A stretch of 63,637 nt of DNA, counting the filler. It is 5 parts of 5 records of this genome, joined end to end, with 100 filler letters (N's around TTAATTAATTAA, not from the genome) between each part and the next. Parts side by side here need not be neighbours in the genome. Positions count along the whole stretch, not along the records: positions 20,720 to 47,263 come from DRR723986_10707; 4 more parts are not named here. The stretch is one strand, 5' to 3'. Position 1 is the first letter of the stretch. The number at the start of each line of letters is the position of its first letter. A program made the translations under genes and the position numbers. The notes beneath the pieces are model-generated. The model was not told where the DNA came from, made no database searches, and was given only the letters and a program-made list of their open reading frames with translations. Below, in pieces: positions 1 through 63,637 of this stretch.

Positions 1-819
1 AAGGGCCAGCGACCCGGTATCGCCCATGAAGACAGCCGCTGGAGGGGCGTTGTACCACAGGAACCCAAGGCCACCGCCAAAGAGAGCAGCCGTGAAGATC
101 AGGATCTCGCCAGTGCCCGCAACATAGTGAACATCGAGATATTCACTGAAATCGACGCGGCCAACCGCATAGGCAATCACACCTAGGGTCGAGGCGGCGA
201 TCATCACAGGCATGATGGCAAGGCCGTCCAACCCATCAGTCAGGTTCACCGCATTGGCCGCACCCACAACAACGCAGACGGCAAAGGGGACGTAGAAATA
301 GCCAAGGTTGATCAGCGTATCTTTGAAAATCGGCAGGGCCAGTTGGTTTTGCAACGCGTCTGGGTGGTTGGCCGTAGCCCAGACGGCGGCAATCACGGCG
401 ATCAAAATACCCAATGCAACCCGCACCTTACCCGGCACGCCCTTGGTGTTTTGCTTGGACACCTTGGCATAGTCATCGGCAAACCCAATCGCGGCATAGC
501 TGAGGGTCACAAAGAGTACTAGCCAGACAAACGGGTTGTCCAGACGCGCCCAGAGCAAGGTTGCCGTCACCAAAGCGCCAACAATCAGCAAGCCACCCAT
601 CGTGGGGGTGCCTGCTTTGACAAAATGCCCCTCGGGGCCATCATCCCGGATGGGTTGGCCTTTGCCCTGTTTGCGGCGCAAAACGTTGATCAGCGGTTGA
701 CCAAAGATAAAGCCAAACAGCAATGCCGTCAGAAATGCCCCCCCTGCGCGGAAGGTGATATAGCGAAAGAGATTCCAGAAATCCCCTCCGTCCGACAGTG
801 CGGTCAACCAATAGAGCAT
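1..819 (-). CDS. mraY: Phospho-N-acetylmuramoyl-pentapeptide transferase (3'-truncated by window edge)
   Basis: Manual translation MLYWLTALSDGG...GQPIRDDGPEGHFVKAGTPTMGG...NAVNLTDGLDGLA; follows murF in the dcw cluster. Absent from the ORF track because no stop codon lies in the window. Confidence 0.96.
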   Translation of the reverse strand, partial: MLYWLTALSDGGDFWNLFRYITFRAGGAFLTALLFGFIFGQPLINVLRRKQGKGQPIRDDGPEGHFVKAGTPTMGGLLIVGALVTATLLWARLDNPFVWLVLFVTLSYAAIGFADDYAKVSKQNTKGVPGKVRVALGILIAVIAAVWATANHPDALQNQLALPIFKDTLINLGYFYVPFAVCVVVGAANAVNLTDGLDGLAIMPVMIAASTLGVIAYAVGRVDFSEYLDVHYVAGTGEILIFTAALFGGGLGFLWYNAPPAAVFMGDTGSLAL

Positions 820-858
820 GTCTGCCTTTCTTAACTCGTCATCTTTGGGTCGGAACGC

Positions 859-2262
859 TTAGGCGTCCGAAGCGGGCCCGCCTTGACCCATTTTGCGGAT
901 CGCGTCAACGATCCGCGCCAATTGCATGCTGAGAGAGCCCTTGGCCAGCACAATGTCGCCTGCCTGTAGCAATTCGGGCACCTGTTGCGCCAGCTCCGCA
1001 CTGGTTTCGGCCCAGATCCCCCGCTTGCCTGCCGGCAAAGCCGCGTGCAGGGATTTCATCAGTGGGCCGATGCAGTGAATCACGTCGATCTTTTGGACAG
1101 CTGGCAAGTTTGCCACGGCGCTGTGCAGGGCCAGCGCGTCAGGGCCCAGTTCTTTCATATCCCCGACGAAGGCCACACGCCGCGCGCCCGTGGCCAAACC
1201 CAGCACATCCAAGGCCGCGGCCATCGAGGTTGGGTTTGCGTTATAGCTGTCGTCCAGCAGGTCGATGTGACCATTGGACAGGCTGATCAGTTCGCGGGCA
1301 CCGCGCCCTTTGAAAGGGGTCCATTTGCCAAGGCTTTGGGCTGCTTTGGTCAAATCCGCGCCAAGAGCAGCACAACTGGCCAAGGCCCCAAGGCCATTCA
1401 TGGCAAAGTGCTGCCCTGCGGATTGGATCGAGAATTCCAGAGGAGTGCCATTGGCCCGCGCCGCTGCGTTGGTCGTATCACCAACAACCTCGACATCCAC
1501 CAGCGTGTAATCCTGTGCGGCGCGTCCAAATCCGATGATCTGCGCCCCCAATCGTTTAGCCCTGGTGGTCAGAATGTCTGCCTGATCGATATCGGCATTC
1601 AGGACCGCGATCCCGTCTGGTTCCAGCCCGTCCAGAATGGCCGCCTTTTCCCGCGCGATCCCTTCAATGGAGTCAAACGCCTCAAGATGTGCGGCGGCAA
1701 CGGTGGTGACCAGCGCCACATGGGGTCGCGCCAAACGGGCCAAGGGGGCAATTTCGCCCGGGTGGTTCATGCCGATTTCGATGATTGCATAGTCGGTGTC
1801 ACGCGGCATCCGCGCCAAGGTCAGCGGCACGCCCCAATGGTTGTTATAGCTGGCGACACTGGCGTGGGTGCGCCCCTGATCGCCCAGCATCCGCAGCAGC
1901 ATCTCTTTGGTTGAGGTTTTGCCAACGCTTCCGGTTACGGCGACAACCCGCGCCGGGCATCGCGCCCGCGCGGCGCGGCCCAAGGCCTCGAGCCCGGCAA
2001 GCACGTCATCTACGATCAGCAGCGGTGCGTCTGCGGGCACATCATCGGGAATGCGTGAGACCAGCGCGGCCCCTGCCCCGGCTTTGAGCGCTTGAGCCAC
2101 GAAATCATGGCCATCCCGCGCGGCGGTCAACGCCACAAACAGGTCGCCCGGTTCAAGGGTGCGCGTATCAATGGAAACACCCGTCACGGACCACGATCCC
2201 GGACTGTGTCCGCCCGCAACGGCGGTTGCATCTGCGGCCTCGGCTGCGGTCCAGAGTGTCAT
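859..2262 (-). CDS. murF: UDP-MurNAc-tripeptide--D-Ala-D-Ala ligase
   Basis: VTGSVGKTSTKEM P-loop, SYNNHWGVP, EIGMNHPGEI, DDSYNANPTSM motifs. Confidence 0.97.
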   Translation of the reverse strand: MTLWTAAEAADATAVAGGHSPGSWSVTGVSIDTRTLEPGDLFVALTAARDGHDFVAQALKAGAGAALVSRIPDDVPADAPLLIVDDVLAGLEALGRAARARCPARVVAVTGSVGKTSTKEMLLRMLGDQGRTHASVASYNNHWGVPLTLARMPRDTDYAIIEIGMNHPGEIAPLARLARPHVALVTTVAAAHLEAFDSIEGIAREKAAILDGLEPDGIAVLNADIDQADILTTRAKRLGAQIIGFGRAAQDYTLVDVEVVGDTTNAAARANGTPLEFSIQSAGQHFAMNGLGALASCAALGADLTKAAQSLGKWTPFKGRGARELISLSNGHIDLLDDSYNANPTSMAAALDVLGLATGARRVAFVGDMKELGPDALALHSAVANLPAVQKIDVIHCIGPLMKSLHAALPAGKRGIWAETSAELAQQVPELLQAGDIVLAKGSLSMQLARIVDAIRKMGQGGPASDA

Positions 2263-3740
2263 GCGATCCCTCCATCCAAGGCGGCAACGGCGACGCTGGC
2301 CTGTTCGACATCATCAAACGGCAGCACATCATCGCCAACAATCTGCCCGGTTTCGTGTCCTTTGCCCGCGATCAACAACGCATCACCCGGTTGCAAAGCA
2401 TCAACGCCACGCAGGATCGCCTCGGCCCGGTCGCCCACTTCGGTGGCGTCGGGCGCGCCTGCCATGACGGCGGTACGGATCAGGCTTGGGTCTTCGGAGC
2501 GGGGGTTGTCGTCGGTCACGAACACCACATCGGCGTTGTCTGCAGCGGCTTGGCCCATCAACGGACGTTTGGTTGCGTCGCGGTCCCCGCCTGCGCCAAC
2601 GATAGCAATCAAGCGTCCCATCACATGAGGGCGCAGCGCCTTGAGCGCAGTTGAAACAGCATCGGGCGTATGGGCGTAATCGACAAAAACGGCAGCCCCG
2701 TTTGAGCGTGTCGCGGACAGTTGCATACGGCCGCGCACGGTTTGCAGATGCGGCAGCGTTTCAAACACGCGGTCGGGGTCTTCTCCACCTGCGATCACCA
2801 GACCACAGGCCAGCAAAACGTTTTCTGCCTGAAAGCCACCGATCAGGTTCAGGCGGGTTTGATGTACCTTGCCCTGCCACGAAAAGCGCAGATCCTGCCC
2901 CGTCGCGTCAAAGCGCTGGTTCAGCAGGCTGAGATCACCGACGCCCTGCCCGACGGTCAGAACCGTCTGGCCACGGGCGGCGGCGATGGCGCGCATTTCG
3001 GCCCCCTTGGGATCGTCCAGATTGATCACGGCGGTGCCATCCACGGGCAGAACCCGGCGGAACAACCCTGCTTTGGCGGCAAAATAGGCCTCGAACGTGT
3101 CGTGATAATCGAGGTGGTCTTGGGTGAAGTTCGAGAACCCGGCAGCGGCAAGTTGAACCCCATCCAGACGACGTTGCTCTAACCCGTGTGACGATGCCTC
3201 CATCGCGGCGTGGGTTACGCCTTGCGCCGCAGCATCAGCTAAGCATCGGTGCAAGGTGATGGGTTCGGGGGTTGTGTGGGCCAAGGGCGCAGTCCAGGCG
3301 CCTTCGACGCCCGTGGTGCCGAGATTTACCGCTTCGTGGCCCAGTTCGGTCCAGATCTGACGCACAAAGGTGGCGACGGAAGTCTTGCCATTGGTACCGG
3401 TCACCGCGATCATGGTCTGTGGCTGTGCCCCAAACCAGAGAGCGGCGGTATAAGCCAATACCTGACGGGGATCTTGTACCACGATCAGCGCGGCATCAGA
3501 TGCGGCCAATTCGGTGGCCGCGATTTCAGCGCCTTTGCTGTCGGTCAGAATGGCAGCTGCACCCATGCGCAAAGCATACTGGATGAACTCACCACCGTGG
3601 ACACGCGTGCCCGGTAGTGCGGCGAACAAAAAGCCATCGCGCACGTCGCGGCTGTCTACGGCCATCCCTGTGATTTCGGGATCGCGGCCTGCACGTGCGG
3701 TCAGGGCCAGCTGGCTAAGTTTCTGTGCCGGTGTGCCCAT
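2259..3740 (-). CDS. murE: UDP-MurNAc-dipeptide--meso-DAP ligase
   Basis: VTGTNGKTS, MEASSHGL, DYAHTPDA, DDNPRSE (DAP-specific DNPR), AGKGHE motifs. Confidence 0.97.
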   Translation of the reverse strand: MGTPAQKLSQLALTARAGRDPEITGMAVDSRDVRDGFLFAALPGTRVHGGEFIQYALRMGAAAILTDSKGAEIAATELAASDAALIVVQDPRQVLAYTAALWFGAQPQTMIAVTGTNGKTSVATFVRQIWTELGHEAVNLGTTGVEGAWTAPLAHTTPEPITLHRCLADAAAQGVTHAAMEASSHGLEQRRLDGVQLAAAGFSNFTQDHLDYHDTFEAYFAAKAGLFRRVLPVDGTAVINLDDPKGAEMRAIAAARGQTVLTVGQGVGDLSLLNQRFDATGQDLRFSWQGKVHQTRLNLIGGFQAENVLLACGLVIAGGEDPDRVFETLPHLQTVRGRMQLSATRSNGAAVFVDYAHTPDAVSTALKALRPHVMGRLIAIVGAGGDRDATKRPLMGQAAADNADVVFVTDDNPRSEDPSLIRTAVMAGAPDATEVGDRAEAILRGVDALQPGDALLIAGKGHETGQIVGDDVLPFDDVEQASVAVAALDGGIA

Positions 3741-3759
3741 GACGCCCCTGCCTGTTTGG

Positions 3760-5547
3760 TTAATTCGAAGTGAGCGTTATACCAGCCGTGACGCCGGGCT
3801 CAACCTGTGGACGCAACCCCAAGAGTGGCGCGATCCGGCCGATCATTTCTGCAGCGACGGGCACGGCGGTCCAACCCGCTGTGCGGCGCTTTTCGCCGTA
3901 AGCCAGAATTGACGGCTCGTCCAATGTCACGATCAGCACGTATTTGGGGTCGCTCGCCGGGAACAGGGTGGCAAAGGTCGCGATCACTTTGTTCTCGTAA
4001 TACCCACCTTTGGGTTTGGGTTTATCCGCTGTTCCGGTTTTGCCGCCCACTTGATATCCGGGGACTTCGCCAAAGCTGGCGGTGCCGTCGGTGACAACTT
4101 TGCGCAGCATCGCACGTGCGGATTGCGCCGCCTCGGACGACATCACGCGGGGGCCATGTTGCGGCCCGTTCTGACGTAGGATGGTTGGGCTGACGTAATG
4201 TCCGCCATTGGCAATTGCAGCGTAACCTGCCGCCAAATGCATGGGGCTGGTCGACAGCCCATGCCCATACGAGATTGTCACGGTGCTCAGCTCGCCCCAG
4301 TTCTTGGGCATCAGAGGCTGGCCGCCTTTGGCCTCCACAATCTCAAACGGGGTTGGGTCAAACATGCCGAGGGAATTCAGGAAGTCCTGCTGCCGCTTGG
4401 AGCCGATTTGCAGAGCGAGACGCCCGGTGCCCCGGTTCGAGCTTTTGACGATGATGTCAGCGACGCTGATTTTGCCGTAGTTCTTGTTCTTGAATTCACC
4501 GATTGGGAAACGGCCGATCCGCATCGGGCCGGATGTGTCGATGATCGTGTTGGCATTCGCCAGTCCCAGATCAACCGCCTGTGCCGCTGTAAAGATCTTG
4601 AACACAGAGCCAAGTTCATAAACCCCCTGCACGGCGCGGTTGAACAACGGGCTATCCGAAGGATCAAAGCCAGATGTGGGCGGGCGTGGGCGGTCATTGG
4701 GGTCAAAGGCAGGCAAAGAAGCGACAGAGATCACCTCGCCCGTGTGGACGTCCATCAAAACAGAGGAGGCGCCTTTGGCGTTCATGATTTTCATGCCACC
4801 CAGCAACACACGTTCGCTGGCGGCCTGAACGGTCAGATCCAAAGACAATTGCAGCGGTTTGCTGCCATTTGCAGGGTCGCGCAGATAGCCGTCGAATTGA
4901 CGTTCCACGCCTGCAACCCCGATGACCTCGGCCGCGTTCACGCCCTCTTTACCGAAGCCCGCCCCGCCCATCACGTGGGAGGCCAGTTTGCCATTTGGAT
5001 AGAGACGCATTTCGCGTGGGCCGAACAACAAACCGGGATCGCCGATGTCATGCACGGCTTGTTTCTGTTCGGGAGAGATCTTTTTACGAATCCAGACAAA
5101 TTTGCGTTTGCCGGTGAAATCCTTGATCAGTCGCGCCTCTTCCAAATCAGGAAAGACCTGCGCAAGCCCTTTGGCCGCAGCGATCGGATCGACCATCAGC
5201 TGTGGTTGCGCATAGAGCGAATGCGTTTCAAAGTTGGTGGCCAGAATGCGCCCTTGGCGGTCCACAATATCCGCCCGTTGCGCCGCGATCATGGCGCCGG
5301 GGGCCGAAGCCAGAGGTTCAACAGGGACCGAGGTTGCCATCAAGCCCATGCGCACGCCAACCACAACAAATGCACAGAGGAAAAACCCCCCAAGTACAAG
5401 CAAGCGCCCTTCGGCCCGTGCGCGGGCCCGGTCTTGCATATCATCATGCCGCTGGCGAATGTTTTCCTTTTCGATCAGGCCGGGGTTTTCACCCTTGGCC
5501 CGAGCATCCAAAATCCGCGCCAAGGGACGAAGTGGCGTTCGGATCAT
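3760..5547 (-). CDS. ftsI: Septal class B penicillin-binding protein (PBP3)
   Basis: N-terminal TM; GSVFK (SxxK), SSN (SxN), GGKTGT (KTG); dcw position. Confidence 0.95.
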   Translation of the reverse strand: MIRTPLRPLARILDARAKGENPGLIEKENIRQRHDDMQDRARARAEGRLLVLGGFFLCAFVVVGVRMGLMATSVPVEPLASAPGAMIAAQRADIVDRQGRILATNFETHSLYAQPQLMVDPIAAAKGLAQVFPDLEEARLIKDFTGKRKFVWIRKKISPEQKQAVHDIGDPGLLFGPREMRLYPNGKLASHVMGGAGFGKEGVNAAEVIGVAGVERQFDGYLRDPANGSKPLQLSLDLTVQAASERVLLGGMKIMNAKGASSVLMDVHTGEVISVASLPAFDPNDRPRPPTSGFDPSDSPLFNRAVQGVYELGSVFKIFTAAQAVDLGLANANTIIDTSGPMRIGRFPIGEFKNKNYGKISVADIIVKSSNRGTGRLALQIGSKRQQDFLNSLGMFDPTPFEIVEAKGGQPLMPKNWGELSTVTISYGHGLSTSPMHLAAGYAAIANGGHYVSPTILRQNGPQHGPRVMSSEAAQSARAMLRKVVTDGTASFGEVPGYQVGGKTGTADKPKPKGGYYENKVIATFATLFPASDPKYVLIVTLDEPSILAYGEKRRTAGWTAVPVAAEMIGRIAPLLGLRPQVEPGVTAGITLTSN

Positions 5548-5894
5548 GGCAACTGCTCCTGTGACATGGTGGAGACATCAACGGGGTTGATGATTGGAAT
5601 ATCTGGCGCCTTTGGATAGGCGACCTCGTCCACCCGGCCAAATTGATCCGGGCGCAGCGGCAAGAGACCCAAGCGATCAAAGTTCAGATCCGCCAGTTCG
5701 CGCAGCCGGTCGGGACGGTTCAAATACGCCCATTCCGCCCGCAATACGCTGAGCCGAACCTGTGCGGCACCAATCTGGCGCTGCAGGCGTTGCGTATCTT
5801 TCAACACTTCCTGCGTTTTATAGTTCTCTTGATAGGCCCAAAGCGCCAGCCCAAACACCGTCAGAGCAGTCAAAACGTAAATGACGCCCTTCAT
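5544..5894 (-). CDS. ftsL: Cell division protein FtsL
   Basis: Short TM plus coiled coil, [14 protein letters not shown] motif; lies between rsmH and ftsI. Confidence 0.92.
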
Positions 5895-6883
5895 TTTAAG
5901 CTCTCCTTGAGCTGCGGCGTGCCGATGCTGCGCGCATCAACAGACCCCGCCGGAGCGTCCGTGCGAATACCCACCCGCAATTTTGCCGAGCGAGAGCGGG
6001 GGTTCTCTTCGAGCTCTTGATCATCCGGGCCAATCGCCTTGCGGGATTTGAGCGTAAATTGTGGTGCTTCTTCGATGATTTCGGGCGCATAACGGTTGGC
6101 GCGTCCGGTTTTGCCAGCGCGGGCCTGAAAGAACCGTTTGACCATGCGATCCTCGATCGAATGGAAGGTGACAACAGCCAGTTGCCCACCGGGTTTCAAC
6201 GCGCGTTCAGCGGCCATGAGTCCCTGAAACAGCTCGTCATATTCTGCATTCACAGCGATGCGAAGCGCCTGAAAGCTGCGAGTTGCCGGATGCGATTGCC
6301 CAAACTTGGGACGGGGCAAACAGGATTCGATGATTTCGGTCAACCGAAGGGTCGTTGTGATCGGTGCAAGGGCGCGTTCGCGCACGATTGCCCGTGCGAT
6401 CCGGCGGCTGGCGCGTTCTTCCCCGTAGTGAAACAGGATGTCGGCGATTGCCTCTTCGGTGGACTCGTTCACCAGATCAGCGGCGGACAGGCCATCCTGA
6501 GACATGCGCATGTCCAGTGGTCCGTCTTTCATGAAAGAAAACCCGCGCTCGGCCAGATCCAGCTGCATCGAAGACACGCCCAGATCGAGCACAACGCCAT
6601 CCAGATCCTGTGCATATTCATCCATGCGGGAAAAGACGCCCGCTTGCATGACAAGTCGGTCGCCGTATTCACTGGCCCAAGGCGCGGCCATTTCAAACGC
6701 CAGCGGATCCCGGTCAACGCCAATGACTTGATCAGCCCCAGCGGCCAGCAATCCACGGGTATAGCCCCCGGCGCCAAAGGTGCCATCCAGCCAGACGCCG
6801 GAAACAGGGGCAACGGCGGCCAGCAAAGGGCGCAGCAGAACAGGGATGTGAGAGTCTGTGTCAGGGCGGGCCGCAGCAGCCAT
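5891..6883 (-). CDS. rsmH: 16S rRNA m4C1402 methyltransferase
   Basis: [36 protein letters not shown]; start placed at the ATG just after the mraZ stop. Confidence 0.97.
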
Positions 6884-6887
6884 ACCG

Positions 6888-7391
6888 TTATGCGCCTCCT
6901 GCGCCATCTAGGAATGCCATTGGATCAAAGTCATCCGGCAGCTCATCGAGCCACTCTTCGGTCTGAGCCAATTCTTCAGTATCGTAGGTTTCAGGCTTCC
7001 AGATCTGGAAGGTGTCACCGGCAGCGATGAAAAAGGCTTCGCCGCTGAGGTTGATCTTTTTGCGCAGCTTTGCGGGCAGAACCAGCCGCCCGGTTTCGTC
7101 TACTGTTGTAGGGTGCGATTGACCATGGAACATGCGTTGCAGCATTTTCCGCTCCATTGAGCCGCGCGGCAAGGCGTCGATCTTATCGTCAACCTCGTCG
7201 ATCGCTTCCATGGTATAGCATTCAAGGAACTTGCGGCGATGATCGCCATAGACAATGACCAATTCAGGGGCGTCGCCAGACTGCCAGTTCGGGTCTCCAG
7301 CCTCTAGAACACGGCGAAACGAGGCAGGAATTGACACCCTGCCCTTCGTATCTACCTTATTCTGGCTTTCGCCTCTGAACCTGCGCGCCAA
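6888..7391 (-). CDS. mraZ: dcw transcriptional regulator MraZ
   Basis: Two SpoVT/AbrB repeats ([22 protein letters not shown]); first gene of the cluster; TTG start. Confidence 0.95.
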
Positions 7392-7442
7392 AACGACTGT
7401 CCCTTTCGTTGTGCGCTATCGCGTTTCTTTTTTCGTCCCCAG

Positions 7443-7488
7443 AAATTAGAAACGGCGAGTTGATCTGCTGCCACTGATCAACTCGCCG
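7443..7488 (-). terminator. Intrinsic terminator within the mraZ leader
   Basis: Perfect 13-bp inverted repeat CGGCGAGTTGATC / GATCAACTCGCCG followed on the minus strand by TTTCTAATTT. Confidence 0.75.
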
Positions 7489-7540
7489 CCTGATCCCGCT
7501 TTGCGGGGATGTCCGACTGCGCGCGCCACCTGGGGGGATG
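7443..7540 (-). ncRNA. UpsM-like sRNA / long mraZ 5' leader (5' end cut by contig edge)
   Basis: Structured leader upstream of mraZ ending in an intrinsic terminator, the arrangement described for UpsM in Rhodobacteraceae; homology not verified by alignment. Confidence 0.6.
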
Positions 7541-7640
7541 NNNNNNNNNNNNNNNNNNNNNNNNNNNNNNNNNNNNNNNNNNNNTTAATTAATTAANNNN
7601 NNNNNNNNNNNNNNNNNNNNNNNNNNNNNNNNNNNNNNNN
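7541..7640. other. Artificial contig spacer
   Basis: N44-TTAATTAATTAA-N44 (stops in all six frames). Confidence 0.99.
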
Positions 7641-7988
7641 CTGGTAGGGCGTATAGGCCGTGTACCATGCGGGGTTTTCCAGAATGTTGCGCAGGATCGG
7701 CGCCGGTGTGGTGGTGCCGTAGTAACCCTGCCCGATCAGCGATGTCAGAACTTTGTTCTTGCTCGCGATCTCTTTCATGTGGAACAGCGCGTCACGCTCT
7801 GTCATCGCCGGACCCCAGTCCAACGCTTCTTTCTGGCGGATCGCAGGAGGCACGGTGGCGTCAATCAGCTCGTCCAGCGTTTTGAAGCCGATCGTCTTCA
7901 ACATCGGCGCCATCTCTTTTGGGGACGGTCCGATGTGACGGCGATTGGCAAAGTCGTAGGCTTCGTAATCGGTGAGTTTGAAGGCCAT
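7641..7988 (-). CDS. gcvP: Glycine dehydrogenase (P protein), N-terminal fragment cut by contig end
   Basis: [36 protein letters not shown]; follows gcvH. Confidence 0.96.
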
Positions 7989-8068
7989 GGTCAGCGCTCC
8001 TGATGTCAAATGTCCAACCCGCCGGACCCTATAAAAGCGCCCGGCGTGCGTAGTTTTGAAAAGATGGA

Positions 8069-8434
8069 TTAGCCGATCAGGGCTTTGTATCCATCCAGAT
8101 CCATCAGCTCTTCGAGCTGGGCGGCGTTTGCCAGTTTGACCTTATAGATCCAAGCGTCGCCCTCGGGGCTCTCGTTCAGATTACCAGGATTGTCTTCGAG
8201 ATCGCCGTTCACTTCGACAACTTCGCCGTCCAGCGGAGCGTAGATTTCTGACGCCGCTTTGACGGATTCGATCACGCCGATTTCGTCGCCTTTTTCGAAC
8301 TCGTCACCGGCTTCTTTTTGCTCGATGAATACGATTTCGCCCAGCTGGTCAGCCGCGTGCTTGGTGATGCCGATGGTGGCGATATCGCCCTCGACGAGAA
8401 CCCATTCGTGCTCTTCTGAATAATAGGTGGCCAT
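8069..8434 (-). CDS. gcvH: Glycine cleavage H protein
   Basis: [28 protein letters not shown] lipoyl-lysine motif. Confidence 0.96.
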
Positions 8435-8452
8435 TTTTAAATGCTCCCGGAT

Positions 8453-9550
8453 TTAGCGTTTGTAGTTTTGCTGCACGAAAGGCAGCGATACGATTTCGGC
8501 AGGCTGGGCCTTGCCGCGAATGATGAGGTTAACCTTTTCGCCCGGTTCCCCGTGTCCAGCGGAAACGTAGCCCATCGCAACGGGTCCGCCAACAGTGGGG
8601 CCAAAGCTGCCCGAAGTGATTTCACCGATGGTATTGCCTTCAAGACATTGGACTTCCACGTGCTGACGCGCGGGCGCCCGGCCGGTTGGTTTGATCCCGA
8701 CCAATTTCTTGGCGGCACCCTCGGCCAGTTCCTTTTGGATGCGCGCGGCACCGGGGAACCCGCCTTCTTCTTTGCGGCGCTTCTGCATCGCCCAACCCAA
8801 GCTGGCCTCAACAGGTGACGTCGACTGGTCGATGTCGTTGCCATAGAGGCAAAGGCCTGCTTCCAGACGCAGGGAATCCCGCGCGCCCAAACCAGCCGGT
8901 TCACAGTCGTCATGCGCAAGGAAGGCACGTGACACTTCGATCGCCTTGTCTTCTGGGATCGAAATTTCATAGCCATCTTCGCCGGTGTATCCCAGACGTG
9001 AGATGCGGCATTCAACGCCTGCGATGTCCGCAACCATGGATTCCATGAATTTCATGTCGCGCGCGGCGGGGCACAATTCGCCCACAACGTTTTCAGCCGC
9101 CGGACCCTGAACCGCCACCAGAGCGCGGTCAAAGATTTCGGTCACTTCGACGCCGTCGAGGTTCGCCGCCATGTGCGGAATATCCTGATGACGCAGACCT
9201 GCGTTCACCACGACAAAGAAGTGATCACCCGCGTTGGACACGATCAGGTCATCCATGATGCCGCCGTCTTCGTTGGTGAAGAAGCCATAGCGCGCCTTGC
9301 CCTCTTTCAAGGTCGCATAGGCCTGTGGGCACAGCGTTTCCAGCTTTTCGCCGACGTTTTCGCCGCGCAGGATCACCTGACCCATGTGGCTGACGTCAAA
9401 CAGACCTGCTTTGGCGCGGGTATGATTGTGTTCGCCCATGATGCCCATGGGGTACTGCACCGGCATTTCCCAGCCGGCAAAATCGACCATCTTGCCGCCG
9501 AGTTCGACGTGCAGGTCATAAAGAGGGGTTCGTTTGGGGGCGTCGGACAT
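8453..9550 (-). CDS. gcvT: Glycine cleavage aminomethyltransferase T
   Basis: KRTPLYDLH, GLFDVSHMG, SRLGYTGEDGYEI, GLGARDSLRLEAGLCLYG. Confidence 0.96.
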   Translation of the reverse strand: MSDAPKRTPLYDLHVELGGKMVDFAGWEMPVQYPMGIMGEHNHTRAKAGLFDVSHMGQVILRGENVGEKLETLCPQAYATLKEGKARYGFFTNEDGGIMDDLIVSNAGDHFFVVVNAGLRHQDIPHMAANLDGVEVTEIFDRALVAVQGPAAENVVGELCPAARDMKFMESMVADIAGVECRISRLGYTGEDGYEISIPEDKAIEVSRAFLAHDDCEPAGLGARDSLRLEAGLCLYGNDIDQSTSPVEASLGWAMQKRRKEEGGFPGAARIQKELAEGAAKKLVGIKPTGRAPARQHVEVQCLEGNTIGEITSGSFGPTVGGPVAMGYVSAGHGEPGEKVNLIIRGKAQPAEIVSLPFVQQNYKR

Positions 9551-9574
9551 ATCAGTCACCTTTTTCAAACAGGA

Positions 9575-9988
9575 TCAGTCGCGAACGACCATGACGGTGC
9601 AATGCGCATTGCGCACAACCCGCGCGAGGTTCGGGCCGATTTCGTAGTTCGGGAAATCACCCTTGGCTGATGCCATGATAATCATATCGTAGCCGTCTTT
9701 GTGCGCCATTTTCAGGATTTCGCGATAAACGCTGCCTTCCTGAATCTGGACCGGCACATCAGCGGCGTTATTTGCGGCCAGGATGGCCTCAACCTTGCCA
9801 TGGACAAAGTCACGGGCACCCGCGCCGTAGCCTTCGGGCAGGTTGGGCAGCTGGATGATTTCAGGGATGACCTCAACAGCGTGCAGCGTGGCGCCATAAA
9901 ACTTGGCCTGTTCCAGTGCTACAGGCAGTGCCTTTTTCCACGAACGGTCGTCCGTGTGATCAATCGGAAGCAGGATCTTGGTAGCCAT
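9575..9988 (-). CDS. Universal stress protein family protein
   Basis: KILLPID N-terminus, C-terminal IGPNLARVVRNAHCTVMVVR. Confidence 0.88.
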   Translation of the reverse strand: MATKILLPIDHTDDRSWKKALPVALEQAKFYGATLHAVEVIPEIIQLPNLPEGYGAGARDFVHGKVEAILAANNAADVPVQIQEGSVYREILKMAHKDGYDMIIMASAKGDFPNYEIGPNLARVVRNAHCTVMVVRD

Positions 9989-10027
9989 CCGTCATCTCCT
10001 CGAAGAATGTGAAATTCGTTTCAGATA

Positions 10028-10050
10028 CGAAGGGCCATCACAGCCCTTCG
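10028..10050. terminator. Intergenic stem-loop after the symporter gene
   Basis: CGAAGGGC-N7-GCCCTTCG inverted repeat; no strong U tract. Confidence 0.4.
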
Positions 10051-10071
10051 CGTTTGATCAATGTCCGAGGG

Positions 10072-11439
10072 TTACTCGGTGGCGTTGCCAGATTCGGATG
10101 CACCGTTTGAGGCAAAGAACTCTTTCGTCAGTTTGAAGACGACAGGGCTCAGCAAGGCCAGTGCGATCAGGTTCGGGATCGCCATCATTGCGTTCAGCGT
10201 ATCCGCCAGCAACCAGACAAAGCCGAGGTCAGCAGTCGCACCGAAGTAAATCGCAACGATCCACAACACACGGTACGGCATCAGCGCCTTGGCACCAAAG
10301 AAGAAGCCCACGCATTTTTCACCGTAGAACGACCAGCCAAGAATGGTGGTGAAGGCAAAGATCGACAGAGCAACCGCGATCAGTGCACCACCGATACCCG
10401 GCAGCGACGTTTCGAATGCCAGCGAGGTCAATGCCGCACCAGATTCACCCGATGTCCAAGCCCCCGACGCGATGATCGCCAGACCCGTGATCGAGCAGAC
10501 GATGATTGTGTCGATGAACGTGCCCAACATCGCAACCAGACCCTGGTTTACAGGACCGGCAGTAGACGCCGCAGCGTGCGCAATCGGAGCGGAACCCAGA
10601 CCAGCTTCGTTCGAGAAGACACCACGGGCCACACCAAAGCGGATCGCGGCCCAAACGGCTGCACCGGCAAAGCCACCTTCGGCAGCGGATGGGGTAAAGG
10701 CGTGGGTGAACACGAGGCTCAGCGCGTCGCCAATGGCACCAGCGTTGATCAGCAGAACCAAAAGACCCGCGATGATATAGCTGACGGCCATGAATGGAAC
10801 CAGCTTACCAGCAACCGCACCAATGCGTGTAATGCCACCAAGAATAACAGCGGCGGTCAGAACCATCAGAACAACACCAGTAACCGACGTGTTAACGCCA
10901 AAGTTGCTGTCCAGAACCTGTGCTACACCGTTGGCCTGCACACCGTTGCCGATACCAAACGCAGCAATTGCACCAAACAGGGCAAACGCTGGCGCCAACC
11001 AGTACCAGGACGAGCCCAGACCGTTTTTGATGTAGTACATCGGTCCACCAACAAAGTTGCCCAGCTCGTCTGTTTCGCGATACTTCACGGCCAGAACGGC
11101 TTCGGCGTATTTGGTGGCCATGCCTACCAAGGCGGTCATCCACATCCAGAACAAGGCGCCCGGACCGCCCAAGAAGACAGCAGTGGCCACACCGGCAATG
11201 TTACCCGTACCGATTGTTGCCGACAGCGACGTCATCAGCGCGTTGAACGGGCTGATTTGGCCCTCGCCCTGACTTTCGCGGCCTTTGAACAGCAGGCTAA
11301 AGCCCGTGCCCAGTTTCAGGATCGGCATGAATTTCAGGCCGACCTGTAAAAAGAAGCCGACGCCCAGAATGAGCACCAACATCAGTGGCCCCCAAACGAC
11401 GCCATTGATGGCTCCTACGATTGAACTTAACGCTTCCAT
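10072..11439 (-). CDS. Alanine/glycine:cation symporter (AGCS family)
   Basis: IGTGNIAGVA, GGPGALFWMW, GGPMYYI, RGVFSNEAGLGSAPIAHAAA. Confidence 0.95.
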   Translation of the reverse strand: MEALSSIVGAINGVVWGPLMLVLILGVGFFLQVGLKFMPILKLGTGFSLLFKGRESQGEGQISPFNALMTSLSATIGTGNIAGVATAVFLGGPGALFWMWMTALVGMATKYAEAVLAVKYRETDELGNFVGGPMYYIKNGLGSSWYWLAPAFALFGAIAAFGIGNGVQANGVAQVLDSNFGVNTSVTGVVLMVLTAAVILGGITRIGAVAGKLVPFMAVSYIIAGLLVLLINAGAIGDALSLVFTHAFTPSAAEGGFAGAAVWAAIRFGVARGVFSNEAGLGSAPIAHAAASTAGPVNQGLVAMLGTFIDTIIVCSITGLAIIASGAWTSGESGAALTSLAFETSLPGIGGALIAVALSIFAFTTILGWSFYGEKCVGFFFGAKALMPYRVLWIVAIYFGATADLGFVWLLADTLNAMMAIPNLIALALLSPVVFKLTKEFFASNGASESGNATE

Positions 11440-11478
11440 GGTTTCCCTCCCATTTGCGTTTTCGAATTACTTTGAAGG

Positions 11479-12417
11479 TCAGGCTTCTGCAGTCAAAGAC
11501 TGCTGGCGGGCCTGTTTCAAAGCGGCAAAATCTTCGTCCGCGTGGAACGAGGATCTGGTCAACGGCGTGGCGGACACGCCGAGGAATCCTTTGCCCCGTG
11601 CGATCTGTTCCAGTTGCGCGAATTCTTCGGGCGTCCAGAACCGATCAATCGGGTGGTGTTTTGGAGTGGGCTGCAGGTACTGGCCCACGGTCAGAAAATC
11701 GACATTTGCGGCGCGCATATCGTCCATCACCTGACGCACATCATTCATTCTTTCACCCAGACCAACCATCAGGCCGGATTTGGTGAACATCTGCGGATTG
11801 GCGCGTTTGGCGTCATCCAGCAGGCGCAGCGAGGTGTAATACCGCGCGCCGGGGCGCACCCGCGGATACAGATGCGGTACGGTTTCAAGGTTGTGATTGA
11901 ACACATCCGGCGCGGCCTCAAATACCGCATCAGCGGCGTTGCCTTTGCCAAGAAAATCGGGGGTCAGAACCTCGATCGTGGTGTCGGGGGTCTGATGGCG
12001 GACGGCGCGAATGGTCTGCGCGATATGATCCGCGCCACCATCGGCCAGATCATCGCGATCCACAGAGGTGATCACAACATGGCGCAGGCCCAGTTTTTTC
12101 ACCGCTTGGGCAACACGACCCGGCTCAAACACATCCAGCGCATCGGGTTTGCCTGTTGAGACATTGCAGAACGAACAGCCCCGCGTACAGGTCTCGCCCA
12201 TGATCATCATTGTGGCGTGGCGCTGTGACCAGCATTCGCCGATGTTGGGGCACGCGGCCTCTTCGCAGACCGTGGTCAAACCATGATCCCGCATCAGGCG
12301 ACGGGTTTCATAATACTCGGCGCTTTCGATCTTCTTCTTGCGAATCCACTTGGGTTTGCGGGGGATCACGCTGTCGGGTTTTTTGGCTTTTTCGGGATGG
12401 CGAAGCTGGATGGTCAT
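11479..12417 (-). CDS. lipA: Lipoyl synthase
   Basis: [13 protein letters not shown] and CTRGCSFC radical-SAM motifs, TRSSFHA. Confidence 0.96.
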
Positions 12418-12432
12418 CTGGCTATTCTCCGA

Positions 12433-13815
12433 TCAGGCGTGAATGGCGCGGCCAAGCGCGTCGAGGCAGGCTTCTTTCACTGCTTCACCCAAGGCTGGGT
12501 GGGCGTGGCAGGTGCGCGCGACCTCTTCAACCGTGGCGCCTTTGGTCATCGCCAGCACCAATTCCGCGATCAGATCACCGCCATGGGCACCACAGATATG
12601 GGCGCCAAGAATTGTTCCCTCTGGCGAGGCCAGAACCTTGACCGCCCCATCGGTTTCGCCCGTGGAACGGGCCCGCGAGTTCGCCATGAAGGTGAACTTG
12701 CCGCTGATGTAGTCGATACCCGCCTCTTTCAGCGCCTCTTCGGTTAACCCGACCGAGGCCACCTCGGGGTCAGTATACACCACGCCGGGAACAGTGTTGT
12801 AATCAACGTGCCCGTGCTGACCGGCCAGTGTTTCGACACAGGCAACGCCATCTTCTTCGGCTTTGTGCGCCAACATTGGACCCGGAACACAATCGCCAAT
12901 CGCGTAGATGCCGGGAACCGAGGTTTGGAACGCGCCGTCTACTTCGATAAATCCGCGTGCATTCACGGCCACACCCAGATCGTCCAAGCCCAGACCCCGT
13001 GTCACCGGGCGACGGCCAATGGCGATCAGTACCTTGTCTGCTTCGATGGTTTCTTGTTTGTCTTTGCCGACGCGATCCACCGTCAGGGACAGACCTGCAT
13101 CCGCCTTGTCGATGGTTTTCAAAGCGCGACCCAGCTGGAATTTGAGCCCACGTTTGGACAGCGCTCGCTGTGACAGCTTGGCGATTTCGCCATCAATGCC
13201 GGGCAGGATACGATCCAGATACTCAACTACGGTGACTTTGGCCCCCAGTCGTGCCCAGACCTGACCCAGTTCAAGCCCGATAACACCGGCCCCAATCACC
13301 ACAAGATGATCCGGCACTGTATCCAGTTTAAGCGCGCCAGTGCTGCTGACCACGTCCACTTCGTCGATCTCAACACCGGGCAGCGGCGTTGGTTCAGACC
13401 CCGTGGCGATCAGAATGTTCTTAGCCTCATGGACATCGTCGCCCACTTTGACTTGGCCGGGTGCCGGAATGCTGGCCCAGCCTTCGATGTGCTCGACACC
13501 GTTCTTTTTGAACAGGAACGCGATGCCTTTGGTCAGATCACCGACAACCTTATCCTTACGGCCCATCATCGCGCCCAGATCTATGCTGGCCCCCTCGACC
13601 GTCACACCGTGCGAGGAGAGATGTGAGAGCTCGGCGAACTTGGCCGAGGAGGTCAACAACGCTTTGGATGGAATACAGCCCACGTTCAGGCAAGTGCCCC
13701 CCAAGGCACCGCGCCCTTCGATACAAGCAACTGACAATCCCAGTTGCGCCGCACGGATGGCGGCCACATAGCCACCGGGGCCTCCACCGATCACGATCAG
13801 ATCAAATGCACTCAT
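12433..13815 (-). CDS. lpdA: Dihydrolipoyl dehydrogenase (L protein/E3)
   Basis: GGGPGGY, GGTCLNVGCIPSK, HAHPALGEA; GGAGGAG RBS before the ATG at 13815. Confidence 0.95.
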   Translation of the reverse strand: MSAFDLIVIGGGPGGYVAAIRAAQLGLSVACIEGRGALGGTCLNVGCIPSKALLTSSAKFAELSHLSSHGVTVEGASIDLGAMMGRKDKVVGDLTKGIAFLFKKNGVEHIEGWASIPAPGQVKVGDDVHEAKNILIATGSEPTPLPGVEIDEVDVVSSTGALKLDTVPDHLVVIGAGVIGLELGQVWARLGAKVTVVEYLDRILPGIDGEIAKLSQRALSKRGLKFQLGRALKTIDKADAGLSLTVDRVGKDKQETIEADKVLIAIGRRPVTRGLGLDDLGVAVNARGFIEVDGAFQTSVPGIYAIGDCVPGPMLAHKAEEDGVACVETLAGQHGHVDYNTVPGVVYTDPEVASVGLTEEALKEAGIDYISGKFTFMANSRARSTGETDGAVKVLASPEGTILGAHICGAHGGDLIAELVLAMTKGATVEEVARTCHAHPALGEAVKEACLDALGRAIHA

Positions 13816-13877
13816 GGGTCTCTCCTCCCCGAGATGGGCGTAGCGGATCATGTCCGTATGCGCCTGTATGCTGCGTT

Positions 13878-13949
13878 GTGTCTCCTATAGGAAACTTTTC
13901 CCTCTCAGGCAACAAAAGATATCATCAAGAAATTTTGACTAGGAGATAC
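13878..13949. promoter_or_regulatory. Candidate operator in the divergent lpdA/XRE promoter region
   Basis: Imperfect palindrome GTCTCCTATAGGAAAC (13880-13895) plus a matching half-site TAGGAGATAC (13940-13949). Confidence 0.45.
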
Positions 13950-13990
13950 ACCAAAGCTAAGCTCTATGAGAAACAGGAGAAAATGCGCGC

Positions 13991-14605
13991 GTGGAACCAA
14001 TAAAAAGCGACGATGCCGGACTTGCCGTAGAGGCAACCGAGGCCCCAGACGGTGAAATCCTTGGCAAAATGATTCGGGATGCCCGCAAAGAAAAGGGCCT
14101 GACGCTGGAAGAAGCGGCCAAAGCTGCCGCCATTGGGCGGTCGACCCTGTCCAAGATCGAAAACAACCAAACCCGGCCAAGTTTCGAAATTATCCGCCGT
14201 CTGATGCAGACGCTGGAACTGGAAACGCCGCAGTTGTTTGTGCAATCCGCCCAAAGCGACATTTCAGGTCGCCGGGATTTCACCCGCAAAGGGTTGGGCG
14301 AGCACAAAGAAACCAAGACCTATGATCATGAGCTGTTGTGCAGCGAGCTGACCAGCAAACGCATGGTGCCCTATATCAGTACGATCAAAGCCCGTGATGT
14401 GACCGAGTTCGACAATTGGGTCCGACACCGCGGCGAAGAGTTCATGTTCGTGCTCAGTGGTGAGCTGACGCTTTATACAGAACACTATCGTCCCCTTCAG
14501 ATGGCTGCGGGCGACTCGGTCTATTACGATAGCGGAATGGGGCACGGATGCGTTTCCACCAGCACAGAAGATGCCTCTGTTTTGTGGATATCGCTTGCGG
14601 ATTAA
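13991..14605 (+). CDS. XRE-family HTH regulator with C-terminal cupin domain
   Basis: IRDARKEKGLTLEEAAK...RSTLSKIENNQTRPS HTH; HRGEEFMFVLSG...GDSVYYDSGMGH cupin. Confidence 0.9.
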   Translation: MEPIKSDDAGLAVEATEAPDGEILGKMIRDARKEKGLTLEEAAKAAAIGRSTLSKIENNQTRPSFEIIRRLMQTLELETPQLFVQSAQSDISGRRDFTRKGLGEHKETKTYDHELLCSELTSKRMVPYISTIKARDVTEFDNWVRHRGEEFMFVLSGELTLYTEHYRPLQMAAGDSVYYDSGMGHGCVSTSTEDASVLWISLAD

Positions 14606-14743
14606 GCAGTCCTGCCCCCTGCCCGCTTTCTCTGACCAGATTCAGCGCTAATTCTTGTCTAGCCGCTTTGACATCCCCGCGCGAACCACATCAAATGCGC
14701 ACCAACACCCCGAGGGTAAAGCAACAACAGGACGGACCATCGG

Positions 14744-15727
14744 ATGGATCTGAAAACCGAAATTCTGGAACTTTCACGACAGGCCCAAATCGGGCCGCTC
14801 AGCCCGTGGTTGGACGCCGCATTGGATGCTCGCATCGCAGACGGCACATTTGTCTCAACCCAACAGTTGCAGCAGGACAAAGACGCAATTGTCGCGCAAT
14901 TGGCGGCTTATCGTGACTCAAACGGCGTGGCCGCTGCCGTTATTGGCATGTCCGGCGGCGTCGACAGCGCCCTGACGGCCGCGCTGTTCAAGGCGGCGGG
15001 TTGGACCGTTCACGGCTACACCCTGCCCATCGAACAGAATCCACGCGAAACAGAGCTGGGTGAAAACGCCTGCCATGCCTTGGGTATCAGTCACAGCAAT
15101 ATTGATCTGACACCTCAGTATCAGTGCATGCTGGATGGATTGGCGCAGCTAGAGCCGGGACGCGGAGACAATGATGACCATGGCCACCGCCTGCGCCGGG
15201 GCAACATCCGGGCGCGGCTGCGCATGGCGACGCTTTATGATCAGGCGCACCGTCACAGCGGTGTTGTTGCAAGCACGGACAACTTTTCCGAACTGGGTGC
15301 CGGGTTCTGGACCCTGCACGGGGACGTGGGCGATGTCGCGCCGATCCAATCGTTCTTGAAATCGTGGGAAGTCCCCTGTCTGGCCCGGGCCAGCGGCGTT
15401 CCCGAAGATATCTGGCGCGCGACCCCCACCGATGGCTTAGGCATTTCCGCCGGGGATGAGGCCCAGATTGGGACATCCTATTTAGGGTGGGATCTAATGG
15501 TGCTGGCGTTGATGGAAGCGGCCCAAACCCCGGGGGCAACCCGCGACACCCTGCCTGACATTTTGAACCTTGGTGACGATGCCGAGGCCAAGCGGATCTT
15601 TGATCTGACCTATGCCCGGCTGTCGCGTACCGGCTATAAGCGCAACAATCCGCACAACCTGCCCCACCCACGTGAAAACCGGTATGACAGTTTAGCCAAG
15701 TTTGACGCGTTTTCCGCCTGTTCATAG
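14744..15727 (+). CDS. nadE: NH3-dependent NAD+ synthetase (stand-alone synthetase domain)
   Basis: IGMSGGVDSA PP-loop, GNIRARLRM, STDNFSE, GFWTLHGD, PTDGL, DEAQIG; no glutaminase domain. Confidence 0.82.
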   Translation: MDLKTEILELSRQAQIGPLSPWLDAALDARIADGTFVSTQQLQQDKDAIVAQLAAYRDSNGVAAAVIGMSGGVDSALTAALFKAAGWTVHGYTLPIEQNPRETELGENACHALGISHSNIDLTPQYQCMLDGLAQLEPGRGDNDDHGHRLRRGNIRARLRMATLYDQAHRHSGVVASTDNFSELGAGFWTLHGDVGDVAPIQSFLKSWEVPCLARASGVPEDIWRATPTDGLGISAGDEAQIGTSYLGWDLMVLALMEAAQTPGATRDTLPDILNLGDDAEAKRIFDLTYARLSRTGYKRNNPHNLPHPRENRYDSLAKFDAFSACS

Positions 15728-15872
15728 GGGTCAACGGATCACTCGGCCCTAGAGATCTGGTGTGGCCCTCTTGGCCGCACCACGGACAAGGCGAGACCGG
15801 CCCCCGGTCACGCACTGGAAATTGCAACGCATTCGGCCTAGACAGAAAACGCGCGATCAGGGAAAGACGTTG

Positions 15873-16769
15873 ATGTCGATCACATTGCTTAGGACATTGG
15901 TTGCGGTCGCCGATCGGGGCAGTTTCGCAAGCGCAGCTGATCAGGTTTGCGTGACCCATGCTGCAGTGGGCCAGCAAATGAAACGGCTAGAATCCCAGCT
16001 CCGGGTTGACCTGTTTGACCGGTCGCAAAAGTCCCCGCAACTGAACGCCACTGGGTGGGCTTTGGTGCCCAAAGCGCGTGAGGTTTTACACGCCTATGAC
16101 ACCCTGTTGGATGGCGTCGTGGGAGAGGCCCGGCTTTATGGTGAACTTTCCTTGGGCGCGATGCCCTCAACGATTGGTGGTTTGGTTCCCCAATCCATCA
16201 AACGCCTGATCCGCACGTTTCCTGACCTTCATATCCGGGTAGTGCCCGGCCTGGCGGATGATCTGATCGAACAGGTCGAACGCAACGGGCTGGATACCGC
16301 AATTCTAAGCGCTCCAGACAGCATCCCACCCCAACTGACATGGCACTTTGTGGCACAAGAGCCCTTGGTGCTGATCACCGCGCCAGAGATCAGCGAAACC
16401 GATCCCGTCGAGATCCTGCAAACTCAGCCCTTTATTCGCCACGCCAGACAGACCGCCGCCGGTAAGTTGGTGGATCAGTGGCTGTCCGACAAAAACATAT
16501 CCGTTCGACCAACGATGGAAATGGATTCACTGGAAACACTTGCCAACATGGTGTCCTATAATCTGGGTGTTTCGGTTGTGCCCAACCTAAGTGTGCCTGA
16601 CCCCACCTTTGAGCAATTGCGCAAAATCCCTCTTGGCCCCAAAGCCCCTTGTCGGGAATTGGGCCTGCTTACCCGGTCGGATTCCCCCAAAACCAAGCTG
16701 ATCGAACGGCTGTTGGAAGAAGTGCGCCAAACCAGTCGCCAAGCGGAGCATCCCAGCGCGCGCCCCTGA
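15873..16769 (+). CDS. LysR-family transcriptional regulator
   Basis: LRTLVAVADRGSFASAADQVCVTHAAVGQQMKRLE HTH; about 298 aa. Confidence 0.93.
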   Translation: MSITLLRTLVAVADRGSFASAADQVCVTHAAVGQQMKRLESQLRVDLFDRSQKSPQLNATGWALVPKAREVLHAYDTLLDGVVGEARLYGELSLGAMPSTIGGLVPQSIKRLIRTFPDLHIRVVPGLADDLIEQVERNGLDTAILSAPDSIPPQLTWHFVAQEPLVLITAPEISETDPVEILQTQPFIRHARQTAAGKLVDQWLSDKNISVRPTMEMDSLETLANMVSYNLGVSVVPNLSVPDPTFEQLRKIPLGPKAPCRELGLLTRSDSPKTKLIERLLEEVRQTSRQAEHPSARP

Positions 16770-16867
16770 TTTCTGGCCCCGGCCATACATTCAAAAATCT
16801 TGACCTGTATCAAGGTCCCCCCCCAGAACCCGTGCTTTCATCCTGAGCGGTAAGCACGGGTGGTCCT

Positions 16868-17593
16868 ATGACAAAGTCCGGAAAATTGGGCCTTATGCGA
16901 CGGGGGCTTTGTCTCTGTGGTCTATGTTTGGCTCTGATCCTGCCCCCCACGTGGTTGGGCTGCGGGGGAGCGGTTGCCGCTGTGATCGCAGCATACGCAT
17001 TCTGGCCCAAGCCCCCTTGGCCGGCTGAGGCCCTTCGGTATGACACATGGCCCGCAATCGTCATTCCCGATCTGCTTGGGTTCGCGACCTGCGGTCTCTT
17101 GATCGCTGTTCCCTTTTGGGCAGCCCCGCACTGGCATGGGTCCGGTCTTCACCCTTCGGCCTATTTGGTCTGGCCCATGGTGCCGTTTTGTCTGGCGTTT
17201 CTCTATATCGGGTGGCGCAATGACTGCTTTGCCATGACCCTTAGCGCAACACAGGTCGCATTTACCACCGCCTGGCAAGACCACCACATCCCCTACGCCA
17301 CGATCCAGCGGGTCGTTCCTTGGAAACGCGGGCTGCCGCGATGGCTAAAACAGGCGGCACCGATCTTTGGCATGATCGGGGGGCCACAGGTCGCTGGAGG
17401 CTTGATGCTGGCGCGCGACAGCAATGGTCTGGCCTTGGAACGAGACGGGCACCCTCCGCTCGTCCTCCAGGCGGACGCCTTCGAAGCCCCTACCAAGGCG
17501 CTGCTTGCGCAACTGGATCGTAATGCGGTCCCCATCAAACGCGGTCTTGCCCAGTTTCGCCAGCCCAAGTCCAAGCGCCCTCAATCGTCCTAA
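16868..17593 (+). CDS. Hypothetical integral membrane protein (about 4 TM plus soluble C-terminal region)
   Basis: Several hydrophobic segments; 15 nt upstream of the next gene, probably an operon. Confidence 0.6.
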   Translation: MTKSGKLGLMRRGLCLCGLCLALILPPTWLGCGGAVAAVIAAYAFWPKPPWPAEALRYDTWPAIVIPDLLGFATCGLLIAVPFWAAPHWHGSGLHPSAYLVWPMVPFCLAFLYIGWRNDCFAMTLSATQVAFTTAWQDHHIPYATIQRVVPWKRGLPRWLKQAAPIFGMIGGPQVAGGLMLARDSNGLALERDGHPPLVLQADAFEAPTKALLAQLDRNAVPIKRGLAQFRQPKSKRPQSS

Positions 17594-17608
17594 AGCGAGA
17601 GACACACC

Positions 17609-20600
17609 ATGACCTTTAGATTGCATATTCTAACCTGTCTGGCCCTGGCTTTGGCGTTTGTCTTTCCCCACGCAGCACCGGCCCGAGACTGGGCAGGCTA
17701 TGCGCTGCGATCCTTTATTGTTCAGGCCCCGCTTGAGTGGGATGTCACCTTAGCAGAGCCGGATCGGGAATATGATTTTGAAAGCCCGGGCAAAGCCTAT
17801 TCCATGTGGGCCTTTTGGTGGTTTCAGGATGAACCGCTGCTGGGATTTTCCGATATCGTCGCCAGCAAAGAACGCGATGTGGCCGGACACAAAGCCTTGT
17901 TCATTCATTCGGAAACACCTGACGAACGGGTGTTTCAGCTTGCCTTTCTCGACAAAGATGACGCCGGAGAAATCTTTATCCTGCATCTAGCCGCACGCGG
18001 TCAGGATCTGGCACAGCACAAGGCCTTGTTTGAGGACCTGATTGCGCGGTTGGAAATTGACGGCATCCCGGTGCGTGCGCCAACCGCCGCCCTGCCATCC
18101 CCGTCACCCACAGATCAGTACCGCTATGTCGCAGCTGGGGATTTCTCTCTCAAATTGCCCGACGGGTGGGACGGCTATGAACCGCAAACCGATGCCTTTG
18201 ACAGCCTGATTGTTCAATCCGCCACCAAGACTGAAACCGTACTGGTTCTGGTCACGCGGACCTCAGGGGACATGTCGGCATTGGAGCACGCTGAACAGGT
18301 CACGCAGCAGATCAAAGACGGCTATTTCGAGAACCGCGAAGAGCACGGAACCTATGTGCTTGATGTTGCCGGGTTTGCGGCCATGGGCACCAAATACACC
18401 GCAGATGTTGTCCCAATTGGCAAGATCAGCTTTCCCTATGCGCAAGCCAGAGTATGGGTGTTCACCGGTGGCGACGAAACAGCAGCGTTTTCGATCTTTA
18501 CCATCCGCGCCCTTGAACAAAACCCCACGCAGGCCACTCAGTTGGCCCAAATGGCTCAGAGCCTGATCCTTGGGCCCCCGCCCAATCACCTACAGGCCCC
18601 CGCGGCACAGGATCAGATCGCGACGATACCGCGCGCGTTAGTGAACAACACCGCCCTGATGGATCTTCGCGCCCGGTTTGGCTCTGACTGTCGGATGGAA
18701 CTCACCGAAGACTGGGCGCATCCAACTCGCAATGTTGTGTTGCAATCCGGTATTGCGGTGAGCTGGGTCGCACTGTGTGGAGCACACGATATGCCCGTCA
18801 TCGCCGCCCGCTTTCCCTTTGATCCGCAGGGGGCCACGGATGACTATTTCTGGCCGCTCTATCATCGCATGATCACCGCTACGCAAGGGCAGCCCTTTGC
18901 ATTTGTCGATCTGGATGGGAACAATTTGCTGTTGCTCGAACTTGATCAGGACGACCTGCTGTCCCTGACCGTCGAAGCGTGGCCCCCAACCGGGGTCCAG
19001 CCTGCACCCCTTGCGGACAAGCCCACGCCTGACGTCATTTTTCAGGGCGATCTGGGCCAAGATTGGCGCCCTATTTCGGTCAGCGGCGGGGATTTCGAGC
19101 GGTTTGCCGACACCGGACCAACCGGCCTGCGCGTTGCGGTGCCGGCTGACAATCAGTGGGGAAAAACCGGGATCGCATCAACGACCCCCTTGTTGGAAAT
19201 GCCATTGCCGTTTGAAGACACATCCCAACAGCTCACGCTGGCCTACGATCCTGCGCAAACCGATCAGATGATTGTCGCACTGACAAGACCAGATGGATTA
19301 GACGATGATCCATGGTCCGGGCACAGCCTGCGACTTGCGGTTAAAATCAACGGCCCCAAGGATGGGGAACTGGTTCTGAAAGCCTTTCAATGGACCCTTG
19401 CCACACAGCCCTTTGAACCGGGCGAAAAGCCGGGGGAAATTCGCGTCATTCTGCGCCCCGATCAAATCATTGAAATCGCAGACCGGCAGGGCAACCGCCT
19501 GATGGAAACACCGCTGCCGCACACGGTCTCAACCGGGCCGTGGCATGTACAGATCCTGTCCCACGCACAGACCGAAAACGCCCCAACCCGGCTAATGTTG
19601 ACGCAAGTCGACCTAAAGGACATTCCAAGCCCACAGAGGGGGCAACTTGATGCGCCCGCCCGCGAAAACCAATCTGTTCTGGCGTTTGACGGCCGTCAGC
19701 TTGGCCGCATCTGGACCGGGTACGAAACGACATCCGGCGCGTTTTCCAAGCTCGCGCGTTTTGAGGACGGTGTTTTACGCCTAAAGGCCAGTGGGGATCA
19801 GACAGGCACATTGGGGATATACTCGGTTGATCCCGTGATCTGGCTTGAGCGCCTGTCTGATGGCGCGCAAACCCTTGTGCGTATCGCGCTGGACCCGGAC
19901 CACGCAACGGGTGTCAGGATTGGGCTGCAAACAAGGCTGTCCAACAATGGCAGCCCCGCAGGGCACGGGCAATATTGGGCCAGCATAACCCGCCAACCCG
20001 ACGGCAGCTATACCGCGGTCAGTCAGGTAATTTCGCAGGCCAACCCGCTAGAGGTATCCGGGATCGCAGCCTTTCCCGATGCAATCACGCTGCGCCTGTC
20101 GCAGGAAGGTGTCGCCGTTGAAATGCCCGGGTTTCCATCAACGCCGCTGCCTTGGGACCAGATCGGAAATGGGGTTCCCCTGCGCCTGCACGTGCTGACA
20201 CAAGCGGACGCAGGCACCGGGGGCACCCAGATGGGCCTGCGGTCTGTTCACATCGATACACTTGCGGCGCGACCCAGCCTCCCCCACTCTATCCGTGTGG
20301 GGGCGCCCCCCCTGCCCCGCGCAAACCTGTTGGATCTCAGCACGCAAACGGGGTGGGATGGGTTTGAGACGCCTCTGGGGCGCGAGCACGTGCGCCTGAC
20401 GCAAGATGGGCTAAGCATGGGCAAACCGCCCCTCCCAACGAACAGCGCCCGTGCAACCCTGCTGTCTGACGTCCCTGTTGCTGTGCTGGATAACCGGGTC
20501 AAACAAACCCCCTATCGGCTGCAGTTTCGGTTCGATCCAGACACATTCGAGGGGGCCCGGATCATGCTGTCCCCCTATCACGAGCACAACATGCATGAAT

Positions 20601-20619
20601 CAGCCAAGGTCAAAGTCAT
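17609..20619 (+). CDS. Large secreted hypothetical protein with internal repeats (3'-truncated)
   Basis: Sec signal peptide MTFRLHILTCLALALAFVFPHAAPA; open for more than 1000 codons to the contig end. Confidence 0.75.
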
Positions 20620-20719
20620 NNNNNNNNNNNNNNNNNNNNNNNNNNNNNNNNNNNNNNNNNNNNTTAATTAATTAANNNNNNNNNNNNNNNNNNNNNNNNN
20701 NNNNNNNNNNNNNNNNNNN
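20620..20719. other. Artificial contig spacer
   Basis: N44-TTAATTAATTAA-N44. Confidence 0.99.
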
Positions 20720-21283
20720 CATTCTGATGTCTGCGGGGTTACCGCCGGGCCTAACAAGAAAATCATATTTAAGGCCGTTCTCAGAAAAGTACAGGCGCAG
20801 ATCGATATTCGGGTAGACGTCGCGGTAAAGCACCTCGCGATAGGACTTTACGCCCAAAACGGCTGTATGGCGCCCGCGGTAAAAGTTCTCGGCCCCCGGC
20901 GTATCATGTTTCATTTCAACCGCCGCTGCAGGGTTAACTCCCAGCAATTCCATGTCCATCCGGTAGCGCGTCATCATGCGCTCATCTTCCGCCCAGGGAT
21001 CGGCATCCGGCTGTGCAAACAGACTGCGTGGACTCTGGTCAGCAGCATCAATGGTCGTAAAAACGTAGCTGAAACCGGTTCGGCGCAGATACATCTCCGA
21101 GTTGCCAACGTGGCTCTTAAAGAGCACGTCAGGGCGTAAATTTCCGGAGTCATCAATAATCTGCCCCTCATTCGGGGTAAACGCCGCGCTTTGCGTTGAA
21201 TTTTCGGTTTTGGCAAACACCAAATGTGTTGTACAACTCAACAGGATTAGCACAAGAAATAGACGGGGGATCAAGCGAGGCAT
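20720..21283 (-). CDS. Secreted cell-surface protein, N-terminal domain of the type preceding SBBP beta-propeller repeats (truncated)
   Basis: Signal peptide; FTPNEGQ, NFYRG, YRDVYPNIDLRLY, LKYDFLVRPGGNPADIRM motifs. Confidence 0.75.
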
Positions 21284-21527
21284 AGGCTTAGCGGGAGTTC
21301 AGGTTGTAAAATTGCTCTGGACTACGAGCAGAAAGGGGCATAAGCATACTAATGTACGCCGATTAGGATAAGCGACACAAATTTTAGCTATCGGTCGCGC
21401 TTTTGAGTAATCACGCAACGATAGCAGGCAAGGCATTTAGCCGCCCACTGCGTTGGCCGTCTATGCCGCATGAGCTTCTTGTTTGTCACTGTGGTAGAAG
21501 CCACAAACTGCACGGACCACCAAAAAC

Positions 21528-21563
21528 CAAAAATGGCGGGAAAGGTTACCCCTTCCCGCCATT
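21528..21563 (-). terminator. Intrinsic terminator of the 1502-aa gene
   Basis: AATGGCGGGAA...TTCCCGCCATT inverted repeat with a minus-strand T run. Confidence 0.7.
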
Positions 21564-21629
21564 CGTGTATTACAGCACTTTATGTGACCAGCCAGGCTCC
21601 CATGTTTGGGGCGGCGGGCCGAAGTGCGC

Positions 21630-24600
21630 TTACTTCGTAATCACCAGAGTGTGCGCCTGGCTGTAAGGACCGGCAGTCATGGTGTATGTATAAACACCGG
21701 ACGGCAATTCACTTACGTTCAGGTCTGACTCATACACACCGGCGTCAAGTGGCTGGTCTACCAGTACTTTGACGGTTTCACCCATCGCGTTGTAGATAAC
21801 GATGTTGGTGTGTGTGCGGAAGCCGACTGAGTATGCAATCGTAGTTGACTCAACAACTGGATTCGGCGTTACGTTACGCAGGCCGAATGTCGTGCCACTC
21901 AGTGAGATGAAACGACCGTTGTTCAGACAGATCGGGTTGATTCTGAGGCTACCTGGGAATGGTACGGCAATGACGCACTTCTCACGGTCTGTCTCAAGAA
22001 TCTCAACTGTCATTTCAATCGGCAGCGTCTCATCATCGTGCAGATAGAGCTGGAAGTTCAGACGCGCAAGCAGGAGCTCGCGGTCGATTGGTGCACCGGC
22101 GCGCAGCGTGAATTTCGAGAATCCATCGATGCGGCTGTGATCAATCTGACCTTCAAGCGTAAATCCGGCTTCAGGGCGAACTTCGGTCAGGCGCGCAGCA
22201 CCCAGGTCGTAGTTCAGCGTTACAATTACACCGGCGAGTCCTGACTCTTCAGTGTCATTGTATTCTTCTCTGTCCGGATCAATTTCGTCGAAGTTAGAGA
22301 TCGTCAGATCCAACTCAATTTCGTCACCAGGAGTGAGCAGAGTCGGGTCATCTTCCAAGTCGAATTCTACCGTTACAGTGTGAGCATCACCAAACAGTGG
22401 GGCACGCAGTGGTGGTCCCAGGCTGTTTTCGATGATCACAACGTCACTCTGCGCTTCTTCATCACTTGGCGTAAAGCGAATCTCAATATCGACGCTTCCA
22501 TTACCTGGAATAGTAATTGGCGTCGGCGTCAGGATTTCAAAGTGAGGATTGTTGCCTTCCAGACTCAAACCTGTGATTTCCGCACCGGAAGCATTGTCAG
22601 TCGTAACCGTAATGATGTCGGTAGGCTCAGCACAAAGAAGCACGTTGCCGTAGTCCAGACCGTTAACGGTCAGACCACCAGGTGAGTCACAGGAACCGGT
22701 AACCTGCACAACTGTTGTTGCACGGGCAACCAGATCAAAGTCGTTCTCATGTGCGTCATGCTCGATCGTCACGTCAACCGTATATGGTCCACCGTTGGCT
22801 GTGAAGACAACAGGAACCTGGAAGCTTTCACCCGGCGCGAGCACAAGGCCACGCTCTTCCGGATCTTGAGGAATAAAGGTCACGACTTCGTCAGCAACCT
22901 GGGCGTCAGGAACGGTACCCCACGCAAAGTTGGCCAGACCACCCTGAGCTTCAAAGCTGAGGCCATATACCGTCAGGTCTTCAGAAGCATCGGCATCATT
23001 AGTAATCGTCACAAAACCTTGCTCTTCAGACTCAGTGCCGCAGAGGATTTCAAGGAAGTCGTACCCTGTTGAAGATGTCTTAGGAATGATACCTTCACCC
23101 GCAACTTCACCCGAACCGGTATACTCATCGCGCCCAATGCGCTCGGTATCAGCCTGAGTGTTGTAGAACGGTGGAATTATCGTGCGTGTTACGATACCTT
23201 CAGCTGTAGGATTAAACTGGATCAGAGCAACGTAGATTTGTGACTCATCCCAGGTCGAAGGATCGGAATCTGGATCGATTCCTGCCATGCCGAAACGGCC
23301 ACCAATCTCCAACAGGTTCGAATTAGCTTGTCCCTCTTCGCTTTTCCTATAGACATTGACAATTGTAAATGGTCCGGCAACTGGATCACCTACAGCCTCA
23401 CCTTCCCACTGGATATCTTGAGGACGGAAGCGTACTTCCTGCTCGCCAAAGTTGATGAATTCAACAACAGACACATCACCCTGAACTGGATTACGTGGCA
23501 CTGTCGCACCAACGCGCACCTGACCGAAGTCGTAGAATGTCACCGATGGCGCGGACTTGATTGTTTCACCAGTCCAGACCGAGATTGGCTTGTATTCGCG
23601 TGCAAACTCTTCACGAGCGTTGGATTCAAATTCAACGCGGAATTCGTGCTCAGCTTCAACGTCTGAATTAAAACAGATCGTCTGGAAGAGTTGTTCTTCA
23701 CCTGGAGCGATTGTGAATGTTGGTGGAACTGCAGGATCCATGCCTGGGGCAGCCCAGGTAAATGGTCCGGTGTTGATGTCACCACTGGAAGCAAACACAA
23801 CGTTCACAGCACTGATTTCAAGGTCAGCAGTACCGCGGTTACGTACAACCACACCGGCCTGACCGGTCGTGTTCTTACAAATTGTACGTCCAACAGCCTG
23901 AATACCAACATTGTAATCTTCAACCGAAATGGCAGGTGTTACACCACGACCAATGACTTCACCGAGTTCCCACTCAAGGCAGGCGGTTTCGGCTACGATC
24001 ATGTCACGGTCAACCGCATCTTCATCGTTCAGGTCTTCAGTTTCATCTTCAGGTGTATAGCGCAGCTCAAGTGTAATTTCTTCAAGCGGCTCCATGAACA
24101 GTGGTGCTTCAGCAGTAGCGTCCAGCACCCGTTGTGGACCAACGATCGTAAAGAGCGAACCATCTTTAAGTTCAACTTTGCGGACTTCCAGGCGTTTGCT
24201 TGTTGGGTTAAACAAGGTCGCCTGCTGGTCGCCACTTGTACCGAGCAGCACATTGCCGAACAGCACTGGTGCCGGGCGCATTTCGATGCGGTCGGCCGTG
24301 TACTGTACGGAGTCAATTGTGACGTTACCCGCGCGATCCAATACCGTAAACACGGCTTTGGCGTCTTTCTCCAGGTCAATCACGTTAAAGCAGAACTCAA
24401 AACGCGTGACTTTAGGATCAGGCTTAAGTTCTTCGCTGGTTTTGAACTCGAGTTCAAAGTTGTAGCTACGTGGATTTTCTTCGTCGGTACCTTCAATCAT
24501 GTTGATGGCACTTACACCCTGGTCAATCTGACGAGGATCATCGCCGGCGGCACCATTTGTTTCTTCTGTAGTGAGTACACAGAAGGTACCGCAGTCTTCT

Positions 24601-26138
24601 TCAATCTCAACTGGTGGCGGAACGGTATCCAGCTCATCCAGCTTGTTCAGAGCCATAGCAGCGGGCCATCCGTAGGATTCAAAGCGGCTAAAGCCATAAA
24701 TGTATCCACCAAAGCGGGCTTTACCGTTACTGGTTACCTGGTGCGCACCTGGTGGTACGTTTACACGTGCCCACGTCAGACCCGTGCCTGGAATCTCATT
24801 TACCAGGAAGAGTGGATCACGATCGGCAATCGGCGTACCATCCAGTTTGATCGAACGCAAGGTCTCTTGCCTTGGATCATCCGGATCCATCTCAGCTATA
24901 ATATTAAACCAGTTGGTATTAAACTCAGCATTGGATGGCGTTTGGAACACCGTAGCAGGTATATACTGTTCCTGCGGAACAACCTGCACCATAAATGGGT
25001 CAAAGTCCTGGTTGCCGTCCCAGCCGGATGAGTATGAATACTGCATCACAAACACGGGTTTATCGGCATCCCATATGGCGGTACCTCGAATCGAGACAGC
25101 ACCTCCCTGCGGATTAACTTCCTCAAACTCAGCCCAATCGCCACGTTCGGAAAGCAAACCATTGCGCACGGCAATCAGGTCGCGATTGTTGTCTTTTTCA
25201 TAGTAGCGCACGGTGTATTCCGTATTCGGCTGTGAAGCCAGAATCCGGAAGTAGTCACCAGTGTTTTCGCGGAAAAATTCAAGGGAGATATAAGTTTTAC
25301 CCCAGGTCGTGGACGGCGGAATCATCGCCATCAGGTTATCACGACTGGACGACCCCATAGCGGTCGGAATAATCGTTCGTTCGTGGAAGGCAATCAAACC
25401 AACCGGTTTGGTTGCTGTGATACTTGTACCGGTCATATCAAATGCACGGTCAATACCTGTACCGCGAATCATATACGTCTGGCCTTCGTTCAACGTAATG
25501 TTGAATCGCTGACCAATGCGCTTACCGCCAACTGTTGTACCACCGGCTGTTGAACCGTCAAGTGTGATCACAACTGAAGTTTCATCTTCTTTGGCTACCA
25601 CGATAAAACCACCACCGCGCACAGTTTGTGCCTCGGGGTAGTCATAGTAACCAATGTGCATGTAGCGACGGTCCCAAACGTTGGTTGGCAGCGCCAGGTA
25701 ACCTTCGGAGCAGAATCGCTTAGCCGAAAGTACGTAGACTGAAACCGGGTCGTCGGCAGTAATTTTTAAGCCTTTTTCAGTAACGATATCACTCTCGCGG
25801 ACTTCCATCGCCCATGACAGCTCGTTAGCTTCGCCGGAGAAGGTCGTAATCTCAAGAGCCTTGACTTGTTTTGTCAGTGGACCAAAACCTAATCCTGGCA
25901 TTTCAATTGTGACTTCTGTATCAACACTGGATGTCACATAAATCTCTAACGCGCGCTGGATGATATTCACACCGGTCGCTTCGTTCGGCGGCATGGCAAT
26001 CCAGAATTCACGACCCTGCGCGGTGTTGTTGAGCATCTCCTCAACGGTCGGTACTTTGTTGCCTTTGAGTTGTGCGTGCAGGTCTCCCGTGCAGCACAAC
26101 AGGGCCACAATCAAAAAGTAGCCGAATTTTCGCATCAT
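21630..26138 (-). CDS. Large T9SS-secreted surface protein: IgGFc-binding-like N-terminal domain, several Ig-like (ASH/choice-of-anchor D type) domains, type A CTD
   Basis: Signal peptide; GREFW, EGYLALPT, YGFSRFESYGWP; C-terminal VTPNP...IYNAMGE...LPSGVYTY...LVITK CTD. Confidence 0.82.
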   Translation of the reverse strand: MMRKFGYFLIVALLCCTGDLHAQLKGNKVPTVEEMLNNTAQGREFWIAMPPNEATGVNIIQRALEIYVTSSVDTEVTIEMPGLGFGPLTKQVKALEITTFSGEANELSWAMEVRESDIVTEKGLKITADDPVSVYVLSAKRFCSEGYLALPTNVWDRRYMHIGYYDYPEAQTVRGGGFIVVAKEDETSVVITLDGSTAGGTTVGGKRIGQRFNITLNEGQTYMIRGTGIDRAFDMTGTSITATKPVGLIAFHERTIIPTAMGSSSRDNLMAMIPPSTTWGKTYISLEFFRENTGDYFRILASQPNTEYTVRYYEKDNNRDLIAVRNGLLSERGDWAEFEEVNPQGGAVSIRGTAIWDADKPVFVMQYSYSSGWDGNQDFDPFMVQVVPQEQYIPATVFQTPSNAEFNTNWFNIIAEMDPDDPRQETLRSIKLDGTPIADRDPLFLVNEIPGTGLTWARVNVPPGAHQVTSNGKARFGGYIYGFSRFESYGWPAAMALNKLDELDTVPPPVEIEEDCGTFCVLTTEETNGAAGDDPRQIDQGVSAINMIEGTDEENPRSYNFELEFKTSEELKPDPKVTRFEFCFNVIDLEKDAKAVFTVLDRAGNVTIDSVQYTADRIEMRPAPVLFGNVLLGTSGDQQATLFNPTSKRLEVRKVELKDGSLFTIVGPQRVLDATAEAPLFMEPLEEITLELRYTPEDETEDLNDEDAVDRDMIVAETACLEWELGEVIGRGVTPAISVEDYNVGIQAVGRTICKNTTGQAGVVVRNRGTADLEISAVNVVFASSGDINTGPFTWAAPGMDPAVPPTFTIAPGEEQLFQTICFNSDVEAEHEFRVEFESNAREEFAREYKPISVWTGETIKSAPSVTFYDFGQVRVGATVPRNPVQGDVSVVEFINFGEQEVRFRPQDIQWEGEAVGDPVAGPFTIVNVYRKSEEGQANSNLLEIGGRFGMAGIDPDSDPSTWDESQIYVALIQFNPTAEGIVTRTIIPPFYNTQADTERIGRDEYTGSGEVAGEGIIPKTSSTGYDFLEILCGTESEEQGFVTITNDADASEDLTVYGLSFEAQGGLANFAWGTVPDAQVADEVVTFIPQDPEERGLVLAPGESFQVPVVFTANGGPYTVDVTIEHDAHENDFDLVARATTVVQVTGSCDSPGGLTVNGLDYGNVLLCAEPTDIITVTTDNASGAEITGLSLEGNNPHFEILTPTPITIPGNGSVDIEIRFTPSDEEAQSDVVIIENSLGPPLRAPLFGDAHTVTVEFDLEDDPTLLTPGDEIELDLTISNFDEIDPDREEYNDTEESGLAGVIVTLNYDLGAARLTEVRPEAGFTLEGQIDHSRIDGFSKFTLRAGAPIDRELLLARLNFQLYLHDDETLPIEMTVEILETDREKCVIAVPFPGSLRINPICLNNGRFISLSGTTFGLRNVTPNPVVESTTIAYSVGFRTHTNIVIYNAMGETVKVLVDQPLDAGVYESDLNVSELPSGVYTYTMTAGPYSQAHTLVITK

Positions 26139-26833
26139 AAAAAATCCTCCAGGACGGGGCTTGGCGGCTTCATCGCTCTACCCCAGGATACAAAATCATG
26201 TAATGTTTGAATGTTTGATATCGGTCTGAATGTTCCGTTGGGAATCAGTGTGGAACCTTTTGCTATTGAAGGCCGCAGCTGTATGGCGCATGCATCCAAA
26301 TTTTCGCGTTACGTTCCTGCGATGCAGTTGATCACATCGTGGATCTACCCATTCCCAACAACACGAGAGAGCCATTTTGTTCCATCGTCGCAAGGATTGA
26401 GGGTAGTTCGGACACAATCAATAATATACTAAATATCAATTCGCAATAATAATTCAGTAATAAGTAATGAGTCCCAGGGGCATCGCCCGAGTATCTCGCA
26501 TCAAAGGTTTATAATGAAGCAAGAATGGTATCCACCCTGTTCTCACAAACGCATAGACAGACGCAATCCAAGTTTGTCACGCCCCATCCATGAAAAATTT
26601 CTACCATCTAAAAAAACGTGTCTACTTTAAGTCATTCGGCTGCCTTTGGGTATTGAAGTGCAGCGGCGAGCGCAGGCGCAAGGAAAGCGCACTTGTGGCA
26701 CGTGCGAGCGGTATTCCGTTCGGCAGCACTGCTCAGGATGGACACCGGAGCGGCTCTTGCAGCGTCACAGTTAGCGTAACTTTTGACTCAAAGTTTCAAT
26801 TCGTGGTGTGCAACAAATCGCCGGATACACAAA

Positions 26834-26863
26834 CCGCCGGCATGCACAAGCGCATACCGGCGG
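26834..26863 (-). terminator. Probable terminator of the redox gene run
   Basis: CCGCCGGCATGC-N6-GCATACCGGCGG hairpin about 75 nt after the stop at 26939. Confidence 0.55.
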
Positions 26864-26938
26864 CTGTTGAGTTGTCATATCCAGGCTGGTGAACAATCTG
26901 CTCACAACCAATCGTACGGCATTATTATTGAAGCATGA

Positions 26939-29734
26939 TCATCGAAGAATCAAAGGAACGGTCGTAAAACCAGTGCCATTGTCAACGACCAGGCGGTAAT
27001 AACCCGCCGCAAGTTCACGCCCGCCGGCATCGCGGCCGTCAAACTGCCAGCGCACTGGGCCATTGAGCTGCACCTGGCGCAGTGTAACGCCGTTGAGGTC
27101 TACAATGCGTACTTCAAACTGCCCTGGCAGAGCCAGATCAATTACACCGATGCCGGCCGCCGGAAGCGGATTTGGCATCACAGTGATAGCGTCGGCAAGT
27201 TCTGCATCAAAACGCACCGATGTACCAACGCGACCAGTACCGTTCAGAATAACGTCAAGCGTCGTTGGCTGATCGTCAACCGTCAGACGCAATACGCCGC
27301 TGAAATCACCAGCCGCAGGCGGCGCAAAGCGCACCGTCAGGTTGCCACTTTCGCCGGCAGCTACATCCAGAGGCAGCATTTCCACAAGCTCGTAGGCGCC
27401 TTCGGCACCTTCAGCAAACTCAAAGGCAGATACCCTTGCAGGCAAGTCACCAGCGTTGACGCGGAAGGTGCGTTCTACCACCGGACCATCTACAACGGCT
27501 TCGTCAAACTCAAGCGAAAAGACCGAAGCAATCGCTGCCAGGCCGATTCCGCGCACGCTCACACCCGTTCCAGGGTTGACAGCATTGCTGCTAAAGCTGA
27601 TTCTTCCGGTGTGCTCACCTACCGTTGCCGGTGTATAACGCACCGCAATTTCGCGTTCAGCGTTCGGAGCAATCGTAAATGGCAGGTCCGTCGGCGAATC
27701 AATGCTGAAGTCACCGGCATTTGAGTTGATAGCCGTAATCTCCAGCGGAGCATCGCCGATGTTCTTCAACATGAATGGCACAGGCCGGCCAAAACCGACC
27801 AGCAGCTCACCGTAATCCAGGAGCGTAGTCGAAGTCCCAATCGCTGGGCCATCAGCCAGTGGTGTTACCATTACATCCATCGAACCACTTACAACCTGCC
27901 CGCAATCATTGCTGACGATACAAGTGTACCCACCGGCATCCGCAGGCGTCACAGACTCAATCGTAAGCGTAGATTCAATTTCCTCGTCAAGTACAGTGCC
28001 GTCGCGGCGCCAGCGATACATCAGGTCATCGCCACTAGCTGTCACACTAAGTGTTACGCTGTTACCTTCGTCAACCTGCGCACCACCGGATTCCATCGTA
28101 ATCTGCGGAACACCGGTAACGGAGATGATGATAGGCTCACTAACGGCATCAGCACCGCAGGGTCCGCTCACCGTAACCTGGTAGGTTCCGGCGTCGGAAG
28201 CATCAGCGCTCAAAATTGAAAGGAGTGCCAAATCACCACCGGCGATAGCATTGCCGTCTTTAGTCCATGCATAGGTGAAGTTACCTTCGGCCTGTGCTTC
28301 CAGCGTCACATTGGCACCCTCACAAATTGCGCGGGATTCCGAATGTGAAGTGATTGTTGGAGGCAGCCCCACCGTCACGATTGTTTCCTGGCTGGAGACC
28401 GCCGGGCTGCAAGCGCCGGACACGATGACAACATAAGTACCGGCATCGCCGGGCGTGGCACTGCCAATTTCCAGTCGCGGACCGGTCGCATTAGGCACCG
28501 GTTGTCCGTCTTTCTCCCAGGAGAAACCAATATCAGTTCCGGTAGCCGTTACTTCCAGAAGAATCATGTCCCCCGCACAGGCATTTGCTGCCTGGGGCTG
28601 CACCGTGATTGCCGGTTGTTCATCAATCGTCAGCGTCGCTGCATCGCTGATCACCTGATCGTCGCAGGCTCCAATCACGATAACATCGTAATCGCCCGCA
28701 TCATCCGGCGTCAATCCGCTGAGCGTCAACATAATATTTTCGGCACCGGCAATTGGAGTACCGTCCTTGCGCCACTGGAATGACAAACCCGCACCATCGG
28801 CCTGCACCTCAAACACGGCCGTACCGCCTTCACAACGCTGTATGGCAATTGGCTGCATGGTGATGGTCGGCGCGTCGGCAATCGCAAAGTTGCCCGTCAT
28901 CGCATCATTGACATCTGCATCCGCGGCGTCACTCACCCGTATGCGGTAGTCCGCATCCGCCGGTTGCGCCGATGGAATCGACCAAACAAATGAACCGGAC
29001 GAAGCCGGTGTGCTGTTGGTAATCACCGTGGTATAAGACTGGCCGCCATTATCGGAGAGTTCAATCTTGACGTTATCGACCATCGTGGACTCCCACTCGA
29101 TCGTCACGTCGCTATCAGGGCAAAACACGCCGCCGGCAAGCGGCGCGCTGAGCGTAATACTTGGCACCGCCTGCACTGTGACTTTGACGGGTGCCAGCCA
29201 GTTCCAGTCGTCACCAGAGTCAGAATTGCCGTTGTTGTTGACTGCATTACCAATTGCACGGATGTAGTAGTCACCTGGCGCAGTTGGAGCGGTCCACTCA
29301 AATTCAAACTCCACTGTTCCGCCGGAGAGTGCTTTTTTGGCGGAGTGCGTCAATTCATCACCGGAAGACTTCAGGCCGGAACCCGTCACCGCCGCAAGAT
29401 CACCCGCATCCGTCGAGCCACTTTCAGTAGTTTTGACCGCGATATTACAACCGGCACGCGTGTGGCTGCCATGTGCCACTTCCAGCGTAAAGACCGTTGT
29501 AGATCCCGGTGCCACATTAAAGGAACCGGTTTCACTGGTGACTTTAAGAGTTGTGTTGTCACTCTTGGCCGAACCATGGCAGGAGCCACAACCCGAGCCA
29601 TTAACCTGGGTACGTCCTGTGCGGCCGGAAGAATTGGCCTGCATCTCTGCAGTTCCGCACAGTAACATTAGAAAGGCGGCCACAAGGGGTAGCCAGCTTT
29701 GCCTTAAACTTGAAGGTCTGTAGCAAGTCCGCAT
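26939..29734 (-). CDS. T9SS-secreted protein: N-terminal CxxCH Reeler-like (choice-of-anchor V type) domain, four Ig repeats, two ASH-like domains, CTD
   Basis: Signal peptide; GCGSCHG; ELTHS...FEWTAP...GNAVNNNG; repeats with WxKDG/DAGxY; C-terminal VMPNP...LAAGYYRLVV. Confidence 0.8.
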   Translation of the reverse strand: MRTCYRPSSLRQSWLPLVAAFLMLLCGTAEMQANSSGRTGRTQVNGSGCGSCHGSAKSDNTTLKVTSETGSFNVAPGSTTVFTLEVAHGSHTRAGCNIAVKTTESGSTDAGDLAAVTGSGLKSSGDELTHSAKKALSGGTVEFEFEWTAPTAPGDYYIRAIGNAVNNNGNSDSGDDWNWLAPVKVTVQAVPSITLSAPLAGGVFCPDSDVTIEWESTMVDNVKIELSDNGGQSYTTVITNSTPASSGSFVWSIPSAQPADADYRIRVSDAADADVNDAMTGNFAIADAPTITMQPIAIQRCEGGTAVFEVQADGAGLSFQWRKDGTPIAGAENIMLTLSGLTPDDAGDYDVIVIGACDDQVISDAATLTIDEQPAITVQPQAANACAGDMILLEVTATGTDIGFSWEKDGQPVPNATGPRLEIGSATPGDAGTYVVIVSGACSPAVSSQETIVTVGLPPTITSHSESRAICEGANVTLEAQAEGNFTYAWTKDGNAIAGGDLALLSILSADASDAGTYQVTVSGPCGADAVSEPIIISVTGVPQITMESGGAQVDEGNSVTLSVTASGDDLMYRWRRDGTVLDEEIESTLTIESVTPADAGGYTCIVSNDCGQVVSGSMDVMVTPLADGPAIGTSTTLLDYGELLVGFGRPVPFMLKNIGDAPLEITAINSNAGDFSIDSPTDLPFTIAPNAEREIAVRYTPATVGEHTGRISFSSNAVNPGTGVSVRGIGLAAIASVFSLEFDEAVVDGPVVERTFRVNAGDLPARVSAFEFAEGAEGAYELVEMLPLDVAAGESGNLTVRFAPPAAGDFSGVLRLTVDDQPTTLDVILNGTGRVGTSVRFDAELADAITVMPNPLPAAGIGVIDLALPGQFEVRIVDLNGVTLRQVQLNGPVRWQFDGRDAGGRELAAGYYRLVVDNGTGFTTVPLILR

Positions 29735-29807
29735 TCAGAGCCTCCTGATTTTAAGTTAAACAATAGGTAAGGGTACAGGAGTGAAGCGACTCTCAGGAAG
29801 GGCTTGC

Positions 29808-30440
29808 CTAAAATGAGATAGTCAGAATTTGGGTTGTAGCATCAAATTCGGCAGGATATTCCTTGAGCGGCGTAGGTGCCGGCCCAGCAACAGGAATACC
29901 AGTTTTTGGGTCAAAAAAGCTGTCGTGACATGCGCACCAGATCTGACCTCCGTCAAGATCTTCCTCCACGATACAGCCGGAGTGTGTGCAAACACCGGTA
30001 TATGCGTGAAATACATCCTGTGAAGTATGCGCTATCATCACAGGCATTCCGCCATTTAGCGTTCCAAAGCTGCGCTGAAGAGTGCCCCCAACGGCTACAA
30101 GCCGCGGCTCTTCGGCAATATTTATGTTAACCTTAATCGTGTTGTCAGGGTCTGGATCCGGGTCCGGATCTGTACCGCCACTGCCGGAAGAAGGTGAGCG
30201 CGTTTCATCTGTCTCACAACTGTTCAGAAAAGTTGAGAGTGCGCCACCACTTAACACCAGGCCGAGCATACCGGCAGAACGCGAAAAGAAACCACGACGG
30301 TCCAGTACTTCGTCAGTATCCGCACCGGTTAACTTCTCTGCCGCAGGACGCGCCAGGTATGCGTCGCCGTCGGCGCTTGCATTAGCGACACCGGGACCGG
30401 CAATCGGTCGTGCATTTCTTTCTTTAATTTTTTCAGGCAT
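29808..30440 (-). CDS. Tat-exported Rieske [2Fe-2S] lipoprotein
   Basis: DRRGFF twin-arginine motif, lipobox-like LNSC, (DP)n linker, CTHSGC and CACHDS Rieske boxes. Confidence 0.88.
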   Translation of the reverse strand: MPEKIKERNARPIAGPGVANASADGDAYLARPAAEKLTGADTDEVLDRRGFFSRSAGMLGLVLSGGALSTFLNSCETDETRSPSSGSGGTDPDPDPDPDNTIKVNINIAEEPRLVAVGGTLQRSFGTLNGGMPVMIAHTSQDVFHAYTGVCTHSGCIVEEDLDGGQIWCACHDSFFDPKTGIPVAGPAPTPLKEYPAEFDATTQILTISF

Positions 30441-30583
30441 TTCGATCGCCTCTAATTTTTCACAAAAATCACGTTAATACAAGGCCAGGAACGTCACCAG
30501 CGGCGTCCAGTTTTATTAAGCGGCACACCACACACACGCTCGTGATTCGGCGTACCGCTATAAACTGATTGCCTAAGTGTACC

Positions 30584-31249
30584 TCACTTCTCTACCGCAT
30601 TCGTGCCAAACAGGTTGACTTCCACGGCGATATTCTCACTGACTTTACTGCCGATGATGTCACCTTTTCCGGCCACTTTGTGTGCTGAAAGCGGCACGTC
30701 AAACTTGGTTTTAACCATCAGGAAGTCGCCGGGAGCACGCTCTTTGGTTTTGGCGGACTCTGGCAGAATCGTGATCGTCACTTCACTCGTCATCTCGCGG
30801 CTCACACCACGCATCATAAAGTCGCCATGTGCTTTGGCAGTCATTACAATCTTGGCGGCGGACTTGGAAGTAATCTTCACGTCGCTGAGTTTCTTGATGT
30901 CAAAACTGATCATCGGGTGCGTTTCAGCATCCAACCACGTAGCGCTGTACATGTGCTGGTTGCGCTTTTTAATACCCGTTACCATTGATTTGACCTGCAC
31001 TTCAAGGCGGCCCGAACTCGCTTCAATTTTGGTGGGATTCAGAGTAAACATTCCACTGATTCCATCGGCCGAACCCTCGATATCCTCCAGGGGGGCACTA
31101 CTCCAAAATTTGGCTTCGTTTTTGCCAACCTTGTTAACAAAGTTAAATTTCTGTGTAGTTGTCATTCCCAGATCGCCACTCATATCTGCAGCAATCACCT
31201 GTGATGCCAGCAGCATACCCGCCACTGCAAACGCCAGAATTTTTCTCAT
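30584..31249 (-). CDS. YceI-family periplasmic lipid/isoprenoid-binding protein
   Basis: Signal peptide; SAPLEDIEG, TGIKKRNQHM...WLDAETHPMISF, GDFMMRGVSR. Confidence 0.88.
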   Translation of the reverse strand: MRKILAFAVAGMLLASQVIAADMSGDLGMTTTQKFNFVNKVGKNEAKFWSSAPLEDIEGSADGISGMFTLNPTKIEASSGRLEVQVKSMVTGIKKRNQHMYSATWLDAETHPMISFDIKKLSDVKITSKSAAKIVMTAKAHGDFMMRGVSREMTSEVTITILPESAKTKERAPGDFLMVKTKFDVPLSAHKVAGKGDIIGSKVSENIAVEVNLFGTNAVEK

Positions 31250-31400
31250 TTCGTCCTCACTTGCCTACTAAATAATTGATGAGTTTATGTCGTTCGGGAA
31301 ATAATATTTCGCGTTGTACTGTGCTACTTGTTTTAGCGTTCTTACAGGCACAGCTTACACAAATCCGGCAGAGCATTCCACCTGATTTTAAACAGCCTTT

Positions 31401-31697
31401 TCATGTTTGTCCCGCTGGCTGCCGGCGCGTCTTGAAGTACGAGATTAAAAGCAATAACACAAACGGCGCTCCGAGTGAAGCAACCCCACTCATTTCCTTG
31501 AGCGAAGAGCCCGAAGGCACCAGGCCTAAAACGAATTGGTCTTCCCACTCTATACTCGTCGTGTCAAACAATTCATCGTAGGTCTCCACCGCCACCGACG
31601 TTTTGGTGTAGATTTCAAAACCGTGAATCGCCCAGATGCCCAGCACGGCCACGAGTGCCGCCACGCTGATCATCGCCAGAACCTTCCAGATATTCAT
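31401..31697 (-). CDS. Small two-TM membrane protein
   Basis: Two hydrophobic helices around an acidic loop (ETYDELFDTTSIEWEDQF); GGAG RBS; co-oriented with neighbours. Confidence 0.72.
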   Translation of the reverse strand: MNIWKVLAMISVAALVAVLGIWAIHGFEIYTKTSVAVETYDELFDTTSIEWEDQFVLGLVPSGSSLKEMSGVASLGAPFVLLLLISYFKTRRQPAGQT

Positions 31698-31745
31698 CTT
31701 GCCGTCTCCCGGTGTGCGCGTGCCTCACAGCCCGCAACTCAATTG

Positions 31746-32975
31746 TTAAAAGTAGAGGTGGAACTGTGCATGCCAGCGCGCGGAACGAAATTGCGTTAAC
31801 AAGCGCGGCGTCATTTCAGTATCAATAATACGGTACTCCGGGCGGAACTCCATCCACGGCAGCAGGAATACCTGTGCTCCAAATACATATTGTTTGCGTT
31901 CCTGACGGATAACCGCATCACTGCCGTCAATCTCTACAATACTCACATCTGTACGCGAATCTTCCGCCCTGCCATAAATCAGCAGAGCCGGATCCAACTG
32001 ATACAGCAGCTCGATACTATAATTGTCCGTCGTCCGCAGAGCGTCTTTGTCCGATCGCGCATATTCTCCCATCAGGGCCACATGGTCCGTCCAGCCAACT
32101 CCACCAAAGAAGTTTGTCATGGTAAAGTCGCCATTACTCAGGACCGAAGCTCCTACCCAGGTGTTCAGCTGCCCTTCCATGAATCGCGGCCACAAAACCG
32201 CACGTGCTACCGTACTGATTTCATCTTCGTCTTGAATCAACGAAACGATCCTGCCATCCAGGTTTTGGACGCGCTGTTCAGCCAGGTTATTCGCCTTGAA
32301 CGCACCTGCCGAGATCGAAAGTTCCTTAAGACCATAATAAGTCACTTCAGCCCCCAATTCAGCGTAGTTCGGAGCGATTAAGGGCGTAAAACCCGTGCCC
32401 GCCAGCGAACGTACCATCATCGTATGGTCATCATAGCGCATGCCGATTGAAGGTTGAAAGTAACCGACGCGGATTTGCGGTAAATCAAACGAGGGCTGAT
32501 ACTGTACGGAAGCCGCATAACGTTCCTGCCCGGCATACACCAGTGGACCGGCACTGTATGTGCCTTCCAGCGTCAACTGGCGTACAGGACTGTAGGCCGC
32601 ATAAAATGCACCCTGCATCGGAAAAACCTTGCGTTCAGCATCCGGATCGTCATGTGCACGCGTCATCTGTACGCGGAAATCGATCCCGTAGGTCAGGTCT
32701 CCGTCCAGCAATGTGTTGGACTCTGGGTTGAGTGTATTGTAGAGCGCCGCAAGGCCGGCACTTTCCACATCAATCAGAGACACCCCTTCGGAGGCATACC
32801 ATCCGAGTTCGTTGCGTAAACCACTGCCCTGAAAATTCACATGGCAGTTGATGCAGCGATTACCCGTCAGAAGTGTGTACTGTGGGATAGCCTGGAGAGA
32901 ATGAGCGGAAAAGAGAAATACAGCAAGAAAGCCGGCAGCGCGCAGGATCGCGCCATGTAGTGTAAACAGCGTCAT
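31746..32975 (-). CDS. Monoheme cytochrome c-porin fusion (Cyc2-like outer membrane protein)
   Basis: Signal peptide then IPQYTLLTGNRCINCH; amphipathic beta-strand body; C-terminal WHAQFHLYF beta-barrel signal. Confidence 0.75.
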   Translation of the reverse strand: MTLFTLHGAILRAAGFLAVFLFSAHSLQAIPQYTLLTGNRCINCHVNFQGSGLRNELGWYASEGVSLIDVESAGLAALYNTLNPESNTLLDGDLTYGIDFRVQMTRAHDDPDAERKVFPMQGAFYAAYSPVRQLTLEGTYSAGPLVYAGQERYAASVQYQPSFDLPQIRVGYFQPSIGMRYDDHTMMVRSLAGTGFTPLIAPNYAELGAEVTYYGLKELSISAGAFKANNLAEQRVQNLDGRIVSLIQDEDEISTVARAVLWPRFMEGQLNTWVGASVLSNGDFTMTNFFGGVGWTDHVALMGEYARSDKDALRTTDNYSIELLYQLDPALLIYGRAEDSRTDVSIVEIDGSDAVIRQERKQYVFGAQVFLLPWMEFRPEYRIIDTEMTPRLLTQFRSARWHAQFHLYF

Positions 32976-33103
32976 AGAATTACACGGGATAGTTAAATAG
33001 CAGGCACATCGCGTTGATGCGCCTCATCTAATATTTTTCTGCGTGTGTAATGTCTGTCGTGCTACCGATCAAACCAAAATACTAAAATGAGCACTCACTG
33101 TGC

Positions 33104-33134
33104 TGGTATTTTAATATCCATTATTGGTACTTTT
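33104..33134 (-). promoter_or_regulatory. Candidate AraC-type tandem binding site
   Basis: Minus-strand AAAGTACCA / AAAATACCA direct repeats with 21-nt periodicity, overlapping the araC-like stop codon. Confidence 0.5.
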
Positions 33135-34014
33135 CACGGATGGTGCGCCGGAAGTCGCCAGGCGAAACACCTGTATTTTTTCTAAAAAATCGGCCAAAAT
33201 AGGACGGATCGGCAAAATTCAGGATGAAAGCGATTTCCTTGACGCTGTCCTCGGTAAAGAACAAAAGCCGTTTTGCTTCCAGAATGATCCGGTCGTGAAT
33301 CAATTCTCCGGCTGATTTGCCCAGGCTTTTTTGGCAGAGATCATTGAGATGACTCGGAGTAATAAACAGCAGAGACGCGTATTCACTCACAGAGTGGCTG
33401 GTCTTAAAATGTTCTTCCACCAAAGCGGCAAATCGCTTGATTTGGTCGGAAGTTGTGCGGCTGCTGCGGCTGTCCGCACTTACCGGATGGCCATGCTCAC
33501 GCACAAAAATGCGGCGCGTATACTGCAAAACAAGGCTCAGGTAGGTGCGCACAATGTCAACCGAGCCCAACTTTGACGCGCTGAACTCGCCCTGAAGTAA
33601 TGTCAGAACCTGCTGGAAATGTGCGCGCTCTTCCGCAGGAATCACCATTGTCGGGTCCTGGTCTGGCGCCATAAATGGCATATCGCGGTACAAATCTCCC
33701 GCTACCGCCCCCAAAGCGTAAAAGTCCTGATTAAAGACGATCACATGTCCAAATGAGCCCGGTGAGCGGCGTACCTGATGTACACGCCCCGGTGAGACTG
33801 CATGCAGTGAATGATCGCGGATCGGATAGCGCGCAAAGTCAATTTCATGCTCACCGCCGCCGCCTTCAAAGTAGAACAGCTCGTAATAGTCGTGCCTGTG
33901 CGGCTTGCCGTAATCATAGCCCTCTTTGCGGACGTTCAGTGGCAAGACCGCAAAATACAGGTTGTCGGGATCAGGCGACTCGCCGTGATACGTTGGAATG
34001 TCTTTATTGCTCAT
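33121..34014 (-). CDS. AraC-family regulator with N-terminal cupin sensor
   Basis: PHRHDYYE cupin motif; C-terminal VKEIAFILNFADPSYFGRFFRKNTGVSPGDFR double HTH. Confidence 0.93.
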   Translation of the reverse strand: MSNKDIPTYHGESPDPDNLYFAVLPLNVRKEGYDYGKPHRHDYYELFYFEGGGGEHEIDFARYPIRDHSLHAVSPGRVHQVRRSPGSFGHVIVFNQDFYALGAVAGDLYRDMPFMAPDQDPTMVIPAEERAHFQQVLTLLQGEFSASKLGSVDIVRTYLSLVLQYTRRIFVREHGHPVSADSRSSRTTSDQIKRFAALVEEHFKTSHSVSEYASLLFITPSHLNDLCQKSLGKSAGELIHDRIILEAKRLLFFTEDSVKEIAFILNFADPSYFGRFFRKNTGVSPGDFRRTIREKYQ

Positions 34015-34135
34015 GCCCTTTCCAGATTGCCCATTATATAATGAGGTTGCAGCGCCAATTCATGCCCTACAGTTTGCACACAAACAATCAGGAGCGGCGC
34101 CAATGCTCCCCGCACCGGCGCCGGTACACAAGATA

Positions 34136-36553
34136 TTACATTGCAGGCACTTTGACTACATGATAGGTATTCACGGCCGGATTCTCTATCGAGGCAACCG
34201 TGCCATCCATCCAGCGAACTTCAATTCGCTCAACCTCAATATCACGCCCCAGGCCAAAGTGTTTCGTCAGTGAATGCTGTGAAAGGAAAGAATCACCCGT
34301 CGTGATATTCGCAGGCATTACTCCACGGCTGGTATACACGCGGATTTGTGCGCCAATTGGCGACTGCGCACCGCTGGCTTCTTCCAGTCGCACGCCTACC
34401 CAGTTGTTGTTCTCCAGCTCGGCTTCATTCTGCAAGAGCACAATTCGGTGATCATTTGGATACCGAAACGTAATCAGCATCAGATCCATCTTGCCGTCAC
34501 CGTTGAAGTCTTCGCTAACAACGCCGCGGCTATCCTCAACCAACGCGCCGCCCATCAGGAAGGAGGTATTGACAAACCCTTCGCCGCCGCGATTGACGAA
34601 CAGGTGGTTTTTCTCAAAGCCGTTCCACGAATAACCCTGCTGATTCTCCAGGTCAAAAACCTTGGAATAGGCCGAAGCCATTTCCGGGTCTTCTTCGGAA
34701 TCGAGGCGGTAAATATCATCACGCCAGAAGTGCGTGCAGTAGTCGACTGCCGACTCACGGCTTACATGCCCGTTCGTGACGTAAATATCCTGATCACCAT
34801 CGTTGTCAAAGTCAAAAGCCGTACAGCCCCAGCTCCAGCCCGAACGCGCCACATCATCGCGGAATTCAGGCTCGTTAAACTGCGCATTGTCCTGCGCCAG
34901 ATACATCCGGTTGCCATAGGCCATATCCATACGGCGCTCATTCTTATCGGGTTGATCCGGCCGGCCAAGGCCCATCGCTTCCAGGCGCCGCGCCGTAGTC
35001 GAACTCATTCCCAGCACATAAAAATCGATGCCGCCATCCATGTCAAAGTCGCCAAAGGTGTGCGACATGCCGAACAAAAAGCGTTCGTCAATATGTGTAT
35101 CGGTTACGTCGGTGAAGTTGCCGCTGCCGTCATTGTGATACATGTCAACGCCCGAGAAATCGCTGACAACCACCAGGTCAAGATCCAGATCACCGTCCAG
35201 ATCGACCAAAGAATTTGCATAGGTTCGGCGGAAGCGCTTGCCGCTCAGTCCCGCATCGACTGTGCGATCGCTGAATGTAGCTCCGCCATCATTTACTAAC
35301 AAAAAGGCCGCGTCGCCATCGTTGGCATCATAATAAGGATAGGGTAACTGCCCCTCACGATATGGCTGCTTGTACTGGCTGAAAAACAGATCCAGATCAC
35401 CATCACCGTCCACATCTCCCGCCGTCAGACAGGTCGGGCGTACGAGTAATTCGTCGGGACCAAAAATGGAACGTCCTACCTCGGCAAACTCAACGCCGCC
35501 CTTGCCTTCAAACATGAAGAGGTGTGGCCCCTCGGTTGGCGCCGTACTCGATCCGGAAGCAAGAATATGTGGCTTGCCGCCTTCAAACGTGCCACCAACC
35601 ACCAGGTCGGCAATCCCATCACCGGTAAAGTCTGCCAGCACAGCGCTGAACATCTCATCCGGCATGTTGTCAGAAATCGGTTTGGAAGAAAAGTCGAAGT
35701 CGTCCTTATTTATCAGAATTTTGTTGATGTTCGGCAGCACTACTTCGGCCAGGCCGTCGCCACTAAGATCAGAGACAATCAGTGGGGTATTTGCGCCAAT
35801 CATCGTCGAGAGCGCGCCAGGCAGATAACGCGTCTGGAATGGCTGGCGGCCATCGCGCTGCAGAAGGTAGAAGTTGCTCAGGTCCACAAGCGCCGGCACC
35901 GGATTGCCGTCGGCATCCAATTCGCTGGACCACTCAACCGCTATGACACCTTTAAGGATGTAGCGCCGCCGCTCCTGGCTGTTGCTGACGTGGAATTCCG
36001 ATGAAAACTCAGAATGGTACTTTCCGTCGATTTCGCGAAAGTCCTGGTGGTGGAACTCACACTGAACAAGCGTAAAACCGGCCTCTTTCATTGCTGTCAG
36101 GTATTGCGCCCACTCAGCATGTGTCAGCTCATCACCAACGCTGCTGGATTGGCGTTTGGAAACACCAAACTCAATCGCCATCGCCTCAGCAAATTTGGGT
36201 AGACGCACTTTGTCAAACTTAAGGCCGGCGAGCGCATCGATCTTGTCATTGGAAGAACGGATGTTATCCCACAACATAATAAAGGTCTGATCATGTGCCT
36301 GCGCCTCAAGCTCCATAGCCCAGTGTTCTTTGTCCTTTAGCGCTTTGTCATATTGAAACTTGTCAAAAGCCGATGCATTTGGCCCCGGTTTTTGCGGGAG
36401 CGGCATGGATACTTTTTCGGCTCCAGTGTCTTTGTCTGCCTCGCCACTTTCACTCACACAGGCGCTAAGGCTCAAAAAACCGAGACCGCCAAACATGAGC
36501 AGGGCCAGGCGTGCTTTGTTCAAAGCCGCACGAACAGTAGTTGTTTGAGTCAT
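34136..36553 (-). CDS. CRTAC1-family lipoprotein (FG-GAP repeats plus ASPIC/UnbV domain)
   Basis: Lipobox LSAC; repeated DxDGDGDLDL; C-terminal GDSFLSQHS..HFGLG..IEVRW. Confidence 0.88.
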   Translation of the reverse strand: MTQTTTVRAALNKARLALLMFGGLGFLSLSACVSESGEADKDTGAEKVSMPLPQKPGPNASAFDKFQYDKALKDKEHWAMELEAQAHDQTFIMLWDNIRSSNDKIDALAGLKFDKVRLPKFAEAMAIEFGVSKRQSSSVGDELTHAEWAQYLTAMKEAGFTLVQCEFHHQDFREIDGKYHSEFSSEFHVSNSQERRRYILKGVIAVEWSSELDADGNPVPALVDLSNFYLLQRDGRQPFQTRYLPGALSTMIGANTPLIVSDLSGDGLAEVVLPNINKILINKDDFDFSSKPISDNMPDEMFSAVLADFTGDGIADLVVGGTFEGGKPHILASGSSTAPTEGPHLFMFEGKGGVEFAEVGRSIFGPDELLVRPTCLTAGDVDGDGDLDLFFSQYKQPYREGQLPYPYYDANDGDAAFLLVNDGGATFSDRTVDAGLSGKRFRRTYANSLVDLDGDLDLDLVVVSDFSGVDMYHNDGSGNFTDVTDTHIDERFLFGMSHTFGDFDMDGGIDFYVLGMSSTTARRLEAMGLGRPDQPDKNERRMDMAYGNRMYLAQDNAQFNEPEFRDDVARSGWSWGCTAFDFDNDGDQDIYVTNGHVSRESAVDYCTHFWRDDIYRLDSEEDPEMASAYSKVFDLENQQGYSWNGFEKNHLFVNRGGEGFVNTSFLMGGALVEDSRGVVSEDFNGDGKMDLMLITFRYPNDHRIVLLQNEAELENNNWVGVRLEEASGAQSPIGAQIRVYTSRGVMPANITTGDSFLSQHSLTKHFGLGRDIEVERIEVRWMDGTVASIENPAVNTYHVVKVPAM

Positions 36554-36776
36554 TCCGGAACTGCTTTCAACTAAGGTAGAACAATGGTGTTTTGTGATTC
36601 GGAACTGAATCAAATGTGCTGAGGCGCACTTCGGCTCAAAACCCACGGGGGGCTCGAATCACTGGAAACGACACAGAAATGGCCATTTCGATGCCCGAAT
36701 ATACGGTACTTGTTGTGAAAAATTGTCGCTTTTACTTCCAATCCGGCGTGCTGTTGTGCCAAAAGCAAAAACCAGC

Positions 36777-37463
36777 TTACAAACGCCGCAGAGCCTCGCG
36801 TTTGCTAAGCCCCGAAAGTGCATCTGCATGCCGCGCTACAAAATCGCGCACCCAATCCGGGTTGGACTTGCCGAATTCACGTAGAATCCAGCCGATCGCC
36901 TTGCGGATAAAGAACTCCTTCTCGTGCATCAGCGCCTCAATACTCATGGCCAACATCGCCGTATCAGTTTGCTCTTTGTGTTTGATGTGACACAGCAGCG
37001 ATGCGCGCCGCAGCCAGAAGTTGTTGGACCCCAACCACTCCAGCGGGTAGGAGTAGAGTTCGGGAAATTTGAGAATCAGGGGGCTCACCAGTCCACACAC
37101 AATGCCGTCAACCAAATCCCAGTTGCTGGATTCCTGCAGCATCGCTTCGAGCAATGGCATGCTCCGCGGGTCCAGCAATGCACGACGCGCACCGGCCAGC
37201 TCAAGCGCCATATACTGCTCCTCGCGCTTATCCCCATTCCACAGTTCTGCTACTGCCGCATGCAAAGCCTCCTGGTCGCTGATTGGGAACTGTTTTTTGG
37301 CTGCCCGCAGGATGACCACGCGCTGCGGTTTCTGCACACCCCAGAAAGGCTGATCGGTTTTCATATATGCCTGCATCTGCGGTGCCTTGTGCGCATCTGC
37401 CGCAGCTGCCAGTTCTGCGCGGACAAAAGCCGCAATTGCCGTATTTCCTAAAAGTTGCACCAC
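36777..37463 (-). CDS. DNA alkylation repair protein (AlkD-like)
   Basis: MQAYMKT, REEQY, NWDLVD, NFWLRRAS, EFFIRKAIGWILRE. Confidence 0.9.
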   Translation of the reverse strand: MVQLLGNTAIAAFVRAELAAAADAHKAPQMQAYMKTDQPFWGVQKPQRVVILRAAKKQFPISDQEALHAAVAELWNGDKREEQYMALELAGARRALLDPRSMPLLEAMLQESSNWDLVDGIVCGLVSPLILKFPELYSYPLEWLGSNNFWLRRASLLCHIKHKEQTDTAMLAMSIEALMHEKEFFIRKAIGWILREFGKSNPDWVRDFVARHADALSGLSKREALRRL

Positions 37464-37667
37464 AATTGCCCTCCAAATCCAGGAAGTTCCCTAAAAAGCC
37501 TTGCCCTTCCACCCCGGGACGACCGTTTTTAACATTTCATTAACGGTCTTTAGGCTTGAATTAACAACGCTGCGCGCACCTGCGGCGTAGATTGCTTCCA
37601 GTTAAAATAACAGACGCTCAGCCGACGCTGACGCCATGAATTCTCGAATGAAAATCAAAGGTTTACC

Positions 37668-39194
37668 ATGCAATTCTTCAAATCCACAATCAGCACTATA
37701 ACCGGCGCCGGCGCTCTGCTTTTAGCCTGCATCTCAATTCCAGTGATGTACGCCGCCGGCTCCGAACTGGAAACACAAGATGCACAAGAAACCGCCATAG
37801 TTCACAAAGTTGTAGTTGCCAACGGCAGCAGCCAGGACGGTGCGGTTGATATCGAAGCCATTCGCGCCAAAGTACTCGAAAAATTGGGCCCCGAGCGCAG
37901 CGCCGAAGTATTGGCTGCCGTTGAACCACTGCTCAACAAATTACAGTCCGCCGACTATTCTTCAATGTCTTCCGAAGAACTTCAGGACATGCTTGGCAGC
38001 AACAGCGATGCCAAAGTCCGCGTCTTCAAACACGATGTTAATGTAGATATCGATGCCGAAGGTGACGCTGCAACAAGTACCAGTGCCAAAGTCATTATGC
38101 GCACGATTGGCGAAGATGGCGAAGTCGTTGAGCAGGTCATGGAAGGTGACGAAGCGATGCAGTTCATCGGCGGCGAAGGCGGCCTGGCAACTCACCTGGA
38201 AAACGCGCATGGCATCGACAGTGATGTGCAGGTTAAAGTCATGCAGTTCAAGAACGAAGACGGTGACATCTCCAAACTACTCAAGTTTGAAACCGCAGTT
38301 AGTGGCGCGGCTCAATGCGCCGACGCCCACAAACTGCTCGAATCACTTGAGCTGGACCTCGAAAACCTGGAGAACCTGGAGAACCTCGAAGTTGATGCGG
38401 AAAACGTGGTAATCATGCAGCGCGGTGAAACTGACGGCGTGACCGAAGTGCGCAGCACAGACGAAAATGGCCAAATCAAAATCGTTAGAACTCAAATCAG
38501 TGATGACGTAGACCAGCAAATAGCCGAACTGCTCGCCGCCGGAGGCAAAATCCACACTAACATCGACGGCGATCAGCAGAACGTCAAAGTCAAAGTCCTG
38601 CGCATCAATAAAGACGACATGGACATTGATGTAGATGCAGAACCGGCTGAACTCATGTCCTGGACCAGTGAAGACGGCAACATTGCAGTCAGCAACAGCA
38701 AACGCATCATGGTATTCATCGATGCTCAAAAACTCAGCCCCGAAGGCGAAACAGGTATCAGCCCCGAGGCCGTTGAGCAAGCAATCGTCGAAGCCGAAGT
38801 CATTATCGTTTCAGATGAAGACGTAGACGCAGAAACATCACAAACACAAAACTCTGGCCGGCAAGACGAGGCACAGAACCAAAACGCCAAACAGGCTCCA
38901 TTCCAAAATCCGCAGGCAAATGACAACTCAGGCCTGCAACTCGACGGCTTTAATGTCTATCCAAACCCAAGCGACGGACGTTTTAATCTGGAATTCAACC
39001 TGCCGCAGGCAGGCAGCACGTCCGTCAAAATCATCGATATCCAGGGACGCGAAGTTTTCCGCGAAGACTTCGAAAGCTCAGCCAACCAACTATTCGCTCG
39101 TCCGATTGACCTGTCCGGCGGTGCTGCCGGCACTTATCTGCTCTCGGTTACGCAAAATGGCGCCACGGCAACAAAAAAGATTGAAGTACGCTGA
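37668..39194 (+). CDS. T9SS type A CTD protein with acidic low-complexity N-terminal region
   Basis: Signal peptide; C-terminal FNVYPNPSDGRF...IIDIQGREV...AGTYLLSV...TKKIEVR. Confidence 0.82.
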   Translation: MQFFKSTISTITGAGALLLACISIPVMYAAGSELETQDAQETAIVHKVVVANGSSQDGAVDIEAIRAKVLEKLGPERSAEVLAAVEPLLNKLQSADYSSMSSEELQDMLGSNSDAKVRVFKHDVNVDIDAEGDAATSTSAKVIMRTIGEDGEVVEQVMEGDEAMQFIGGEGGLATHLENAHGIDSDVQVKVMQFKNEDGDISKLLKFETAVSGAAQCADAHKLLESLELDLENLENLENLEVDAENVVIMQRGETDGVTEVRSTDENGQIKIVRTQISDDVDQQIAELLAAGGKIHTNIDGDQQNVKVKVLRINKDDMDIDVDAEPAELMSWTSEDGNIAVSNSKRIMVFIDAQKLSPEGETGISPEAVEQAIVEAEVIIVSDEDVDAETSQTQNSGRQDEAQNQNAKQAPFQNPQANDNSGLQLDGFNVYPNPSDGRFNLEFNLPQAGSTSVKIIDIQGREVFREDFESSANQLFARPIDLSGGAAGTYLLSVTQNGATATKKIEVR

Positions 39195-39253
39195 AGATTA
39201 GTGCATCAATTCTGAATTCTTGCGTAACAGGATAGATACACGCTCTATGACTA

Positions 39254-39296
39254 TCGGCGGCGGCGGTACTTCGGTACCGTCGTCGCCGACTTTTTT
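39254..39296 (+). terminator. Intrinsic terminator
   Basis: GC-rich stem closing a TTCG tetraloop, followed by T6. Confidence 0.85.
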
Positions 39297-39558
39297 GTAT
39301 ACACCTGGCCAAATTTTTCGGGCAGATACTGACTTTCTTGTATCTTGACGTATTGGTGGACGTACTCTGCCGAATCGAAGACATCCTCCGCTCTCTCTGT
39401 GAATTCGGTAACACCGCTCATCGGGTCCCCGCTCCTCCCGGCCGTCTTTTCATAGTTCGATGCTCTTCACCAGAGCCAATGCTGTATCAATTTTACCCTC
39501 TCAATCATCTCAATCATCTCATTCATGGAGTGTGTGTATGTATTCTATGCAACCAAGT

Positions 39559-40611
39559 ATGCGCAAGTATATGCTTACTGCTGTTGTAATCTGCGTTTTT
39601 GCAATCGCCGAAGTTTATGCCCAGCCGACCACCACGCCACGCGTTAGCCCACATGCAATTGCCGTGCAGCGCGTTGGCCTGAGTGATGTAACAATTGACT
39701 ACCATCGCCCTTCCGTGGCGGACCGCGAAATTTGGGGCGCCCTGGTTCCCTGGGGTGAACAGCCCTTCCCCTGGCGCGCCGGCGCAAACGACAATACGAC
39801 GATCAACTTTACGCATGACGTCAAAATCGACGGAAAACCACTGCCGGCCGGCACCTATGGTCTGCACATGGTGCCGAACGAAAAAGAATGGACCATCATT
39901 TTTTCAAACAACTCAACTTCCTGGGGCAGTTTCAGTTATGACAAGGCCGAAGACGCACTGCGCGTTCCCGCCAAAGTCCATGCGGCTCCATTTAAGGAGC
40001 AGCTGGTCTATGGTTTTGACAATGTAAGTGATGTCAGCGCCGACGTCTATCTGCACTGGGAAAAAGTCATGGTTGGCTTCACAGTTGAGTTTGGTACGCC
40101 GGAAATCGTCATGGCCAGCTTGCGTGATGAGCTGCGCCACAGCGCCGGCTGGACCTGGTGGGGCTGGCAGCAAGCTGCTCAATATGCCATCAACAAAAAC
40201 ATTGAACAGGAACAGGCTTTAACATGGATTGACCGTTCAATTCAGATTACGCCCAACTTTAACAACCTGTCAACCAAAGCGCTCCTGTTAACACGCATGG
40301 GCAAAGAAACAGAAGCCGCCGAACTTGAGAAAAAAGCCCTGGCGCTCGGCAACGAATTCCAGCTTAACAACTTTGGTTATGCAGCCATCGCCGCCGGAGA
40401 TATCGAAAAAGCCATCAAAGTGTTTAAGATGAACATCGAGCGCAACCCCGAGTCCTGGAACACCTATGACTCACTCGCCGAAGCCTACGCCAAAAAAGGC
40501 GAAAAAGCCAAAGCCGTTGAACTCTACAACAAAGCGCTCTCCATGGCGCCCGAAGCCCAACACCCGCGCATCAATGGAGCACTTAAACAACTCAAAGAGG
40601 CCAAGTCCTAA
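39559..40611 (+). CDS. DUF2911 domain protein with C-terminal TPR repeats
   Basis: PRVSP, IDYHRPS..REIWGALVPWG..WRAGAN, AGTYGL; TPR NTYDSLAEAY. Confidence 0.88.
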   Translation: MRKYMLTAVVICVFAIAEVYAQPTTTPRVSPHAIAVQRVGLSDVTIDYHRPSVADREIWGALVPWGEQPFPWRAGANDNTTINFTHDVKIDGKPLPAGTYGLHMVPNEKEWTIIFSNNSTSWGSFSYDKAEDALRVPAKVHAAPFKEQLVYGFDNVSDVSADVYLHWEKVMVGFTVEFGTPEIVMASLRDELRHSAGWTWWGWQQAAQYAINKNIEQEQALTWIDRSIQITPNFNNLSTKALLLTRMGKETEAAELEKKALALGNEFQLNNFGYAAIAAGDIEKAIKVFKMNIERNPESWNTYDSLAEAYAKKGEKAKAVELYNKALSMAPEAQHPRINGALKQLKEAKS

Positions 40612-40626
40612 ACTTTAAACACAAAC

Positions 40627-40673
40627 AATGCCGCTGGAGGAATGAACAATAGCGTTAAGCTCCCAGCGGCATT
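40627..40673. terminator. Stem-loop between convergent genes
   Basis: AATGCCGCTGG / CCAGCGGCATT inverted repeat. Confidence 0.6.
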
Positions 40674-40697
40674 CCGTTTCTTTTAATCAGCCTCACA

Positions 40698-41153
40698 TCA
40701 CAAAGCTGCCGAACCTGGCTCCAAACTTCTTGCGCTCGCCCTGTGGCGCAGCAGCATCCGCACAGCCACAATACACAAATAGGCCGGCCAAACCACACGC
40801 AACATCCACTCAACGAACATCATGTATTTTGATGGGCCAAACCACAGTTCGGCGTAGAACTCATAGCGGCCCAGATAGATCACATCAAACAGATACCCCC
40901 CCAGTACACAGCCAGCCCAGGCGGCAAGATACATGACGGGATAAAGCGGCACGCCCAATAGTAGGTTACGCCATATACCGGAAAACAGCGGCTGCCGAAA
41001 TGCCAGGTATAAAACCACTACTTCAGACGTAAACTGCAAAATATTCCACGAGCCTAAAAGACTTGTGAGGGTAGCAAATACTTCAATCCACCCCAGCAGC
41101 AGCGCCAGGTACAGCAATCTACGCCAGTTTTTGTCCGGACTCGCAGTCTTCAC
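40698..41153 (-). CDS. Hypothetical membrane protein
   Basis: About 4 hydrophobic segments; directly follows the 41195-41839 gene. Confidence 0.6.
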   Translation of the reverse strand: MKTASPDKNWRRLLYLALLLGWIEVFATLTSLLGSWNILQFTSEVVVLYLAFRQPLFSGIWRNLLLGVPLYPVMYLAAWAGCVLGGYLFDVIYLGRYEFYAELWFGPSKYMMFVEWMLRVVWPAYLCIVAVRMLLRHRASARSLEPGSAAL

Positions 41154-41194
41154 TCGTCCACCTTTACAAACGGTGTTTAAGCCGGCAGCCGAGA

Positions 41195-41839
41195 CTATAC
41201 GCCATATAACATTCTTAACTCTTTTGTCTCGCCGTCTTTGGTTCGATACTTAACAATCAGGTAACAGTCGCGCCCACGCACCGGCAAATAAATCCAACCC
41301 GAAGATTTCCCGCCGGGCTCAAGTACCGCCTTGCGCAGTCTGCCGTCTTCCAGCTCAGCTTCAAATGAGCTATTCGTATTTGAGGCTCTTAACATATTAA
41401 ACACGGCAATCGGCAGGCCAATTGGCAAGGCTACTCCACTACTGCCGTTTGATTCGATTGTGAGAACCAGGGGCGCCCACAGGGCATACCACCACACCGT
41501 CAGCCCCATCTTGTCACGCACCTCATCCGCCTGCATGGTTAAATCCCCAATGCCATTCTCATTAAGACTGTACAGCACACTGTGCCCATCAACTTCCAAT
41601 TCACTATCGGAGATATTGTGCAACTGCAACTTGAGAATGGTTATTCTCTCCTCACGCGCAGTATCGTCAAATCGCTCATTTTCACCGAATGGCTGAATAG
41701 AAGTAATCACTTCCAGCTCTTCAGTTTTTTTACTTACAGAACCGATCGTCCTGGAATCTTGCATCGACGTATAACCCGTGGCACAGGAAGACAATAAAAC
41801 TACACAGGCGACACATAAAATGGCTTGGCGGATTAACAC
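41195..41839 (-). CDS. Hypothetical lipoprotein
   Basis: AGGAG RBS, lipobox LSSC, internal hydrophobic hairpin. Confidence 0.7.
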   Translation of the reverse strand: MLIRQAILCVACVVLLSSCATGYTSMQDSRTIGSVSKKTEELEVITSIQPFGENERFDDTAREERITILKLQLHNISDSELEVDGHSVLYSLNENGIGDLTMQADEVRDKMGLTVWWYALWAPLVLTIESNGSSGVALPIGLPIAVFNMLRASNTNSSFEAELEDGRLRKAVLEPGGKSSGWIYLPVRGRDCYLIVKYRTKDGETKELRMLYGV

Positions 41840-42187
41840 GATAAAACTCTCCTGAAGTTAACTGGTGTTGTAGTGCAGCAGACTTAACATTCTGCGCTGT
41901 CAAACAACATAACACTTGCAGTAACCTGCGTGGACACATTCGTACGCACTTCACCCCGCATTCACTCCAAATGGACGTAAATGTTGGACGAGCACATCCA
42001 AATTGAACTTTGTGCGTATGTATTATTTGTGTTGGGGGGGATCTTGGGTGGCCGGGCCGTACAACGACACGCGTTAAAATCTCAAAAATCTGCGAGATTC
42101 ACAAGACTAATCTTTTAGCGGCAGGCGGCGATACTGGTCAACTCCGGCCACTCCTGAGTAACTATTGCCTGGCCGCTGGGTGACTTT

Positions 42188-42243
42188 TTGCTTGAGCGCT
42201 GCGCCGCGTTTCACCACGGCTGTCTCTTTATGAGTTTCTTGTT
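42188..42243. repeat. 56-nt intergenic repeat, copy 1 (REP/MITE-like, internal hairpin)
   Basis: Matches 47205-47261 with two substitutions and one indel. Confidence 0.9.
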
Positions 42244-42245
42244 AG

Positions 42246-42442
42246 TTATTGAACTGGAAGTCTACATTCGCAATTGAGCACTAAAGTAGAATGCAAGTAA
42301 GCTTCGCACCAGTAGCAGCACTGGAAGTCAAACAAACAAGTTGCAGGTCAATCGCACTATGCAGCCTGGATCCGCCGCATACAAACATCATGCTCAAAAC
42401 CCAAACTGCCACTCCAGACAGCAAATTTCAGGCATGTTTCAT
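42246..42442 (-). pseudogene. Possible decayed Cys-rich secreted-peptide gene
   Basis: RBS plus MKHA*NLLSGVAVWVLSMMFVC (signal-like), then in a shifted frame ATCLFDFQCCYWCEAYLHSTLVLNCEC. Confidence 0.25.
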
Positions 42443-42577
42443 ATCCCTCTACAGAATAGGTCAAAAGTACGTACCCTTCATTTTTCACTTTGATGAATTG
42501 ATTTTAAAATCTATCTTGACTCCTACACTGCCAGTAAATCACAATCTAACTACCTCATTTATCTGGATTATACCAAC

Positions 42578-43060
42578 ATGCAGAAATCATTATTTTCAGC
42601 ACTCGGTTTAGTATTGATTTGTTTTCTTGGCTTTAGCATTAGTGCCCACGCAGCTAATAGCTGTTCTGCTACGGCCGGCGATAAAGGGCCTTTTGCAGGA
42701 CAGTCCTGTACAGCCAGTTGCGATCTGTTCTCCACTGCCCACTGCCAAGCTGGCGGCCTATTATCAGCCCCAAAATGTGAATGCATCACGGGAAGTGGAA
42801 CGGATCACCGTTCACCTAGTACAGTCTCGGCCGGGCTGCTTTCCGACGCTATTGACTTCGCCGATTACGTTGATAACTACGGCTCATCAAATATGAGCAT
42901 CCTTGCCACCAAGAGCAGCGCCGTAATCGCCATCGTCCAAAACAATGGTCTGGATGTCGATTTCCAGGATGCAGAAGACGAGTGGCTCGTTGCCTGGAAC
43001 GACTTAACATCAACGGAACGAGCAGACTGTGAAAGCTGGGCTTCAGCTCGCGGTTATTGA
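42578..43060 (+). CDS. Secreted Cys-rich precursor, paralog 1
   Basis: Signal peptide ending AHA; C-x14-C-x3-C-x7-C-x10-C-x-C; clear similarity to 43709-44185. Confidence 0.88.
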   Translation: MQKSLFSALGLVLICFLGFSISAHAANSCSATAGDKGPFAGQSCTASCDLFSTAHCQAGGLLSAPKCECITGSGTDHRSPSTVSAGLLSDAIDFADYVDNYGSSNMSILATKSSAVIAIVQNNGLDVDFQDAEDEWLVAWNDLTSTERADCESWASARGY

Positions 43061-43708
43061 GCAGATTCGCGAATGCGCCGTTTAACACGCAGCAATCGCT
43101 CATAGAACATCTGTTAATTAACAATTTTAAGTACTGCATTGTCTGCACTTTTTGCAGCCTTTAATGCTAAACGCTCTTGAATCTCACTGTGCCGAACCCG
43201 CAAACAACATTTGTTATTGCGTCGCCAACCTGTCTTGCACTGAAAGACGGCGGCCCTACTTCGTCACAACCCGAAGCGATCGCTTAACACTTGCGCTGCC
43301 GTAATACTGAGCGCGAAGCATAACACCGGAGACCGGTTTGCATTCTAAATGCCCCTGATATTTCGAGGCTTAAACATGTACATAACTTGTAGATGTAAGC
43401 TGTCGTTGAAGCCAGGGCCACAAGGTACACAACTGCTCCCGGTCGTGATTGGACAACGAATCAAGCTGCATCGACAAGAGGTTTTGCACGGTATCATTCA
43501 AGCTGAGTACAACACTCGGCCTGGCATTAGCAAGCCCAGACCCTCTAGTCGCTTTGCAAACGAACGATACAAGTTAACACACAACAGAACAGTTTGCCGA
43601 TTCAATTGGTTGAAGCAGGCCTACCTTTGTTATGTGTTGTAATACACTGCCACCGTTTTATACCAACTTTCTAATACTTAACAACTCAATTTAATGGAGT
43701 ATTTCATT

Positions 43709-44185
43709 ATGAAGAAGTCACTATTCTTAACACTCGCCGCCATTGTATGTATGGCATTTGGAATGAATACCAGCACATTCGCCGCCAACAGCTGTAGTGC
43801 TGAGGGTGGATTCCTGGCAGGCGGTTGCGATGCCAATTGTTCCGTAGGTCAATCAGCATGGTGCCATGCTGGAGGTTTTCTCAGCGGTGCAAAGTGCGGC
43901 TGCGCACCACAGGACCCGGAACCAACCGATCACCGTTCACCAGGCAGTGTTGACCCTAACATACTTGCCGACGCACGCGACTTCGTAATTTATGCCAACA
44001 ACTACGCGACTTCAAACATGAGCGACCTGGCTTCAAAAAGCGCAGCTGTCATTTCAGTATACGACCTCAATGGCACCGACGCTGACTTTCAAACAGCAGA
44101 AGATCAATGGCTCGTTTCTTATGGTAATCTGACAGCTACCGAGAAGTCTGACTGCGAAAGTTGGGCGAGTGCTCGCGGGTATTGA
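43709..44185 (+). CDS. Secreted Cys-rich precursor, paralog 2
   Basis: GGAG RBS; signal peptide ending TFA; C-x10-C-x3-C-x7-C-x10-C-x-C; same DCESWASARGY C-terminus. Confidence 0.88.
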   Translation: MKKSLFLTLAAIVCMAFGMNTSTFAANSCSAEGGFLAGGCDANCSVGQSAWCHAGGFLSGAKCGCAPQDPEPTDHRSPGSVDPNILADARDFVIYANNYATSNMSDLASKSAAVISVYDLNGTDADFQTAEDQWLVSYGNLTATEKSDCESWASARGY

Positions 44186-44222
44186 TGCAAATGTAAGGAC
44201 GTAGTTCCTTAGAGATAACCCA

Positions 44223-44262
44223 ATGCACAAAGGGCAAGATTGCAATCGAGCCCTTTGTGCAT
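44223..44262 (+). terminator. Stem-loop terminator after paralog 2
   Basis: Perfect 13-bp inverted repeat ATGCACAAAGGGC / GCCCTTTGTGCAT. Confidence 0.7.
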
Positions 44263-44685
44263 ATTTCACGTTTAAATACACACCCTACTACATCTTACGC
44301 AGAATTTCTTTTAGTTAGTTCGCAATCCAACTTCCCCACTGGTCGAATACCTACACAACGTTCTAGACATTCGACGGGGTATCTTGAGACTTTTAAAAAT
44401 AGAGCATGCTATTTTTTTCAAAATTTTGCGTACCTAAAGACAAAGTTATCCGTATTATGGAAATTCGACTAACCTGATGCAGGTCCAAGTTTTGAGATCA
44501 ACTATACAGCACCCGCTACTAATCAACAGTTTTGTAAAAGCATGCAACCTGCTATGGGGAAGAATTTTGGTCAAAAAAGCAGTAATACGCTATTTTGAGG
44601 TACACTAGATGGGAAAACTCATTCCATCTATTACTTCAGCACTGACTAATTGAATTGAACCGACTACGAGCTGGATTAAGACCCT

Positions 44686-46347
44686 ATGCAAGCAACTACA
44701 CAGCTTCTCAGACTGCGCATTCTTGTTCTTTTTATTTTACTGGTGTCAACGCTCGACGCAACTGCTTCCGTAATAACTATCCAGGGCACCGTCAAAGGTG
44801 TAGACAATAAGCCGCTCGAACTGGCACACGTGCAAGTCAGCGAATTTGGGCAAAATGAGCCCTTCCTGATCCAGCCGCTCAACGCCGACGGTACATTTTT
44901 GATCGAACTGGCGCAGAAGCCGCTCTACAAAATCTCGTTTTCCGGCGTAGGCCACTACCAAAGTGACTTCCCCTTCTTTGCCGATGGCTTAGACAATGTG
45001 ACGCTGGACCTGGTTCTGGAACCCTATCAATATCCTCCAGCGCTGGACTCCCTTTATGTAATTGGCGACTTCAACGATTTTCAGCGCGGCGACGGCCGCC
45101 TGATGACCGGCAATTCAAAGACTGGATTTCAACTTGAAATTCCCTGGGACCAGGATTCCCTGGCATATCAGATTTTGGGAGCAGAGCAGCGCGATGGCCG
45201 CAGCATTAATGGCTCCCAATCCGACAGGTTTGAATACGATGGGCGTGGTGACTATCGCTCCATTATTGCCGTTAGAGACGGCAAGGCGTCTATCCGCTAT
45301 CGTCGCGATTCAGGCCCAATTGCGGCAGATGCCTTTAAGATCAGCTCAACGCCGCCTGGGCTTGCCCGCACATTTATAATTGACCGTGAACTAAAACTAG
45401 CGCGCGCACTCTTCCGCAAAAACAGCAGAGGGCTAAGCCAGGACAGCACGGCCGCATTGGCAAAACTTGAAGCCGAACGTCTGGCGCAGGTACTAAAAGA
45501 CGAGAAAAACCAGCTTGCACGACAGTTGATCATTCTTGAATACATGCGCCTGGGAGTTCTCGAAGTCATTACTGGCACAAAATTAATCGATCCAGTTGTT
45601 GTTGCGCAGGTTGAAGAACTCATGCCGGCAGATTCACCTGTCTGGCAACTTGAACCCGGAATGGTGGTAATCCAAAGCATATTATCGGGCGACACAGGCC
45701 TTTCCGGCTACTTTACAGATATGATCAGTTCGCACCCTTCTCCCGCCGCCAGGGCCGAGGCGCTTTACAATGGCCTGGAATACACAACCATGACGGGCCA
45801 AAAAGACCGCGCAGCCGAACTATATTCCATACTGCTCGCAGAATCAAATCCGGGACGCTGGGGAAAACTAGCCAAAAGCAACTACTCCAAGAACAGGACA
45901 ATCACATCCGGCAAACAACTGCCGCAGTTTAAATTCGCAGCGCTGGCAAACCCAGCCGACTCAATTGACAATCAGGCAATCCAGGGCAAATACGTGCTGA
46001 TAGACTTCTGGGCGCTGTGGTGTGGCCCCTGCCTTGCCGAACTGGATAACCTGCACAAAGTCTACAAGCAGTACAAAAATCAAAACTTTGAAATACTTAG
46101 CGTGTCATTTGACAAAAAGCCGGCCGACGTCGCTGCTTACCGAACACGCAAATGGCCCATGCCCTGGATGCACGCCAGTGTTCCCGAAGCATTTAAAAGT
46201 CCGGCAGCCAAAACTTTTGAAGCACTCAGCATTCCCAAGCCGATATTAATCGGTCCCGACGGAACGATCCTGGCCTCAGACATAGAATTGCGTGGCGCAG
46301 CGCTAGAAACCACATTGGCCAGACATATACAAGGAACAAAAGAATGA
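44686..46347 (+). CDS. Exported TlpA/ResA-family thiol-disulfide oxidoreductase with large N-terminal extension
   Basis: Signal peptide; GKYVLIDFWALWCGPCLAEL, FEILSVSFD, IPKPILIGPDG. Confidence 0.88.
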   Translation: MQATTQLLRLRILVLFILLVSTLDATASVITIQGTVKGVDNKPLELAHVQVSEFGQNEPFLIQPLNADGTFLIELAQKPLYKISFSGVGHYQSDFPFFADGLDNVTLDLVLEPYQYPPALDSLYVIGDFNDFQRGDGRLMTGNSKTGFQLEIPWDQDSLAYQILGAEQRDGRSINGSQSDRFEYDGRGDYRSIIAVRDGKASIRYRRDSGPIAADAFKISSTPPGLARTFIIDRELKLARALFRKNSRGLSQDSTAALAKLEAERLAQVLKDEKNQLARQLIILEYMRLGVLEVITGTKLIDPVVVAQVEELMPADSPVWQLEPGMVVIQSILSGDTGLSGYFTDMISSHPSPAARAEALYNGLEYTTMTGQKDRAAELYSILLAESNPGRWGKLAKSNYSKNRTITSGKQLPQFKFAALANPADSIDNQAIQGKYVLIDFWALWCGPCLAELDNLHKVYKQYKNQNFEILSVSFDKKPADVAAYRTRKWPMPWMHASVPEAFKSPAAKTFEALSIPKPILIGPDGTILASDIELRGAALETTLARHIQGTKE

Positions 46348-47147
46348 AACTCTCAACTTCACTACTTGTCGGGCTGTGTTTAAGCCTGTTATGCAGCGCC
46401 TGCACAACCTGCCTTGATGGCAGCGGGGCTCGAATTGACCGTACCCTTACCCTGCCGGCTGTTGAAGGGCTCGTCGTGGAAAGTAGTCCCGGCACCTGGT
46501 ATGGCTGCAATGTCAATATTGATGCTGCCAGCAAATATGCAGCCAATGCATCCTTAAACATTGAGGCGCAGGAGAATATTCTGCCCCTGATCACACCGGT
46601 TGTCAACGATGGAACCCTGGAGCTGGAATACGCCGAGTGCATCAAATCTATGAATTCGCCTCAGCTGGAGTTAACAGTCAACACACTTAGTTACCTCGAA
46701 GTTAACACAATTGGCGAGTCCGTTGTTTTTGACACAGAACTTGCCACCGACCGCCTGCACATCAAAGTTGGCAGCATGGCGCAACTAAAGCTCAATGTTA
46801 ATGTCAAACACTTAACAATTGACGCAGCCGAAAGCGCTAATCTGACTCTGAACGGTAGTATCGACACCCTTTACAGCAATATTGATAATAGTGCCAAGGT
46901 CGTGCTTAGCGGCAGCGCTTATTATCATCAATCCACATGCAAAGATTTCGCAAGCCTGGATGCCGGCAAGTTAATCACGCAAGTAACCAAGATTGAAGCT
47001 ACAAACCTGAGTAAAGCCACGGTAAATGTTAATCAAAGCCTCAAGGCGGAAGCGAGCAACACCGCCAAAATCAGTTACCACGGCAAACCCGGAAGCTCAG
47101 TTGTGAGTTATGATGGCCTTGCTACTGTCACACCTATCGAAGAATAA
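46344..47147 (+). CDS. GIN-domain (DUF2807-like) beta-helical lipoprotein
   Basis: Lipobox-like CSAC, CLDGSG, IEAQENILPLI..V.DGTL, repeated A-x-S-A-x-L-x-L-x-G rungs, AKISYHGKP. Confidence 0.75.
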   Translation: MKLSTSLLVGLCLSLLCSACTTCLDGSGARIDRTLTLPAVEGLVVESSPGTWYGCNVNIDAASKYAANASLNIEAQENILPLITPVVNDGTLELEYAECIKSMNSPQLELTVNTLSYLEVNTIGESVVFDTELATDRLHIKVGSMAQLKLNVNVKHLTIDAAESANLTLNGSIDTLYSNIDNSAKVVLSGSAYYHQSTCKDFASLDAGKLITQVTKIEATNLSKATVNVNQSLKAEASNTAKISYHGKPGSSVVSYDGLATVTPIEE

Positions 47148-47204
47148 GTTCATCATTCGCGGTGCGGGTGGTTTAATTCAAGCCAACGTGGCATAATGCT
47201 GCAA

Positions 47205-47261
47205 TTGCTTGACCGCTGCGCCGCGTTTACACCACGGCTGTCTCTTCATGAGTTTCTTGTT
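47205..47261. repeat. 57-nt intergenic repeat, copy 2 (at contig end)
   Basis: Direct repeat of 42188-42243; the contig breaks 2 nt later. Confidence 0.9.
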
Positions 47262-47263
47262 TT

Positions 47264-47363
47264 NNNNNNNNNNNNNNNNNNNNNNNNNNNNNNNNNNNNN
47301 NNNNNNNTTAATTAATTAANNNNNNNNNNNNNNNNNNNNNNNNNNNNNNNNNNNNNNNNNNNN
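47264..47363. other. Artificial contig spacer
   Basis: N44-TTAATTAATTAA-N44. Confidence 0.99.
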
Positions 47364-47470
47364 TTCACCACCTTTCTAAGTTTGAGTTGCAAGGAATTGC
47401 AGGAAGCAGCCCTATAGCAAAGCTCTGCCAGTTTGTCTAGGCTAGGGCACATCGGAATTGGGGGGATGAT

Positions 47471-48157
47471 ATGAGCACACCATCGACCAAAGATATTTTG
47501 CTGGATGCAGCGCTGATGCATGTGCCCTTTGATGGCTGGTCAGATGCGGCCCTTGGCGCCGCTTTGGAGGATACCGGGTTAGATACCACCGCGGCTAAGG
47601 CCGTGTTTCCCCGTGGGGCGGTGGATATGGCCTTGGCCTATCATGCCCGCGGCGATGCGCAAATGCTGGCGGCGTTACAAGCGGCCGATCTGGGCGATAT
47701 GCGCTTTCGCGATCGCGTGGCCTATGCCGTGCGCCTGCGGCTAGAGGTGGTGGAAGACAAAGAGCTGGTGCGCCGCGGCATGACACTCTTTGCCCTGCCC
47801 CCCTATGCCGCCGATGGGGCGCGTGCCCTGTGGCAAACCGCCGATCATATTTGGCAGGCATTGGGCGACACATCGCAGGATGTGAACTGGTATACAAAAC
47901 GCGCCACGCTCAGCGCGGTTTACAGCGCAACGGTGCTATATTGGCTGGGAGATACATCAGAAGGCGATGCCGCCACTTGGGCGTTTTTAGACCGGCGCAT
48001 CGATAATGTGATGCAGATCGAAACGCTAAAGGCCAAAGCGCGCACCAACCCGGCGGTTTCGCGTCTGTTGCAAGGGCCGCTGGGCCTGTTGGGCCGCATC
48101 CGTGCGCCAGGGCAGGCAGGCCATGCCATGCCCGGGCGCTGGGGCGGGCGCAGCTAG
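47471..48157 (+). CDS. COQ9-family protein
   Basis: HVPFDGWS, ADHIWQALGDTSQDVNWYTKRATLSAVY, FLDRRIDNVMQIE. Confidence 0.92.
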   Translation: MSTPSTKDILLDAALMHVPFDGWSDAALGAALEDTGLDTTAAKAVFPRGAVDMALAYHARGDAQMLAALQAADLGDMRFRDRVAYAVRLRLEVVEDKELVRRGMTLFALPPYAADGARALWQTADHIWQALGDTSQDVNWYTKRATLSAVYSATVLYWLGDTSEGDAATWAFLDRRIDNVMQIETLKAKARTNPAVSRLLQGPLGLLGRIRAPGQAGHAMPGRWGGRS

Positions 48158-48187
48158 GGCCAGAGATTTAAAACGAAAGGAAACGCA

Positions 48188-49171
48188 ATGAGCCAACTTA
48201 TGAAGGCGGTTGAAATCACCACACCCGGCGGGCCCGATGTGCTGCAGCTGTGCGAACGCCCCGTGCCTGTTGCAGGGCCGGGGCAGGTGGTTATTCGCCT
48301 TGCTTGGGCCGGGGTCAACCGCCCCGATGCATTGCAGCGCGCGGGCAATTACGCCCCACCGCCCACTGCCAGCGATTTACCCGGCCTCGAGGGCGCAGGC
48401 GAGATTGTGGCCGTTGGTGCAGGCGTTGACAGCTGGAAAGCAGGCGACATGGTTTGCGCGCTGTTGCCGGGCGGTGGATATGCCGAATATGTGGCCACCC
48501 CCGCCGCCCATTGCCTGCCCATCCCCGCCGGCATGGGCCTGCGCGAGGCGGCCTGCCTGCCCGAAACGTATTTTACCGTGTGGACCAATGTCTTCATGCG
48601 CGGCGGGCTTAGCGCCGGCGAGCGGTTTTTGGTGCATGGCGGCTCGTCTGGGATTGGCACAACAGCCATTCAGCTGGCCCATGCCTTTGGGGCGCGCGTC
48701 TTTACCACCGTGGGTAGCCCCGAAAAGGCCGCCGCCTGCGCAAAGCTGGGTGCCGAGCGCACCGTCATCTATACCGAGGAAGATTTCGTAGATGTGCTGC
48801 GCGATGAAGGCGGCGCCGATCTGATCTTGGATATGGTGGGTGGCCTTTACCTGCCACGCAACCTGCGGGCCTTGGCCGATGACGGGCGGCTGGTGCAAAT
48901 TGCCTTTTTGCAGGGGCCAAAAATCGAGGTGAATTTCGCCCAAGTCATGGCGCGCCGGCTTACGATCACCGGCTCTACCCTGCGGCCGCAATCCGATTTG
49001 GCCAAGGCCCGCATTGCCGAGGGGCTGCGCACCCATGTATGGCCGTTGCTGGAAAGTGGGCGCATTGGCCCGGTAATGGATAGCGAATTTCCGTTGGCTC
49101 AGGCCAGCGCCGCCCATGCGCGCATGGAAAGTTCGGGCCATATTGGCAAAATCGTCTTGAAGGTGGCGTAA
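48188..49171 (+). CDS. NAD(P)H-quinone oxidoreductase, PIG3 family
   Basis: AGVNRPD, PGLEGAG, LVHGGSSGIGT, GSTLRPQS, HIGKIVL. Confidence 0.92.
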   Translation: MSQLMKAVEITTPGGPDVLQLCERPVPVAGPGQVVIRLAWAGVNRPDALQRAGNYAPPPTASDLPGLEGAGEIVAVGAGVDSWKAGDMVCALLPGGGYAEYVATPAAHCLPIPAGMGLREAACLPETYFTVWTNVFMRGGLSAGERFLVHGGSSGIGTTAIQLAHAFGARVFTTVGSPEKAAACAKLGAERTVIYTEEDFVDVLRDEGGADLILDMVGGLYLPRNLRALADDGRLVQIAFLQGPKIEVNFAQVMARRLTITGSTLRPQSDLAKARIAEGLRTHVWPLLESGRIGPVMDSEFPLAQASAAHARMESSGHIGKIVLKVA

Positions 49172-49245
49172 GCAAATCAGCAGGGCAGCTTGACGCCGCC
49201 CTGCTTTGTTGCATCTCATCGCGCAGAGCGAAGGGAGATGCAGAC

Positions 49246-50220
49246 ATGACCAAAACAGTAATCATCGAACAATTTGGCGATGCCGATTGCATGCAGCTGG
49301 TCGATACCGAAATCGGCCAGCCAGGCGCAGGCCAAGTGCGGGTTGCCCATAAAGCCTGCGGTTTGAACTATATCGATGTTTATCAGCGCACCGGGCTTTA
49401 CCCGCTGCAATTGCCACATGCCCTGGGGATGGAGGCCGCAGGCGTGATCGAGGCGGTGGGCGAGGGTGTGACCCATGTGAAACCCGGCGATCGCGTGGCC
49501 TATGCCGCCCAACCCCCCGGCGCCTATTGCGAGGCACGGGTGATGCCCGCGGCCCAAGTGTGCCCCTTGCCCGATGGGATTAGTTTTGAACAGGGCGCTG
49601 CGATGATGCTGCAGGGCCTGACCGTGGAATATCTGTTTCATCGCACAACCCCGCTGAAACGGGGCGATACGGTGCTGTTTCACGCCGCAGCCGGTGGTGT
49701 TGGCCTGATTGCCTGCCAATGGGCCAGATCCGAGGGAATCACCTTGCTGGGCACAGCCGGCAGCGATGAGAAATGTGCGCTGGCCAAAGAATATGGCGCC
49801 ACAGAATGCATCAACTACCGCGATGCCAATTGGCCCCAGCGCATCAAAGAGCTGACCGGCGGCAAGGGTGTTGATGTGGTGATGGATGCCGTGGGCGCCA
49901 GCACGTTTGAGGGCTCGCTTGATTGCTTGAAACCGCTGGGAATGATGATTTCTTTTGGCAATGCATCGGGGCCGGTGCCGCCCCTAAATATCGGTATTCT
50001 GGGGCAAAAAGGCTCGCTTAAAATTACCCGGCCTACCCTATTTACTCATATTGCCGATCATGATGCATGCCAAACAATGGCAAAGCATTTGTTTGACAAG
50101 GTTCTTTCTGGCGATGTGGAAATACGCATTGATCAGCGTTTTAAACTATCGGAAATAGCCGATGCACACCGTGCATTGGAAGCGCGGCAAACAACGGGAT
50201 CAACAATTATTGAAATCTAG
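49246..50220 (+). CDS. qor: NADPH:quinone reductase (zeta-crystallin/Qor family)
   Basis: GLNYIDVYQRTGLY, HAAAGGVG, SFGNASG, KGSLKITRPTL. Confidence 0.85.
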   Translation: MTKTVIIEQFGDADCMQLVDTEIGQPGAGQVRVAHKACGLNYIDVYQRTGLYPLQLPHALGMEAAGVIEAVGEGVTHVKPGDRVAYAAQPPGAYCEARVMPAAQVCPLPDGISFEQGAAMMLQGLTVEYLFHRTTPLKRGDTVLFHAAAGGVGLIACQWARSEGITLLGTAGSDEKCALAKEYGATECINYRDANWPQRIKELTGGKGVDVVMDAVGASTFEGSLDCLKPLGMMISFGNASGPVPPLNIGILGQKGSLKITRPTLFTHIADHDACQTMAKHLFDKVLSGDVEIRIDQRFKLSEIADAHRALEARQTTGSTIIEI

Positions 50221-50370
50221 GCAGTTTATCACTGAGTAGATTTACAATTCACTGTTTAACTGCCATCATTACTTATCGGGGTTGGTGTTTTGCTGCGCCA
50301 GCCCCGATATGTTTCGGCAGTGGCGCCGAGGCAAATGATGGGCGCAGTTATGAAAGTGGAACCTGGTAAT

Positions 50371-50685
50371 ATGTCTCATTTTGATTTGGAAACAATGTCG
50401 CTGGACGAATTGAAAGCTTTGCAAAAGCAAGTTGCAAAAGCGATCGAGGGCTACAAAGACCGCGAGCGGCTAAAAGCCTTGGCCGAGCTCGAGGCAAAAG
50501 CCCAAGAGATGGGGTTCTCGTTAAGCGATCTGTTGGGCACCAAGAAAACCCGCAAGGGCGCTGGTATTCCCAAATACCGTCACCCCGACGACGCCGCAGT
50601 GACATGGACAGGCAAAGGCCGCCGCCCCGCATGGGTGAACGAGGCGCTGGCTGCCGGTAAAACCATGGAAGACCTGGCGATTTAA
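50371..50685 (+). CDS. H-NS-family nucleoid-associated protein
   Basis: PKYRHPD..TWTGKGRRPAW DNA-binding motif. Confidence 0.92.
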   Translation: MSHFDLETMSLDELKALQKQVAKAIEGYKDRERLKALAELEAKAQEMGFSLSDLLGTKKTRKGAGIPKYRHPDDAAVTWTGKGRRPAWVNEALAAGKTMEDLAI

Positions 50686-50699
50686 TATTTAATACCAAC

Positions 50700-50740
50700 A
50701 AAGGGCGCTGCGCTGCATTGACAGCCAGCGCCCTTTTTTT
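50700..50740. terminator. Terminator between H-NS and RNase T2 genes
   Basis: AAAGGGCGCTG / CAGCGCCCTTT inverted repeat plus T run. Confidence 0.75.
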
Positions 50741-50742
50741 AT

Positions 50743-51381
50743 CTAACGCACCGGATCTAGCAGCGCATTTTTCAGCTTGCAATCCGATACAACATCGCGC
50801 CCGCAGGGCACAGGCTGTAATGTTTTCGACAAACAAATGCGTGCCTCTTGAATACGGCCCTGACGGCAGGTGATTGTTACCATATCCGGCTGCAATTGCG
50901 GATTAGATTTTATAAACGCCTGCTCTATCAACTTTGCAGGTAAACTAACCGGCTTTTCCAACTGCCTTAAAATAGCAGGCCGGTTTATCAAATTGAAAGC
51001 ACGCCGGGATGTTGCAAAGTAATCTTCAGGGGTCAAACCACTGCAGCTGCCGTGCTTTTTCCACTGATGCCATGCCAACCCGCTGCTGCCCATTATATCG
51101 GCCATTGCATTTGTTTCGCCGCGTCTGGGCGGGGCAAAAGGTGATTGGCAATATTCTGGCCAGCCTTGGTGATATTGCGGCCATAAGCCATGCAATAGCC
51201 AGCCATAGCCTGTGTTTTGGCTGCATTGGGCCGCGCCACGTGCATCGCCCTCGATCGCGCACCAGCTGGGCTGCCAGCTAAGCGCCAGAACATAGTAATC
51301 AAACTGCCCGGCCTGCCCCGCCTGGGCACGGCCCAGGGCCAAAGCTTGCATCAAACACAACACCAATACCAGAACGCGCAT
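50743..51381 (-). CDS. Ribonuclease T2 family protein
   Basis: YYVLALSW, LHGLWPQ (CAS I), HQWKKHGSC (CAS II); signal peptide. Confidence 0.94.
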   Translation of the reverse strand: MRVLVLVLCLMQALALGRAQAGQAGQFDYYVLALSWQPSWCAIEGDARGAAQCSQNTGYGWLLHGLWPQYHQGWPEYCQSPFAPPRRGETNAMADIMGSSGLAWHQWKKHGSCSGLTPEDYFATSRRAFNLINRPAILRQLEKPVSLPAKLIEQAFIKSNPQLQPDMVTITCRQGRIQEARICLSKTLQPVPCGRDVVSDCKLKNALLDPVR

Positions 51382-51507
51382 TCACTCTTTCCTTATGCCT
51401 TTGGGCACATTATACAGGCGCCAAGTTCCCCAACAATGGTAACCCGCTTCGCCCGCCGAAGCAGCCAGTTCTGGCAACGGGGAAGTTTTGAGCTATGGAG
51501 CACAGAC

Positions 51508-52281
51508 ATGAACAAACCGATCATGGCAAAAGCAACCGCCGTCTGGCTGGTAGACAACACCACGCTGACCTTTAAGCAGATCGCCGATTTCACCGGCATG
51601 CACGAGCTGGAAATTCAAGGCATTGCCGATGGTGATGTCGCCACAGGCGTAAAGGGCTTTGACCCGGTGGCAAATAACCAGCTGGAACAGGCCGAGATCG
51701 ACAAGGGCGAAAAAGACCCGCTGTATAAGCTGCGGCTGAAATTCAACGCCGCCGCCGTGGGCGAGGAAAAACGCCGCGGCCCGCGCTATACCCCCCTGTC
51801 GAAACGCCAAGATCGCCCCAACGCCATTTTGTGGCTGGTGAAGTTTCACCCAGAACTCAGCGATGGGCAAATCGCCAAGCTGGTCGGCACCACCAAACCC
51901 ACCATCCAATCGATCCGCGAGCGCACGCATTGGAACATTGCCAACATGCAACCGATCGATCCGGTGGCGCTGGGCCTTTGCAAACAATCCGAGCTGGACA
52001 CCGCCGTGCAAAAGGCTGCTGAAAAACGCGCCAAGGAAGGCGGCAGCATGGATGACGACGCGCGCCGCAAACTGCTGTCGACCGAACAGTCGCTGGGCAT
52101 GGATGACGCACCGCGCATTCCCACCGCGATTGAGGGGCTGGAAACATTTACCCTGCGCGACACCACAGACGATGAAGACACGCAGGAAACTGGCGATATT
52201 CTTGACGCCGAAAGCTTTTTCAACCTGCCTGCAGGCAGCACAGATGATGACGACGACGAGGAAGACACCGGCCGCTTCTGA
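51508..52281 (+). CDS. trcR: DUF1013 cell-cycle transcriptional regulator (TrcR-like)
   Basis: PIMAKATAVWLVDNTTLTFKQIA, RYTPLSKRQDRP, IRERTHWN, DPVALGLC. Confidence 0.85.
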   Translation: MNKPIMAKATAVWLVDNTTLTFKQIADFTGMHELEIQGIADGDVATGVKGFDPVANNQLEQAEIDKGEKDPLYKLRLKFNAAAVGEEKRRGPRYTPLSKRQDRPNAILWLVKFHPELSDGQIAKLVGTTKPTIQSIRERTHWNIANMQPIDPVALGLCKQSELDTAVQKAAEKRAKEGGSMDDDARRKLLSTEQSLGMDDAPRIPTAIEGLETFTLRDTTDDEDTQETGDILDAESFFNLPAGSTDDDDDEEDTGRF

Positions 52282-52302
52282 CCTGCGGTCTTTGCCAAAC
52301 AC

Positions 52303-52340
52303 GAAAACCCACGGCACAGTGTCCGTGGGTTTTTCATTTT
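52303..52340 (+). terminator. Intrinsic terminator
   Basis: AAAACCCACGG / CCGTGGGTTTT inverted repeat plus T-rich tail. Confidence 0.75.
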
Positions 52341-52353
52341 TGGGGCGCGGCGC

Positions 52354-53022
52354 GTGATCTTGGCAGAATGGCAGCATCGCAGCGCGACGGGCGGTGTCGC
52401 GGTCATCTATCCGGATGGCTGCCGTGATCTGATCCGGCGGCAGATACCGGGGCAGCGCCCGGAATGGTTCGTGACCGAACGGGATTGGACGGCGCGGCAG
52501 GTGCGCAGCGTGGCGGGCACCACGTTTGCCGGGTTTCGCATGGTGCCCGGTCAGGGGGTCGATCCGCGCGCCCTCGATCTCTTGGGGGACGATACAGATC
52601 TGGGCGCGGCCCATGCGGCGCTGTGCGATGCCATCATCCCTGATCCGCGCCTGAACGACTGCCTGATGGCCTTGGAATCGGCATCCGACCTTGCCCAAGC
52701 CTGCAAGGCTCTGGGTGTCAGCCTGCGCAGTTTGCAACGCATCGTGTCAAAGGGCACCGGGGTCGGGCCGGGGCATTGGCTGCGCCTTGCCCGCACCCGC
52801 CGCGCCGCACAGTTCCTGTCGGGCAATGTGCCATTGGCGGCACTGGCCTGCGACATGGGCTATGCCGATCAGGCTCATATGACCCGCGATATGCGGGCCA
52901 TATTCGGCCAAACCCCCGGTGCCTTGCGTCAGGACAGGGGCGCGTTGGAGGCGATCACTCAGCCCGGCTGGGCGACGGGAGAACAAATCTCGACCAGCGT
53001 GCCATCCGGGGTGCTGACATAG
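52354..53022 (+). CDS. AraC-family HTH protein (DUF6597-like N-terminus)
   Basis: YPDGCRDLI; LGVSLRSLQR; GYADQAHMTRDMRAIFGQTP. Confidence 0.82.
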   Translation: MILAEWQHRSATGGVAVIYPDGCRDLIRRQIPGQRPEWFVTERDWTARQVRSVAGTTFAGFRMVPGQGVDPRALDLLGDDTDLGAAHAALCDAIIPDPRLNDCLMALESASDLAQACKALGVSLRSLQRIVSKGTGVGPGHWLRLARTRRAAQFLSGNVPLAALACDMGYADQAHMTRDMRAIFGQTPGALRQDRGALEAITQPGWATGEQISTSVPSGVLT

Positions 53023-53348
53023 GCGGTGGTCTGGCCCCATGGCTCGGCCCGCACATCCTGCACCAGCGTTGCGCCCGCCTTTACCGCCCGCGCCAGACCG
53101 CCCGCCACATCGTCGGTCTCGAACGCCAGTTCGAACACCAGGCGCGCGGGGTCGGGCGTGCCGGGGTCTTTGCCAAGGCTGCGCATCAGCTCGACCGAGG
53201 AAAACGCCAGCTTGGTCGCCCCAGTGGCCAGCTCGCCATAATCCCCGCCCTCGTGCAGAAACCCGCGTGTCAGGCCAAAGGCGGATTCGTAAAATGCCAG
53301 CGCGGCGGGCACGTCTGGCACGTAAAGAATGGTATAGCGTAGCTGCAT
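52959..53348 (-). CDS. VOC/glyoxalase family protein
   Basis: YTILYVPDV..FYESAFG, ELAFETDDV, EPWGQTTAYV..PDGTLVEIC. Confidence 0.9.
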   Translation of the reverse strand: MQLRYTILYVPDVPAALAFYESAFGLTRGFLHEGGDYGELATGATKLAFSSVELMRSLGKDPGTPDPARLVFELAFETDDVAGGLARAVKAGATLVQDVRAEPWGQTTAYVSTPDGTLVEICSPVAQPG

Positions 53349-53636
53349 CGCGGCCTCCTGTTCCGGTCGTGTTGGCCCGACAAAACCACAGCCCACCGCC
53401 GCCGTCTTGAACAATCGCGCCACGCGGCTGATGCGGTTTTGCAGCACCGGAAAAAATCGCGAAAATTCCCCCAGAAAATCACTTGCGCGATTCAGGGAAC
53501 GGCCTTATCTGCCCCCGCATAGACGCCAACGCACGCGCCTCTGGCCGGTTGCACAGCCATCCGTGTTTACGTAGCGACGGTAACGTCTCCCGTTTGAACT
53601 GGTCGGGTGAAAGCCCGGGTCTGATTGGAGATGACC

Positions 53637-54809
53637 ATGAATGCCTACGTAAACCCGCTTGCGGGTGGTGACGCTATTGTTGCGCAAACCCGTATCGAAG
53701 ACTACATCTGGACTCGCAGTTTTGACCGCCCCACGCTGGTGATTGACCGGCAGGTTGTGGCGCAGCAATACCGCGCGTTGAAAGCGGGTTTGGGCCGCGC
53801 AGACATTCATTATGCGGTCAAGGCCAACCCGGCCTATGGCGTGATTGAAACGCTGATCGCCGAAGGCAGCCATTTCGATGCCGCCTCGCGTGGCGAGATT
53901 GAATTGTGCCTCAGCATGGGCGCCGAGCCGCACACAATTTCCTTTGGCAATACCATCAAACGCCCGGCAGATATTGCCTGGGCCTTTGGGGCTGGCATCA
54001 CCCTTTTTGCAGCCGATAGCGAAGCCGAGCTGGAAAAAATTGCCGCCAACGCGCCCGGCGCCGAGGTGTATATTCGCCTGCTGGTCGGCGCCACCGGCGC
54101 CGATTGGCCGCTAAGCCGGAAATTTGGCTGCGCCCCCGAAAAGGCGCTGACGCTGCTGGATATGGCGCAATCGCTGGGCCTGCAGCCCGTGGGCCTGTCG
54201 TTCCACGTGGGCAGCCAAACCCGCCAGGCCGATATGTGGCGCGACACGCTAGACCAGGTGGCCGCTGTTTGGGCGCAGGCCCAGGGCGCGGGCCATGCGC
54301 TGAGCCTGATCAACATCGGCGGTGGTTTCCCCGCCTTTTATGGCGAGGCCATTGACGGGCCGACAGATTATGCAGCGCAGGTCATGGCCATGGTCGAGCC
54401 GCGCTTTCCCGGGGCAAGCCGCATTATGGCCGAACCCGGCCGCGGCATGGTGGCCGAGGCCGGTATGATTGCCGCCGAAGTGCTGCTGGTGTCGAAAAAA
54501 TCAGACGACGAGCTATGCCGCTGGGTTTATTTGGACATTGGCCGTTTTTCAGGCCTGGCCGAAACCGAGGGCGAGGCCATTCGCTACCAATTCATCACCG
54601 GGCGCGACCACGAAGATACCGGCCCCTGCATCATGGCAGGCCCATCATGCGACAGCGCAGACGTGCTGTACGAAAATCGCCCCGTGCAACTGCCCCTGGG
54701 GCTGGCCCCGGGCGAGCGCATCATCATCCGCTGCTGCGGCGCCTATACATCCAGCTATTCATCGGTGGGCTTCAACGGCTTTCCACCGCTGGATGTTGTG
54801 GTGATTTAA
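53637..54809 (+). CDS. Ornithine/lysine decarboxylase (fold type III PLP enzyme)
   Basis: HYAVKAN, FDAASRGE, SFHVGSQ, NIGGGF, EPGR, GPSCDSAD. Confidence 0.93.
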   Translation: MNAYVNPLAGGDAIVAQTRIEDYIWTRSFDRPTLVIDRQVVAQQYRALKAGLGRADIHYAVKANPAYGVIETLIAEGSHFDAASRGEIELCLSMGAEPHTISFGNTIKRPADIAWAFGAGITLFAADSEAELEKIAANAPGAEVYIRLLVGATGADWPLSRKFGCAPEKALTLLDMAQSLGLQPVGLSFHVGSQTRQADMWRDTLDQVAAVWAQAQGAGHALSLINIGGGFPAFYGEAIDGPTDYAAQVMAMVEPRFPGASRIMAEPGRGMVAEAGMIAAEVLLVSKKSDDELCRWVYLDIGRFSGLAETEGEAIRYQFITGRDHEDTGPCIMAGPSCDSADVLYENRPVQLPLGLAPGERIIIRCCGAYTSSYSSVGFNGFPPLDVVVI

Positions 54810-54840
54810 ACGGCTTTAGGGGCTGCGGCAGCGGCCCCTT

Positions 54841-55434
54841 TTACACCGGCTTGCGTGCCACAAAGGCGGCGGTGATGGTGCCATCATCGAGATAATCCAG
54901 CTCGCCGCCGATGGGCACACCCTGGGCCAGCGAACTGATCGCCACCCGCCCTTCAAGCTGGTCGGCGATGTAATGGGCGGTGGTTTGGCCATCGACCGTG
55001 GCATTGAGCGCCAAGATCACCTCGCTCACGCCCTCGGTTGCCACGCGATCTACAAGACGGGGAATGCGCAGCTGTTCGGGCCCAACCTGATCGAGCACAG
55101 ACAGTGTGCCGCCCAAAACATGATAGCGGCCCTTGAACGCACCGCCACGTTCCATCGCCCAAAGATCGGCCACATCTTCGACCACGCAGATCTGGCCATT
55201 GGCGCGGCCCTCGCTTGCGCAGATGTCGCAAATATCGGCGGTGCCAATATTGCCGCAATTCAGGCATTCGCGCGCTGTGGCCGCCACCTGTTGCAGCAAA
55301 TCGGCCAAAGGCTGCATGACAAGCGCGCGCTTGCGGATCATCTGCAAAACCGCGCGGCGCGCCGACCGCGGGCCAAGACCGGGCAATTTGGCCATCAATT
55401 CGATCAAGGCATCGATCTGGCGGTTGGAATGCAT
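54841..55434 (-). CDS. recR: Recombination protein RecR
   Basis: [12 protein letters not shown]4 zinc finger, [17 protein letters not shown]. Confidence 0.97.
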
Positions 55435-55459
55435 GGTGAAACCTATGGCTGGGGCAGTG

Positions 55460-55507
55460 CCGGGGGCCAGCCCCCGGACCCCCGGAGTATTTGCAGCAAG
55501 ATGAAGA
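55460..55507. repeat. GC-rich palindromic intergenic element of the kind dispersed in Rhodobacteraceae genomes
   Basis: CCGGGGGCCAGCCCCCGG hairpin followed by ACCCCCGGAGTATTT...AAGATGAAG; one copy in this window. Confidence 0.5.
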
Positions 55508-55852
55508 TCAGAAAGGCAGCTTCATGTCTTTGGGAAGGCCGAGGCCTTGGGTCAGTTTGGCCATTTCTTCCTGCGAGCGTTCAGCCGCTTTGGCCTGCGC
55601 ATCCTTGATGGCGGCGAGAATGAGATCTTCGACCACTTCTTTTTCATCAGGGTTGAAAATAGACGGGTCGATATCGAGCGCTTTTAATTCGCCCTTGGCG
55701 CTGCACGTGGCTGTGACCAACCCTGCGCCAGAGCGCCCCTCGACCAAGACATGGTTCAAATCGTCTTGAAGCTGGGCCATTTTGCCCTGCATTTCCTGTG
55801 CGGCTTTCATCATTTTGGCCATGTCGCCAAGGCCGCCCAATCCTTTTAGCAT
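55508..55852 (-). CDS. ybaB: YbaB/EbfC nucleoid-associated protein
   Basis: [34 protein letters not shown]; dnaX-ybaB-recR synteny. Confidence 0.93.
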
Positions 55853-55877
55853 TTGTATCTCCTGTGTCGCTGCGCGG

Positions 55878-57509
55878 TTAATCTTCTTCGAAGGGATCCC
55901 ATTCATCCTCGACCTCGGCCAGCGCCTCGGAGAGGGCTTGGGCCTGGGTGTCTTGCAAAGTGCGAATGGCGGTGATGCGCGCGGCAGGGAATGCGGCCAC
56001 AACCGCCTGCACCATAGGGTGGGCCAGGGCCTGGTTGCGCAGGGCCTGATCTGCGGCATCGCGTTTTTCTGCTATGGTTTCGCCACCGCCCTGGTTGACC
56101 ACACTGACTGCCCAGCGATTGCCTGTCCAGCGCTGCAGGGCTGCGCCCAAGCGCTGGGCCAGATCGGTGGCGGCACGTTCGGTGGGCACAAATTCGATAC
56201 GGCCAGGGCTGTAGCGGGCCAGGCGCAGATCGTTTTCCACCTCGACCAGCAGCTTTACATCGCGATTGCTGCGGATGAGTTCCAGCACATGTTCGAAACT
56301 GGGAAAGCGATCGAGGGCGGGCGATGGCTGGGCGGCATAGGCCAGGCTGGCACCGGCGCTTGTGGATTGCGCGTGCGGCGCCCCACCGCTGGCGGGGCCG
56401 GCGGGGGCGCTATGGGCGGCGATCGCCTGGGCGCCAGTGCCCGAGGGTGCGCCCGGCCCTGTGGGGGTGGACCGCGGCAAGCCGGGGTTTGGCCCGGCCT
56501 CTTGGGCGCGGCGCAGCAGCTCTTCTGGGCTGGGCAGATCGGCCACATGGGTGAGGCGAATAACGGCCATTTCGGCCGCCATCATGGCATTGGGGGCGGC
56601 GGCCACCTCTTCCAGCGCCTTCAGCAGCATCTGCCACATCCGCGTGAGCACCCGCATGGGCAGGGCCGAGGCCATCTGCTGGCCGCGCTGCCGCTCGTCT
56701 GGGCTGACGGTGGGATCGTCGGCGGCCTGTGGGGTGATTTTGACGATGGATACCCAATGCGTGATTTCGGCCAGATCGCGCAGAACGGCCAGCGGATCGG
56801 CGCCATCGGCATATTGTGCCCCCAGTTCAGACAGGGCGGCGGCCACATCGCCGCGCAAGATCATATCGAACAGATCCAGCACGCGGCCGCGATCGGCCAG
56901 GCCCAGCATGGCGCGCACCTGATCGGCGGTGGTTTCGCCCGCCCCGTGGCTGATGGCCTGATCGAGCAGCGAGGTGGCATCACGGGCCGATCCTTCGGCG
57001 GCGCGGGTGATCAGCGCCAGCGCATCATCTGAGATGCTGGCACCCTCGGCGGTGGCGATTTTGCGCAGCAGCGCCACCATCACCTCGGGTTCGATGCGGC
57101 GCAGATCGAAGCGTTGGCAGCGGCTAAGCACCGTAACCGGCACTTTGCGAATTTCGGTGGTGGCGAAGATAAATTTGACGTGGGCGGGCGGCTCTTCCAG
57201 TGTTTTCAGCAGCGCGTTAAACGCGCTGGTAGACAGCATATGCACCTCGTCGATGATATATATCTTGTAGCGCGCCGATGCCGCGCGGTAGTGCACGCTG
57301 TCGATGATTTCGCGAATGTCACCCACGCCCGTGCGCGAGGCGGCATCCATTTCCATCACATCCACATGCCGCCCTTCCATGATGGCGACGCAATGTTCGC
57401 ATTGGCCACAGGGATCGGTTGTGGGGGTGCCGGTTCCATCGGGGCCGATGCAATTCATGCCCTTGGCGATGATACGCGCGGTGGTGGTTTTGCCGGTGCC
57501 GCGAATGCC
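55878..57509 (-). CDS. dnaX: DNA polymerase III gamma/tau (5'-truncated)
   Basis: GIRGTGKTTTARI, EMDAASRTGV, IIDEVHMLS, LLKTLEEPP, SRCQRF. Confidence 0.97.
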   Translation of the reverse strand, partial: GIRGTGKTTTARIIAKGMNCIGPDGTGTPTTDPCGQCEHCVAIMEGRHVDVMEMDAASRTGVGDIREIIDSVHYRAASARYKIYIIDEVHMLSTSAFNALLKTLEEPPAHVKFIFATTEIRKVPVTVLSRCQRFDLRRIEPEVMVALLRKIATAEGASISDDALALITRAAEGSARDATSLLDQAISHGAGETTADQVRAMLGLADRGRVLDLFDMILRGDVAAALSELGAQYADGADPLAVLRDLAEITHWVSIVKITPQAADDPTVSPDERQRGQQMASALPMRVLTRMWQMLLKALEEVAAAPNAMMAAEMAVIRLTHVADLPSPEELLRRAQEAGPNPGLPRSTPTGPGAPSGTGAQAIAAHSAPAGPASGGAPHAQSTSAGASLAYAAQPSPALDRFPSFEHVLELIRSNRDVKLLVEVENDLRLARYSPGRIEFVPTERAATDLAQRLGAALQRWTGNRWAVSVVNQGGGETIAEKRDAADQALRNQALAHPMVQAVVAAFPAARITAIRTLQDTQAQALSEALAEVEDEWDPFEED

Positions 57510-57609
57510 NNNNNNNNNNNNNNNNNNNNNNNNNNNNNNNNNNNNNNNNNNNNTTAATTAATTAANNNNNNNNNNNNNNNNNNNNNNNNNNNNNNNNNNN
57601 NNNNNNNNN
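57510..57609. other. Artificial contig spacer
   Basis: N44-TTAATTAATTAA-N44. Confidence 0.99.
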
Positions 57610-59291
57610 TAGGTGCCGTCCTTCTGGATGTTGGCGTGGTTGCGTTCGTTCACGAACCGGCTTTGCGGGTCGTCGCGATACTCCAGCGGCCAGTCCGCCA
57701 GCAGGTAGTAGTTCACCGCCGGGCGGCAGACGTGGCAGCCATTGCGGGTCTTCCACCCCAGTTCCTGCCAGACCGCTTCCTGGCTTTTCAGTTCCTGCGC
57801 CTTGATCAGGCGGCGCACGTCCTCATGCGTCAGGTCGCAGCAGCCGCAGATGGGCTGCGCGGTGGGCATGGCAAAGTCATCGCCGAGCGTCACCGCCAGC
57901 ACCTGTTCCACCAGCCCCGTGCAGGTCCCGCAGGACGCGCTGGCCTTGGTGGTGGCCTTGATCGCGCCCAGGTCCGTGGCGCCGCCTTCGATGGCGGCCA
58001 TGATGTCGCCCTTGCACACGCCGTTGCAGCCGCAAATCTCCGCCTCAGGCGGCAATGCTGCAACGGCTGAGAGAGGGTCCGTTTGGCCACCTCCCTGATA
58101 GGCGGGGCCGAAGATCAGCGTCTCGCGCATGTCGGCGATGTCGGTGCCGTCCTTGATCAGGCCGAAGAACCAGTTGCCGTCGCCGGTGTCGCCGTACATG
58201 ACCGCGCCGATCAGGCGGTCGTTCTCGATCACGAGGCGCTTGTAGATGCCGCGCGCCGGGTCGCGGTAGACGATGTCCTCGCGGCTCTCGCCCTCGGCGA
58301 AGTCGCCCGCGCTGAACAGGTCGCAGCCGGTGACCTTCAGCTTGGTGCTGATTTCCTTCATGACGAAGGTGGCCTCCGCGCCGGTCATGGTCGCCGCCAG
58401 CACCTTGGCCTGATCGTAAAGCGGCGCCACGAGGCCGAAGAGGTTGCCATCGTATTCGACGCATTCGCCCACGGCGAAGATCGACGGGTCCGAGGTGCGC
58501 ATCTGCGCATCCACCTTGATCGCCCGCCCGCAGTCGAGGCCGCAGTCCTGCGCCAGCTTGACGGCGGGACGGATGCCCACGGCCATCACGACGATGTCGC
58601 AGGGCAGTTCGGTGCCATCGGCAAGGTTGACCTGCCGGACGCGGCCGTCGCCCACGATCTCCTTGGTCGAGGCCTCCAAGATGATGTTGATCCCGCGCCG
58701 CTCGAGGTCCTTCTTCAACAGGTAGCCGGCGGCGGGGTCCAGCTGCCGCTCCATCAGGTGAGCGGCGATGTGCAGCACCGTCACCTCCATGCCCCTCAAC
58801 CGCAGCGCGGCGGCGGCTTCGAGCCCCAATAGGCCGCCGCCAATCACCACGGCGCGGGCGCCCGGCGTGCCGCTGGCCTCGGTCATTGCTGTGGTGTCTT
58901 CCAGGTCGCGAAAGGCCACGACGCCCGGCAGGTCATGCCCCGGCACCGGGATGATGAAGGCCGACGAGCCGGTGCCAAAGATCAGCTGGTCGTATTCAAC
59001 CTCGCCCTTTTCACCGACGACCACCTTGCGCTCGCGGTCGACCTTCAGCACCTTCTCGCCAAAGCGGCAGGTGATGCCGTGGGCCTGATACCAGGCCTCG
59101 TCATGGGTGACGATCTCGTCAAAGCTCTTCTCGCCCGACAGCACCGGCGACAGCATGATGCGGTTGTAGTTGCCGCGCGGCTCGGCGTTGAAAAGCGTGA
59201 TCTCGTAGGCGCCGGGGGCGGCGTCCAGCAGGTGTTCCAGCGCCCGGCCAGAGGCCATTCCGGCGCCGATGACGACAAGTTTCTGGGTCAT
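57610..59291 (-). CDS. nirB: NAD(P)H-dependent assimilatory nitrite reductase large subunit (3'-truncated)
   Basis: NYNRIMLSPVL, GGGLLGLEAA, TKLKVTG, ICGCNGVCKG..CGTC BFD clusters, NERNHANIQKDGT. Confidence 0.95.
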
Positions 59292-59304
59292 GTCCGGGGT
59301 CCTC

Positions 59305-60243
59305 TCAAACGTACCATGCCACGACGTGGCTGACCTGCCCGTCCTGGTGGATCGGCAGGGCGACCATGGTCTCGTAGCCCTGCGTCAGGTTCGGCGCGCC
59401 GCTTTCGACGACCGGCACGCCAGAGCCCAGCGCGCGGCCGATCAGCCCTTGCCATGCGCCGACGCGCTTTTCCTCGTCGGCCACGCCGGTCCACAGCTTG
59501 CCCTCGCGGGCGCAGAGGCCGTCCGCCAGCACCGCGCCACGGGCACTGCCGACGCGTTCTGCGCGGGCGTCCCACATCTCGAAGCGGTGGGCGATGGGCG
59601 TGCCGCGCGCCGACAGGAGCGTCAGAACGAAATGCGCGCCCGAGGGCACCGGGATCGGCAGGCCAAGGCCGGTGGTCAGCCCCGCCTTGCCCGCGCTGTC
59701 GGCCCGGATAAAGCGGTAGCCCGAGCCCAGATCGCGGAACAGCATCGGCGTCTGTGCCGACCAGACGCCCCCCGGCAGGCCCTGCCCGCGCGGGAAATGC
59801 GTGTGCTGCGAAACCCATTCGAAGTGCTTGGCCGCGCCGTAATAGCCGTCGTCCAGCATCAGCACGCCGTCCGCCTCGGACCAGACCTCTATGGCGCCGG
59901 TGCGGTTCTCGTCGTCGCCGCAGAGCACCACCAGAACGGCCTTCAGGTCCTTGCCCGCAAAGACCGGCACCGCGACGGCGCTGGTCAAGCCCGCCTCGGC
60001 CGCCGCTTCGATGCGCTTGAAATAGGAGCCGTCGAAGCCCTTCAGCACCACCGGGCGCTCCTCGGCCCATGCCTTGCCTGGCAGCCCCTCGCCCTTGGGA
60101 AAACTGACCCGGCGCGAGGCCTCTTCGAAAGCCTTGAGACTGCCGTAGCTGCCCCCGGCCAGTTCCAGAACGCCGTCCTTCGGCACCCAGACCTCGGCGA
60201 CCTGGATGAAGGGTTTCACGGCTGTTTCCACTGCGATGTCCAT
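59305..60243 (-). CDS. Tandem GAF-domain protein without output domain
   Basis: Two full repeats (EVW...FPxGxGLPGxxW...AGLT..xPx) and a shorter third. Confidence 0.8.
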   Translation of the reverse strand: MDIAVETAVKPFIQVAEVWVPKDGVLELAGGSYGSLKAFEEASRRVSFPKGEGLPGKAWAEERPVVLKGFDGSYFKRIEAAAEAGLTSAVAVPVFAGKDLKAVLVVLCGDDENRTGAIEVWSEADGVLMLDDGYYGAAKHFEWVSQHTHFPRGQGLPGGVWSAQTPMLFRDLGSGYRFIRADSAGKAGLTTGLGLPIPVPSGAHFVLTLLSARGTPIAHRFEMWDARAERVGSARGAVLADGLCAREGKLWTGVADEEKRVGAWQGLIGRALGSGVPVVESGAPNLTQGYETMVALPIHQDGQVSHVVAWYV

Positions 60244-60298
60244 CGCTCCGTCCTCTCGATGGCCCGTGGCCGCCGCCCGCATCCGGGGCGGCTGGCGC

Positions 60299-61996
60299 TC
60301 AGGCGGCTTCCTTGTCTGCGGTCTTTTCCGGCGCGGGGGCGGCCTCGGCCTTGCCGTGCTTCCCGTGCTCGTATTCCTTGAGGAAATTCAGCACCTGCTC
60401 GCGGTAGAGGTAGTAATCCGGGTGCTCCAGCAGCGCCTTGCGGGTGCGCGGGCGCGGCAGGTCCACGTCGACGATCTTGCCGATGGTGGCCTGCGGGCCG
60501 TTGGTCATCATCACCACGCGGTCGGCCAGCAGGATCGCTTCGTCGACGTCGTGGGTGACGCAGATGGCGGTGACCTTGGTGCGGTCCCAGACCTCCATCA
60601 GCACCTCCTGCAATTCCCAGCGCGTCAGGCTGTCGAGCATCCCGAAGGGCTCATCCAGCAGCAGCAGTTTGGGCGAGAGCGCAAAGGCCCGCGCGATGCC
60701 GACGCGCTGCTTCATGCCGTTCGACATCTCGGAGGCGCCCTTGTCCATCGCGTCCGCCAGCCCGACGCGTTCGAGGTAGTATTCCACCACGTCCTGCCGT
60801 TCGGCCTGGCTGGCACGCGGATAGACCTTGTCGACGCCGATGGCGCAATTCTCGCGCGCGGTCAGCCACGGGAACAGGTTCGGCGACTGGAAGACCACCG
60901 CGCGTTCCGGGTCGGCGCCCTGCACATGGCGCCCGTCCAGCTTGATCGCGCCCTTCGAGATGTCGTTGAGCCCCGCCGCCATGGTCAGCACCGTGGACTT
61001 GCCGCAGCCCGAGTGGCCGATCAGCGAGATGAACTCGCCCTTGTTCATTTTGAGGTTGAAGTCCTCGACCACCGTCAGCGGCCCCTTGGGCGTCGGGTAG
61101 ATCTTGTGAAGCTGGCTGAAGTCGAGGAAGCGGTCCTCGATCAGCCCCTCCTGCGCGTCCTTGACGACGGCGGGCACCTGATGGATCGGCGTCACCTTGG
61201 GCAGGACCTTTGACCCTTCGGCCTTGGCCGCGATGCCGACGTCCATGAGGTAGTTGGTCACCGCCAGCCGCAGCGCCTTGAAGCCCTCGTGGTGGTTCAT
61301 CTCGCCCCGGTCGCGGGGGCGCGGGATGGTCACGCGGAATTCCTCGCCCAGCGTGCCGTCGGGGTTCAGCGCGATGATGCGGTCGGCGAGGATGATCGCC
61401 TCGTCCACGTCGTTGGTGATCAGCACGCAGGTCTTGCGGTCCTGCTGCCAGATCGCCTCGATCTCATCCGCCAGGTTGGCGCGGGTCAGCGCGTCCAGCG
61501 CCGACAGCGGTTCGTCCAGCAGCAGCATCTCGGGGTTCATCGCCAGGGCGCGCGCCACGTTCACCCGCTGGCGCATCCCGCCCGACAGTTCCGCCGGGCG
61601 CCGCGCGGTGGCATGGCCCAGGCCCACCATGCGGACGTATTTGTCGACGGTCGCGGCCTTCTCGGCCTTGGGCATCGACGGAAAGACCGAATCCAGCGCC
61701 AGCCGCACGTTGCCGTTCACCGTCAGCCAGGGCATCAGGGAGTAGTTCTGAAAGATCACCCCCCGCTCGGGACCCGGCCCCTCGATCTCGGCCCCGCGAT
61801 AGGTCACGCGGCCCTTCGTCGGCTTCTCCAGCCCCGCCATCAGGTTGACCAGCGTCGTCTTGCCGGTGCCGGAAAAGCCCAGCAGGACGAGGAACTCGCC
61901 CGCCTGAACCTCGAGGTCGATGTCCTTCAGGACGTGGGTGGCATGGGTGCCGGTGCCGAAGCTTTTCGAGACGTTTTCGAACTTGAGGATGCTCAT
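60299..61996 (-). CDS. Nitrate ABC transporter ATPase with two fused NBDs (NrtC/NrtD-like)
   Basis: GFSGTGKT/LSGGMRQR and GHSGCGKS/MSNGMKQR, DEPFGMLD. Confidence 0.92.
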   Translation of the reverse strand: MSILKFENVSKSFGTGTHATHVLKDIDLEVQAGEFLVLLGFSGTGKTTLVNLMAGLEKPTKGRVTYRGAEIEGPGPERGVIFQNYSLMPWLTVNGNVRLALDSVFPSMPKAEKAATVDKYVRMVGLGHATARRPAELSGGMRQRVNVARALAMNPEMLLLDEPLSALDALTRANLADEIEAIWQQDRKTCVLITNDVDEAIILADRIIALNPDGTLGEEFRVTIPRPRDRGEMNHHEGFKALRLAVTNYLMDVGIAAKAEGSKVLPKVTPIHQVPAVVKDAQEGLIEDRFLDFSQLHKIYPTPKGPLTVVEDFNLKMNKGEFISLIGHSGCGKSTVLTMAAGLNDISKGAIKLDGRHVQGADPERAVVFQSPNLFPWLTARENCAIGVDKVYPRASQAERQDVVEYYLERVGLADAMDKGASEMSNGMKQRVGIARAFALSPKLLLLDEPFGMLDSLTRWELQEVLMEVWDRTKVTAICVTHDVDEAILLADRVVMMTNGPQATIGKIVDVDLPRPRTRKALLEHPDYYLYREQVLNFLKEYEHGKHGKAEAAPAPEKTADKEAA

Positions 61997-62012
61997 GGGG
62001 GTCTCCATCCGC

Positions 62013-63089
62013 TCAGCGGTTGTTCGAGAAGGTGAAGAGGGACTGGAGCGCGTACATCACGCGGTCGAGCAGGAAGCCGATGATCCCGATGGTGAAGACG
62101 GCGACCATGATCTTGGCGAGGCTCGACGAGGACCCGTTCTGGAACTCGTCCCAGACGAACTTGCCGAGGCCGGGGTTCTGCGCCAGCATCTCGGCGGCGA
62201 TCAGGACCATCCAGCCCACGCCCAGTGACAGCCGCAGCCCGGTAAAGATCAGCGGCAACGCCGAGGGCAGCACCAGCTTGGTGATCTTGGTCCATGTGTT
62301 CATCTTCAACACCTTCGAGACGTTCACGAGGTCCTTGTCGATGGAGGCCACGCCCAGCGCGGTGTTGATCAGCGTGGGCCAGAGCGAGCACAGCGTCACC
62401 GTGACGGCCGAGATGATGAAGGACTTCGGCAGCAAGCCACCTTCCGAAGCGGCCAGCGCCGAGACGATCATCGTCACGATGGGCAGCCATGCCAGCGGCG
62501 AGACCGGCTTGAAGATCTGGATCAGCGGGTTCAGCGCCGCGTTGGCCGTGGCCGACAGCCCCGCGAGGATGCCCAGCGGCACGGCGATGACGGTGGCGAT
62601 CAGGAAGCCGAAGAACACCGTCTGGATCGAGGTCCAGATCTGCTGGTAATAGGTCGGCGCGCCGGTATAGGCGCGGTCCTTGGGCTCCTGCCCCTGCGCG
62701 ATCAAGCGCTCGTTCAGCTTGGCCACCTGCGCGTCGAACTGCGCCTTCTTGGCGGCCTTGGCCTGCGCGTCCTCATGCAGGGTTACCGCCTCCTGCCAGA
62801 CCTGCGCCGGCCCGGGCACTGCGCCCAGAGAGGTCTGCACCTGCGGCGCCAGAGTGCCCCACATCAGCAGGAAGGCGGCGATCGCCAGAAGCGGCACCAG
62901 AAGCAGGCGCCAGATCTCCTGCATCTGCGCCTTGGGGTTGTCGCCGGCGGCAGCACGCAGGATCGGCGTCATCCACGCCAGCCCCAGCACGTTGAACCAT
63001 TTGTCGGCGGCGTTGATGCGGGTGAACAGCCGCGCGCGCCGGGCTGCCCGGTCGGCGGTCTCGGTGAAGTTCGGGTCTACGGTGGTCAT
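62013..63089 (-). CDS. Nitrate ABC transporter permease (NrtB/NtrB-like)
   Basis: QIFKPVSPLAWLP, FTGLRLSLGVGWMVLIAAEML, GLGKFVWDEFQNG. Confidence 0.92.
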   Translation of the reverse strand: MTTVDPNFTETADRAARRARLFTRINAADKWFNVLGLAWMTPILRAAAGDNPKAQMQEIWRLLLVPLLAIAAFLLMWGTLAPQVQTSLGAVPGPAQVWQEAVTLHEDAQAKAAKKAQFDAQVAKLNERLIAQGQEPKDRAYTGAPTYYQQIWTSIQTVFFGFLIATVIAVPLGILAGLSATANAALNPLIQIFKPVSPLAWLPIVTMIVSALAASEGGLLPKSFIISAVTVTLCSLWPTLINTALGVASIDKDLVNVSKVLKMNTWTKITKLVLPSALPLIFTGLRLSLGVGWMVLIAAEMLAQNPGLGKFVWDEFQNGSSSSLAKIMVAVFTIGIIGFLLDRVMYALQSLFTFSNNR

Positions 63090-63263
63090 CGGATGAAATC
63101 CTGTCTGAGCCGGGCGCCAGCCGGCGCGGAGGAGGGGGCAGGAGGCGGCAGGCCGTGGCCGCGCTCCCAATGTCTGGTGCCGAGGGCGTTGCCGTCAGCG
63201 GAAAGTCAGAGCCTTGGGCACGTTCCGCGCGGAATAGACGGCCCTTGTTGCAAAGGCAGGCGG

Positions 63264-63316
63264 TCGGGTCGGCGGGTGGGCGCTTTGCGAAGCAACAGTG
63301 CCATCCGCCGACCCGA
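63264..63316. other. Strong stem-loop just after the binding-protein gene
   Basis: TCGGGTCGGCGGGTGG / CCATCCGCCGACCCGA (15 of 16 complementary). Confidence 0.65.
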
Positions 63317-63324
63317 AGCAGGCG

Positions 63325-63637
63325 TCAGCCTTCCACTTCGGTTCCCACCACGACCTGCTCGCCCTTCAGGCCGATGGGCAGGCTGTCGAGGTAGGCGTTG
63401 GGGGCGCGGCCGTCGTAGGGGATGCCGTCGATGATGTCCCCGGCAGGCGTCGGCGCCTTGTAGCCGTCGCTGTCCCACGGGAAATCGGCCTCGTCCGCCA
63501 GCCCCTCGTCGACCAGCATCCGCGCCGCCTCAAGGTAGATCCCGGGCTTGTAGACCGATTTCGCGACCTCGTCGTACCAGCTGTCGGGCTTGGCCTCGGC
63601 GATCTGGCCCCAGCGGCGCATCTGGGTCAGGTACCAG
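63325..63637 (-). CDS. CmpA/NrtA-family ABC substrate-binding protein, C-terminal fragment
   Basis: [12 protein letters not shown]...FDG-like [23 protein letters not shown]; upstream of the permease. Confidence 0.9.

Follow-up and report, generated by a model that had tools for sequence, protein, structure and literature searches.

Two tandem genes for small cysteine-containing proteins

The window (the whole stretch of DNA that was analysed, 63,637 nucleotides with filler) contains two small paralogous genes in tandem, after which the nearest gene in the same orientation encodes a thioredoxin-type protein. The features considered here are as follows.

42578..43060, + strand: paralog 1, an ORF for a 160 aa precursor (stop included in the coordinates)
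42578..42652, + strand: predicted Sec signal peptide of paralog 1, 25 aa ending in AHA (from the translation and the A-x-A rule)
42653..42790, + strand: six-cysteine module of paralog 1, mature residues 1-46
42791..42829, + strand: linker of paralog 1, mature residues 47-59, containing TDHRSP
42830..43057, + strand: acidic domain of paralog 1, predicted to be four-helix, mature residues 60-135
43694..44185, + strand: paralog 2, an ORF of 163 aa as listed, or 158 aa if the start is the ATG at 43709
44223..44262, no strand assigned: palindrome with 20-nt arms that are 90% complementary and no loop, 38 nt past paralog 2
44686..46347, + strand: TlpA/ResA-like thioredoxin-fold oxidoreductase, 553 aa, exported, multi-domain, with a WCGPC site

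The original prediction, made from the DNA sequence, had described two paralogous ORFs with signal peptides, and these were borne out at the exact coordinates above. The two proteins share 83 identities over 162 positions (51%; BLASTP E 2e-54), and a family HMM recovered both from the six-frame translation of the window (paralog 1, 137.5 bits, E 1.9e-41; paralog 2, 140.3 bits, E 2.6e-42) while detecting no third copy there. Paralog 2 probably begins at its second ATG, at position 43709 (MKKSLF...), because this position aligns with the start region of paralog 1 and because most relatives start with MK(K). Outside the start region, alignment showed the upstream regions of the two genes to be little alike. 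Both translations open with a hydrophobic N-terminus, which runs to AHA in paralog 1 and to TFA in paralog 2 and is followed in each case by ANSC; by the A-x-A rule, the signal peptides would be cleaved after AHA and TFA, respectively.

Beyond its signal peptide, paralog 1 is made up of a six-cysteine beta module, a linker and an acidic four-helix domain, the beta and helical assignments being predictions (see below). The cysteines of the module lie at mature residues 4, 19, 23, 31, 42 and 44. In the family alignment (A4), the cysteines of paralog 1 are spaced 14/3/7/10/1 and those of paralog 2 10/3/7/10/1, matching the pattern C-x(10-14)-C-x3-C-x7-C-x10-C-x-C that had been read from the sequence. 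The TDHRSP linker is indeed common to both paralogs and is also found at the DNA level, as an 18-nt direct repeat (42799-42816 and 43924-43941, 94% identical), and both translations terminate in DCESWASARGY, again as had been proposed. Across the C-terminal ~76 residues the net charge is -11 and -7 in the two paralogs (pI 4.1); charge, pI and an AlphaFold2 model all support the earlier description of this domain as acidic and helical. In the predicted helix 4, each of the two paralogs has one more cysteine, a seventh, which is unpaired. The two similar loops noted in paralog 2 are also real, the observed score being reached by only 3 of 500 composition-preserving shuffles. The loops have no counterpart in the other 23 aligned members (all values at least 0.2), are therefore not a feature of the family, and do not survive correction for 24 tests.

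In this window of patchy composition, the G+C content is locally lowest at the paralogs (0.44-0.48 versus 0.58-0.68 in the flanks), and the non-coding stretches flanking them are unusually long (738, 633 and 500 nt). The palindrome at 44223-44262 is a possible terminator, but it was not among the results of the terminator scan and is not followed by a T run. Promoter and terminator scans gave counts no higher than in shuffled sequences, and a search of positions 41000-45500 against Rfam returned only weak palindrome-type noise matches. The neighbouring genes at 37668-39194 and 21630-26138 encode secreted surface proteins with a Por_Secre_tail domain.

Family conservation and predicted structure

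When paralog 1 was used as a phmmer query against 1.84 billion representative proteins, 20 matches were obtained at E<=1e-3 (best 5.7e-11), all of which aligned nearly end to end; the six cysteines and the C-terminal motifs are conserved among them. Nineteen of them are 147-168 aa long and share the two-part architecture, and the twentieth is longer only at its N-terminus. Two further members were found with a family-profile search, and a genome search identified three genomic loci (L001, L002 and L003). In a word-index protein search of 5.8 billion clusters the family profile gave five matches, and paralog 2 as query gave 32 candidates, none of them significant; searches of the ESM Atlas with paralog 1 and with member P0015 produced no usable match. 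A scan for the window paralogs in a collection of genomes from 185,579 species, from which the species of the window and its close kin are apparently absent or masked, returned 141 pattern matches and no confirmed one.

The original prediction of an undescribed family of exported, disulfide-rich proteins is supported by searches of Pfam, NCBIfam, PADLOC and PHROGs, none of which matched the family, and by a PDB profile search in which only Rop (E 0.74) and the factor X EGF domain (E 8.3) appeared. No described equivalent was found in the open-access and bioRxiv literature. Judged from these sequences, the proteins form a small, rare and unannotated family, putatively Sec-exported and with ~135 mature residues. 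Type IX secretion cargo is encoded by carriers of the family in the window and at L003, and one record is labelled Ignavibacteria; the type IX sorting domain Por_Secre_tail was absent from both paralogs and from all 24 members in a Pfam search.

Conservation is distributed over both parts of the protein. All six aligned cysteines are present in 18 of the 24 members, with at least one displaced in the alignment in the other six. The C5-x-C6 pair is invariant (24/24), C2-x3-C3 is found in 21/24 (with x6 in the remaining three) and C4-x8-C5 in 21/24 (alignment A4). The helical domain is marked by the motifs YGTSxM, AE and LSxxExxDIxxWxxxxGY. With the cysteines left out, the mean pairwise identity of the cysteine module is 25%, compared with 29% for the helical domain. 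The linker is the least conserved segment (18%): its arginine is kept in 11 of 22 alignment rows by manual count, and no recognisable processing site could be discerned in the alignment.

A structural model was generated with AlphaFold2 from the shallow alignment of 24 family members (pLDDT 89.6, pTM 0.79); a single-sequence prediction of paralog 2 reached a pLDDT of 50.1 and was left out. In the family model, the cysteine module forms four beta strands (mature residues 3-7, 18-22, 28-32 and 41-45; block pLDDT 72-91), with C19 lying within a strand; helices are absent up to residue 59. For the C-terminal domain, an up-down four-helix bundle is predicted (helices 60-74, 79-96, 101-116 and 120-131; block pLDDT 94-98 over residues 61-130). 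Foldseek searches with the two-domain model gave best E values of 0.77 against the PDB and 0.30 against BFVD, and thus no fold match.

The neighbouring thioredoxin-type gene

The gene at 44686-46347, overlooked in the original prediction, is a new observation. Residues 408-528 of its product match the Pfam families Thioredoxin_8 (6.7e-16), AhpC-TSA (7.8e-14) and Redoxin (6.4e-11), each scoring above its cut-off, and the best PDB matches are chains of TlpA-like thiol-disulfide oxidoreductases (best 1e-14). While ResA and TlpA are the best NCBIfam models, all scores fall far below the cut-offs (ResA 55.6 versus 170, TlpA 40.3 versus 230, DsbE 34 versus 123), placing the protein outside every named equivalog tested (ResA, TlpA, DsbE/CcmG and StoA). 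The N-terminal extension of ~400 aa was assigned to no confident family (CarboxypepD_reg, E 0.0039, below the cut-off), and a word-index search of 5.8 billion clusters with residues 30-420 found no relatives. A hydrophobic N-terminal signal can be read from the sequence of the enzyme.

In all three loci in which this could be assessed, the first gene on the same strand after the family gene is TlpA-like: the window (44686-46347), L001 (8493-9530) and L003 (2689-4449). L002, which ends 218 nt past its family gene, was left out of this count; the 49-aa ORF start that lies downstream of the family gene there showed no match to the other enzymes. The active sites of the three enzymes read WCGPC, TCGPC and WCSPC, all of the CxPC type. 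Homology between the enzymes of the window and L003 extends from end to end (27% identity over 596 columns, E 3e-60); the L001 enzyme, with 345 aa, is the shorter one, and its alignment is confined to its C-terminal ~110-120 residues. A cysteine follows the hydrophobic stretch in the L003 and L001 enzymes, and these two are therefore possibly lipoproteins. The family proteins of the window and L003 are themselves only ~28-30% identical.

No other gene was common to the distant loci, either in an all-against-all BLASTP comparison of the loci or when the locus ORFs were compared with the whole window. A thioredoxin-domain profile, built from the same three enzymes, detected only these three genes in 96.8 kb. 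The adjacency and orientation of the family gene and the TlpA-like gene are thus kept across very distant genomes, at three independent loci. TlpA-like genes are numerous in these phyla. Within the window, paralog 2 is separated from the enzyme gene by 500 nt that hold the palindrome, which makes co-transcription there doubtful, and paralog 1 is another 1.1 kb upstream. Neither DsbD nor CcdA, which would feed a reducing enzyme of this type, turned up among 21 ORFs of the window (17.6-52.7 kb) and 23 ORFs of the loci. Prediction of a complex between the TlpA-like protein and paralog 2, made without family alignments, gave a score of 0.00 in both runs and speaks neither for nor against an interaction.

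Candidate functions and known systems

We tentatively favour a model, with a probability of about 0.45, in which the small protein is an intact two-domain periplasmic or secreted protein that serves as a dedicated thiol-disulfide client or redox partner of the TlpA-like enzyme. The small protein would reside in the periplasm, its six-cysteine module would hold three disulfides that the enzyme reduces or reshuffles, and the helical domain would act as a handle or working surface. In every member the two parts are found together, and their rates of divergence are the same; the small protein therefore most likely works as one intact unit, as far as family sequences can indicate. The even number of cysteines in the module (6, 8 or 10 in 21 of 24 members), together with their tightly kept spacings, argues for disulfides rather than free ligands, and the conserved adjacency suggests a dedicated thiol-disulfide partnership. 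Several points weigh against the model: the linkage is backed by only three independent loci, TlpA-like genes abound in these phyla, in the window a gap and the palindrome precede the enzyme gene, the L001 enzyme is short, the structure prediction comes from a shallow alignment, and both paralogs have the unpaired seventh cysteine. Dedicated clients have a precedent in TlpA, which is reported to reduce the copper-binding cysteines of cytochrome oxidase subunit II (PMC7558416).

The original prediction instead took the cysteine module for a defensin-like (CS-alpha-beta) peptide released by cleavage near DHRSP, and the acidic domain for a pro-domain, chaperone or export handle; under this view, the TlpA-like enzyme might be a peptide foldase. 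This now appears very unlikely. The defensin cysteine order (C...CxxxC...C...CxC) is present, with its C2-x3-C3 and C5-x-C6 pairs kept in most or all members, the genes are tandem paralogs that diverge fast, and a G-x-F stretch between C4 and C5, which we take to resemble the defensin gamma-core, was counted in favour. Acidic propeptides of plant defensins neutralise the peptide, and the acidic domain could do likewise here. Moreover, PedC of the pediocin operon provides a precedent for a dedicated thiol-disulfide oxidoreductase encoded beside a disulfide peptide (PMC4919988). However, the predicted module is composed of four strands without a helix, so that CxxxC is not placed on one, and neither profile nor fold searches returned a match. 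Within the C-x3-C segment the prevailing residues are S, T, V, I, N and A, and three members have a longer x6 version; the net charge of the module, from -2 to +3 across the 24 members, is not cationic. No Pfam family of defensins, toxins or gamma-thionins was matched by any member (E<=1), and no defensin or toxin was among the 50 PDB fold matches listed, for which the whole two-domain model rather than the 45-aa module alone was the query. Nor do the data fit a variable cysteine-rich cargo on a conserved pro- or export domain, as had also been proposed: 19 of 20 matches share one architecture, variability in the cysteine module does not exceed that in the helical domain (25% versus 29% identity), and the helical domain carries no other cargo in these 20 matches. 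The poorly conserved linker lacks a recognisable processing site, and no transporter, peptidase or immunity gene is common to the loci; cleavage near DHRSP would nevertheless be compatible with the sequences. The 74 bacterial cis-defensins of one survey come from Proteobacteria, Acidobacteria and Actinobacteria, and the string 'Bacteroid' is absent from its main text (PMC11561630). A model with no CS-alpha-beta fold and one integrated domain had been named in advance as the outcome that would count against the defensin reading, and the predicted structure is largely of this kind. The defensin pattern here is a look-alike in cysteine order only.

Three further explanations were weighed against the client model. 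A role in metal handling, with the six cysteines as copper or zinc thiolate ligands that the TlpA-like enzyme keeps reduced before loading, is rather improbable. It would agree with a neighbour whose type (TlpA/ResA) is reducing and whose CGPC site is thioredoxin-like, with the C-x3-C pair of the family, and with the reduction by TlpA of the copper-binding cysteines of ScoI and CoxB before metallation (PMC7558416). On the other hand, additional cysteines come in pairs, so that module counts stay even in 21/24 members as disulfides would give; the alignment contains no conserved histidine or methionine beside the cysteines, no copper- or cytochrome-oxidase-related gene is common to the loci, and neither Sco, CopZ nor anything similar was returned by the PDB profile search. 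We also regard as unlikely, if less so, that the protein is an intact disulfide-stabilised secreted toxin, inhibitor, adhesin or signal, the TlpA-like gene being a general folding helper or linked for some other reason. Tandem duplication, fast divergence and a patchy, rare spread (20 clusters in 1.84 billion representatives) speak for such an effector, as do the adjoining genes for surface proteins with type IX sorting domains and the local G+C minimum, which is compatible with horizontal acquisition. Against it, the paralogs lack a type IX C-terminal sorting domain, and in diderm bacteria a Sec signal alone leaves a protein in the periplasm. No fold or sequence match to a toxin or inhibitor emerged from the PDB matches listed, BFVD or the PDB profile search, and the enzyme gene, as the sole neighbour kept in distant genomes, stays unexplained. 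Finally, the unusually long non-coding flanks and the lack of an entry for the paralogs in the protein collection (word-index search) could be taken to indicate chance ORFs or decaying pseudogenes. The probability of this is practically negligible: both ORFs are intact and 51% identical, with the six cysteines and C-terminal motifs kept, many clusters and three genomes contain full-length relatives, and the structure is confidently predicted. Paralog identity, family relatives and structure prediction together refute it.

A more far-reaching proposal, which we hold to be quite improbable, is a new two-gene system for a new kind of ribosomal disulfide-rich product in Bacteroidota/Ignavibacteriota. 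Here a six-cysteine mini-fold of a type not seen before, with two disulfide-stapled beta hairpins, would be folded by a dedicated multi-domain TlpA-like foldase, and would have an extracellular role as signal, inhibitor or antimicrobial, either cut from or displayed on its acidic helical carrier. If true, this would be a Gram-negative counterpart of the PedC-pediocin arrangement. PedC/PapC of the pediocin operon is likewise a thioredoxin-type protein encoded beside a small exported disulfide product whose correct oxidation it reportedly improves (PMC4919988). The likeness is one of gene arrangement, and pediocin differs in its Gram-positive host, its double-glycine leader, and an ABC transporter and immunity gene in the operon, none of which occur at the family loci.

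The client model has consequences of its own. To our knowledge, the TlpA-like proteins of Bacteroidota and their relatives are very numerous and almost none has a known client; one such enzyme genetically tied to one small cysteine protein is a directly testable enzyme-client pair. Both parts of the small protein seem to lack a match in the structure libraries searched, and its solved structure would probably reveal a new disulfide mini-fold. Small four-helix bundles such as Rop, PedB, cytochrome c' and CZB are similar in size to the C-terminal domain, and the weak fold matches of the family model include 2ip6 (PedB), 3t9o (CZB) and 1rcp. These look-alikes (Rop, PedB, CZB and 1rcp) are insignificant (Foldseek E at least 0.77, TM at most 0.35) and reflect the generic shape of a bundle only.

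CS-alpha-beta (cis-) defensins, including the bacterial classes I-V, have in common with the family a signal peptide, the six-cysteine order and a small cysteine module. They differ from the family module, which is predicted to be all-beta without a cysteine-stabilised helix, is not cationic, is permanently fused to a four-helix bundle and has no profile or fold match to them; the phyla given for bacterial cis-defensins in the main text of the survey also differ from those of the family carriers (PMC11561630). The closest parallel to the client model is found in TlpA, ResA and CcmG, which the neighbouring enzyme resembles in its thioredoxin fold, CxPC site and export signal. The pairs TlpA-ScoI/CoxB and ResA-apocytochrome c embody the same idea of one reductase per particular cysteine-bearing client (PMC7558416). 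While TlpA and ResA thus offer the nearest model, the enzyme described here differs in its N-terminal extension of ~400 aa and in scoring below the NCBIfam cut-offs, and its presumed client represents a new family that has no relation to Sco, CoxB or the cytochromes.

The two paralogs and their family

The two small open reading frames of the original prediction were found exactly where it had placed them, on the same strand, and their products are paralogs as proposed, with 51% identity (83/162 positions, E 2e-54).

42578..43060 (+), paralog 1 ORF, 160 aa
43694..44185 (+), paralog 2 ORF, 163 aa, the real start likely being ATG 43709

In agreement with the proposed signal peptides, the hydrophobic leader of each paralog ends in AHA or TFA and is followed by ANSC. 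Both proteins carry six cysteines with the predicted spacing (14 or 10, 3, 7, 10 and 1 intervening residues), the TDHRSP motif, which at the DNA level is an 18-nt repeat, and the identical C-terminus DCESWASARGY. The C-terminal domain is acidic, as had been suggested, with net charges of -11 and -7 over the last ~76 residues of the two paralogs. The similarity noted between two loops of paralog 2 is genuine, being matched by only 3 of 500 shuffles; since the other 23 family members lack it, it is treated as incidental.

A phmmer search of 1.84 billion representative proteins with paralog 1 returned 20 proteins at E<=1e-3, with one at <=1e-10 (the best, 5.7e-11). Nineteen of these are 147-168 aa long and match almost end to end, while the remaining protein (252 aa) has extra length at the N-terminus only. 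Two further members, with sources labelled only ena or lgn, were found by a profile search of a word-indexed collection. The six cysteines are kept across the family alignment, together with the C-terminal motifs YGTSxM, AE and LSxxExxDIxxWxxxxGY. The two paralogs had no match in Pfam, NCBIfam, PADLOC or PHROGs, no consistent Pfam family was found among 24 aligned members, a family profile search of all PDB sequences returned Rop alone (E 0.74), and the ESM Atlas gave no usable match. No description of the family was found in an open-access literature library. On the basis of the relatives found and of these library and literature negatives, the family is real, rare and, as far as checked, undescribed; the proposal of an undescribed disulfide-rich family is thus supported, with no match in the sequence libraries searched.

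Predicted fold and state of the cysteines

An AlphaFold2 model built on a shallow alignment of 24 family sequences was confident (mean pLDDT 89.6, 89 of 135 residues >=90), whereas a single-sequence model was poor (pLDDT 50.1). The whole-chain pTM of 0.79 suggests that the relative placement of the two parts in the model can be taken with some confidence. As predicted, the C-terminal domain is helical, with four helices modelled at mature residues 60-74, 79-96, 101-116 and 120-131 (numbered after the signal peptide) and pLDDT values of 94-98 across residues 61-130. The cysteine module is modelled as all beta (strands at residues 3-7, 18-22, 28-32 and 41-45), with its cysteines at residues 4, 19, 23, 31, 42 and 44, and no helix occurs before residue 60. 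A Foldseek search of the model returned no significant match, the lowest E being 0.77 for PDB and 0.30 for BFVD.

These features bear on the proposal of a CS-alpha-beta defensin precursor. The cysteine order does fit the pattern, but the defining cysteine-stabilised helix is absent from the predicted module; on this and the following points the defensin reading was judged unsupported. The three-residue segment between C2 and C3 is mostly S, T, V, I, N or A, and is six residues long in 3/24 members. The caveat that the module is not cationic was borne out (net charge -2 to +3). The C-terminal part had also been proposed as a pro, chaperone or export domain; if the module were variable cargo on such a carrier, it should be the faster to diverge. 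Mean pairwise identity was 25% for the module (cysteines excluded) and 29% for the helical domain, which argues against this proposal, and none of the 20 relatives joins the C-terminal domain to another N-terminal part. The linker is the least conserved region (18%); its cleavage to release a peptide, as originally envisaged, is possible at lower odds than the redox role proposed below. The phyla represented in the main text of the bacterial cis-defensin catalogue (PMC11561630) are different ones.

The number of module cysteines is 6, 8 or 10 in 21 of the 24 members and odd in three. Even counts are the pattern expected of disulfides, because extra cysteines arrive in pairs, and from these sequences we infer that the module cysteines are probably disulfide-bonded. 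A seventh cysteine (codons 43025-43027 and 44150-44152) is present in the two window paralogs, within D-C-E-S-W of helix 4, at a position that is mostly isoleucine in the family. Making the total odd, it may be a free thiol.

Genomic setting and the adjacent TlpA-like gene

A genome scan with the two window paralogs gave 141 pattern matches, with no relative among them; a second scan, based on four family members, located three loci, in genomes of 29-33% G+C.

L001, encoding family member P0007
L002, encoding a family protein 43% identical to P0007
L003, encoding family member P0017; record titled Ignavibacteria bacterium

The new observation is a conserved pairing of the family gene with a gene for a TlpA-like oxidoreductase. 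The next gene after paralog 2 codes for 553 aa and carries the domains Thioredoxin_8, Redoxin and AhpC-TSA. The L003 family gene is followed after 75 nt by a gene for a 586-aa protein with this domain set, and in L001 the next gene on the same strand, ~10 nt downstream, has a thioredoxin-like domain. Between the window and L003 the enzymes can be aligned from end to end (27% identity, 596 columns, E 3e-60), and the 345-aa L001 enzyme aligns to them over its C-terminal ~110-120 residues. L002 stops 218 nt past the family gene and was left out of the count; 72 nt beyond that gene an ORF opens on the same strand with a hydrophobic stretch, but it is cut after 49 codons. The same-strand neighbour is thus present in 3/3 assessable loci, and the linkage is supported by these three loci only. 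All-against-all BLASTP of ORFs showed that the family and enzyme genes are the only ones common to distant loci; L001 and L002 share an upstream LigB gene. A thioredoxin-domain profile, itself built from the three enzymes, found only these three genes in 96.8 kb.

The best models for the window enzyme were ResA, TlpA and DsbE, all scoring far below cut-offs, and its best PDB matches were TlpA-like chains. The active sites of the three enzymes read WCGPC, TCGPC and WCSPC. For the ~400-aa N-terminal extension of the window enzyme, no family could be assigned with confidence and no relatives came out of a word-index search.

The window contains further features around the pair.

21630-26138 (-), 26939-29734 (-), 37668-39194 (+), genes of large surface proteins; their domains are Ig-like, IgGFc_binding and type IX sorting (Por_Secre_tail)
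40698-41153 (-), 41195-41839 (-), predicted membrane protein and predicted lipoprotein upstream of paralog 1
44223-44262, palindrome of 40 nt just past paralog 2 (20-nt arms, 90% complementary, no loop)

The surface proteins indicate a bacterium that uses type IX secretion. The products of 40698-41153 and 41195-41839 could not be assigned to a family by Pfam, NCBIfam, PADLOC or PHROGs, nor do they recur in the other loci. Unusually long non-coding gaps flank both small genes (41840-42577, 738 nt; 43061-43693, 633 nt; 44186-44685, 500 nt), with no Rfam match, family remnant or convincing ORF. The last of these, with the palindrome, separates paralog 2 from the enzyme gene; no T run follows the palindrome, and it is absent from the terminator scan list. 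G+C is patchy, about 0.44-0.57 from ~20 kb to ~48 kb and 0.58-0.68 in the two flanks, with the paralogs at the minimum (0.44-0.48) and no tRNA in the window. The low-G+C stretch may have been acquired as an island, or the assembly may be a mosaic.

Other features were seen in the related loci. A second small exported cysteine-rich ORF (L003:212-631 (+), 139 aa) precedes the family gene (L003:2081-2614 (+)) by 1.4 kb. Their first ~27 residues are 70% identical and their mature parts unrelated, as if a 5' region or leader had been duplicated and now drove another cysteine-bearing product. Directly after the TlpA-like gene of L001 lie two overlapping paralogous genes (L001:9545-11005 and L001:10989-12077 (+), 24% identity), which match no known family and are without counterparts in either the window or L003. 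The L001 and L002 records are titled 'uncultured Hyphomicrobiales bacterium' yet have 29% and 33% G+C, and the label looks doubtful.

A proposed redox partnership

We propose a model in which the small exported protein would carry three disulfides in its cysteine module and would remain periplasmic, given its Sec signal and its lack of the type IX sorting domain borne by its neighbours at 37668-39194 and 21630-26138. The TlpA-like enzyme would have it as a dedicated client or redox partner and would reduce or reshuffle its disulfides. A Sco-like metal protein is possible at lower odds, the paired cysteines being the pattern expected of disulfides. Lower odds also attach to an outward-acting toxin or inhibitor, given the predicted periplasmic location.

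The redox partnership can be compared with known systems. The textbook case of a dedicated client is cytochrome oxidase subunit II, whose Cu-binding cysteines TlpA reduces (PMC7558416), and PedC, encoded in the pediocin operon next to a disulfide peptide, exemplifies a helper of thioredoxin type (PMC4919988).
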